A stretch of 64,000 nucleotides of DNA from Octopus vulgaris (Eukaryota): positions 66,030,001 through 66,094,000 of the forward strand of contig OX597820.1 in the NCBI GenBank assembly GCA_951406725.2, read 5' to 3'. Positions 1 through 64,000 of this stretch are shown one piece after another. Each line of letters starts with the position of its first letter. The stretch's first letter is position 1. Under the pieces are notes generated by a model. That model saw only the letters and a program-made list of their open reading frames with translations, made no database searches and was not told the DNA's origin. The translations under genes were made by a program, and so were the position numbers.

Positions 1-21
1 TATTATTATTATTACTATTAC

Positions 22-57
<36 letters not shown>

Positions 58-92
58 CATTATTATTATTATCATTATTATTATTATCATCA

Positions 93-125
<33 letters not shown>
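1..125. repeat. (ATT/ATC/ACT)n microsatellite
   Basis: Direct trinucleotide run. Confidence 0.95.
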
Positions 126-126
<1 letters not shown>

Positions 127-1088
127 CTTGTATCAGGAGGACTACATCGCTATAATTTATTTTTTGTTTTTTCCTTCGTATACTCTGCATATTCCGCTTC
201 CTTTTCATTGTATACTCTGTATAATCCTTTTTTGTTATTTATTTATTATCATTTTATCATTTCATAATATATAAAACCCCACACTTTATGTCTGTCTTTG
301 CATTGTCCTTCGCTCTTAAATAAGAGAAATCATTGTTGTTGTTGTTCTTGTTGTGCTCCATTCAATTATAACATTTTATTGAGTTATTGTATTGTATGTT
401 TAACTTTGTTTTATTTTATTACATTTTTTTCTTTTGCAGAACAAATTCAGAGTGAAACACACACACGCACAAACACACACACATACACACACATACATGT
501 TTGTAAGCATGCATGTATACATACAGATATATAAATGCATACATATAATGTACATAGGTAGATATATATATCTATATATGTATATACTTATATATTCATA
601 TACATGTATACATGTATATATGTATATACTTATACAAATAATTCAGCATTAAATTGTACGACAAATAATCAGTGTTCAGGAGCGTGTTTCCATTCTTGTT
701 TTTTAATAATGTCCTTTGATATGAATCCTCTGTTTGAATATAACGCAGCACAAATGTAAAAACAAAACAAAACAAGACAAAACATGCGAGATTGTTTATA
801 TTTAGTTGCATCTCACGTACGTTTCGTTAACTTAAGGTGATTGTTAGTTACATAATGTAAATGATATAAGTAACACTTATTTTCAAGTCACCAGAGACGT
901 GTAACTTCGATAATATTGCTGGACTAACACGATGCTGACAGAATTCGCTATTGTGGAGATGGCACGTGTCTTTACTTAATTAACTTGGGAATTATTTTAA
1001 ATTTGGCAACACAGGAAGAAAATTTACATACAACACGGGTGGGAGTGCATGCAGGAGATAAAATCTTGTTAGAGAGACTGGATTCCAC

Positions 1089-1248
1089 TCAGTTTCTATC
1101 TACTAAATTCACTCACAAGGCATTGGCTGGCTCGAGCATATACTAGAATGTAGAAGACACCTGATGAAGGTGCCACGCAGTGGAACTTAACCCGAAAACA
1201 CATGGTTTCAAAGCGATCTTCTTAACCACGCAGATATGCCTTCCCCTA
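1089..1248 (-). mobile_element. SINE family A, decayed 5' head fragment
   Basis: Matches reverse complement of the family A head (cactcacaaggcattgg...aaggtgccacgcagtgg...cccgaaaacacatgg). Confidence 0.75.
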
Positions 1249-2825
1249 TTTTATACAATTGTCACGCAACAAATACCTCAGCGACACGTTCAACGTAATT
1301 AACTGCCACCTAACGCTAAAACATATACTACAACTTAATTTGAAAGAACAATTACTGCATAGCAAAATAACACAACTTCCGTCGCAGATATTCTATTACA
1401 AGACACACAGGCTTAACACAAATATAACACCAGAAACAACAAAACAAACAAAAATTCTCAATTTCTAGTTTATTCATAGCAAAATATATTAACTTTTCCT
1501 CTAAGCTCACAACGTAATATTTTTCTTTAAACTAATTTGGCCTTTAAAAATATATTTTACTAATAATATACGGGAACATCAAAAATAAATATTAATAAAA
1601 GAATAAACAGAACAAAGCACAATATATATAACATTAATAAAACAAGTCTACGTTTCCAAAAAAATTAATACCGCAACATACAATCGCAGAAATACGGATG
1701 TGCACTTTGATGATGTAGTAAACCTCGAATGGAACGAATGCATACATGATTGTAGTAATAGTAATGATATTAAAGAACAGCAACGGTTTCAAGTACAACG
1801 TCATCAAATACATCAACAATAACTCCGGCGACAGCGACATCAATAACAACAATAACCAGAGCAAAAATAACAACGTTATTCCAACGGTATAAGCAATCGC
1901 AAGAGCAGACGACATCAATTGATTGTTCAAACAAGGGCAACGGCTCTTTGGTGTCTGTTAAATAATATTAAAAGTATTGAGCTACAAATGGATATTAGAT
2001 ATACCTTAGTTATTCTTCCCTCTGACACACTCTCTCTCTCTCTCTCTCTCTGGTTGTCTCTCTCTTTCTTTCACTCGTACACATATTTGCTAAGACGAGT
2101 TTTTATATGTGTGTGTGTATGTGTACATATATACATGCATGTATATAGACTCATAGGTTGATAGATAGGTAGATACATACATAAATATGTTTGTTGTATG
2201 CATACATATATGTATGTATATATACACACGCGCACACAAACTGACACACATACACACTCTCGCTTCTCTCTCTCTCTCTCTCTTACATACACATGTATAC
2301 ATACCCATGTATATATACACACACACAAACACACACACATAGGTATCTTTTACTTGTTTCATTCATTAGACTGCGGCCATGCTGGGGTGTACATACACAC
2401 ACACATACAAACGTAATATTGGTGTGGGGTTAATATGTAAGTATCTCTGTGTGTAGGAGGTCTATGTGTGAGTATCTGTATGTGTGTGAGAGAAATAGAG
2501 AGAGAGAGAGACAGGGACAGAGAGAGACAGAGACAGAGAGAGACAGACTGAGAGAGACAGACGGAGAGAGGCAGACAGACAGAAAGTGAGAGAGAGTCCG
2601 TCAGCCTCTCTGTAATGAATGATATTAGATGTAAATTACAAAAGAGAGACATGCGTACTGGCGATATTCCAGTGCTGTAACTATTACGTATCGAGTAGTC
2701 GCCTTTTTGACTACACTTCGGAATCGCTTACTATTCACCGTTTCTCATATTATCTACGTAATTCTATTATGCTTACTAATTTCAAATTGTGTTACTCTTC
2801 TGTTCGCAGTTTTATTTGTCAGTTA

Positions 2826-3640
2826 CAAGGTGCATTCCAGAAGTTTTGAGACTCTTTCAGGAGGCATTAATTTGAAAGAAGCACAAATTCTATTTTCCTT
2901 AAAAGTAAGATCCTCTGATCTCCATGCTCTTGTAGTACTGCGGCCTCTTTGTAAGAGCCCCATGGAAGTCCTCCAAATTAAAAGGGTCCAGAGCTTTTGT
3001 CACAGCCTCATTTATCTTCTCATTGTCTTTAAAATAACTGCTTCTAAGCTTCTCTTTCAGCTTGGGATACAGCTAAAAATCACAGGGAGGAAGGTCTGAA
3101 TTGTATGAAGCATGAAGGACAGTCTTGTTGCCCATCTCTATCAAGTAGTTTGTTACCAGGATGGAACTGTAATAGACTGCTGGATTGTTCCGATGCAGTT
3201 GTCATCGACCTAGGTAGAAGATATCTGGACTCTTGCGACGAAATTTCTTGATGAACTCCCTCAAAACCTCCACGAAATACTCTTTGTTGACGGGCTAATG
3301 TGAGGGAACCCAGTGTATGTACATGTTGGACATGATGCAGATACAGTCGAAAAAGGGATTTATCCTGAACTTCCCAGTGGATTATTTTGCTTGGCCTTCT
3401 TGGGTCTGGAAGAGCCAGGACTCTTCCATTGCGTAGTCTGTCTCTTAGTCTCTGGCACATAAAAAGTAGCTTCAGCTTTCGTCGTAGATCACCAGAGATT
3501 CAAGTACTTTGGGAACGGAGAAAATGAGCTCCATCTCCCAGCTGTCACCAACGTGTTTTCCTTCTATGCGCATTACTGACCACCACATTGGGAACAATCT
3601 TTGCACAAATTTTTCGCATCTTCAGATCTTCGTGAATAAT
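2826..3640 (-). mobile_element. mariner (Tc1/mariner) transposase remnant with one terminal inverted repeat
   Basis: Minus-strand pieces EATFYVPETKRQTTQWKSPGSSRPKKAK and CDF*LYPKLKEKLR...EAVTKALDPFNLEDFHGA...GSYF; TA-caaggtgcattccagaagttttgag TIR-like end at ~2825; stops and frameshifts. Confidence 0.85.
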
Positions 3641-3642
3641 TC

Positions 3643-3854
3643 TTTTCTTTTATTCTTTTATTGGTTTCAGTCATTTGACTGCGGTCATGCTGGAGCACCG
3701 CTTTGAAATTTTAATCGAACAAATCGACTCTATGACTTATTTTTCAGGCTTAGTACTTATTCTATCGCTCTTTTTTGCTAGATGGAGGGGACGTAAACAC
3801 ACCAGCATCGGTTGCCAAGCGATGTTGGGGGGGGGGACAAACACAGACGCACAA

Positions 3855-3919
<65 letters not shown>

Positions 3920-4086
3920 TACGTATACATATATACGACAGGCTTCTTTCAGTTTCCGTCTGCCAAATCCACTCACTAGGCTTTGGTCGGCCCGAGGCCA
4001 TAGTAGAAGACACTTGCCCAAGGTGCCACGCAGTGGGACTGAACCCGGAACCATGTGGTTGGTAAGCAAGCTTCTTACCACACAGA
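3643..4086 (-). mobile_element. SINE family A, near full length
   Basis: Head and tail match 46688-47091; ~90-bp internal (CA)/(TA) tract. Confidence 0.9.
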
Positions 4087-4325
4087 CACATACATATACA
4101 TATATATATATATATATAGAGATAGTGGTGTCATTGTGACCCAAAGGTGTCAGGTAATGCTGAATAAGTGCTATAAACAGACCATAGTTAAGTTCCAGAT
4201 TCGGTAATATTGCGAATAAAGGGTTCAACGTTGGTTCTATGTCAGCGTGTGTATATAAGAATTTTTTGCGGAATAAGATTAAAAAACCAAGGCTGTATAG
4301 ATATTAGAACATTTATAGATAGAAG

Positions 4326-4377
4326 GTCTTACAGCTGTTTCTATGATATTAATTAATAATTTCCCTTCATCGGAGAC
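4326..4377 (-). ncRNA. type I hammerhead-like motif (CCGATGA core, weak helix II)
   Basis: Reverse complement gtct-CCGATGA-[25 nt]-GAAAC-AGCT-GTA-agac; 4-bp helix I; (TA)n ~210 nt downstream. Confidence 0.6.
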
Positions 4378-5221
4378 GGTGTGAGAGGAAACTTAAGTCA
4401 TAGTTTAGATGTGATACAAAATAGACAGTGAGGTGGAGGAAAGAAAATAGATGTAAGATATGTATGGGTATTGAAGTTGTAAATCCGTTTTATAGGCATA
4501 ATGGTATATATGCAATATTCCAAAATCCTTTGAGTAAAATCCAAAAGTCCAACAGAGTTTAATATGAGTCCTTCCAAATATAGAGTTTATAAGCAATGTA
4601 AGATTCCCTTATGAGTGAGATCCAGTAGATTTTTAAACTTGGTCGTTCCCAGTAGGGAATATATATACAGTATTGCAGAGTCAAAGGTTTGTATTTTAAA
4701 ATGACCTAGAAATAGGGAGTGTATTATAATGGTTAATTTGAAAACAGGAAGAGAGGAATGAAATAAAGAGAAAAAGGGAAGAGAAAAAGAGGAGAGAAAG
4801 AAAAAATGAAAGAGAAAGGAGAGAGAAGATTAGTTAAAATAACAAAATCATATAAAAATTTTAAAAAAAAGAATAAAACCCTGAAGATAGAAAGGAAGGG
4901 AATAAAGAAAAAAGAAAAAAGAAAAATTAAGATATAGATCAGTCAGTGGTCAGTGGTGATAATTTGAAAGTAGGAGTGGGGATAGAGAGAGAGAAAGGTA
5001 TTATAGTGTAAAAGATAGAGGAATGGGGGGGGGGGGGGTTAAGAGGTAAATGAATTACCAATGTGTAGTAGTAGAGTCTAATTGTGGAGCAAAGATATGA
5101 AGAATTAAGGAAATAGCAGTTCAGTGCTTAGTAATCTGAGAAATACATATGTGAAGATATATATACATGTATATAGATCTCACCAGCTGGTACTATCTAT
5201 CAAAAGATTGATTTATATATC

Positions 5222-5424
5222 TGTTGTAGGGAATTAGTAATAATGGTACACCCCTCCCACGTCACGAATGGAATAACTTAGTTACTATAAGTAAAGAGAG
5301 GTACGTGAAGTACCAGAGTACATAGTAGGGTGGTCAGAGATAGTCGTGTCTTTACTGGTCTTACTAAGTATATTGTATACCGAAGTGGGGCTTATAACAA
5401 TCCAAAATTTTAAGGATTATAACA
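5222..5424 (+). mobile_element. 5' LTR of Ty3/Gypsy remnant, followed by primer-binding site
   Basis: tgttgta...tataaca ends (TG...CA); tggcgacg PBS-like motif at 5426-5433. Confidence 0.7.
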
Positions 5425-6787
5425 ATGGCGACGGGGATTTAAACAACTCACGAGAAGTTAACAAACTCGCAAAAGTTTTTGTTGTGCGAATTTTACGAAA
5501 AAAATCGTAAAGTTACGGAAAATTTGTTGCAAAAAAAATTGCAAAAACAACAACAGCAACTGAAAGAACAACAGCAGCAGGAGATACACCTGCAAGACCA
5601 ACAACAGAAGCAACAGCAACAACAAATAATATTACAGCAACAAATGCTGCAATTATTGAAGTCGTCAGGAAAGTCGCTGGTAGAGTAAACAGGGAATGTG
5701 AGAATTTTAAACTGGACGAATTAATGCCAGATATGTTCAAATGCCTGATTTTTAAACAGGGATTTACTGCCGAAAAGAACGCAGAAGTTAGGACTAGAAT
5801 TCTCGCTAAGCTGGAACAAAACCAGTATGTAACCCTACGGCAAGTGTCAGAAGAATGTGAAAGGATAGTCAAATTAAGACACGGCAGAGAGGAAATTGAA
5901 CGTAAAGATTGTTTCCAAGTAAATCAAGTGCGAAATAGTCGGAATTAAAGTGTTTTCTAAAAAAAAAAAAAAAAACGCAACAAAAATCAGGAAATAAACC
6001 CATGTTTTGCATTTGGAGCTATACACCTGAGGAAAAGTTGTTCATTTAAAAAAAGAAAGAGTGATTTCGTTGTGGTGATGTAGGACGTAGAAAGACGCAC
6101 AGTAGAACGAAAATAACAAAAAGGCAGAACAAAGGAAGAAATTGATAATATAACGGTGATGAAATTCATTGTGAAAATCAGAAATACAAGTGTTAAAAAT
6201 TCAGTTGGACACTGGTAGTGATATCATCATTATAAACGAAAACAAAAATTGGAAATATGTCAGTAAGCCGAAATTAAATACATCGAAAAAGGAGCACACA
6301 GTACTACAGGAAAAAGATTGTTTTTCGGCGAATTCGTATATAAGGTAACATTTCGAGGTCAAACGAAAAAGCAAAGATATACGTATTAAAAGATTCACTT
6401 AATCTATTTGGCACAGAGTGGATAGAACTACTCAAGTTAAGGAATACGCTCATAAGTGTTTTGAGTGGAAATATAGTCAGTTCAGTCGAAGGTTCAAATG
6501 CGGTTGAGGGACTGAAGCAAAAAATTACAGTAAAACAGAGTAAACCAAAACGAAATGAAAAATTACCCACGATAAGCATTGTTCAAATGTAGATGTTCCG
6601 TGGTCGAGACTACACATCAATTTCGCTGGTCCTTTAAATGGTTCATACTACTTAGTGGTAGCTTATACTTTTCCGAAATGGCCTGCAATTTGCAAGTGTA
6701 AAAAAACCAACCTCCTCGACTGTAATAAATTTTTTTTACACAAATTGTTTGCAAGATTTAGCATCCCAGAAAAGATAGTTTTCAACC
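5425..6787 (+). mobile_element. Ty3/Gypsy internal remnant (gag, protease, integrase; no RT seen)
   Basis: Gag-like FKCLIFKQGFTAEKNAEVRTRILAKLEQ; decayed Zn knuckle PCFAFGAIHLRKSC; protease QLDTGSDIIIINE (~6202); integrase PWSRLHINFAGPLNGSYYLVV and LFARFSIPEKIV (~6595-6785). Confidence 0.85.
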
Positions 6788-7096
6788 TTATTAGGTTTTC
6801 ATCAGCGGTGTTTGTATCACTTAACCAAATAGGCAATTTCTTTCTGTACACAGTAAATCCAGTTGCTAATTTTGCGTATTTAACGTGGAAGATTAATGGG
6901 TGGGTGGGGTGGGTACTGATGACGGAACAAAGACTTCTGTAATATGTCACATACGCCCATTACCCATTTCGCATAACTGTTGATTATATCAAGCGTCTCG
7001 GATACGAAACGCCGTAACAAAGTCAGTGCTGGTTATAATCTCTGTAGCTAATTTGTAGACGTAATCTTAACAGCTTTATTTAATATAAGCCACATA

Positions 7097-7886
7097 GGCG
7101 GTGAGCTGGCAGAAACGTTAGCACGCCAGGCGAAATGCTTAGCAGTATTTCGTCTGTGTTACGTTGTGAGTTCAAATTCCGCCGAGGTCGACTTTACCTT
7201 TCATCCTTTCGGGGTCGATAAATTAAGTACCAGTTACGCACTGGGGTCGATGTAATCGACTTAATACCTATGTCTGTCCTTGTTTGTCCTCTCTGTGTTT
7301 AGCCCCTTGTGGGTAATAAAGAAATAGGTATTTCGTCTGCCGTTACGTTCTGAGTTCAAATTAGCCGAGGCTGACTTTGCCTTTCATCCTTTCGGGGTCG
7401 ATAAATTAAGTACCAGTTACGCACTGGGGTCGATGTAATCGATTTAATCCGTTTGTCTGTCCTTGTTTGTCTCCTCTGTGTTTAGCCCTTTGTGGGTAGT
7501 AAAGAAATAGGTATTTCGTCTGCCGCTATGTCCTGAGTTCAAATTCCGCCGAATCGATTTTGCCTTTCATCATTTCGGGGTCGATAAAAATTAAGTACCT
7601 GTTACGCACTGGAGTCGATGTAATCGACTTAATCCCTTTGTCTGTCCTTGTTTGTCCCCTCTATGTTTAGCCCCTTGTGGGCAATAGAGAAATAAGAAAC
7701 GTTAGCTTGCCGGGCGAAATACTAAGCGGTATTTCGTCTGTCTTTACGTTCTGAGTTCAAATTCCGCCGAGGTCGACTTTGCCTTTCGGAGTCGATAAAT
7801 TAAATACCAGTTGCGTACTGGGGTTGATCTAATCGACTGGCTCCCTCCTCCAAAATTTCGGGCCTTGTGCCTAGAGTAGAAAAGAA
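7097..7886 (+). mobile_element. SINE family B, four stacked units
   Basis: A-box-like TGGCAGAAACG and B-box-like GAGTTCAAATTCC; cctttcatcctttcggggtcgataaattaagtacc (Meta-domain-like); junctions at ~7327, 7510, 7695. Confidence 0.9.
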
Positions 7887-7971
7887 AAGTATATAATCGA
7901 ACTGCCAACAGGAATCTCAGTCCACACTGTATCTAAGTGTGATATATATATATATAATCAATGCAATGCAA

Positions 7972-8209
7972 CAGTCTGTCGACGATCACGGGTGTTACGT
8001 TCCAAAAACCCGCAATAGGTGAAAATCCGCGAAGTAGAAACAGTACTGTACTGTATTTTTTTAAATTTTTATATGTATATATTTATTTTATTATAAATGC
8101 AAAACAGCACCACGGAGGAATCGACGTAAGCTTAAATAATAAACCGCGATAGGTGAATCGCGATATGTGGACCGCGATAGGTGAACCGCGATATAGCGAG
8201 GGATTACTG
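7972..8209. mobile_element. pogo/Tigger-like MITE, decayed
   Basis: Right end cgcgatatagcgagggattactg (CAGT-type TIR), decayed left end cagt..cgacgatcacgg, repeated ccgcgataggtgaa subterminal motifs. Confidence 0.55.
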
Positions 8210-8415
8210 AAGATATATAAACAAGGCAAATTTAACCATTTTCCTGTATGATTGAAAAAATATCGCTCAACTTTAATCGATAATCGAACCTTATTGAGGT
8301 GTTGTCAGATACTCAACTACTTGCTTATTTGTAAGAGTTTTGCTGATTCATGTTCATTCTTGAAATCAGTGGCCAGTTCAGGAGAATGTCTTTTATCGTT
8401 TCTGTTCTATTTGTT

Positions 8416-8861
8416 TTTTTACTTGCTTTAGTCATTAGACTGCGGCCATGCTGGAGCATCGCCTTGAAAGTTTGAGTCAAACAAATAGACTCCAGCACTA
8501 ACTTTTCTTTTTCTTTTTTTTTCTTTTTTGTGAAGTTTGGTGCTTATTCTATCGGAATCTTTATGCTAAACTGCTAGGTAACGGGGACATAAGCAAACCA
8601 GTACCGGTTGTCAAGCAGTGGCAGTGGTGGGGGACAAAACACACACATTGGTATGCAGGCACACATAGACACACATGCATACACACACACATATATACGA
8701 TGGGCTTCTTTCAGTTTTTGTCTATCAAATCCATATACAAAGCTTTTGGTGACTCGGGGCTATAGTAGAGGACATTTCCTTAAGGTGCCACGCAGTGAAA
8801 CTGAACCCGGAACCATGTAATTGAGAAGCAAGCTTCGTACTTCACAACTATGTCCACGCCT
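8416..8861 (-). mobile_element. SINE family A, diverged
   Basis: Tail tgcggccatgctggagcatcgcc and head aaggtgccacgcagtgaaactgaacccggaaccatg. Confidence 0.85.
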
Positions 8862-8968
8862 GAGTGTGAGTGTGTGCATGTGTATATGTGTGTGCGTGTA
8901 TATATATATATGTGTGTGTACGTGTGTATTTATACATACATATTTACATATGTGTGTGTGTGTGCGTG

Positions 8969-9011
<43 letters not shown>

Positions 9012-9953
9012 CTGCGTGTGTATATATATGTGTGTGTATGTGTGATATGCATATGTATTTATACATACATACATATTTACTTGTGCGTGTGTTTATACAT
9101 ACCTACATATCTACATATGTGAGTGTATATATATATATATGCGTGCGTATATTTATATATATGGGTGTGTTTATGTATGTGTGTGTGTGCGTGTGATGTA
9201 TGTATTTATACATATGTACATATTTACATGTATGTGTCTATATATATGTATATATATATGCGTGTGCGTAAATATATATACGTGTGTGTATGTGTGTGTG
9301 TGTGTGGTGTGTGTATGTATTTATACATATTTACATGTGTGTGTGTGTATATTTGTACATACATATTTACGCGCGCGCGTGTGTGCTTGCACGCTTGGAA
9401 AATTACACGAACGACTTCTAGAAGAAAAGTGTACAAGACGTTAGACGTTTGGCATTGATTAAGTTCAAATCTTGCATTGTGCCTGTACACCTGGATGAAC
9501 CCAATACATGGTGATGCCGACGTTGTGTTAACTGCTCTTCTTTTATAATGAATCGATATAGGAAAATATCACAATATCGTACGTAATATTGAAGCTAGGG
9601 AAAGGGTTCATGGAAAATATACAACGAGGAAAGGTTTACGTGCAAATGAATATTTCTTCTGGGAAAACCAAATTGTTTGTCGATGTAACTACACGCAAAC
9701 ACTCGCGCGCATGAACAGACAAACACATATATATACTTACACACACATACAGTTATACTCGTATATGTACAAGAATATTCACACACGCACATATACACAC
9801 ATATATATGTATATATATACATACACACACACGTAAATATATGTATACACATACACACACACACACACATATATATATATATGTACACATCATATATGTA
9901 TATATATGTATATAGTAATTATATCTATGTAGTAAATATAAGCGCGCGCTCAT

Positions 9954-10015
<62 letters not shown>

Positions 10016-10027
10016 GCATATACGTAT

Positions 10028-10063
<36 letters not shown>

Positions 10064-10193
10064 ATATATATACATATACATATACGAATATGGATATCGA
10101 TATATGTGTGTGTATATATATATATACACACACACATATTGATATCCATATACGTATATGTATATATGTTTATATATATTAACATATATGTAC

Positions 10194-10238
<45 letters not shown>

Positions 10239-10310
10239 TATATGAAAATACATGTATATGAGATATATATATTTACTTATGAACATATATCCATATATGT
10301 GTGTGTGTGT
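8862..10310. repeat. compound (TG)/(TA)/(CA)/(CATA) microsatellite fields
   Basis: Two long simple-repeat fields (8862-9380, 9720-10310). Confidence 0.9.
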
Positions 10311-11109
10311 GGGGGGGTAGATTGAGGTATGTACGTGTGTTTTCATGTATGTATTTCTGAGTATCTCTTTGCGCATGTAGTTGTTTTCTGTGTGTATGTG
10401 TGCGTGTTTGCGTGCGTGCGCGCGCCTTTCAAAAGATGTCTCAGATAGAATCTGAAAATTTGTTTTCATTCCTTTTGTCACTTGGGTGATAGCAACAAAG
10501 GCGTCAGTAGTGTGCTGATGTGATGTTATGTTGTTAATGTTGCCTTCAACACCCCTACTTTCTTCTCACCATCATTGTCAGCTAATCCTATTGTTTTCAT
10601 TTCCTGTGTTTTCTAATATGCACACGTGTGTATGTGTTTTTTGGGGGTTTTTTTCATCTCCTATTGGGTCGTGGTGCTAAATTTTATTGTGGTTGTAGTT
10701 GTTGTTGCTCTTTTGTAGCTTTGTTTTTGTTTTTTTTTGTAGTGTTTAACGACAGACATTCTGTTGAAACGCGCACAAACAAAAAATGCTTACAGTTATG
10801 CGTTGCGTTGAATATTTGAAGATCGTTTTGGGGCCCTGTTCTTGTTTCGTTTCTAAAATACTATATAACAGCACATTTGTGCTTTTAACATTCTACGTTA
10901 TATTAAAGTTCTTTAAAAAGTCACACAAAGCTAGCTCTTGTTTAGTCCCAAGCGAGCTCCGAATCAGTAAGCATATATGATCAAACACATTCCTGTTATG
11001 TCCAAGTTACTCTTATCTGGCACGGCAACTCAAAATGGCTGCCAGATAAACGCGTTCAGTATTTTTTATATTTTTTGTTCCCTATTCATTTTATGTTTAT
11101 TTTCCATAC

Positions 11110-11514
11110 TCTTTTACTCTTTTACTTGTTTCAGTCATTTGACTGCAGCCATGCTGGAGCACCGCCTTTAGTCGAGCAAATCGACCCCGGGACTTATTCT
11201 TTTGTAAGCCCAGTACTTATTCTATCGGTCTCTTTTTGCCGAACCGCTAAGTGACGGGGACGTAAACACACCAGCATCGGTTGTCAAGCAATGCTACGGG
11301 GACAAACACACTCACACAAACACACACACGCATATATATATACATATATACGACAGGCTTCTTTCAGTTTCCGTCTACCAATTCCACTCACAAGGCATTG
11401 GTCGGCCCGGGGCTATAGCAGAAGACACTTGCCCAAGATGTCACGCAGTGGGACTGAAGCCAGAACCATGTGGTTGGCAGGCAAGCTACTTACCACACAG
11501 CCACTCCTGCGCCT
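11110..11514 (-). mobile_element. SINE family A, full length, young
   Basis: Near-identical to 46688-47091; (gtaaaaga)n tail. Confidence 0.95.
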
Positions 11515-11519
11515 ATACG

Positions 11520-12412
11520 TTCTTGCCAACGTTCCACTATCTTGTCAGTGCCTGAACGATAGAAATTACCGAGCCTTGACTTAAAGGATTCGCCGAGTCA
11601 CGTTTTCAGCTCCGTGTCGTTATTGAGCGAAACACCTATCAGACTTTTGGAGAGTGACCAAAAAAATGAAGTGATAATTTGAAGGTGCTATATCTGGAGA
11701 AAACGTGTGGTGTGGTAGAACTTCCCAACATAGCACTTCAATAGAATTTTTGGTGAAATTAACGACGGGGAGGTGGGTGATGTCGTGTTGAAGAAGCACG
11801 CCGTGTCGCCGATTGAGCATCTGGAGCTTTTGCACCGGAAATTTAGACCTTAGCCATTGAGTAAAGCAACGGTATTTATTATGAGAGAAAGGCGGCGAGC
11901 TGGCAGAAACGTTAGCTCACCGGGCGAAACGCTTAGCGGTATTTCGTCTGCGTTACGTTGTGAGTTCAAATTCCGCCGAGGTCGACTTTGCCTTTCATCC
12001 TTTCGGGGTCGTTAAATTAAGTACCAGTTACGCACTGGGGTCGATATAATCGACTTAATACCAATGTCTGTCCTTGTTTGTCCCCTCTGTGTTTAGCCCC
12101 TTGTGGGTAATAAAGAAATAGGTATTTATTATGAGAGAGTCTCATCTGCTGGTTCAGTTTCCTAAAGGATTGACACGGATACTCGTGAATTACGTTTTTC
12201 AGTTGATCCCCATTCAGCAGAACAGGTCGGCCGGAACATTAAGTCCCTAATGTCGAATTTCCCCATACCCCATCCCATTCATGCGTGAAAACCATTTCTG
12301 TGTAGTTTTTCATTCATTTTCTTTTTCTTTTTTTCTTTGTCGGTATTAACAACTTCTCCGTACACAACACAAAAGTCTTGAGCTGTTTTGGCAGCATTGG
12401 AACATTGACTAC
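11520..12412 (-). mobile_element. mariner transposase remnant interrupted by SINE B
   Basis: N-terminal CSNAAKTAQDFCVVYGE and GKFDIRD..SGRPVLLNGDQLK; C-terminal GVLLQHD...WEVLPHHTFSPDIAPSNYHF. Confidence 0.85.
11891..12120 (+). mobile_element. SINE family B, full length, 18-bp target-site duplication
   Basis: TSD ggtatttattatgagaga at 11871-11888 and 12121-12138. Confidence 0.95.
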
Positions 12413-12548
12413 AGCGAAGGAGGAGGGTTACAAGGAAGAGAAGGAGAAAAAAAGAAGGAAAAGAAGGAAAAGGACGGAAGGTAGAGGAGGAGGATGGGAA
12501 GGAGGAAGAGAAGAAAGACCAAATCTGAGTCAAGTCGAATAATAATAA

Positions 12549-12761
12549 TCCTTTCTACTGGAAGCACAAGGCCTCAACTTTTGGGGAGGAATTAAGTCGA
12601 TTGCATCGACTCCAGTGCGTAACTGGTACTTATTTAATCGACCCCGAAAAGATTGAAACGCAAAGTCGATCTCAGCGGAATTTGAAATCAGAAAATAAAG
12701 ACAGGCGAAATACCGCTAAGCATTTCGCCCGGCGTGCTGACGCTTCTGCCAGCCCGTCGCC
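12549..12761 (-). mobile_element. SINE family B (short-tail variant)
   Basis: Reverse complement matches family B head and ggccttgtgc tail. Confidence 0.85.
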
Positions 12762-12810
<49 letters not shown>

Positions 12811-12823
12811 TGATAATAATAAA

Positions 12824-12947
12824 ACGCGAATACAAACGACGCCATGTCAATGTGGCAAGAATGATCCATTGGGAGCTCTGTGGAAATCACGGCCTACAAA
12901 GAGCGAAGACGTGGTATGAGCAAACCCCAGAAGGAGTCACCGAAAAT
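12824..12947 (+). mobile_element. R4/Dong-type (restriction-like endonuclease) LINE fragment next to (AAT)n
   Basis: REYKRRHVNVARMIHWELCGNHGLQRAKTWYEQTPEGVTEN resembles the Y..RHD.V...IHW motif; abuts (AAT)n 12763-12822. Confidence 0.75.
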
Positions 12948-13242
12948 GTAAGCCTAGGATATATTCTATTGGTCTTTTTGGCTGAACCACTAAGTTACGG
13001 AGCCATAAATACAGCAACATCAGTTGTCAGGCGATGGTGGAAGGACAAACACAGACACACAAACATACATGTATATATATGACGGGCTTCCTCCAGTTTC
13101 CATGTACCGTATCCACTCACAAGACTTTGGTCGGCTTGGGGCTATAGCAGAAGAGACCTGCCCAAGGTGCCATGCATAGGACTGAACCCGAAACCATGTG
13201 GTTGGTAAGCAAGCTACTTACCACACAGCCACTCCTGCGCCT
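12947..13242 (-). mobile_element. SINE family A, 3'-truncated
   Basis: Head ends ccacacagccactcctgcgcct. Confidence 0.85.
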
Positions 13243-13264
13243 ATGTATGGATGTATGTACGTAT

Positions 13265-13299
<35 letters not shown>

Positions 13300-13300
13300 C

Positions 13301-13628
13301 AATTTTAAAATAGGATAAAATCTTTTAAGAATTTACCAAGTAGTTAGCGTGAAAAACTTCATAAGAGAAAAATTCATCAATTTTTCTCTTAAATATATTT
13401 ATTTATATTAAGGGCATTACTATATATAAATGCCACACGCAAGGAAGAACTCTTAAAGTCAAAATTACCAACATAAATAAACACATCGTATCGAATGCGA
13501 GGGAATGCAACTCTCGAAGCGAGCATCTTAAAAACAGAATACTGCTGCATTTCACATGATTTCATAATTAGTGCAGAAATTCATTTTTTAATCCTAGCGT
13601 GTGGCATTTATATATAGTAATGTCCTCA
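13301..13628 (-). mobile_element. (TA)n-flanked non-coding repeat with inverted end (Penelope-like architecture)
   Basis: 13301-13590 is the reverse complement of 29938-30228; 13411-13445 is inverted at 13592-13626; (TA)n on both sides. Confidence 0.75.
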
Positions 13629-13660
13629 ATATATATATATATATTTTGCGACTCAAAAAT

Positions 13661-13698
13661 TTGAAGATGTTAGCAGGCATGAAACGATCGTAGTGTGA
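13661..13698 (+). ncRNA. degenerate minimal hammerhead-like motif
   Basis: TTGAAGA-tgttagcaggcat-GAAAC-GATC-GTA; palindromic ACGATCGT; helix I decayed; lies in a ~180-bp unit between (TA)n tracts. Confidence 0.45.
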
Positions 13699-13839
13699 TA
13701 TTAATTATATATTTTTTAATAATTTGTTATATATTTAAATAATATAAATTAATCATATGTATTGGCTTAAGTTTTTCATTGTTTGATTTGCATAATAGTG
13801 GTTTTGTCTCTAATTTAATATAATATATATATATATATA

Positions 13840-14412
13840 TAGGGTGAGTCATGAGGATTCGGACACATTTTAAATGTTAGCGTCTTGGATTATATGAATG
13901 ACATTAGAGTACCAAACATATTAATTACATAACTGATATAGAGGCTTTCTGCATATTATTTAAAATTTTAATATTACATCGTGGTGATGGCTAACACCAC
14001 GAAATGCACTTTCACGAGCTCACTTTCTTATATCAAGCATACTACGGCTTAGCATATCAACTGGAAAATGCAGTCGCCTGTCGCATGGAAGTTTGTGACA
14101 GCAGGCAAGGTCACCTTTCGAGAAGATGATGTATGTCGCTTTCCAAAATACTGCCAGGATTTTCTTTGAGTTGCAACAATGGGTCTTTGGCTGATAAAGT
14201 ATGCTTTGACCATGTATGCACTTTCTTTTTAGAAGTTCACGACATTTTGAGGGTTACCGTCACCAATTACCTGTAAAAAATATTCTAATCTTAGATAATA
14301 TACTGAACTCCTTTATTTTGGTTATGAAATAAATATATTTGGTACTCTATGCCATTTGTATTAGCCAAGATTCTAGTATTTAAAATGTGGCTCATCATTA
14401 TGGCCCACCCTG
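13840..14412. mobile_element. Tc1/mariner-type MITE with ~110-bp imperfect TIRs
   Basis: tagggtgagtcat...cacattttaaatg...agagtaccaaacatatt versus aatatatttggtactcta...tttaaaatgtgg...atggcccaccctg; TA flanks. Confidence 0.75.
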
Positions 14413-14436
14413 TATATATAATATTTTATTCTTTCA

Positions 14437-14820
14437 TTCTTTTACTTGCTTCAGGCATTTGACTGCAGGCATGCTGGAGCACTGCCTTAAAGGGGTTTTT
14501 TAGTTGAAGAAATTGACCCAGGACTTATTCTATGTAAGCCTAGTACTTATTCTACCGCTAAGTTACGGGGATGTAAACATACCAACATCAGTTGTCAAGC
14601 GATGGGGGGGGGACAAACAGAGAAACAAAGATACACACACACATAGATACACCTACACATATACATATATATATACGACAAGCTTCTTTCAGTTTCCGTC
14701 TACCAAATCCACTCACAAGGCTTTGGTCGGTCCAAGGCTATAGTAGACACTTGCTCAAGGGACCTCGCAGTGGGACTGAAGCCGGAAACACGTGGTTGGG
14801 AAGCAAGCTTCTTACACACC
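14437..14820 (-). mobile_element. SINE family A
   Basis: Tail and head similarity to 46688-47091. Confidence 0.85.
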
Positions 14821-15890
14821 TTCATATATGGATACGAGGACATACATACGTACGTACATACGTACGTACATACATACATACATACATACATACATACATA
14901 CATACATACATACATACATACATACATACATACATAAAACAAAACATACAAATCTGCACATGTACTGACTCCAAATATTGTACACATACACGCCAACATG
15001 CACAAATACCATGTTGTTGATGTTAAAATTCCAATAAAAAGAGTTAGATGCAAGTTAGAAAACCGGCTCTTTCTCTATTGGTAAGAACTCTAGAAATAAA
15101 CTGAATAACAGGCAGACATACACACAAATATAGACACCGAAAGACAGGCAGACAGACAGGTGGACAGTCAGACATAGTTACGTTTGAGTGTAAATAGACC
15201 CTTATATATATACTTAGATACATAGATAGACATACAAGCACTAATGTATACAGATAAATAGGCAGATAGGTACGTACATAGAGACACGCACACATACACG
15301 CTATGTGTATATACTTGTGTATACTATTTGTATACTATGTGTATTTTCCTACACCTAGACAACATATTAAAGTGTTCAATAAACATTACATTTTGAATTC
15401 CATTCACTTTAACCCCAATTATACATACCCCAGCCTACACACACATCTCCACACAAATTCCACTCACCTGTCTCCTCGCAACGCTTCCAAGCACCACACT
15501 AAAATTACCTTAACCTAACACCTCACATATCTTCCATATAGCCTAACACCACTTCCTCCCCAGTATTTAAAACGTGTTGTACTTGTTCACCTTGCACTGA
15601 CGAATCTAAATAACTAAAGATTAGCCTCAGATTTACTTCGTCCACTTCATATAATCCCATCTTCATGTCTACAACGATATGTTTAAAGCATTTAAGGCAG
15701 AGCTCGATTTGAGACTTGTTTCTTATGTACGTTTGTAGGAAGAGGGCAGATTTGGAATGTAATATTTTGTAATACAAATATATATTATAATTCATATGAA
15801 TAAAATACAATTTATTATAATATGTCTGATATAAAACTACAATATTATCATACAATATAATATGATATATCGTAATATAGCTTAATAAAA

Positions 15891-16080
15891 AGGCAGCGAG
15901 CTGATAGAGACGTCTGCACGCTTGGCAGCTGTTCGTCTGTAAATTAAAATACCACCGAGATTGTCTTTGCTTTTGGTCCGTTCAATATCAATAAAATAAA
16001 TAGCAGTTGAATACTGGGGTCGATGTAATCGACTAGTCCTCTTATAAGGAAATACGGGCCTTGTGCCAGAATTTTAAATC
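15891..16080 (+). mobile_element. SINE family B, decayed
   Basis: aggcagcgagctg...tactggggtcgatgtaatcgact...gggccttgtgcc. Confidence 0.65.
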
Positions 16081-16230
16081 AATATTGTAGCATAATAAAA
16101 GGCTGCGAGCTGACACAAGCTGACACACATATATATATAGTATTAATAAAATATGAGATGAAATGTCGGTTAGACTTTATTGCCGGTGCTTTACGTATCA
16201 TCTACTTATACTATTTTATGTAATTTTTCC

Positions 16231-16276
<46 letters not shown>

Positions 16277-16320
16277 AATTATATATATATATATATATAT
16301 ACAAATATATATATATATAC

Positions 16321-16900
16321 AAATTGAGATAGGGGTTGTAAATGCAACCCTCCATGGGATAATATATATCCAATATACTGCTAGTGAAGTACCCAACAAA
16401 GTTAATACATAAATGTTAATGATTGCGATGCAATTAATTCATTTACTGTATTATATGGGCAAAGGAAAATGATTTACCACAAATTACTAATACAAGATAA
16501 GAAAATGGAGAAATACATCTAAATCAAATATCAATTACCAGATAATACTCAATCACATACTTTATTAAACCACCACATAAGAGACTGTAGGGTTAGCTAT
16601 AAAAAGCTTAACAACTCAGTGTACATAAAGGATGTACATAAAAAAGTGTACATAAAAAAGTAATATTGTATAATAAGTAGAATATATATAAAAAAGAGAA
16701 TATAAATATAAGAAAATATAAAAATATAGGTATAGATTATATCTTACAGCTGTTTCGGCTATGTAGATATGTATGTCCCATTTTACAAATATTAGCTCTT
16801 TATGGTAGGTCAATATACAGATATAAATGAGACATTTACAAAATTATCATAAGGCCTCTTCGGAGATTATGTAATATAAAACGGTCTACATATATACCCA
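16321..16900 (-). mobile_element. hammerhead-bearing (TA)n-adjacent element, same family as 38735-39277
   Basis: 3' region aligns with 39080-39275 (ctccattttcttat, gggta....actagcagtatattggata.atattatccc); ends at (TA)n 16233-16320. Confidence 0.75.
16741..16867 (-). ncRNA. type I hammerhead motif with CCGAAGA core and long helix II
   Basis: Reverse complement atct-CCGAAGA-ggc...gcc-GAAAC-AGCT-GTA-agat; helix II extension tgtctcattt/aaatgggaca. Confidence 0.75.
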
Positions 16901-17290
16901 CATGGGTGTGGGTGCATACCCATAATACAACATATACATATACATATGAGTGCATATACTCACACTCCTATACATATAAAAATATACATATACATAATGA
17001 TATAAGTAAATAATATAAATTAGTAAACATATAGATGTTCAACATCCAATGTCTCAGTTTTTCGACTTAATATTGTGATAATAAACATACACAAATAAGT
17101 ACCTAGATGCAAATATACATAGTCAATGATACATTATATTGCTTCATACTAATTTCCAAAGTGTCATTAAAGTTAGCATCATTATCGTTGTCAATACCAT
17201 TAAAAATTAAGATATTTTACAACAGTATATACGCATACTAAACCATCAATATACATATAAACATCAAAACACAGATGGACATACACAGAC

Positions 17291-17353
17291 CATATTACTC
17301 TACCTCTGGTATTTGAGTACTCTTCTTTACGCCTTGTTTCACATTTATGTGCT

Positions 17354-17357
<4 letters not shown>
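17291..17357 (+). mobile_element. 3' end of the small HHR family seen at 45979-46140 and 56016-56147
   Basis: catattactctacctctgg...gccttgtttcacatttatgtgcttact runs directly into (TA)n. Confidence 0.75.
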
Positions 17358-17395
<38 letters not shown>

Positions 17396-17463
17396 TATAT
17401 ATATATATATATATACTTACGCAATTATATATACATGTATATGTATATGTGTGTGTGCGTGTA

Positions 17464-17910
17464 TTCTTTTATTCTTTTATATCTTTCAGTCATTTTACTG
17501 TGGCCATGCAGTAGCACCGCCTTTAACCGAACAAATCAACCCCAGGATTTATTCTTTGTAAGCCTAGTACTGAAATTATCGGGCTCTTTTGCCTAGTACT
17601 CAATCTATCGGGTACTTTTGTCGAACCGCTATTTTACGGGGACGTAAACACATCAACATCGGTTGCCAAGCGATAATGGTGGTGGGGACAAACACAGACG
17701 CACAAATACATACATACATACATACATACATACATACTTACATACATACATATATACGACGGGCTTCTTAAGTTTTCGGCCACCAAATCCACCAACAAGG
17801 CTTTGGTCGGCCCGAGGCTATAGCAGGAGACACTTGCCCAAGGTGCCACGCAGTGGGACCGAACACAGTATGATGTGGCTGGTAAGCAAGTTACTTACCA
17901 CACAGCCATC
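17464..17910 (-). mobile_element. SINE family A
   Basis: Head and tail match; small internal duplication of gcctagtact. Confidence 0.85.
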
Positions 17911-17970
17911 CTATCTTATATACATACGTATATGTATATAGTATATATTATAAACACACACACACACTCT

Positions 17971-18025
<55 letters not shown>

Positions 18026-18236
18026 CATACACACATATATAATTATATGCACAGGATACACACACATATACATATATATACACACATGCATGCATGCGTA
18101 CATACATGCATATTTATACTTACATAAATACAAGCGTACATACTTCTATTCATCCGTTCAACCACCCATCCATACACACGTACTTAGATACATACATACA
18201 TACATACATACATACATACATACATACATACATACA

Positions 18237-18267
<31 letters not shown>

Positions 18268-19006
18268 GCAAGCATGCATGCATAGATATATATATTATCT
18301 TTGCACAGAAAAGAAAAACGGCGAATGTGACACCAGGTAATTTTTCAGCCATTTAGACCGGACTAAATGACGCCAATCTAAGTGGTTGATCGCTTGAGAT
18401 AACTTGATGGTTGTTAGATAAGTGGATGACCTGGTGAAGTGACCTGAAAGCGGAAGGTTGACTCAGTGAAACTCACAGATAGTTGCCGGTGAAAGTTGTA
18501 TGAGACCTTCATTAAGCATGTTCCGGGTAAAGCGTGTCATTCGCTGATCTGATTCTGGTCTGCTTGCCTCAAACAAAGGCGCAATTTTGCAGGCACACAT
18601 GTGCAGTTTTAATAATTTTTTAGGGTGTTTTGTATATTTGTTGATACGAGTTCCTTGCTGTTTATTGCCTACTGTTATAATTGTTGAAAGTAGATAAATA
18701 GATAGATTGATTGATAGAGAGAGAGAGAAAGAGAGAGAGAAAGGCAGACAGACAGAGAGACAGACAGACAGATAAAAATGTATGTGTGTATGTGTGTTTG
18801 TCTGTTATTTGTTTCTGTCTTTGAATTTGCAGCCATACTGGGACACCGCTTCAAATGTTTTAGTCGAACTAATAAAAACTAGTGTACGTTATGAGTTTGG
18901 TACTTAATCTAACTACATAGGGGAAATTGATTAAAAGTCCTTCGTGTTCATATAGGTGTATATGTACGTATACTTGTATATGTATATATGCAGACATAGA
19001 CAGATG

Positions 19007-19065
<59 letters not shown>

Positions 19066-19084
19066 GGATGGATGAATGGATTGA

Positions 19085-19155
<71 letters not shown>

Positions 19156-19179
19156 TCATACATATACATACATATATAC

Positions 19180-19210
<31 letters not shown>

Positions 19211-20348
19211 CACATACATACATACATACATACATACATATTTATATGCAAACACACACAAGCATATATATTTACAGAGAGAGAGAAGATGAGAGAGAGA
19301 GAGGTGGGGTTGGCATAGAAATACAGGCAATATTAAGCAAAAGAGAACAGTGTTAGATGCAGAGTACAATTTATATTTTATTTATCTGTTTGATTATATA
19401 GAAAGTGGCTGAATATTCTTTCATTAAATCAACGCAAAGAGTTTTGTTGTGACAAGGCTCTTCAGTTAATGTTTTGTAATGTACCTACTTATGTTCTTTC
19501 TTTAAACATAAAATGAGATAGAACACATTTCCTTCACTGAATTTCATTCTTGAGGCATATTCGCTGCTATGTTTGTGCTATAACTTATGTATGATCGTGA
19601 CTATTTTAACGCTTATGTGTATATATCTCTCCATATCCATGCTTGTTTGAACGGTTTACTGTATGCATGCATAAACCTGTACGTGAGTGTATTTGTTTGA
19701 ACGCTTTAATATTGCGGCTGCATATACAAACACTATGTTAATGTGTCAATATGTGTCTGTTTAGACGTGTACAGATATCCTATTACATACCCATAGGGTA
19801 TGCAAGCTAGCTGTTGCCAATATAGAAAATTCATTGTAGAAGGTTGGTCTCTCTAACATAATTACTTATAAAGCACAGAATGCTATTAGAAGAGGAAAAA
19901 AGAACAGAAAAGAGAAATACTATGAAAAGGAAATGTGTGTTCAATTGGGATTTCATGTTTCCTGAAAAAGGGATGTTTTTATAGTTTCCTTGTATGTAGT
20001 TATTGATTTATTGGAGAGAAAAAAAAAGGGGACCCACTCTAACGCTATTATTAATTAAGGCACAAAATCCTGTTTAGGGAGAAAGAAAGAATATAATCAA
20101 AAGACGAAAGTTTAAAAAAATATATAATTGAAACAAAATGTGTTCCATTGATATTTTATTATATTTATATTCTTATTGGGAATTTTAATTTTTACTTTTA
20201 TTTATTTATATATTTTTTTTCCTTAAGTTTGTACGAAAGCATATGGGGTACGAAAAAATTGATTCTTTGTGTCTGTTGTATAACGAAGAAAGAAATACAA
20301 ACACATACACAACAACGTTAAAAGAGTTGTATATAGAATGAACAAATA

Positions 20349-20576
20349 CAGGCGCAGTCATGGCTGCGTGGTTAGGGGGAGCTCGCTTTGCTGAGCCGAC
20401 GGTTTCGGATTCAGTGCCACTGTGTGCGGCACTTTTCAAAAGGGAAATGTGCTATAATACCGAGCCGACCACCGTCTCGTAAGTGAATTTAGTAGACAGA
20501 AAATATGTCGAGGTCCGTCGTGAATATACATACAGATATATATATACACACATATATCTATATATGTGTGTGTGTG

Positions 20577-20639
<63 letters not shown>

Positions 20640-20841
20640 GAAACAGGTAAAAGATAGATATATATATATATCTTTTACCTGTTTCAGTCATGAGACTGCG
20701 ATCACGCTGAGGTACTGACTTGAATTTTTAGTCGAATGAATCGACCCAGTACTAGCTGTCACGCAGTGAGACTGAACCCGGAGTAATGTGGTTGGGAAGC
20801 AAGCTTCTTACCACACAAGCACTCTTGCGCGTATTATTTAT

Positions 20842-20906
<65 letters not shown>

Positions 20907-20937
20907 TATATATATATGTATATGTATACACACACAC

Positions 20938-20997
<60 letters not shown>

Positions 20998-21160
20998 CTT
21001 TGTGTTTGTGTTCGTCTCTCACCACCGCAAAACAACGATCGTTGATTTCTCTACGTCCCCGTAACATAGCAGTTCGCGAAAAGTGATCGACAGAATAAGT
21101 AACAGACTTTAGAAGACAACAGAATTCTCCAAGGTAGAGCTCCAACTTGGCCGCACTCCA
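20349..21160 (+). mobile_element. SINE family A split at its internal microsatellite by an antisense family A fragment (20672-20830)
   Basis: Head 20349-20520 and tail 20995-21160 on +; minus-strand tail and head pieces in between. Confidence 0.65.
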
Positions 21161-21357
21161 ATGTTTATTTCAGAATTCGCTAAGTAAGAAAAGGATTTAT
21201 CTCCCTTTATAGTAAAAAAAGACAACCAATTCAATGGGTTGGGATGGATTGAGAATGATTACTAATCAGAGTAATACAATTGAAGAACAAACCAGTTAAT
21301 GATGTGTGCGTGTGTGTGTTCGTTTCTGTCAGTCGGAGTGTCATATGTATTTTTATG

Positions 21358-21413
<56 letters not shown>

Positions 21414-21434
21414 TATATATGTATATATATATTT

Positions 21435-21927
21435 TTTTTTGCTTCCCTGATATTGATTAATTAATGATTTTTTAACTAATTCTGAAATTAAATCAGCAGT
21501 TTATATTTGCTGCTGATAAGTTGGCGCGGTGACGGTAGATTTTGAAAATATAGAATATATATTCTCAAGGCGTCGATGCTGTCGCCTCGTGGATATATAT
21601 TTCCCTGGCTTCTTTGCTGACGAGACAGGCCAGTGGCAAATAGATTTAATCTAATTTAATTAAATCGGTTTGCCAAGATGTATGTCGAAACTATGCATAG
21701 TCCAAAGATGATAAGGGTAAATGTTTTTATTTTCCTTTGGTTTCTGAATTACAACTACTTAGCGGTTTGAGTTTAGGTGCTCTTTCTAGTGGGTCGAATG
21801 GCCTATCAAGGCCATTCCTTAATATTGTTAAATGTACACTATATAGTCTGTTGACTATTTTTTCTTTCTCACTGGACCGCTGGTGGCGAAAGAATTTCTC
21901 TTGAATTTTTTGCTTCCCTGATATTGA

Positions 21928-21932
<5 letters not shown>
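21435..21932 (+). mobile_element. retrozyme-like/Penelope-like non-coding element with terminal direct repeat, inserted in (TA)n
   Basis: ttttttgcttccctgatattgattaat at 21435-21461 and 21906-21932 (period 471 nt); (TA)n on both sides; contains intact HHR. Confidence 0.8.
21611..21708 (+). ncRNA. intact type I hammerhead ribozyme
   Basis: Helix I tctttg/caaaga; core CTGACGA 21617-21623; helix II gaca/tgtc plus tggcaaat/gtttgcca and gatttaat/attaaatc; GAAA 21687-21690; palindromic helix III ACTATGCATAGT; GTC triplet, predicted cut after 21702. Confidence 0.9.
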
Positions 21933-21987
<55 letters not shown>

Positions 21988-21991
21988 CTCT

Positions 21992-22390
21992 CTCTTTTTA
22001 CTTGTTTCAGTCATTTGACTGCGGGCCATGCTGGAGCACCGCCTTTAGTCGAGCAAATCGACCCCGGGACTTATTCTTTGTAAGCCCAGTACTTATTCTA
22101 TCGGTCTCTTTTGCCGAACCACTAAGTGACGGGGACGTAAACACACCAGCATCGGTTGTCAAGCAATGCTAGGGGGACAAACACAGACACACAAACACAT
22201 ACACACACATATATATACATATATACGACAGGCTTCTTTTCAGTTTCCGTCTACCAAATCCACTCAAAAGGCATTGGTCGGCCCGGGGTTATAGCAGAAG
22301 ACACTTTCCCAAGGTGCCACGCAGTGGGACTGAACCCTGAACCATGTGGCTGGTTAGCAAGCTACTTACCACACAGCCACTCCTGCGCCT
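21992..22390 (-). mobile_element. SINE family A, full length, young
   Basis: Near-identical to 24371-24788 and 46688-47091. Confidence 0.95.
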
Positions 22391-22408
22391 ATATATATAT
22401 ATATATAC

Positions 22409-22449
<41 letters not shown>

Positions 22450-23395
22450 AGTCTGTGTGTCGATTTGTATTTTTATGTCGATGTGTGTATGTATGTATTT
22501 ATGTATACATATATGTGTGTATATATATATGTGTGTGTGTGTGTGTATATGTGTATATGTGTATGTATGTATATATGTATACATGTATGTGTGTATATGT
22601 GTGAGCGAGTCTGTGTGCCGACTTGTATTTTTATGTCTGTGTGCATGAATATATAGATATATCTATAAATGTATGTATATGTGTGTGTGTATATATATAT
22701 ATATATGTGTGTGTGTGTATGTGCATATGTATTATATATATGTGTGTGTGTGTGTTTGCAGTTGTTAGTGAAAGCAAGTACGTGTTTTTGCATGTGCGTG
22801 AAAGAGTGTTTGAGCGCATGCGTGCGAGTGTATTTAAGGTGTATGCGCGTAGGTGAAAGACGATGTAATGATCATATCTATGTATGTATGTGTATGTTTT
22901 TTCTGTTTTCCACTGTCCCTTTGTGAGAGCGTGACATTGCATATCTTTGTACGTGTGTGTGTGTGTGCATATGTGTGATTGCATGCCTGTGCGAGTGAAG
23001 GAGAATGCAAATGTGTATGTATGTATATTTGCGTGTGTCTGCGGTTATGTATGAATACGTGTTTATCTCTATGTATGCGCGTAAGGGAATGAGAGAAAGC
23101 GTACGTATATGTATGTGCCTCGTGCGTGTTAATTTGTGTATGAATACGTGCGTGTCTGTGTGTTTGTGTGCACCAGTGAGTGTCAGCGTTTGTCAGCATG
23201 CGTGTGCGCTCGCAAATCTGTAAGTGTGTGTGTTCTCGAATACGCGCGTGCAATTATCAATAAACAAATTTATCACTTTCTTTGTATTACACAAATTGAT
23301 ATAAATTAATAGGATTTAATAATTATATCTTCTCATCTCTCCCACACATTCCTACGCCACCATACATTACAAACATACATACTTACATACATGTA

Positions 23396-23428
<33 letters not shown>

Positions 23429-23430
23429 GT

Positions 23431-23465
<35 letters not shown>

Positions 23466-24370
23466 ATGTATGTATGTATGTATGTACGTACGTATGTATG
23501 CATGTATGCATGTATGTATGCGCGTGTATACATATGTTGAAAGGTTTATGTATTTATATGTATATATATATATGTGTGTGTATGTTTGTGTGTGTGTGTG
23601 TATAAAATGTGCTGGTTATATATGTATTTATGTTTATAGTTTTCTCCCTTTCGCGCTCCTGTTCACACACATCCCTAAGAGCTGTATTTTCACCTATATG
23701 AAATCTAATATCAAGTTGAACGCAATTTGATCCTACTTGAGTTATGTGTAGATTATGGATATCAGAAATATCTCCAAATATCTTTATTGTCAGCTATGAA
23801 TTAAATACAAATTGACGTCATCAACAATCAACATCAAGTCAAGTAGTGGCAGAGGTATCCATGTTGTATGAGATCACCCAAAATTATTGTCTGATATTTA
23901 TTATCAAACGAAATAGCTGAGGGTGAAAATTTGTTGGGATAGTTATGTGTATAAAATATTACAATATATTCTATTTGCTTTGCGACATAATAGCTAATTT
24001 AATGTAGCTTAGTTGCATATAGTGGAAATATTATACAATGTGTTGAAGTCTGTATTATGTCTTCAAAAGTTATTTTCTCTTGGTTATTGTCAGAAAGACA
24101 ACAACTAAGGCGGGGTTAGATCTATAGAGCATCATAATAGAGATATCAAGTCTAATTGATGCAGTGGAATGAAAACTGTATTGTGTCTCCTACAATTATT
24201 GTCTATTGTTTAGTGTCGAGACAAATAGTTCTCTCTAAAACACAGTAATATACTCCAGTTGTCTGTGATATAATAGCTACTTCATAATGGAGCGTATATG
24301 CAACATTCGTTAGTGCTGCATGATGTTTGCAAGAGTTATTGTCTCTTGTTTACTGTAAAAATATATAACT

Positions 24371-24788
24371 AGGCGCAGGAGTGGCTGTGTGGTAAGTAGC
24401 TTGCAAACCAACCACATGGTTCCGGGTTCAGTCCCACTGCGTGGCATCTTGGGCAAGTGTCTTCTGCTATAGCCCCGGGCCGACCAATGCCTTGTGAGTG
24501 GATTTGGTAGACGGAAACTGAAAGAATCCTGTCGTATATATGTATATATATATATATATGTGTGTGTGTATGTGTGTCTGTGTTTGTCCCCCTAGCATTG
24601 CTTGACAACCGATGCTGGTGTGTTTACGTCCCCGTCAGTTAGCGGTTCCGCAAAAGAGACCGATAGAATAAGTACTGGGCTTACAAAGAATAAGTCCCGG
24701 GGTCGATTTGCTCGACTAAAAGGCGGTGCTCCAGCAGGACCGCAGTCAAATGACTGAAACAAGTAAAAGAGTAAAAGAGTAAAGAGTA
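24371..24788 (+). mobile_element. SINE family A, full length, young
   Basis: A-box-like TGGCTGTGTGG, B-box-like GGTTCAGTCCC, CORE-like tcttgggcaagtgtctt, (gtaaaaga)n tail. Confidence 0.95.
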
Positions 24789-24865
24789 GCTAAAGTAAAT
24801 TTATTAGCATGTGTTCCACTTGTTATATGACATACGAGAATAGAAGCTTTAATATATAATTTAAT

Positions 24866-24916
24866 GCTCTTGCTGTTGTTGTTGCTGTTGTTGTTGTTGT
24901 CGTCGTTGTTGTTGTT

Positions 24917-24947
<31 letters not shown>

Positions 24948-25018
24948 TTCTTCTTCTTCTTCTTCTACTACTTCTACTACTTCTTCTTGTCGTCGTTGTC
25001 GTTGTTGTTGTTGTTGTT
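24866..25018. repeat. compound (GTT/GCT/CTT/CTA/GTC)n microsatellite
   Basis: Direct trinucleotide runs; source of spurious polyQ/polyT ORFs. Confidence 0.9.
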
Positions 25019-25344
25019 TGAAAACTTGAGAAAGGATGTTGCTCCATGAGAAAGCGCCAGAAAAAGCGAGAGGAATCTGAATGCAATGGAGGAATGAGAA
25101 AAGGAGTCTTAGTTGCTTTTTTCTTTCTCGTTCCGCCTTTTCCCATCCCACCTTGACATTCACCTTCCGCTTGTGTTTTCTCGAAGACCAGCGACCTTTC
25201 TTGGCTTTCAAATAAGCCCAGCCGTGTGTATTCGAGCCTGAAGGATTGCTTGGAGAGACAAAGCATATAATATAAATCTGCCGAATAATTTTTTTCCCCA
25301 ACATAAAACTATTGGTAGCTATCTAAATAATGTGTATATTAAAT

Positions 25345-25461
<117 letters not shown>

Positions 25462-26335
25462 TGGACTGCATTATCTAACCTGACCATTGCTAACTCATGA
25501 TGCTCAGAAAGTGAATTAAGGAAGCTATCATTGCTATTTCAGGCTGATTGAACAACCGGCTAAAGTTTTCCTCGTTGGTTTGTTAATCTTACTGTATATA
25601 TTGACGGTAGATGTAGCGAGATTAACGTTGAATTATGTCACCAGATATTATTATATTTTCATGTTTATTGTCAAAACAAAATGACTGATGTGGAAAAGCA
25701 ATTGGTGGCTTACTTCTATAAAACAACACAACGCTCTCCATTTTCTTAAGAATCACCATAACATAATGTCCTTCATTGCAAATATTGGCCATATCAGGTG
25801 ACAAGTATTTGATATTATTTATTTACTGTACTGTGTCACCTATAATTATTATTCCTTACTACTTGTGAAAACAAATGGCGGAAATAGAAAAACAGAGGCC
25901 ATTGGAGTTTTTATAAAATGCGGTAATATAATAGCATATGTGTGACATATATTTCAAGGGAAAAAGAAACGTCAGAATTTAAGGCTTAAGGGAATGTGGG
26001 TCAGAGATTAACCACTTTATAAGTTTATATAAGAATTCTGGAATGAAATAACAGATATAAATAGTTCATTTTAGCAAAAGCATTACAAAATGGCGATTGA
26101 TTATGTCTATATACGTTTCTTGTTTAAAGCTAAAGTTACGTGTGTTATTATCACAGAAGAGCGCAACGCAGCAATGGTGTCGACAGGAGGATCAGGCCAA
26201 CGGCAGTCGAAAAGAATCATACATATGTGTGTGTGTTTGTGTGTGTGTGAGTGTGTTTACACATAGATATGTATGAATGTATAGATAGATATGTACATAC
26301 ATACATACATACATAGACATCCACAGATGTATGTG

Positions 26336-26420
<85 letters not shown>

Positions 26421-26536
26421 CTTTAATTGAGAAAAGAAGTCAATGTGTTTATGTGTGTGTATACGTAGGTCGGAGTGTACCTACTTGTATTGGTTCAAAA
26501 TTATAGACAGGCATCTACGTTTATATACGTATGAAT

Positions 26537-26586
<50 letters not shown>

Positions 26587-26589
<3 letters not shown>

Positions 26590-26865
26590 AGTGGCTGTGT
26601 GGTAGATATAGGCGCAGGTGTCGTTGTGTGGTAAGTAGCTTACTTACCAACCACATGGTTCTGAGTTTAGTCCCACTGCGTGTCAACTTGGACAAGTGTC
26701 TCCTGCTATAGCCTCGGGCTGACCAAAGCCTTGTGAGTGGATTTTGTAAACGGAAACTGAGAAAGCCCGTCGTATTTATATATATGTGTGTATATGTTTG
26801 TGTGTCGATGTTTGTCCCCACCGTCAACGGTTGACAACCGATGTTGGTGTGTTTACGTCTACGTA
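26587..26865 (+). mobile_element. SINE family A, 3'-truncated, with duplicated 5' tip
   Basis: aggagtggctgtgtggtag followed by aggcgcaggtgtcgttgtgtggtaagtagc... Confidence 0.85.
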
Positions 26866-26877
26866 AATTATATATAC

Positions 26878-27155
26878 ACACACACAAATGTGCATGTCTG
26901 TGTATGTATGTATATATGTATGTACATATATACACATACATACATACATACACATACACAAATGTTCATGTCTGTGTATGTATATATGTATGTACATATA
27001 TACACATACATACATACATACATACACACACACAAATGTGCATGTCTGTGTATGTATGTATATATGTATGTACATATATACACATACATACATACATACA
27101 TACATACATACATACATACATACATACATACATACATACATACATACATACATAC
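26878..27155. repeat. minisatellite, 3 copies of a ~75-bp unit built from microsatellite motifs
   Basis: cacaaatgt(g/t)catgtctgtgtatgta...gtacatatatacacatacatac at ~26883, 26957, 27031. Confidence 0.85.
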
Positions 27156-27440
27156 AAAATACCCTGTTGATGTTGAAATTTCAATGACGGAACTTTGGAT
27201 TTAGGTTAGAAACTGACCCTTTCTCTATTGACAAGAAGTCTTGAAATAAAACTGAACAATGAATTACATACGTATGCGTGTGTGTGTGTGTGTGTGTCAG
27301 ATGTGTGTATGTGTATCTGTATGAATATCAGTTTCAAGACGCTAAACGGATTGATTGTGTGAAGAAATATATATGTGTATGCATGTGAGTTGGGTTTGTC
27401 TGTTAGGACATTTGATATAGACTTCTGCTTATATATATAA

Positions 27441-27474
<34 letters not shown>

Positions 27475-27883
27475 TTTTATGTATTTATGCCTATATGCAT
27501 ATATGTGTGTATATACAGATATATATTTATATACAAACATACATATATACATACATGAATATATATATATATACAGAGAGAGGGGGGAGAGAGAGAAGCG
27601 TACCACGATATTTATATATTTGTTTTTCTTTTGTTAGCGCATTTGTCTGTGGGTGTAATAAAACGTTGTTATCGCTGAGAAGAAAATGTCTCAAATCGTA
27701 GAAAGAATTTGATTTAGATTAATTACTTGAGGCTTGTTTGGGTGGATGGTATACTAAAGAGCTGATAGGATAAATTACACTTTACACTTTTCCTATTTGC
27801 CTAGTTACTGACACGAACATTGAGCGTCACAAAGTCATCCCACAGAAAAAGTTTGTTTCGTAAATTGATTGTGATTCAGATTA

Positions 27884-27990
27884 TAACGTCTGAAAAAGTG
27901 TATGAACACAAAATTTAATGCATGAAATGTATCACTTTGTATGTAATTTGAAATAAATGGCATTCGTTTCCCGAAACGTACGTAACATTG
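27884..27990 (+). ncRNA. degenerate type I hammerhead-like motif
   Basis: taacgt-CTGAAAA-[76 nt]-GAAAC-GTAC-GTA-acattg; 5 of 6 helix I pairs; palindromic ACGTACGT; (TA)n at 28153. Confidence 0.55.
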
Positions 27991-28228
27991 ATTTGACATC
28001 TTTCCTGAACAATAATCATCGTCATTCACTATAAGCAATTATTCTTTGTTCTTTGGTTAATGAAAAAGCATAACATCTACACCCCTTCTTGAACATTAAG
28101 CTAGCCATGAAATACAAAGCTGATCGCCTGAAATTTATTTAACATTTTGAACTATATATATATATATAAAGAGAGAGAGAGAGAGGGTGGAGGGAGGGAG
28201 ATAGAGAGACAGACAGGCAGGGAGAAAG

Positions 28229-28299
<71 letters not shown>

Positions 28300-28363
28300 C
28301 AGACAGATGATAGATAGACGTGTATATATATATATATATATTTAGAGAGAGAGAGAGACAAAC

Positions 28364-28420
<57 letters not shown>

Positions 28421-28422
<2 letters not shown>

Positions 28423-28850
28423 ATCCAAGGAGTTAAATGTAGGAAGTTTGTAAGCTTCGAACAGCCCGTTCACGATCGATGATAATTTGTTGGCGAGGGC
28501 TGTGGGTTTTTTCCATTTGAATGTTCGATAAACTGAAAAAAACATTTGTTTATAGCTCACAGTTAGCAGCATGAGTTGTTATGAATGCGAATAAAAATCC
28601 AGATTGAGATAATGGAGCAGGTAAAATTTTGGTTACATGTGTTTCCGAAGTTAACTTGCCGAATATATAATTTGGAGTTATATCTTCGGCGTATTAACTT
28701 TGGATTCCTTGACGACAATCAAACCTACATATAATTAAAGTATCTTCGGCCTGGTGAGTCGGTAGGTGAGAGATTATTACAACAGAGGATCTACTAGTTA
28801 GGAAACATATGTAGCCTAAATTTTACCTGCTCTAGTCCTTCATTTTGGAT
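28421..28850 (-). mobile_element. (TA)n-adjacent element with inverted end and partial HHR motif
   Basis: 28597-28646 inverted at 28801-28850; GAAAC-ATAT-GTA at 28802-28813 (+) and GAAAC-ACAT-GTA on minus; CCGAAGA on minus at 28743-28749. Confidence 0.55.
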
Positions 28851-29282
28851 GTGTGCGTGTGTGTTTATTAACTTGTGAGCAGTTCAAATATATAAACTTG
28901 TGTGTAAATATATAAACTTGCGTGTGTATATAAACTTGTTAGCTGTTCAAATACGCTTGACAGATATTCAAACACGTAAGATTTCCATTCACTGCACTTT
29001 GATATGGACAAATATTCTTGCTGTACACAAAAAGACGTAAACACACCAAATTAGTCCGGAGCGCCCTCTACCCAGATTGTTAGATGCAGTTATTCCGGAG
29101 TAGTTATCTTCTCTTCACCATCAAACACTAAAAAGAGTGACTCTTTGAACTGACAACGGGATACCAGATCTGTTTTATCATATTCCAGTCAACATGCTGT
29201 GACTGATGCGCTAGTCGACAGCCTGGCCGTAGTAAAATAGGGATTAGAAGCGTTAAGCATCGATCTTCTATCTGTTATTTTT

Positions 29283-30602
<1,320 letters not shown>

Positions 30603-30679
30603 ATGATGTATACAAATATAAATTTGCTGCCAGTTCAGATTTGCATGAGACATATTTGAACCCGTAAGAAACGTTGCAA

Positions 30680-30975
30680 TCGAACTCACAATCATGAGGT
30701 AGTGAGTTCGATTCCGGGACCAGGTTGTGTGTTGTGGTCTTGAGCAAGACATTTTATTTCACGTCGCTCCAGTTCACTCAGCTGTAGAAATAAGTTGCAA
30801 CATCACTGGTGCCAATCTGTATCGGCCTTTGCTTTCCCTTTGTATAACATTGGTGGCATGGGCGACTGCTGATCATCCATAAAAACAACCTTGTCCGGAC
30901 TTGTGCCTCGGGGGGTAACTTCCTAGGTGCAATTCCATGGTCATTCATGACCGAAGGGGATCCTAACCCTTTACC
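30680..30975 (+). mobile_element. tRNA-derived SINE (family D)
   Basis: B-box GAGTTCGATTCC, tcttgagcaagaca, ccagttcactcagctgtag; tail also seen at 33070-33190. Confidence 0.7.
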
Positions 30976-32000
30976 ATATAGTAGGAGAGATCTATGAAAA
31001 CTGAACTGAGCTCCTTGTTGCCAGGCTGCTAATATATGTAATCTTATCTCGTTCAGTTAAGTGATTTAATTTGAGCGGTCAAAGTCGTACTGCCATTTCG
31101 GTGATTAGAACAGGTAGATGCGTTATAGAAATCACAGAGTTTGGTTCACATTAGTGTTTATATATATATATATATATAAATAAAACACTAATGTGAATCA
31201 AAATTTTAAGCCCCCCCATATTTTTTTTGAGAGGGTGTCCTTATGCACGTTAAAATACGGTGTATGGTGGTGTATGTGTATGTGCATATGTGAGTGAATG
31301 TGTGCACTTGTATGTGTGTAGTAGCAGTAGTAGTAGTGGTGGTGGTGGTGGTAGTAGCAGTAGTAGTAACTCTAACAGTTAAATGTTCCACACTAAAGTT
31401 TTTTGTATAAAAAAAAATGACAAAATAATCAATAAAAGAACAATGAAATATAAAAAAACAAACATGGAAACAGACAAACACAACGAAATGTCCCCTCCAC
31501 ACCCCATTAACCCCCACACCACCCTTACCCCCCACCAAATACCAACAGATATGATAATCCTGTGAAAGTAAACTGTACTACTATAGGTATTTATTGTTTC
31601 GTTTTGCTGGGTGATATTCTTCTTCTTCTGATTAACCTCAAACCAAAGCTTACTGCGTTTTAGCAACAAACTTACACGATTGGTTTATTGCAAAAACTTC
31701 GACTCTCCTTTGTGATTGATTTGATTTATCGATTTATCGATTTATATTTCTATTTATTTATTTATTTCTTTATATATTTGTTTGTTTAATTATTACAGCA
31801 GTGTGATATTTCCAGTCTGCTTGGTGGTGATTTGGACTGAACTAAAACTAAGCCACCGCCCAAGTAAAACCACGTAAATCATGTTAACGATGTAACGACT
31901 TGGCTGTGTCTTCCATCTTACTTTTCAATGTCACTACGAAACTAAGCTAAGCTATTTTCTTCCCTGGTTCTCCCTTGCTCTACATCTCTGTCCCTCCATC

Positions 32001-32050
<50 letters not shown>

Positions 32051-32236
32051 ACACAAACTCGTTTTGGTGTACGAACAGGAGAACAAAACACACGATACAT
32101 GTAGTAGAGGTTATTTATTAATTCGAAGCTTATAATTACCACCGTTATTTCTTCACGTCCCTCACATGTGCGATTTTGTTCAAGCAGCTAAAATGATGTA
32201 ATACACACGAACATATGCATACACATGACACATATA

Positions 32237-32654
32237 TATTCCTTTATTGCCCACAAGGGGCTAAACATAGAGGGGACAAACAAGGACAGACAAAGGGACT
32301 AAGTCGACTACATCAACCCCTGTGCGTAACTGGTACTAATTTAATCGACCCCGAAAGGATGAAAGGCAAAGTCGACCTCGGCGGAATTTGAACTCAGAAC
32401 GTAACGGCAGAAGAAAAATACCTATTTCTTTACTACCCTCGAGGGGCTAAACACAGAGTGGACAAACAAGGACAGACGAACGGATTAAGTCGATTATATC
32501 GACCCCAGTGCGTAACTTGTACTTATTTAATCGACCCCCGAAAGGATGAAAGGCAAAGTCGACCTCGGCGGAATTTGAACTCAGAACGTAACGGCAGACG
32601 AAATACCGTTAAGCATTTTGCCCGGCGTGCTAATGACTCTGCCAGCTCGCCGCC
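32237..32654 (-). mobile_element. SINE family B, two stacked units
   Basis: Junction aaagaaata|ggtattt (reverse complement) at ~32416-32431. Confidence 0.9.
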
Positions 32655-32699
32655 CAATCACACATACACACGCACACACACGCATACACACACACACAT

Positions 32700-32761
<62 letters not shown>

Positions 32762-32798
32762 GACATATATATAAATATATGTATGTATATGTATGTAT

Positions 32799-32936
32799 AT
32801 AGGAGTGGGTGCTGAAAGTTCCTGGCTTGGGTCAAAAGAAAATACAGAAAGATTTTATTCAACGTATTCCGCTCTTAGATTCACACATAGCAGCGGCTCT
32901 TCAGCTTTTCTAAGCCCCATAAAAGAACTCGGAAGA
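32799..32936 (-). mobile_element. mariner 3' end fragment
   Basis: Minus strand SEFF..GLEKL..R...CVNLRAEYVE*; TIR-like gggtgctgaaagttcctggct. Confidence 0.65.
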
Positions 32937-33610
32937 ACCCTCCTTCCACAACCACCTGCTCTGTCTCTGTCCTCTTCCTTTCTTTGCTTAAACTCTGACT
33001 CTCTAAGTCACACTTCTCACAGGCTCTACTTTACCTTTTTTTTCTTTTAACCCTTTCTTTCTATCTTCTGCTGGTCTTCCATAAACAACATTGCCCGAAT
33101 TTGTACCACGGAGGGTAACATTCTTTGTCCAATCCCATGGTCCTTTGTCCAATCCCATGGTCAATCATGACCGAAGCGGGTATTTACCATTTAGATGGTT
33201 ATGCGATATGATTAACAGCAGCCATTATAATATCATAATGTGCGAATTCTCTCGACATAATATCCAGGTATATTGAGAAACACGTTGGCGCATATAGATA
33301 CAACCAACAATGCGGTTCATGCTAACAAAAGAACTTCTATGTGATTGTTCAATTTGCTAGAAATATCAGCCAAATATGTTTCAAATAACACACAATCGTC
33401 TTAGAAAAGGAAAACAGATTTGGTACGGTTGTGTTGTTGCATCTATTAACTTCTACTTGTTTTGGTCACTGGACTACGGCTACGGTGAGGAATCATCTTC
33501 AAGGGTTTAGTATAAGAAATTGACTTGATTACTCTATTTGTTGTTGTTGTTGTTGCTGTTGTTGTTGTTATTATTATTATTATTATTATTACTACTACTA
33601 CTACTACTAC

Positions 33611-33649
<39 letters not shown>

Positions 33650-33915
33650 GTTTTTTCCTTCTTTCTTCATATTTTCTTCCGTTTCTCGCAGAGTGTTTTC
33701 CATACACCTAGGGCAGAGAAGGGCATTGTATGCATTCCCAGATTACACGCGCAAATTCACAGGTAAAATATGTATTTAAAAATTAATAAATAAATAAATT
33801 CATGGATGGATGTTATTTTCACAGCGATAGTGCTCTTCTCAGTACATGAGCCGTTCCAGTTAATACGATTTTTTGCACTTCCTGTAGGGATGGTAAGCCT
33901 GGCATCATTTTCGAA

Positions 33916-33963
<48 letters not shown>

Positions 33964-34125
33964 CATCATTGTATCTGGTAGTTACTCTATCGGTTTATTC
34001 TATTGAACCGCTAATTGACGAGGACTTAAACAAACAGAAACCAAACTGAAACCGGTCATCAAGCAAGGTTGGTGGGACAAACACAAACACTACGACACAC
34101 ACACATATAAACAAGCACACACTTC

Positions 34126-34166
<41 letters not shown>

Positions 34167-34578
34167 CACATATATCTTTTATATTTTACTTGTCCAAGTC
34201 ATTACACTGCAGCCATGCCGGAGCACCGCCTTGACGAATTTTTAGTCGAACTTACCTCAGTTCTCGTTATCATTTTATGCCTGGAATTTACACTCGCAGT
34301 CTCTTTTGTTGAACCGCTAAAATACAGAGACGTAATCACACCAGGACCAAATGTGTAATGGTGGCGGTGACAATCACAGATAGAACGGCACACACGTACA
34401 CACACACACATGTATATATGTATATACTTATACATACATATATATATACATACGCACATATATATATACGTATGTGTGTATGTATATATATATATATACA
34501 TATGTATGTATGTATTTGTATATATATATATGTATATATACATATGTGTGGGGGGAGATTATATATATTTATATATAT

Positions 34579-34644
<66 letters not shown>

Positions 34645-34646
<2 letters not shown>

Positions 34647-35455
34647 GACACGAACGCAAACCATCCGGACAGACGATACAAAGAAAAGAAGGACGGGTCA
34701 TCTGGAGTTTTCTTTCGTCTGTCGAGTTCCAGATTATCTTTGCAATTATCTTTCTATAACAAATATATTATAACAAGTTCCAGATTGTCTTTGCAATTTT
34801 GACTGGTTATACATGCAATTGCTCCAATCTGGCCAGCCCCAAGGAAAATTGAAGCTAAGAGCTTTAGATTCCTTGGAAGAGAGCAGCGAATGTGTACGAA
34901 AACTAGGACGGAAAATAAAAACGGAGAAATGTTACACAAATACAAATGCAAATAGCAGGACATAACAACATGGGTCTTTCGACTAAGGACGAATTAAATT
35001 AAGCTGGCGTGTGTGGAAGTGAAGCCTTACGGCAGGGACATACGTTTTTGACAAGCACAGGGGGGAATATAGATGTTGCACGGATGGTAGTCGAACCAAG
35101 AAAGGTCAAGTTTGGCCGAACACATGTCACGTGGGTAGAGAAGAGAGAGAGGTAGAGGCAGAGGGATAGAAGAATTAAGGAAGGGCGAGAAAAAATGAAA
35201 GGGACAGAGTGAAGTGAAAGAGGGGGGAAAGTGAGCATGAAGAGAAGGCCAGGAAATGTGAGAGAGGGGGAACGAACGAACAAACAGTTGAATGAACGAA
35301 GCAAGTGTGGAAGGGCTGATAGAAAGAAGGAAAGAGTAAAATAATAGAAAGAATAATAGAGTCGTACAAAATTGATGTTTTGCGTTCTTGTCCCATTTTT
35401 GTATTTTTTATAATAAAAAATATAGCGTACGTACACTTTGTTCTCTTATATGTAA

Positions 35456-35490
<35 letters not shown>

Positions 35491-35504
35491 TAGATATATA
35501 TATG

Positions 35505-35554
<50 letters not shown>

Positions 35555-35567
35555 TATATATATGTAA

Positions 35568-35629
<62 letters not shown>

Positions 35630-35760
35630 TTACATATAAGAGAACAAAGTGTACGTACGCTATATTTTTTATTATAAAAAATACAAAAATGGAACAAGAA
35701 CGCAAAACATCCAGGCAATTAGGTGATACAAAAGGGACAACAAGACATCCAGACAGACGA
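34645..35760 (-). mobile_element. (TA)n-associated non-coding repeat family with tail-to-tail inverted ends
   Basis: tgggaca.gaacgcaaa.catcc.gacagacgata motif at 34645, inverted at 35374 and again at 35690-35760; (TA)n flanks. Confidence 0.6.
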
Positions 35761-36317
35761 TATATATATATATGTGTGTAATGCTGGGGAAAATAAAAGG
35801 TTTATCATGGTTGTAGTGGCATTAATTATAGGTCTACTGGAACTGAACTGTATTGGAGCTAAGCAGCAACACCATAGCAACACAATTGGTCGTTATATTA
35901 TATTTGTTATAGAAAATTCTTTCCCGGAATCATTCAATTCTTCTGTCAGACCAATGTAATTTAGAAATGTCTTTATCCATGTCGAGGGCTGCATTAACTT
36001 GAAGCCATGAAAACTAATTTGAATAATGCGCTTGCAGGAATTACTCGCTCAGAAATCTTTGGGAATTTTTTGTGTTGTTTTGATTGTTTTGTTTTGTTTT
36101 GTTTTGTTTGTTGGTGGGGGAGTATTTTATGGTAGGGGTTCTGCTTCTGCTGCAGGTGTTCTTTTAATTTGAACCCCATCCCTTGTGCACTCATTGAGCA
36201 GAGCTATAGCTCAAGATATCCCGGGTGTGGTCATTTCATCTTTACACATACATATACAGACGCACGTAAATATGTATGCATAATTGTGTGCGTATATACA
36301 TATGTATATGTCTAGTG

Positions 36318-36360
<43 letters not shown>

Positions 36361-36399
36361 TAATAGCAAAAGTATATGTATAGCATATATATATATGCA

Positions 36400-36573
36400 T
36401 AGGCGTAGGGGTGGGTGTGCAGTAAGGAGCTTGCTTATCAACCACATGTTTCCGGGTTCAGTGCCACTGCGTGGCACCTTGGGCAAGTGTTTTCTACTAT
36501 AGCCCCAGTCTGACCAAAGCCTTGTCAGTGCATTTTTCAGACGGAAACTGAAAGAAGCGCGTCGTATATGTGA

Positions 36574-36610
<37 letters not shown>

Positions 36611-36800
36611 CATGCTTGTGTGTCTTTGTTTGTCCTCCCACCATCGATTAACAGCCGATGTTGGGCTATTTACATCCCCGTAACTTAGCGGTTCGTCAAA
36701 AGACACCGATAGAATAAGTACTAGGCTCGATTGGTTCGACTAAAGGCGGAGCTCCAGCATGCCCGCAGTCAAATGACTGAAACAAGCAAAGGAATAAAAA
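36400..36800 (+). mobile_element. SINE family A
   Basis: Head and tail match. Confidence 0.9.
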
Positions 36801-36815
36801 AATAAAGGAATCAAA

Positions 36816-36848
<33 letters not shown>

Positions 36849-37197
36849 GCACACACACACACATACAGAGAACTATATAAACAGGAAGACAAATGAAAAT
36901 TATATAAAAAAAATTTATTTAAAAAAAATTTTTTTTATATAATTTTCATTTGTCTTGCCCGCCTAATTGTTCTGGTGTCCGCTGAATTTTCCTCTAGAGA
37001 ACATTCTTTTCTCTGTAGATTGATCGTTGATGATCTATTTCTAGCATACGGCCGACTACCTAGTGGTCTTGCCCTTTGAATATACACATGTATTAGAATT
37101 TTCTCTGATTCTTCAGATTTTTGTATGCTAGGCTACTGGTTTTAAATTGATATTAATTAAATTAATATTAAATATATCTCCCTCATTATTTAAATAT

Positions 37198-37269
<72 letters not shown>

Positions 37270-37629
37270 ATATAATATAATATATATATATAATGCACAC
37301 ACACACACATACAGAGAGCAACTATATAAACAGGAATAATTTTGCTATTTCCCCGTAGATTGATACGCTGATAGAAAAACCTTAATCGATTTTCGTATGT
37401 TATTCAGTTTTCATCAGACGCTTCCACATCAATTTGACCAATCCGTGACAAGCAAATTGCCAATCTGCATGTATACTCAACAATTATAGTCGAAACAGAA
37501 AACCGGCGCTATTAATTTGTATGCCGTGGGTATTAACAGTATATTTTTATGTATCAGGGTTCTATCAACGGGGATCTTAGTCCAGACAACATCAAGGTAC
37601 ATGATATATGTATATGCAGACACACACAT

Positions 37630-37668
<39 letters not shown>

Positions 37669-37939
37669 GATATATAGATATAGATATAGATATATACACA
37701 CACACACATATATATATGTGTGTATGTGTATGCAGCAATAAGAAAACGGAGGGGATCAAGAGGTGGTATTCATCAAATTTTAGACATTATATTATGTCTA
37801 TTTATTTATTAAAAAAAAACAATTATAACAATATACATACATGTATAACATATTATGCTTTACATATATAATATATAAAATGTAAAAATACCAGTAATTA
37901 TTAAAATATATAACGTAGAGCATAGAAGGCAGGATAGTA

Positions 37940-38061
37940 TCTTACAGCTGTTTCAGTCAAGAGGCCATAGTACCCCACTTAATTTCTATCCCTTGAGTGA
38001 ACTGAAGTATTTGGTAGATAAGATTAAGGTACTTGGGTGTGCCTCGGGGCTTCGTCAAAGA
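37940..38061 (-). ncRNA. type I hammerhead motif, core mutated to TTGACGA
   Basis: Reverse complement tct-TTGACGA-ag...ct-GAAAC-AGCT-GTA-aga. Confidence 0.65.
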
Positions 38062-38224
38062 GTTTAGAAAGTTCATAAGGTTAAGTTATAAATATAAATA
38101 CATACATATATATATATACATTTTTACAAAGGTATTAATATAAACTCTAACCCACTTATAGTGGACCGTTACCTCAAGCCCTCAATAGAAAACATACCGC
38201 ATGTTTATATATATATATATATAA

Positions 38225-38258
<34 letters not shown>

Positions 38259-38785
38259 TTGTGTACAGTTGCATGTTTGTCATATGTATATGTTTGTTAT
38301 ATGTATACATATACATATATATATATGTGCGTGTGTGTGTGTGTTTGTGTATAATTATATAAAAAAAAAAAATACAAACTGCTAGAATAATCCTCCCTTC
38401 TCAACACAGGAAATATGTATGTAACTATGTGTATGTTTGTGCGTAAATATATATACATATGCATATATGTGTGTACGTATAGATGTGTATATATATATGT
38501 ATTCCTCATTAATATACCTTTTCATTCCTACATAACTACAATAATCTTAAGATATATTGATTATTTAAATTCCACTATTATTTCTCTTTTGATATTTTTT
38601 CTTCCCTCTGTTTATACGTTCTCTAATAAGAATAACATAATACACCTAATAATAATAATAATAATAATAATTGATTCCTTTGTATGCATATACATATACA
38701 TGTAAACGTATAGACATGTATTTATGTATAAGCATATATATGTATGTATTTATATTTATAACTTAACCTTATGAACCTTCTAAAC

Positions 38786-38892
38786 TCTCTGACGAAGCCC
38801 AGAGGCACACCCAAGTACCTTAATCTTATCTACCAAATACTTACAGAAGTAAAGTAGGTTACTATGGCCTCTTGACTGAAACAGCTGTAAGA
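38786..38892 (+). ncRNA. type I minimal hammerhead ribozyme, canonical core
   Basis: tct-CTGACGA-agcccagaggc...gcctcttgact-GAAAC-AGCT-GTA-aga; 9 of 11 basal helix II pairs; predicted cut after 38889. Confidence 0.8.
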
Positions 38893-39273
38893 TACTAACC
38901 CGCCTTCTATGTTCTACGTTATATATTTTAATAATTACTGCTTATTTTTATATTTTATATATTAGATATGTAAAGCATAATATGTTATACATGTATGTAT
39001 ATTGTTATAATTGTTTTTTTTTAATAAATAAATAGACATAATATAATGTCTAAAAGTTGATGAATACCACCTCTTGATCCCCTCCATTTTCTTATTGCTG
39101 TATAAATTAATGGTAAAACAACAGTTTACCCTCACCCATTTATTACATTCAGTAATGTAATTACCATACAATGAAGAAACACTTGTGTATTAATAATTGG
39201 GTATTCTACTAGCAGTATATTGGATAGATATTATCCCTTAGTTGGTTGGATTCACAACTTCTAACTCTCATGG

Positions 39274-39305
<32 letters not shown>

Positions 39306-39307
<2 letters not shown>

Positions 39308-39520
39308 TTTTATTCTTTTACTTGTTTCAGTCATTTGATTGCGGCCATGCTGGAGCACCGCCTTTTAGTCGAACAAAGAACCCCAGGACTTATTCTTTGT
39401 AAGCCTCGTACTTATTTTATCGGTTTTCTTTTTACCGAACCGCTAGATTACATGGATCTCCAACATCGGTTGTCAAGTGATGATGTGGGGGGGGGGGGGG
39501 GCAAAACACAGACACACAAA
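39306..39520 (-). mobile_element. SINE family A tail half
   Basis: tttacttgtttcagtcatttgattgcggccatgctggagcaccgcc. Confidence 0.85.
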
Positions 39521-39531
39521 CATATACATAT

Positions 39532-39609
<78 letters not shown>

Positions 39610-39959
39610 AATGGGGTAGGCCAGTTTATGGGATTACACTAGGTTTCCCGTCCATAAAGGACCTCTTCAAATATATATATATAGAGAGAGGGGGAGGGAG
39701 AGAGAGGAAAGTGAGTATGGGAGAGACAAACTCACTCACAGACACATGCGCACACATGCACAGACATATCATTCTCATTGTAGCTGTCGCTGTCTTCATC
39801 ATCATCATCATCATCATCATCATGACCATTGTTTGTTGAGACAGAGAGTGATCTGCTCATGTTTTCTTTTGTCTATCGATCTTCTTCAATATCCATTGCC
39901 TATAAGCAATCGATATTGTACTCTGCACATCCTAAATTTCTACAACTCTACAGACACGC

Positions 39960-39997
<38 letters not shown>

Positions 39998-40770
39998 ACA
40001 AATACACACCCACATGCGCACGCAGTACACACACTCACACACACATATACATTTACAGGTGTTCAGTACCATTCAGTAAGGGTTGACTTTCGATTCGTCA
40101 GCTCTTTTAGTATCATCTTCAAACAGACCATTTCTAGCAGTCTTTTGTGTACTTTTCATTTTTGTGACCAGAATATCGGTAATTTCTATAGAATTCTTGA
40201 AATATCCATTTGTCCCAGATGGACAGAGCTGTACAATCGCTGCTTCTGAATTAATTCCGAAACTGTCAGCTGGAAATAGCGAATACATTGATTGTCGTCA
40301 TTTCGCAGACGGTTAATCCGCCATACCTGAAGCATTCCGGGAAGAATATCTCTACTAAAAGACTTCCAGCCTCAGCCAAATCTCTCTCAAGTAATGTTCT
40401 TGATTCTTCACAATATTTCAAGCAAAAAATACAAATGGCTGCTAAAAGTGTATTTCCATTGTATAAATGAGAAATTTTGTGCTTTCTAAAATACGACCGT
40501 ATCCAGTCCTTCTCACTAGAACCATCCCTTTGAAATCTTATTTTTGTTCATGTCTAATTAACAGATGTTCATTTGCACTAGTTTAAACAGAGCTCACCGG
40601 ATTGGAAGGTCCTGCAAACTTCCTGGACACAAACATCTTTATTCAGCTGGCATTAAAAAGGCGTTAGGTGTGTTTTTACGTAGTCTTTGTTCCTGCTGAA
40701 AACAGACGCCAAATCATTCTTCAGTTACATTTAATTGTGTTCTTGGCTGTCTCCTAAATACACTGTAACA

Positions 40771-41093
40771 GACACTCTGTCGGTTGCGACGGCGAGGGTT
40801 CCAGTTGATCCGATCAACGGGACAGCTTGCTCGTGAAATTAACCTGCAAGCGGCTGAGCATTCCACAGACATGCGTACCCTTAACGTCGTTCTCAGGGAG
40901 GTTCAGTGTGACACAGGACATCATTGGGCTGACCCTTTGAAATACAGGTACTGCTCGCTTTTGTCTGCTGAGTAGGCTAGAACAACATGAAATAAAGTGT
41001 CTTACTCAAGAATACAACGCTCCACCAGGAATCGAACTCGCAACCATACGATCGTGAGTCGAATACTGCAACCACTAAGCCACGATGCTTCAC
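40771..41093 (-). mobile_element. tRNA-derived SINE (family E)
   Basis: Reverse complement has A-box TGGCTTAGTGG, B-box GAGTTCGATTCC, tcttgagtaagacacttta. Confidence 0.8.
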
Positions 41094-41199
41094 AGATACA
41101 CTGCATCACAGTATAATACAGGCTGGTCGCTTCTGGAAACCTCTTCGGTCATAAATCAGCTCGGTCAGAACTGAACTGAGCTAAATAACAGCAGTAGTT

Positions 41200-41531
41200 C
41201 ATCATCATCCAAGTCAGGTGTCGCACTATGCGATGCTGTGGTCATCACGATGTCTGGCCACCTTCTCCTGTCTTTTACCCCATGGACAGCTGAGAATAAA
41301 GACAATCCTGTAGCTGCGATGTCTTTCAGCCAAGAAGTGGGTGGTCAGCCTCTTTTACGTCTGGCGCTCACCTTGCCAATTATGTTCGTTCGCTCAAGTC
41401 CATCCTGGCGCATGACGTGGCCAAAGAACCGTAGCTTCCGCTTCATGATGTTTCGCCGAAGCATAATCTCGCAACCGAGCTTTTCTAGTACCCAGTTGTT
41501 CGTCCTTCTCACCGTCCACGACACTCTAAGT
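41200..41531 (-). mobile_element. RTE-clade LINE, 5'-truncated 3' end
   Basis: LRVSWTVRRTNNWVL...KRKLRFFGHVMRQDGLE...GKVSARRKRG*PPTSWLKDI...DRRRW; (gat)n tail; agtagtt on both sides (possible TSD). Confidence 0.9.
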
Positions 41532-42029
41532 AGTAGTTAAGAACGTTAATTTTTATATCTAATATTGTATTAAATTTATTTTCTCCTACATAAACCCTTG
41601 TAATAATGCATTTACTAATCTTCAGTTATATGACAGTAGAATTAATTTCTGGGAAAGATACACGATAGACCTTATTACATATTCAAGTAGTTATATTTTT
41701 GAGAAGTATTCATTTCAATATGGCCGCTGTTGTGAAGTATTCAACGTATGTCGTGATTCTGAAGATTTAGAAACACCTTGCCGATGGTTTTCAGTTAGAT
41801 TCTGAATTACATTTGTTGTTATAGATCGTATCTCTCGTAGAAAGATGTTTAATTGAATATACATTATGCAGTAATAAGTTTTTACTTGTCTACTTAAAGT
41901 TGAAAAACTATTAAACGTTTTAACAAATTTATAAAATTAAACAATTGTAAGTAATTTTTGATTTAAGACACAAAAATAATGCATCACGTTTCTAAATATT
42001 TTTACAAAATAATTCTATCATATTGGCTT

Positions 42030-42390
42030 CAAATTTTTTGCACAAAGCTGGAAATTTGAGGTTACATCGACCCCAGTGCTTAACTGGTATTTAATTCATC
42101 GTCATTGAAATGACGGAGAGCAAAGTCAACCTCGGCGAAATTTAAACTCACAGCGTGAGGCGGGATGAAATGACGCTAATCTTTTCCCCACGGCATGCTA
42201 AAGATTCTTTTGTACTCTAGGCACAAGGCCCGAAATTTCGGGGGAAGGACCAGTCGATTAGATCGACCCCAGTACACATCTGGTACTTAATTTACCGACC
42301 TCGACGGAATTTGAACTCAGAACGTATAGACAGACGAAATATCGCTAAGCATTTCGCCCTGCGTGCTAACGATACAGCCAGCTCGCTGCC
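42030..42390 (-). mobile_element. SINE family B, two stacked short-tail units
   Basis: Two gatcgaccccagt..ctggta blocks; head gccagctcgctgcc. Confidence 0.75.
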
Positions 42391-42424
42391 TTCAATAATT
42401 CTATTATATTCTTGTATTCATTCA

Positions 42425-42810
42425 TTTATTTCACTCATGGATTTACGGCCATGCTGGGGCAACGCCTTTGAGGGTTTAGTTGAACAAATAGCCCCCACTA
42501 CTTATTTTTTAATCTTGGTTATTATTCTATCGCTAAGTAGTGGCGACGTAAACAAACTAACACCGGCTGTGAAGCGGTGGCGGGATAAAAACAAACACAC
42601 ACACATACACACATATATATACACACATATACACACAGACGCACGCACATACACACGCAGAATTTTATGATGGACATTCACGCAGTTTGCGTCTTCTAAA
42701 TTCACTCACAAGGCATTAGCCAACCTGGGGCTATAGTAGAAGACACTTGCTCAAGATGCCGCGGAGGGGAACTGAAATCGAAACCAAGTGGATGCAAAGC
42801 AAGTTTGTTA
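42425..42810 (-). mobile_element. SINE family A, diverged
   Basis: Head and tail similarity. Confidence 0.75.
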
Positions 42811-42925
42811 GCTTCGCTGTCTAAGCTTGTGTGTGTGTGTGTGCGCGCGCGCTCATGTGTGATGCTGAGAGAGAAAGAGGGAGAGAGAAAAAGAGACAGA
42901 AGGCAAGATAAATAGATAGATAAAC

Positions 42926-43028
<103 letters not shown>

Positions 43029-43844
43029 CTTACTTATACATGTATATACATATATATATAGATATTCATAAACATATGTGTGTGTATATATATATATATG
43101 TGTGTGTGTGTGTATGTATTTATGTATATAAAGTGTTAGACATATTTTTCGTTTCCTTTTTGAATATTTTATTGTTGATTTTTTTTTTTTCTGCCATCCT
43201 AGTCTAAACTCCTGTTATGCAGTAATTGGTTTGTCCTCGCTTTCTAAATTGAATCCATAAGAAACTACCCGCAACATCAGCAACAACAACAACAACGACA
43301 ACAACAACGACAACACTGTTTTTTTCCCCTAAAAAAGAAAAAAAACGAAACGAAACGCATAGCAAACGAAGCAATTAAACAGAAGAAAATTATTTTCTTT
43401 TCTGGAATCCGACGAATTTTACAAACCAATTTCTTCAGCTTGTTGTTGTGCTTCTGGTAGATGCTGCTGCTGTTGTTGTTGCTGTTGCCGTTGTTGTTGT
43501 TGGAGGAGGTGTTGTTGTTGTTATTGTTGTTGTTGTTCGTCTTCTTGGAATTGTAACGTTCATCCTTCCTTCAATGATTTATTTCCAAAAATTTCTTTGT
43601 TTTAAAAGAGAGAAAATAGGAGTAACTTTGAAGTGTGTGTGTGTGCGTGTGTGTGTGTATGTGTGTGTGTGCGTGTGTGTGTATGCGAGAAAGAGAGAGT
43701 ATGTATATGTCTGTGTATGTGCTAAGAATATATGTCGGTCTTCTGAGTATATATGCACTCATATATCCACACATACACACACACACACATACACACAAAC
43801 ACACGATAAACGAACACATGCATACAAATATATATATATATGTG

Positions 43845-43896
<52 letters not shown>

Positions 43897-44592
43897 TATA
43901 TGTGTCTGTGTGTATACTTATATATATAAATGTATATATATATACAAATATAAATATATATATATATATATATCTATATGTGTGTGTGTGTGTGTGTGTG
44001 TATGTATATATATGTCATTTATTAGAACGACAACAGAGTGTCATTTGGATAACTAGAGGTGTAACATAGACATATGTGAGTGGGTTGGGTTTTTTTCTTT
44101 ATATTTTTTTCTGTAATTTTTCCCATGTCTATCATACATCTATATTTATCGAAGGCAAAAACAAAAGACATACGTTGCTTTGTTTGAGTTTAATTAATCA
44201 ATAGACGTTGCCAAATATTGCATTGTTATCAGAATTAATGTAGAAAACAAAATTTTGTTCTATCCGAGACGTTGGATATCTTATATATTAATATATAAAC
44301 ACATGTGCTTTTGAGCGTATGCGTGGGCATACATATGAGTGGACAAACGAAAGAAAGTTGGTTTGAACGCTTTTGGCTGGAGTTATGTATATTATTCAGT
44401 AACAATTTGACTCAGCTTCCTGCTACTTAAAGTTTCGTAGGTTCGCAGAACGAGCTTACCTCCTCGGGCATCAAGTGACAGACTCTCTCTAAAATCTCGA
44501 AGTTAATTTGAGTCGAGTCAAACTGTTACAAAGTAATATGTATGTGTGTGTGCTATATATATAAATAGATAGATAGATAGACACACACAAAA

Positions 44593-44653
<61 letters not shown>

Positions 44654-44667
44654 ACACATGTTTGTAT

Positions 44668-44812
44668 AGGCGGGTGGGGTGGCTGTGTGGTAAGAAGTTT
44701 CCGGGTTCAGTCCCACTGCGTGCTACCTTGGGTGAGTGTCTTCTACGATAAGCCTCAGGCCGACCGAAGATTTTAGAGCGGATTTGGTAGACTGAAACTG
44801 AAAAAACCTGTC

Positions 44813-44854
<42 letters not shown>

Positions 44855-45050
44855 ATGTATGTGTGTATGTATGTATGTATGTATGAATGTATGTATGTAT
44901 GAATATATGTATGTATATACATGTGTGTGTGTGTGTGTGTGTTTGCACCCTCCTCCAGCCATCACTTGACAACCGACGCTGGTGTGTTCAGGTCTCCGCA
45001 ACATGGCAGTTCGACAAAAAAGAGACAATAGAATAAGTACTAGGCTTTAA
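44668..45050 (+). mobile_element. SINE family A, diverged
   Basis: ggctgtgtggtaagaag...gggttcagtcccactgcgtg...aatagaataagtactaggc. Confidence 0.8.
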
Positions 45051-45468
45051 AAAAATTAGGTTCAAGTCTTTAAGCCTTTGCCTATATTTACCCACACACA
45101 CAGACAGAGACACAAACACATTCATATGTATGTGTGCGCGCACACCAGTAAACATTCACGCACACATGTGCCCATCCAAACGCACTCATACACACGTATA
45201 CACATACATACATACATACATACATACATACGTACGTACGTACAGAAAGACATCGGTCATCCTGTCAACAGGCTCAGACCTTCGCTCACACACGTACACA
45301 TACGATCGCCCATATGCTATAAACAATCCTATTTACGCTAAGTTCAGTGCAGTACGATGCCGAAACGATGGTTGTGCTAATAACCTTTTCTAGTTACACT
45401 CCGTCTTCAGTATTAATCTTTTAAATGTGAGCGTGTGTGTATGTGCGCGCGCATGCATGTGTGTGTGC

Positions 45469-45547
<79 letters not shown>

Positions 45548-45568
45548 CGTGTGTGTGTGTGCGTGTGT

Positions 45569-45868
45569 GGAGGCGCAATGGCCCAGCGGTTAGGGCAGCG
45601 GACTCGCAGTCGTAGGATCGCGGTTTCGATTCCCAGACAGGGCGTTGTGAGTATTTATTGAGCGAAAACACCTAAAGCTCCACGAGTCTCCGACAGGGGG
45701 TGGTGGTGATCCCTGCTGTACTCTTTCGCCACAACTTTCTCTCACTTTTTTTTCTGTTGGCCTACTCGCTTAGCCAGCGGGGTGACATCACTTGATGTCT
45801 AAAACAATGTGAAGCGCTTTGTGACGAGCGATGTGTAGCAACATCTGATAGCCTGGTCGATCATGTGA
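45569..45868 (+). mobile_element. tRNA-derived SINE (family C)
   Basis: tRNA-like head ggaggcgcaaTGGCCCAGCGGttagggcagcggactcgcagtcgtaggatcgcGGTTTCGATTCCcag followed by ~230 bp of non-tRNA body. Confidence 0.8.
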
Positions 45869-45978
45869 TATATATATATATATGTGTGTGTGTGTGTATA
45901 TATATATTTATTCATATATATATATGCATGTATGTATGTATGTATGTATGTATGTATGTATATATATATATATATCCC

Positions 45979-46160
45979 AGAGTAAGCACGTAAATGTGAA
46001 ACAAGGCGGAAAATAGTACTCGATAACCAGAGGTAGAGTAATATGCTTTATTAAAAAGCACAAACATATCACAAAACCATATCACAGAGTTTCGCCTTCC
46101 CTTTCGAAAAGGAACGTTGAGTAACAGTTTGTGTGATATTTTTGCTGCTTTTTACTAAGG
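45979..46160 (-). mobile_element. small HHR-family element with inverted end, between (TA)n tracts
   Basis: Reverse complement of the 17291/56065 family; inverted copy gagtaacagtttgtgtgatatttttgctgc at 46118-46148. Confidence 0.7.
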
Positions 46161-46176
46161 TATATATATGTGCGTG

Positions 46177-46231
<55 letters not shown>

Positions 46232-46320
46232 GCATATCTGAAATTTATAATTTATAGAAAAACAGAAGACGAAAACACAAGTAAATGTATTAGTTTGACG
46301 TTCGGGAAAAATGAAGAAGT

Positions 46321-46356
46321 CTTTAATGTTTCGAGCCTACGCTCTTCAACAGAAAG
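46321..46356 (-). ncRNA. degenerate minimal hammerhead-like motif
   Basis: Reverse complement cttt-CTGTTGA-a-gagc-gtag-gctc-GAAAC-ATT-aaag; helix I and II of 4 bp each; non-canonical core. Confidence 0.5.
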
Positions 46357-46418
46357 GAATAAGAGGAAATAAATAGAGAGCGGTTAAAAAAACTTCAAGA
46401 GTTCAGCGGTCCAGCTGA

Positions 46419-46469
<51 letters not shown>

Positions 46470-46687
46470 CACAAGCATGGTGGTGTAAACAGGAAAACTA
46501 GAATTCTAAATATGAGTATATGTATGTTATTTAGCAGAAAGAACAGAGTGACTCAAGCGTTTCATGCGTTGGCACTTATCAGTCTAGTTGTGTGAATGTG
46601 AGGGTGTGTGTATGTGCATGTGTACGCGCGTATGTATGTATGTTTGTATATTTGTATGAATTTAGTAAAATCGGTATGCACACACAT

Positions 46688-47091
46688 AGGCGCAGGAGTG
46701 GCTGTGTGGTAAGTAGCTTGCTTACCAACCACATGGTTCCGAGTTCAGTCCCACTGCGTGGCATCTTGGGCAAGTGTCTTCTGCTATAGCCCCGGGCCGA
46801 CCAATGCCTTGTGAGTGGATTTGGTAGACGGAAACTGAAAGAAGCCTGTCGTATATATGTATGTGTGTGTCTGTGTTTGTGTGTCTGTGTTTGTCCCCTA
46901 GTATTGTTTGACAACCGATGCTGGTGTGTTTACGTCCCCGTCACTTAGCGGTTCGGCAAAAGAGACCGATAGAATAAGTACTGGGCTTACAAAGAATAAG
47001 TCCCGGGGTCGATTTGCTCGACTAAAGGCGGTGCTCCAGCATGGCCGCAGTCAAATGACTGAAACAAGTAAAAGAGTAAAAGAGAAAAGAG
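46688..47091 (+). mobile_element. SINE family A, full length (reference copy)
   Basis: A/B boxes, CORE-like segment, short internal (TA)/(TG), (gtaaaaga)n tail. Confidence 0.95.
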
Positions 47092-47311
47092 TATAGCCAC
47101 AAGTACAACCAGTTTTAGACCACCACGTCGATTATCATCAACCAGTTGAATTCCCGTAAAGTCGTGAGGTTACTAATCCACTTAAGCTGAATTACTGGTC
47201 ATGATATACAGAGCAAATGTAGGAGAAGTTACGATATGCACAAGTTTATATCATTTGTTCGCCATGCACGTTTGCAACCTCTGCATTTCATTGTCTAAAT
47301 CCGTCTTAATC

Positions 47312-47445
47312 TTTTGAGTTCAAATTCGGCCGTGGGTGACTTTGACTGTCATCCTTTCGAGATCGATAAAATAAGTACCAGTTGAGTACTGTGGAGGTGT
47401 AATCGATTTGCCTCTCTCCTGAAACAACTGGCTTTGCGTCAAAAT
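47312..47445 (+). mobile_element. SINE family B fragment
   Basis: gagttcaaattc...tcatcctttcgagatcgataaaataagtaccag. Confidence 0.7.
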
Positions 47446-47448
47446 TTA

Positions 47449-48015
47449 TTGGGCTGTCCGGAAAGTTCGTACCGATTTATAGTAGCTTACTTTTCGACTT
47501 ATTTTAGAACATGGTTGAGTCCATAAAATAGGATTTGACTACACTTCCATTTAGAGAATAGTTTAAGCTATCTTTTCGTGGAAGAAGGTTTATGTTCCTA
47601 TCACCTGTGTTAATTCTGTAACCCTTTAAAATGGAAGATAAGAAAGTCCATTTTCGGCACTTGATCCATTGGGAACCAGACAAAAATTGCTGCAGCTCGG
47701 CTGGGATGTGTTACCCCATCCTCCATATTTACCAGATATTGTTTCTTCGGATTTCCACATATTCAGGTCTCTGCAGAATAGTCGTAATAATAAAAAATTT
47801 CAATTCCTTGGATGACGTAAAAAGATACCTTGATGAATTCTTTGCCACGAAACCACCTCAATTCTGGGAAAAGGGTATTTTCAAGTTAACAGAAAGATGG
47901 AGACGCATTGTGCAACAAAATGGATCATATTTGGTTGATTGAAAATGTAATGGCAAGTATTTATTAACCTTTTTCGTTCCTTTAAAAATTGGCACGAACT
48001 TTCCGGACAACCCAA
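47449..48015 (+). mobile_element. internally deleted mariner with both TIRs and TA TSD
   Basis: TIRs ttgggctgtccggaaagttcgtacc / ggcacgaactttccggacaacccaa; MEDKKVHFRHL joined to LGWDVLPHPPYLPDI...FWEKGIFKLTERWRRIVQQNGSYLVD. Confidence 0.92.
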
Positions 48016-48092
48016 TATAATCAAAACGTATGTGCGTACGTGTCTATGTATTCTACTTAATTTATATTTTACTTAGTTTCAGCATCCCCAGT

Positions 48093-48103
48093 CGTCATCA
48101 TCC

Positions 48104-48184
<81 letters not shown>

Positions 48185-48195
48185 ACATCATCATC
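48093..48195. repeat. (CAT)n microsatellite
   Basis: Direct run; source of spurious polyHis ORF. Confidence 0.95.
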
Positions 48196-48839
48196 TTTAT
48201 TATATTTTTATACGTATATATTTAATATTATTATTTATATTTCTAGTGGCTGGTGGGGACATAGATTTTCTTTTGTAAAACAAGAATATTCCCATCAGGA
48301 TAACAATACATCGCCATTTTTCGAATTGCGCGCCAACACATTTTTCTACATTTTCCTTTGTTTTTGTTTTTTTCTTTTAACATTTCATCTTACAGACACA
48401 CACACACACAAACACATAAACACATGCACGCACACAGATACAGACGCACATACATCTATACACATCTCAATAAAGATCTATACGATGTACATGTATACCT
48501 GCATCCATACATCGATACACATATGTGCGTAATGTAGCTTTGTAGATATGAATGCATGTAAGCAAGTATACGTTTCATTGTGTCCTCCTATGCGTGTAAG
48601 AGCGTGCATGCGTGTGTGCGCGCGCATGTGTATGCACATTTGTGTCTATATATACGTATGCATGTGTGCGTGTGTGTGTGTATGTGTGTGTGTATGTGTT
48701 TGTTGTTTTGTTCTTTTTCACTGAACTCCCTAATGTAATTATACTTTCTCTACACTGGAGGTCGTGGGAAATGTAAAACACCAGGTTTTACAAATGTCTT
48801 TGCCTTTTTCTCTTTATACTCACCCACATACACGCATGA

Positions 48840-48898
<59 letters not shown>

Positions 48899-49053
48899 CA
48901 TATATATTCATATATATTCATATATATATATATATATGTAAACATATATACATACACATGTCCATGTGTGTGTCTGGTATGTATACGTATGTAAAGATGC
49001 CTGTATGTATGTATGTATATATGTATCTATATATGTGTGTTTGTGTGTGTATA

Positions 49054-49089
<36 letters not shown>

Positions 49090-49288
49090 CGTAAGTATCT
49101 GTGTGTGTAGGTGACTATATACCTATATGTGTGTGTATGTGTTTGTCGTGTATCTGTATATGTATGTGTATATATATATGTATGTATATGTAGTATATAT
49201 ATATATATAATCCTTTTTTTACGACTGACTTCATAGTTATTACTGCAACACCACCACCACCATCACCACCACCACCGGCACTAGCAAC

Positions 49289-49350
<62 letters not shown>

Positions 49351-49961
49351 CTGCTGGAGCGGCGGCAGCAGCAGCAGCAGCAGCAAAAGTAGGAGTTGTT
49401 GTTGTCATTGCTTTTGCCTGAGCCAAAAGAATTGGTTCAAGACCAATTACGATTAGAATTCCCAGGGCAATGGCTCGGGGAATTCTAAACTTGTGATTGA
49501 TTCATATACAACAAAGTACAGCCATGGAGAAAGACACGGATTTTTTTTTTTATATATATATCTTGTATTTTTATTTATTATATATTCTTTCAGAGTTATT
49601 ACTTCCATGTGTTGATGTTGCTGATAATGATGATGGTATGGTTGTTGTTGTTATCGTTATTCTAGACGTTATTGTTGCTGATTGTGTTGTAATTGGTGTT
49701 GTTGTTGTTGTGTCTGCTTATAACTACAGTTTAAAACTGTTGCTGACAACAATAACAACCGCAACAACAGCAACAAACATGAGTAATAATTTTTTTTTCC
49801 CTTTTCCTGTTTAATAATGACCGTTGATTATATTTTCAGTTGTCGGCCATTTTTATTTAATGTTTTATACATACATCGACACAGAAACACATACACACAA
49901 GTGCACTAACGTATAAGCGCACATACACGCAGTCACTTACACATACTGACACACGTCACAT

Positions 49962-50017
<56 letters not shown>

Positions 50018-50098
50018 CATATGTGTGTGGGGGGGGGAGATTTATGTACTATATATATATGCACATATGCGTATGTATGTGTGTGTGTGTGCATGCGT

Positions 50099-50135
<37 letters not shown>

Positions 50136-50769
50136 TATATGTATGTATGCTTGCATTTTTATATTGAGTATTTATATGCATTTATATCTACGTCCATGTG
50201 TGTGTTTATATGCATGTTTGTGCCTATATGTGTGAGCTCACATACATACACAAATAGGCAACATACGTGAGTGTATGCATATGTGTGACTAAGTGTGTAT
50301 GTATGAGTTATTGTCAAGATCGGATGCGTTGCTATTGTAGCCAGTGTCATTATTTCAAATTTTCACTCTTCATGCCTTCCCCAGATGGCGTGTGAATGAA
50401 TAAAGTGTTGAAAAAATACTAACAGAATTATTCTTGGCGTTCAAAATCACGACAGAACGTATTTTATAAATTTCCGGCTAATGGAGGGGTCTCTTTCTGT
50501 TTGTAACGTGTAGCTTAATCCGGTTGTATTTCCTGTTATAATTCCCCAGGTAAAATTTGTTCCATTGATGGCATTTAGACATTATTTCCGTTCCTTTGTA
50601 TAAATATCGTTTTGCTGTGATACGATATTTTTCCGTAGCACGGATTTTTCAATTCGCTCTATTCATTACGTATGGTACAGTATCTTAGATAATTGACCAG
50701 AATATATCGAAATCATTCCGAGATCATTCAATTTCTATAGAAAAAAAAAGCGGTCAACGCTGTGTCTTT

Positions 50770-53260
50770 CAGTGCATTGTTTTCTTCAGCCAAGTCGGTC
50801 TAGGTGTACACCTCTTTCCGGTGCTATTGACTATTCGTGTTTCCTTGCCCTCATTCCTAGACGTAGACATTTGATTGAAGAAACATTATTTAAAGTGCTT
50901 TTGCTCGTGCCGATATACCATTTTTTCCTTTATCACTCCCCACGTACCTTAGTTTTGTAGGTAACTACTGTGCTTAAACAATCATTATTAAATAAATATT
51001 TCCCCTAAGTCAAGTTATTTCATACAGCTGAATAGGTTTCATTCTTATTGTCTTTTAGCAGACTTTACATTAATTCGCTGTCGAAATTTTTCGTACAGTT
51101 GTAGCTAACCTTCATCAAATAACAAACGGTTATTTGCAACTGGTTGGGAAGTGTTTTCTGACACAGAATATAAAATATTGACCTTCCCGCCATTCCACAT
51201 TTTTGCTGAATAACGAAGTTATGCTAGATAAGCTTCAAAACTGTAACGATATATACACAATCGGAGACCTTTTCAAAGCCAGCAAAAGTTATTATTAAAG
51301 TGCCTGAATTCCAAGTCTGAGTAAGAATATCTGGTTACTACAACTTCGCGATCAACGGAAGCCTGCTTTTTTCCCCTTAGTATACTCTCCAATGCAATCT
51401 GTAATCCTATTCTGCATAACCGAACTGAACTAATGTTACAGTTATACCTGTCCAGTTTTCATACTCTATGATATCTCTCTGTTAGGAATGTGTTAAATTC
51501 TACTCCAAACTTCTAATCTTCAGATACGTGTTCTACCTTCCATATATTACGAAATAGCACCAATAATACTTATGCGGTCAACGTATTTATCTGTTTACAG
51601 TATTTCTCCTGTAATTCCCTCCAACCGGGGTCATTTTGATTTTTAATTGCTCACTGGCTCTTGTCATTTCTTCTACAGATATTTTGCGTTCAACCATATT
51701 CGGCACTTCTTGTGGTTCGGGAATTACCAGATCATTTCTTCCATTCAACGCCTTGTTCAGGATTCTGTTAAAATGGTCTTTCCATTTTCCACGGATTTTT
51801 ACATCCAATGTTTTTCGATTCGAACCCACCCACATCGATATTAAACACAAGTAATCTTTTTGATTAATTTACATTGCTTGTAATATTATTTATTATTTCA
51901 TCGGGTTTTTCTGATCCCCCTATTATCTCCCCCATTGACTAACTTAACTGCTTCATCAATTTTTACTTTGAAGAATCTCCTTTTATCTCTTCCTAAACAC
52001 ATTTTCACCTCTGTTGCAACTCCAATATTTAGTTTTCTACTTTAAAGTCTATTCTTATTCCCTCTTCAATTTTCAGCAAATCATTTTGGTTCCTTTCGTG
52101 CCTCAATAATTTCTCATGTTTCATCTGAAATCCATTTCCCTTTTATCTTTCTTCTCCCTAGAAAATTTTGGCTAGATTCTGGTGCTGCATTTCCTTTACA
52201 TTTTTCCATGTATGCACCATTGATTCCTATAACAATTCACTCCATAGCTTCCAACACCACACATCGATTTCAAATTACAAATTCTCTTATTCTATCATCC
52301 TTTAATTTTTCTACACCAAACCTAGTAACCCCTTCCTTTTTTGATTTAACCTAAAGCTTTAATTAAATAGTCCCTCTTACTAACTAATGGTTATTTACAG
52401 CATCTGCACTTCGATATGTTCAAACATTTAGAAGTGATTTATTATGTTACCGATTTATCAAATTACGATTTATATGATTGCAAACTTTTCTTTTTGGATA
52501 TGCCTATGTATATCACTGAAAATCCTAGTTGTTTAAAGAACGTACTTCCTATGATGATATTGTTCGGTGTAGAGAGGCTGATCAATCTAACCTCATTTTC
52601 ATTAATATCTCCAAGCTTATGTAGATCCATTGTTTGTTTCATACCTCGTTACATCGTTATTACTCTCAGCTTTATGCATTTAGATCACCAGTTACAATTT
52701 TTATGTGTCTTGATGTGATGTTATCAATTCCCTCTTGTTACAGTCGGTTGAAAGAATTTTTCCTTTTATCATCTGCTTTATTTATCCGGGCATAGCAAAC
52801 AATAATATTGATGTTATATAACTCAGCTTTTAAGCTATTACTTAGAAGTTTCTATTGAAATAATGAGCTTCAAAACATTTTATTCACAATCTTGCAGACT
52901 TAGTTACAGCCCATATTAATTTCTCTTGTGGTCAAAAGCGCGTTGCCATCTCTTGCCATAATTTGATCTATCCCTCCAAAGTCTAGTTTCTCTTAGAGCT
53001 AACATATCAAATTTGCTTTGCTCCATCGTTCTATCTCTCTGCTTCAGTCTACCATCCTACTGCATGTTCAAATATTACATGCTTCAACACATGTTTTAGT
53101 ATTACATTTAAAACCGAGATATCTTTAGAATTTCTGTTTCCTCGGAATTTGTGGTTTTCATTACTTTCAAAATTCATTGGCTACATGCCACAGAAGTGAA
53201 GCCATCATCACGGTAGATGCCGCTTTCAGTCTCCAGTAGATGATATTTTTGTCAAAATAG
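50770..53260 (-). mobile_element. old, heavily decayed RTE-clade LINE (APE + RT)
   Basis: APE-like ACNI...MEQSKFDMLALRETR and CYAP; GKWKDHFNRILN, ISVEEMTRA; RT-like ENWTGIT, AGFR*SRSCSNQIFLLR, FAGFEKVSDCV; C-terminal PRPTWL. Confidence 0.85.
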
Positions 53261-53545
53261 GTTTACACCAAACAAGCTACCTAAGACATATCACTGGTAA
53301 CTTTATTGATGTCACCCCACTGTCGATTGCATGTCTAGTTTAGCAAGCTAAGACTGCCCATTATCGCGGTTATAATATTACGGTAAAGACACGAAACAAC
53401 TGAAATGAATTAACTACGACTGGTGAACATTTTTGTTACATACACACACACACACACACACAAATAGATACAAACACATGCACTCACGCACACACACATA
53501 TGTATATTTTCAATATATGTATTTATATCTACACATACACGCGCA

Positions 53546-53615
<70 letters not shown>

Positions 53616-53732
53616 GTGTGTGCGTGTGTGCATGAGAAGGGAATAATAAGGCCCCTGATCTCTGCAGGTCTTTCAGACTTCTAATGCAGAACTTTGGTAG
53701 ATTTAAAGTATGGCGAAGAGCGTAGGAAGAGA

Positions 53733-54543
53733 GAGTGAGTGAGTAAGTGAGTGACTGAGTGAATAAGTGAGTGAGTGAGTGACTGAGTGACTGACTGACT
53801 GACTGACTGACAGAGTGAGTGAGTGACTGACTGACTGACTAAGTGACCGAGTGAGGGACTGAGTGAGTAAGTGAGTGACTGAGTGAGTGACTGAGTGAAT
53901 AAGTGAGTGGGTGAGTGAGTGAGTGAGTGAGTGAGTGAGTGACTGACTGACTGACTGACTGACTAAGTGAATAAGTGAGTGAGTGAGTGACTGACTGACT
54001 GACTAAGTGACCGAGTGAGGGACTGAGTGAGTGATTAAGTGAGTGAGTGAGTGAGTGAGTGTGTGAGTGAATGAGTGAGTGAGTGAGTGAGTGAGTGAGT
54101 GAGTGAGTGAGTGAGTGAGTGAGTGAGTGAGTGAGTGAGTGAGTGAGTGAGTGAGTGAGTGAGTGAGTGACTGAGTGACTGACTGACTGACTGACTGACA
54201 GAGTGAGTGAGTGACTGACTGACTGACTAAGTGACCGAGTGAGGGACTGAGTGAGTAAGTGAGTGACTGAGTGAGTGACTGAGTGAATAAGTGAGTGGGT
54301 GAGTGAGTGAGTGAGTGAGTGAGTGAGTGACTGACTGACTGACTGACTGACTAAGTGAATAAGTGAGTGAGTGAGTGACTGACTGACTGACTAAGTGACC
54401 GAGTGAGGGACTGAGTGAGTGATTAAGTGAGTGAGTGAGTGAGTGAGTGTGTGAGTGAAGTGAGTGAGTGAGTGAGTGAGTGAGTGAGTGAGTGAGTGAG
54501 TGAGTGAGTGAGTGAGTGAGTGAGTGAGTAGGTGAGTGAGTGA
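53733..54543. repeat. (GAGT)/(GACT) satellite with ~388-bp higher-order duplication
   Basis: Marker cagagtgagt at 53811 and 54199; gactaagtgaccgagtgagggactgag four times. Confidence 0.9.
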
Positions 54544-54750
54544 AAGAAAGAGAGTTATCAAGTGGACCTGGTATGCAAATAACGTACACAGAAGACAACC
54601 AGTTTTAGTTCCATATCGTAAGAATAAATGAATACAGCTGAAATGCTTCTTGAAAACACTCTGACGTAGATTTCATGAATCTTAAATAGCTGGCAGATTG
54701 TCTCCAGTTATAAGGAAACGATGAACACGATGTGTATAGATAGATGCATT

Positions 54751-55499
<749 letters not shown>

Positions 55500-55979
55500 G
55501 AAACCAATGGTAAACTCTTTCGTTGCAATTTTGCCAACACCATGTCTTCTCAAAAAGGTTGCACTTGAAAACACTAAACATGGACGACGAAGTAAACAGT
55601 CACTATTCATAAAGTTATTTTGACTTTACAGTTAGTATTTAATCTTTGTTCAGTGCATGTTTAGTGTACACGAGTACAGAAGCCTATAAAACGAGTAGTT
55701 TTATATTTTGGCCTTGTATATATATGCCTACGTACTTATGTACAGATGTATGTATCCTGATAAATAGACGGATTAACTAGATAAATTTACTGTGTACTAA
55801 ATCATGGCAGGTATACACAAACATGCATAATTACATACATACCACACGTGCTTGTATGTGTGTTTGCGTTCGTGCACAAATGCATACGTATATCTGTGTA
55901 CGTATATATACATATATATATATATATATACAGATACGCACACATATATACATACATGTCTCTGTGTGTGTACGTGGTG

Positions 55980-56013
<34 letters not shown>

Positions 56014-56042
56014 TATATTATTAAAGCTGCAAAAACATCACG

Positions 56043-56082
56043 ACTGCCCGACCAACGGGAACATGAAACTCTGAGTAGCAGT
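56043..56082 (+). ncRNA. 40-nt type I hammerhead motif with CCGACCA core
   Basis: actgc-CCGACCA-acgggaacat-GAAA-ctctgag-TA-gcagt; perfect 5-bp helix I; helix III actc-t-gagt; inside inverted repeat 56016-56041 / 56102-56128. Confidence 0.7.
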
Positions 56083-56869
56083 GTTTTTTTGTGATATTTT
56101 TGTGATATTTTCCGCAGCTTTAATAATAAAGCATATTACTCTACCTCATACAAATATATACATTTACATACATATATATTTATATCGATATATATACATA
56201 CACGCTATGTACACGCACGCACGCACACACACACATGCATACGTATGTACATAAATACGTATGTACGTGTATGTATATGTGTTTTTATATGTATACCCTA
56301 CAAATGCCATGTTATAATAATATTTAGCTAATTTATTTAGCTAATCCATGTATTTATTCGTTCCCAGTCTGCGTACGTATATATCCAGATACGCATACAT
56401 ATATCTCGGAACACGCATCAGTCATCTAACAGATTATGTTTTGTACCGATATGTACCATTCTGATCAAATTAATGAAATGCATTTTTATTCGTTCTCTTA
56501 CTGAACATTGTATGGCTTTTCTGAGAATATTCAATGATTAAAGCGAAAATATCTCGAATACAATTGATCCACCAGCCATGGGCAATTAAAAAGCACTTGC
56601 CTTTGGTAGTCTGAATAATACCAGTTTTATAGGGTTGCTTGATTGGTCATAGATGCCTGTGTCCCTTCTGGGGTTTCTGTATTATAAAGTTTTATTTCAT
56701 TATGTAATTATGTCTGTTGGCCCCCTTTGATTTTTTTTTCAATCACACAAAATCGATGTAAAAGTTCCCATGTATTGTATTTCGTCTTTGTAATTATTTT
56801 TACTGCATATTTTTACTGGACAACTGAGCCCATTTCTGTGTACCTTGGGTATATACAATGTTTTGCTTT

Positions 56870-57270
56870 CGTTCTCTGATGTCTATTATGTATTGTGCCG
56901 TGCTATTTTCTATATATCCTATATAAGTTAAACCCTGTGGTTTTGATTATACAGCGGTATCATTTTCAATAATTCCCAGAGCAGCTAACATGTTAGGAAT
57001 TGTTTCTGTTTTCAATCCAAACATTCTGGTTAGGTCTACATCCAGTTATCTATACTGAGATAATTTTCTCCGCTTCTTCTCAGAAAATGCTATGTAAGAA
57101 AGTCTTTAAAATATTTACACGTTCTAACATATCGTTATTTTCTAGAACGTACCTATGCCTATCCTTATAGGTAATCTGACAATATCATTACAGAAATAGG
57201 TATGTGACACAGTATTTGTGTCAATTATAAACAGCAATAAAATATCAGCATAGTTTGTATGAAATATTGT
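56870..57270 (-). mobile_element. R4/Dong-type LINE C-terminal remnant
   Basis: EKKRRKLSQYR*LDVDLTRMFGLKTETIPNMLAALGII resembles the K..KY.DL..E..RMW...T..IP..VGALG motif. Confidence 0.7.
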
Positions 57271-57336
<66 letters not shown>

Positions 57337-57384
57337 CTCAGTTATTTTTTATAATGTCAAAACAATACAAGTTATAAAAATTAA

Positions 57385-57567
57385 TCTTTTCTATGATAAG
57401 AACAAGGCCTGCGATTTTGTGGGAGGGGGCTAGTCGATTACATCTACCCCAGTACTCAATGGTACTTATTTTATCTACCCCGAAAAGCAAAGTCGACATC
57501 GGCGAAATTTGAATTCAGAACATAAAAACTGACGAAATGCCGTGCAACCGATTCTGCCAGCTCGCCT
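57385..57567 (-). mobile_element. SINE family B, decayed
   Basis: agtcgattacatctaccccagtac...aaagtcgac..ggcgaaatttgaattcagaac. Confidence 0.75.
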
Positions 57568-57694
57568 CATATTTGTTTGCACTTTTACCTTGTATTTCAA
57601 TCGTTCAAGATTAGGACTCCTTCTTCAGGAAACTTTCAATGGGATAGAGCTGTGAGCTGACTCCTTTGTTCTGTGGTTTGTATAAGGTATTGTA

Positions 57695-57928
57695 TAACGT
57701 GTTCAAAAGTCTCTCCGCAGTAAGTATTTTATGGTTTTCGGGTGATTCTTCTACACTGATCCTTTCCTTGCTCCCCAGAAAAAAAAAATCTAGCGGTGTT
57801 AAATCAGGTGATCTTGGTAGCCAAATTCCCTTCGAAATAATCCGCTCACCGAAAACTCTTGAAGTAGCGTCTTAGTGATGCGAAGGATGAAGAAAATTCA
57901 CCGCGGAGAGACTTTTTTGAACACGCTG
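57695..57928 (-). mobile_element. 234-bp Tc1/mariner deletion derivative with TIRs and TA TSD
   Basis: TIRs cgtgttcaaaagtctctccgcagt / accgcggagagacttttttgaacacg; internal GERIISKGIWLPRSPDLTPLDFF. Confidence 0.8.
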
Positions 57929-58872
57929 TATTTAATTGTTTAATTCAACGGTTAATTCAATATATTTTGTTTAACTTTTCAGTTCGCTTATGCACACTGC
58001 TTCAGTTATTTAGCAACACTATCTCAATACTTAGTACACTGTCATCCCTTTTGTCATAGAGAATAATTGTATCATATTATCTACTGTGATCTAACAGAAA
58101 TTCATATCACATCAAATACTGACTGATGTGTAACATTAGGCATTTCTATATCACAGTATATCAATCTATTCTATTCCTAAGCGCCGCCTTCTCTCAGTAG
58201 GCTGAATATCAAGAATCTCGATTTAGGTTGTCTAAGAACCATGATCCAAAATATGTGCAGTTATGTACGTGGCAGGCTGACAATTCTTTTCAAAGATGCT
58301 GGCCACGTGTCAACAATTCCATCAAGAGAGTTCTTTAGATGTGTCTTACATCTTGCTGTCACGCCTTCTGATTCATTGACCATATTAGGTTTTTGCCATT
58401 TTTGTTTTTGTACACATAAGAGCGACGTCCTCAGCACTGTAACTCTTCCGAGTTTGCTGGTACCTGCTACTTAGTTATGTTCACTTACCAAAGTAAGGTA
58501 CCGTGATGTTGACGTGGCCGTCGGTGCGCACTACAAACTTCTGGGTGCCAGAAGTGATAGTCATGAAGTAACCGAAGGCCAATTCTGTTGTCCACGTCTA
58601 AAGGTTAAAAAAAAAAGGTACTACGCTTTATTTTTACACTTTACACCAAAGATTACAGTATATCAATCACATTGTCGCTTTCTAAGATAAGTGCAGGTTT
58701 ACATGAAGATCAAAGAACTTTATCGCGAAGCACGCAACAGCCAATATTTTGTGTCCAAGTATATTTTGTCGGCGCTCGTTAAAGATTTTGTTAAAATACG
58801 ATGTATTTTGCCGGAAAGTACGCCACACAGACGACTTTAATCCACACTGGAGACGGAATTGTAAATATCCCA

Positions 58873-59105
58873 TTCTTTTATTCTTTTGCTTATTTCAGTC
58901 ATTTGACTGCGGCCATGCTTGAGCACCGCCTTTAGTCGAGCAAATTGACCCCAGGACTTATTCTTTGTAAGCCTAGTACTTATTCTATCGGTCTATTTTA
59001 CCGAACCGCTAACTTACGAAGACCTAAATACACCAATGATGTTGGGGGTGGGGAGAAACAAAGAAACACAAACATACACACGCGCGCACACACGCACACA
59101 CACAT

Positions 59106-59147
<42 letters not shown>

Positions 59148-59588
59148 GACAGGCTTCTTTCAGTTTCTCTCAACCAAATCCACTCACAAGGCTTTGGTCG
59201 ATCCGCGGCTACAGAGGACACTTACCTAAGCTACCACGCAGTGGCACTGAACCCGGAACCATGTGGTTGGTAAGCAAGCTACTTACCACACAGCCACTCC
59301 TGCGCCTTTACCATTCAGTATATTTTGCAGTGATGGCCTGCTCCTCTATCGCAAAATGTTTGCTTCAATCTTCCATTCATTACTTGTTTCAGTCATTTGA
59401 CTGCGGCCATGCTAAAGCACCGCTTTTAGTCGAGCAAATCGACCTCAGAACGTATTCTTTGGAAGCCTAGTACTTATTCTATCGGTCTCTCTTGCCGAAC
59501 CGATAAGTTACGGGGACGTAAACACACCAGCATCGGTTGCCAAGCGATGTTGGGGGACAAACACGGGCACACAAACATATACACGCAT

Positions 59589-59642
<54 letters not shown>

Positions 59643-59840
59643 GATGGGCTTCTTTCAGTTTCCATCTACCAAATCCCCTCACAAGGCTTTGGTCGGCCCT
59701 AGGCTATAGTAGAAGACACTTGCTCAAGGTGCCACGCAGTGGGAATGAACCCGAAACCATGTGGTTGGTAAGCAAGCTAGAGAATACTTGTGAATTAGAA
59801 GGGTTAGTGAGCAACTGTAATATCTGCTTACTTATAACCC

Positions 59841-59892
<52 letters not shown>

Positions 59893-60161
59893 CGCTATAA
59901 TCCCGTTTCACCTTCTTTTCACAGTCAGTCTGCAAGCACAATCTATGGGTGCCAGGCTTACTACATAGTTTCTTTTATTTCTTTATCTTTTATTTTTTTT
60001 ATCTGTTTCGGTTATTGATTGCAGCCATGTTGTATCGCCGCTTTCAAGAGATTTTAGTCAAATACACAGAACCTTGTGCTGACACCATTAGTTTCTTTTG
60101 CCACACTGCAAAGCTACGGTGACGTAAACTAACCAACACTGGTTGTCTAGCGGCGGCAGGA

Positions 60162-60226
<65 letters not shown>

Positions 60227-60357
60227 CTACAAAATCCACTTACAAGGCTTTGGCTAGCCCAGGACTATAGTAGAAGACACTTGCCCAACGTGTAGTGCAG
60301 TGGGACACTAAATCCGAAACCATTTAGTTGACCAGCAACCTTCTTTCCACCCAGCCA
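58873..60357 (-). mobile_element. three successive SINE family A copies (58873-59306, 59380-59779, 59995-60357)
   Basis: Each has tail-microsatellite-head organisation on the minus strand. Confidence 0.85.
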
Positions 60358-60444
60358 TGTTTTATAGTATGGAATATCTTCTACTACAGACCCGAACCGG
60401 CCAAAGCCTTGTAAGTGGATTTAGTAGACAGAAATATATACATA

Positions 60445-60850
60445 GAACGTACAACTTTAGAATATCTATTAATTGTCCCTTGAGGGGCCTTTGTCTACTT
60501 TATAACATTGTATATAAATGTATAGTAACCACAACACATGTTATCTCCAGAACTTACATTGGATTATCGATCGGCTTTAAGCGCCGATTCCTTGCACAAA
60601 TTACTCCTTCTGGAGCACTAACTGTAAACAATCTTCTCCCCTGGCCACCTATACTCGCTAGCTCTAAGAGGAGGGCATTCTTCATGACATTTCCTGGTTT
60701 ATAATTGATTTTGGAATACCGTAAATAGGAAGTTGACCACCATGTCTTTTACGCTGCCGTGAGTCCTTCAAAAAATTTCGTGAGAATGAAGGCCTCGCCG
60801 TTAATAGGTTCTAAGATGTAATTTCTTCCTATAGCCATCAATATTACAAA
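60445..60850 (+). pseudogene. Penelope-like element GIY-YIG endonuclease remnant
   Basis: YNFRISINCPLRGLCLLYNIVYKCIV...RTYIGLSIGFKRRF, then after frameshift YSF...LATYTR*L*EEGILHDISWFI...PCLLRCRE and VNRF*DVISSYSH. Confidence 0.85.
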
Positions 60851-61520
60851 ACTCTTTCATATTGCTATGAATCATTATGTTCTAACGGAATTTGTTTTTC
60901 GTATTCACCTCTCTTCCTTTTCGCCTTTAGCACACTTATTCCTTAATACTCACCCTCTACTGAACTTCTCTTATCTATTGCACTTCGAGAATTTCTCGTC
61001 CTTTACAGACACCGACTCGCTCTTTCCCTCATCTCTTCCCTCTGTTATTAATTCGCCAATATGTCTACATGCCTCGACTTTCCAACTCCCGTATTACTAA
61101 TTTCGCTCTATTTGACTCATACATTTTACAATGCTTATATTTTGACCCAGATAGTGTTTCTATAATCTTTTTGTTACCCCCGCCTCACCCCCACTTGCCG
61201 GTTTGCTATTATTAATTCGTTGGTTTTTCTTTCAGAACTAACATACCGAGTTCCATTTCTCTCACTTTTAATTTTATAGCCATTGAATTGCTTTTCAACT
61301 GCTCTCCTTTGCTTCTTTTATCAATGTTTGTTATATCTTGTTCTGATAGCTGAACATCTTATATTAATCGATTCCCCCTCTACACTCCCTCTACTTTCCT
61401 TCCTTCCTCCGTCCCTAGCTTTATACTTATGATAATTCCTACTCTACTTCCCTCTAGCTTTCCAATTTATAGAACTTACATATATTTATATACATTACCT
61501 CTACAATCCAAATGCCCGGC

Positions 61521-61697
61521 TCTTGTGAAGAGGTTATCGAAATTTAGCTGCACAGTGTTATCAAAATCCTTGATCGTTGATACTTTTATCTTGCTTGTAT
61601 CTATATCTACAACATTGACTCGGTATTGGACTTCATTGCATAATATATATATAGTTTTTATATCAACAGTTATCGATTGTACGAAACAGCTGTAAGA
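61521..61697 (+). ncRNA. degenerate hammerhead motif in the 3' region of the Penelope-like element
   Basis: GTGAAGA at 61525, atcga/tcgat and gttgata/tatcaac pairings, GAAAC-AGCT-GTA-aga at 61683-61697. Confidence 0.55.
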
Positions 61698-61999
61698 AAA
61701 AAAATTCTCTACATTATATAAATCCTATGTGCAACTTTCCATAAAAATACATTCCTTATGCTTATTGTTATTTGCCTATCCTTCAAATAACATTACCTCT
61801 CCAGGATGATCGTACTTAGAGCCGAGTCACTACATCCAGGCTAGAGCTGAGGAAGAAGACCAAGTGTAATATTCGACTTCCTCTTAGCAATACTTGACGA
61901 CTATCTTAATCATGCTTACATAAACATTTTATAACCCATTCTTAATATTTACACATACACACATATACGCTTAACACACGCACATGTATATATGTATAA

Positions 62000-62057
<58 letters not shown>

Positions 62058-62156
62058 TACATAAAACAAATAAAAAATAAACATATGCTATGCGTTCGAG
62101 TTTCGTTTCTCCCAATGAAAGGTAATATAATATTAAGATTTAATTATATATCTTTC

Positions 62157-62158
<2 letters not shown>

Positions 62159-62224
<66 letters not shown>

Positions 62225-62270
62225 GTTATTATTATTATTATTATCATTATTATTATTCTTGTTATTATTA

Positions 62271-62340
<70 letters not shown>

Positions 62341-62373
62341 CATCATCATCATCATCTTCATCATCATTATTAT
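62159..62373. repeat. (ATT)n/(ATC)n microsatellite
   Basis: Direct run. Confidence 0.95.
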
Positions 62374-62793
62374 GATTACTATTTTCTTTCGCCACCATTG
62401 TATGTTGGTCTTATTGCTTTTTTCTTTTCCGTAGGCCTGGTGGCGAGAGGTGGGGTGGTGGTGGTGGTGGTGGTGGTGGGGAGAGATGATTGTTTTTCTG
62501 TTTATTTCTGCTTTGTTGCAACCTAATCTAGAATTGATAAGAAGAATACATGGTTATATTTTAAAATTAAGTGTGAATAACGCAGACAGAAATGACAGAC
62601 AAATGATATGCACATACATAAATATTTGTAGACATACACAGACTTGCATATATTCATACGCACACATAAACATATGTGTGTATGTGTATACGTATATACG
62701 TTTATATATAAGTTGTTTCATACGTATATATATATATATATATATACTTACATATATACATATATATACATATATATATATATGTGTGTGTGT

Positions 62794-62848
<55 letters not shown>

Positions 62849-64000
62849 TGTGTGTGTGTGTGTGTAGGTAGGTATGAAAAAGTATGACAAAGCGATTGGC
62901 TGATGCAAATAATATATACGTTGAATATGATATATTGATTATGCAAATAATGCAGTTCTAGTGATGGCTTCTTTTTTTTTTCAAAGAAAAAAACTTACAT
63001 AATCGATGGCCATGGGAAATTGATTATTTTGATCACAGAACACATTTGTATACATACATAAATATTTATGTATACATACATAAGTACCCACATATGTGTA
63101 CATATGTGTATATATATATATGTGTGTGCATGTGTGTGTGTATGTTTATACATATATATTTTTATATTGATATGTATATACATATGCATATTTGTTTATA
63201 CAAATATACATGTTTTTTATGTACGCGTGTAAATATATATACATATACTTATATATGCGTATACACACACATGAATATATATTATATATACTTACATGTG
63301 TTTATTCATTTATAAAATATATTCATATATATATATATATATTTATATGTATATATATATATATGCTCGTGAGTGTAACCAGCAATAAACTAGAACCCCT
63401 TAAACACGTATTATCCTTGCGAGAATAAGAACCCCTTTGAAGGGCAATCACGCAATAACAATGTGTGGTATAGTATACAGAACAAAACCTGTATAATCCA
63501 AGAAACTTTGAACAAGTTCAACCCTACGATGACTAGTATTTCAAAGAAGGGTAATATCATAACCCCAAGAACACAAAATACCAAAGAGTACATAGCCAAC
63601 AAGCGTGTCAAATTTATGCACTCATCATCAGCTGCTTAGCGGACGTCGTTTTGGTTTTGACACCTGGGCAGTGCTATTCAAAGTGGCGATGTTAATAGCG
63701 TTAAGAATATAAACGCTACCAAGGAAAGAGTTAAACAAGAAGTAGGACCGTAACATTGGTACAATGTCTTCATTACGTATGCAACTGCTAGCTATTACAA
63801 AAAGCATATACAAACATCAAACATCAAACATCAAACATTTATCATTTCATACATAAAGCTGCGAAGAAACTTTTTTTAAATGCAACAGTGTATATATGTC
63901 TGTATATCAAAAGTAGGAGAACAAGGTTTTTAACAGTTCTTTGTTTCCTCTGAGTTTCTTGATGCAGTATTGCAAAACAACAGTTTGCTTTTGACTGTAA

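Follow-up and report, generated by a model that had tools for sequence, protein, structure and literature searches.

A dispersed hammerhead retrozyme family in Octopus vulgaris with the insertion anatomy of Penelope-like elements

RESULTS

An aged retrozyme copy in a TA microsatellite

The window, a 64-kb stretch of Octopus vulgaris DNA, contains at 21435-21932 an ordinary, aged, single-ribozyme derivative of a larger repeat family. This is a real and well-conserved ORF-less family of non-LTR retrozymes, a class that has itself already been published. Every retrozyme feature that can be read from DNA is found in it, and on the same grounds it appears to stand apart from the autonomous Penelope elements. 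Taken as a whole, the insert is very probably a 5'-truncated copy of an ORF-less 471-nt retrozyme, placed in a TA microsatellite by Penelope-type copying. That a non-LTR retrozyme is mobilised here by Penelope-like machinery is a reading we hold with high confidence. The insert and its surroundings are as follows.

21361..21432, unstranded: host (TA)n target tract, left
21435..21932, + strand: single-armed insertion of the 471-nt retrozyme, 1.06 units long and truncated at its 5' end within a T run
21435..21461, + strand: unit positions 1-27, first pass; rare T at 21444
21906..21932, + strand: unit positions 1-27, second pass, up to fixed end B; rare T at 21915
21834..21932, + strand: ~99-nt 'tail' between ends A and B
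21931..21987, unstranded: host (TA)n target tract, right

A sequence-only reading had described a non-coding insert between two (TA)n tracts with a 27-nt direct repeat at its ends, and both descriptions proved accurate. Nucleotides 21435-21461 equal 21906-21932 (27/27 nt) at a period of exactly 471 nt, and the repeat extends on neither side. Read as a circle, the 471-nt unit has a longest Met-ORF of 30 codons; it is low in GC (34%). Folding z-scores against shuffles are –6.5 for the unit and –3.6 for the ribozyme region.

The same reading called the insert a terminally redundant unit. Terminal redundancy does not characterise the element, whose 3' end alone is fixed; the 498-nt length falls within the 45–895 nt spread of arm lengths in the family. 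In the window copy, a single arm of 498 nt ends at B, and the redundancy of 27 nt is incidental. A host target-site duplication, which the reading had raised as another source of the repeat, was rejected, since in other copies the 27-mer runs on into element sequence. Retrozymes are termed 'active' when they have two ribozymes (Li et al. 2026, 10.64898/2026.07.22.740005). The window copy, a solo derivative, has a single one, and it therefore cannot excise or release a monomer by itself.

RNA reads joining 21905 to 21435, suggested earlier as a sign of a circle, would not be diagnostic of one, because this junction is ordinary genomic sequence in tandem copies. No record listed as RNA was found to hold the 471-nt unit; contigs assembled from runs whose RNA origin is a guess cover it. 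One of these begins at the predicted cut site of a young variant (see below), which is given no weight here, as assembled contigs cannot show RNA starts.

Two related SINE-like repeats flank the locus, at 20673-20834 and 21996-22392 of the window. They are 81–89% alike in pieces, and we take them to resemble octopus SINEs. Short tandem arrays lie at 7145-7694 and 32237-32603, with periods of 183 and 186 nt; these are probably tandem SINE-like units.

Structure and conservation of the ribozyme

The insert carries one hammerhead, with the following parts.

21603..21717, + strand: type I hammerhead, predicted cut after C21702
21603-06/21714-17, + strand: distal helix I
21611-16/21703-08, + strand: helix I, 6 bp
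21617-23, + strand: core CUGACGA
21687-90, + strand: core GAAA
21624-27/21683-86, + strand: helix II base
21634..21675, + strand: long AU-rich distal hairpin extending helix II
21607..21631, + strand: predicted pseudoknot, helix I bulge 21607-10 with helix II internal loop 21628-31
21690..21701, + strand: palindromic helix III; perfect 12-nt palindrome

Each part of the hammerhead claimed beforehand was recovered: complete type I topology, a 6-bp helix I, the CTGACGA/GAAA core, an extended helix II and the 12-nt palindrome. A search with this pattern gave a single match in the window and none in 100 shuffles; as it was derived from this family, the count indicates only that the match is not due to chance. 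Rfam searches detected no hammerhead here, whether at the gathering score or at E ≤ 10; the long insertion in helix II is the probable reason. Weak Rfam matches to miRNA and snoRNA models were dismissed as chance.

Conservation was assessed in 64 aligned copies. In the ribozyme helices, 97.1% of cells are paired, compared with 30–46% in slid controls. Changes on both sides are seen in 9 of the 29 ribozyme pairs, a count drawn from related sequences and thus not one of independent events. All four base pairs of the helix II base covary, and helix I switches from G-C to A-U. In the helix III palindrome, pair types are U-A in 52, G-C in 9 and A-U in 2 of the 64. The pseudoknot comprises four pairs, with 96.5% of cells paired and a change of C-G to U-A in 5/64 sequences. 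These compensatory changes, as read from the alignment, support both the helices and the loop I/loop II pseudoknot. Base-paired contacts between stem I and stem II are common, occurring in ~40% of hammerheads (PMC3088659).

The predicted catalytic fold lies above the minimum free energy by 2.1 kcal/mol for the fragment and 2.9 kcal/mol for the circle, with the pseudoknot not counted. As a monomer, helix III has 4 bp and a tetraloop; as a dimer it becomes a 12-bp duplex of –15.9 kcal/mol predicted. Judging from this modelling, the palindromes of two ribozymes could pair with each other, and dimeric pairing of this kind is known for metazoan type I motifs (PMC4209133). Several retrozyme variants (e.g. 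L020, L030 and L063) have C in place of U at core position 4 and keep all helices.

A dispersed, ORF-less family

We searched the 2.8-Gb assembly for the family. The insert gave 2353 candidate matches, the best 40 of which were scored and are, self excluded, 84–97% identical. Exact 22-nt ribozyme motifs (3' halves) number 139 in the genome, full hammerhead core patterns 161 and the downstream hairpin motif 385, with 0 in the control in each case. The family is dispersed across at least 28 contigs. From 58 distinct ribozyme-to-ribozyme monomers we obtained 10 clusters of 458–486 nt, 69–88% identical to the window type. In all ten variant representatives, the sense strand folds better than the antisense.

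Thus the other copies and tandem arrays whose existence the sequence-only reading made a check of its proposal are present: the family is dispersed and ORF-less, and 98 pairs of motifs are spaced by one unit. Membership of a retrozyme-type family was likewise borne out, as copies traced upstream of the ribozyme wrap into their own unit and not into an ORF. Locus L012, of the window's subfamily, has two intact cores and, from its sequence, could release a monomer. We found no publication on a retrozyme of octopus or other cephalopods, nor on the two-armed A+B anatomy described below in retrozymes; the supplementary lists of PMC7229834 and 10.64898/2026.07.22.740005 may include such families.

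Fixed 3' ends and ragged 5' ends

Ends were mapped for 107 arms, representing 90 loci and 68 insertions of a family only partly sampled in this way. The 3' ends fall at two sites, with 49 at site A, 45 at site B (21932 in the window) and 13 elsewhere; one A row in this count is a duplicate cut by a locus edge. The sites are ~99 nt apart, and each lies ~15 nt 3' of a hairpin whose pairing is 93–96% conserved, with modest covariation in hairpin A. Their positions in the window copy are given here.

21829..21845, + strand: fixed 3' end A of other copies, the putative RT start site; edge blurred by TA-like sequence
21796..21817, + strand: hairpin 5' of fixed end A; 3/9 pairs changed on both sides
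21882..21917, + strand: hairpin 5' of fixed end B; pairing in 96% of cells, with changes confined to one side of a pair

A TA tract follows 43/49 A ends and 43/45 B ends (86/94 together) versus 16/94 5' ends. The 5' starts are ragged, occupying all ten bins of the unit. Of the arms, 34/107 are longer than one unit. Head-to-head pairs with both ends fixed comprise 26 A+B and 1 B+B, after removal of two duplicate rows. In 8 further head-to-head rows, one end lies elsewhere than A or B.

Random circular permutation of copies, the expectation for random priming on a circle, is therefore rejected: the check proposed earlier found none among the 107 arms, 94 of which end at the fixed sites A or B. 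The same ends bear on whether the repeat is a satellite or other DNA-level repeat spread by recombination, with the 27-mer a target-site or slippage duplication. Arrays do exist and may be reshaped after insertion. Yet the copies are dispersed over the contigs counted above, their 3' ends are fixed and their 5' ends ragged, in other copies the 27-mer runs on into the element, and the ribozyme structure is conserved. Within the sampled loci this explanation is refuted, and we give it practically no credence.

One template sequence per insertion

Both 27-mers of the window copy carry the rare T, found at 3 sites genome-wide versus 94 sites with A. The third of these, L162, is an arm shorter than one unit that has none of the window's other variants. 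The rare T in both 27-mers argues that a single template sequence was copied twice. We extended this comparison to 31 insertions of the subfamily. Two passes had a rare variant in common at 10/1847 site pairs within the same arm and at 21/4448 between opposite arms, ~30 times the chance expectation of ~0.3 and ~0.8, respectively. Rare variants confined to a single pass were found in 66 same-arm and 146 opposite-arm comparisons; these indicate decay after insertion. The shared variants fit repeated reading of one unit, and equally fit a homogeneous tandem source absent from the assembly.

The latter possibility belongs to a broader alternative, in which the same family and a Penelope-type enzyme are at work and transcripts of tandem loci, linear multimers that stay uncut, serve as template, circles being absent or a by-product. 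Tandem sources exist, as shown by the unit-spaced motif pairs. In the longest array (see below), units counted from the outer ends of the arms match slightly above chance (p ~0.02), and in vitro it is uncleaved RNA that serves as the main substrate of a Penelope protein (PMC11167929). On the other side, the sampled loci of the window's subfamily include no arm longer than ~1.7 units. Repeated 5' truncation would also be expected to shorten the sources, yet arms of more than one unit persist in about ten variants. Moreover, the rare T is present in both window passes, and its only other site, L162, is sub-unit and lacks the window's other variants, so that the assembly contains no tandem source for this T.

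The longest array counts in favor of a linear multimer. A young 474-nt variant (L121-L160), 74% identical to the window type, forms arrays of 3–7 units. Its largest representative, L151/L152 (G000:C28:279.3-292.4 kb), is one insertion of ~13 kb with two head-to-head arms of ~14 units each, which end at B and A in (TA)n and are 99% identical. Within this 26-unit array, certain variants are found repeatedly, in several units of each arm, and one shows an inner/outer gradient in both. Such recurrence argues against a single pure monomer circle, barring later homogenisation or template switching. Weighing these observations, we somewhat favor a circular over a linear multimeric template; an uncut linear multimer is a serious possibility, albeit a less probable one.

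The young variant has an A.A mismatch at the helix II base, next to the core; it keeps the pseudoknot and shows further compensatory changes. With a within-variant identity of 98.5%, it is apparently the youngest variant and has the longest arrays. Arrays of at least 3 units account for 8 of 25 multi-ribozyme A.A insertions and 1 of 33 others (Fisher p 0.004), in a tally made by hand in which the A.A pair was left unchecked in 3 of the 25 and which concerns one lineage, with the mismatch confounded with youth. The idea that arrays of 3 or more units are exclusive to the A.A variant was rejected, as L161, with a normal pair, has an interrupted arm of ~3.2 units.

Penelope-like elements in the same genome

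The genome contains two young families of intact elements encoding RT and GIY-YIG domains, with proteins of 781 and 775 aa and many copies. A CxxxxCxxC linker precedes the endonuclease, which suggests the Neptune/Nematis type as defined in PMC8557442. These autonomous families terminate in (TA)n at two sites, whose spacing is 38 nt in one family (12/13 anchors) and 32 nt in the other (exactly so in 28/32). From this insertion anatomy, we infer a candidate helper for the retrozyme. The retrozyme and Penelope-like insertions often occupy the same or adjacent TA-rich tracts (L061, L052, L013, L158 and L160), consistent with a shared target.

The 781-aa ORF was seen at L111:445-4087, with an apparent separate upstream ORF of ~350 codons and many near-identical copies; motif scans of the L111 3' repeat found no canonical hammerhead. 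The second family (L116:4300-4350 and L195-L224) is very young and has a 32-nt tail, with 111/111 scored matches 99–100% identical. By eye, it has a minimal hammerhead-like motif with C at core position 4.

We considered whether the copy could itself be the detached pseudo-LTR of an autonomous Penelope-like element, the alternative put forward in the sequence-only reading. The insertion anatomy is identical to that of Penelope elements, Xenopus retrozymes resemble pseudo-LTRs, making remote descent plausible (10.64898/2026.07.22.740005), and the family was sampled in part (90 loci end-mapped of the 2353 candidates). Nevertheless, arms that cross the unit boundary re-enter the unit with no ORF, and head-to-tail arrays consist of pure units, up to 14 in number. 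In tblastn over 165 family loci, Penelope ORF pieces were found at 7 (5 distinct places). The 3 of these places that were read hold no unit–ORF fusion, only separate insertions in the same TA-rich tract. The unit shows no sequence similarity to 29 Penelope (GIY-YIG/ORF) loci, apart from one 80-nt fragment in L093; these 29, out of 27305 candidates overall, are dominated by two of the genome's families, and the search for a parent element covered the top-scoring genomic candidates. A detached pseudo-LTR is thus quite improbable. An autonomous Penelope-like element was rejected, the loci viewed showing no RT and GIY-YIG ORF between pseudo-LTRs. The earlier choice between retrozyme and Penelope partial tandem therefore stands in its first half, that of a retrozyme, and fails as a choice, because the family is ORF-less yet has Penelope anatomy.

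DISCUSSION

A possible route of mobilisation

The preferred reading, a retrozyme moved by Penelope-like machinery, would run as follows. Multi-unit copies may be transcribed, and two hammerheads, aided by the pseudoknot and perhaps dimeric through the palindromic helix III, would cut out a monomer that is then ligated to a circle. A Penelope RT/GIY-YIG protein would nick (TA)n and use the two DNA ends as primers just 3' of the hairpins, one at site A and the other at site B. Synthesis of each arm would proceed backwards round the unit and stop after a variable distance. The copy in the window would then be one B-primed arm that went 27 nt beyond one full round, and a dead end for monomer release.

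Several steps have precedent. Metazoan non-LTR retrozymes yield circles in coral, mussel and axolotl, and Penelope elements have been proposed as their helpers (PMC7229834; 10.64898/2026.07.22.740005). In vitro, a Penelope protein cuts and extends both strands, with two internal RNA start sites that define the tail (PMC11167929). Penelope insertions are typified by partial tandems, an inverted copy truncated at its 5' end, a tail and TA targeting (PMC8557442). Other points weigh against the scheme: of nine Xenopus retrozyme dimers, only one was cleaved in vitro (10.64898/2026.07.22.740005), ribozyme cleavage was dispensable for Penelope insertion in vitro (PMC11167929), the tail of the octopus family is longer than usual, and the Penelope loci sampled include no autonomous element homologous to its unit.

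A fuller version of this scheme is rolling-circle, twin-primed retrotransposition, in which a Penelope dimer, using both ends of a cut TA tract, would start synthesis at two sites marked by hairpins on a single small RNA circle, and in which insert length would be capped by the strength of the ribozyme, as the array lengths of the A.A variant might suggest. We put this forward tentatively. If true, it would provide direct genomic evidence for animal retrozyme movement and for the tandem and inverted inserts of Penelope. Penelope mobilisation of animal retrozymes is a published hypothesis, based on co-occurrence and pseudo-LTR similarity. To these the octopus family adds mechanistic traits: it shares its target with Penelope elements, its two arms use two fixed start sites in complementary fashion, and each insertion reflects a single template. 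With an RNA that is short, start sites that are mapped and candidate enzymes that are intact in the same genome, experiments in vitro could address whether the template is a circle or a multimer and what the hammerhead contributes.

Comparison with known systems

Plant LTR retrozymes carry type III hammerheads in true LTRs, with PBS and PPT and a 4-bp target-site duplication. Assignment of the octopus family to these was rejected on its type I topology, the lack of a fixed 5' end and the lack of an LTR pair.

Metazoan non-LTR retrozymes are ORF-less repeats with type I hammerheads (Cervera and de la Pena 2020, PMC7229834; Li, Clavereau and Pollet 2026, 10.64898/2026.07.22.740005). In this comparison the octopus family is known from sequence, with cleavage and circles predicted. 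Shared features are an ORF-less, low-GC, highly self-paired unit with one type I hammerhead, occurrence as monomers, dimers and multimers, and coexistence with Penelope-like elements (PMC7229834). The octopus unit is longer, at 458–486 nt versus ~170–400 nt in the invertebrate retrozymes of PMC7229834. It has a long helix II and a Watson–Crick loop I/II pseudoknot instead of the usual loop contacts. Its copies are mostly dispersed two-armed (TA)n inserts with two fixed ends, an arrangement absent from the retrozyme descriptions compared (PMC7229834; 10.64898/2026.07.22.740005).

With EN+ Penelope-like elements, the family shares partial tandems, an inverted 5'-truncated arm, a tail and TA/AT-rich targets (PMC8557442; PMC11167929), as well as a type I hammerhead with palindromic helix III (Cervera and de la Pena 2014, PMC4209133). 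The tail of ~99 nt exceeds the usual 30–40 nt (Craig et al. 2021, PMC8557442; Frangieh et al. 2024, PMC11167929). The octopus family has no ORF and a full canonical hammerhead, whereas the hammerheads of EN+ Penelope-like elements are minimal (PMC4209133), and its unit has no sequence likeness to the autonomous Penelope families sampled in the octopus genome. Chlamys elements such as MRC1 resemble it in being non-autonomous and of Penelope type, with pseudo-LTRs and head-to-tail multimers (PMC8557442). As described there, however, MRC1-type elements are similar to their autonomous partners in the 3' end and have no canonical hammerheads; on sampled data, the octopus family is the opposite in both respects.

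Finally, pseudoknot-stabilised hammerheads have a base-paired stem I/II contact and repeat-type ribozymes a palindromic stem III, both as here (Perreault et al. 2011, PMC3088659). The octopus pseudoknot differs in joining two internal loops, and the ribozyme that contains it is of type I and repeat-type, its helix II being very long.
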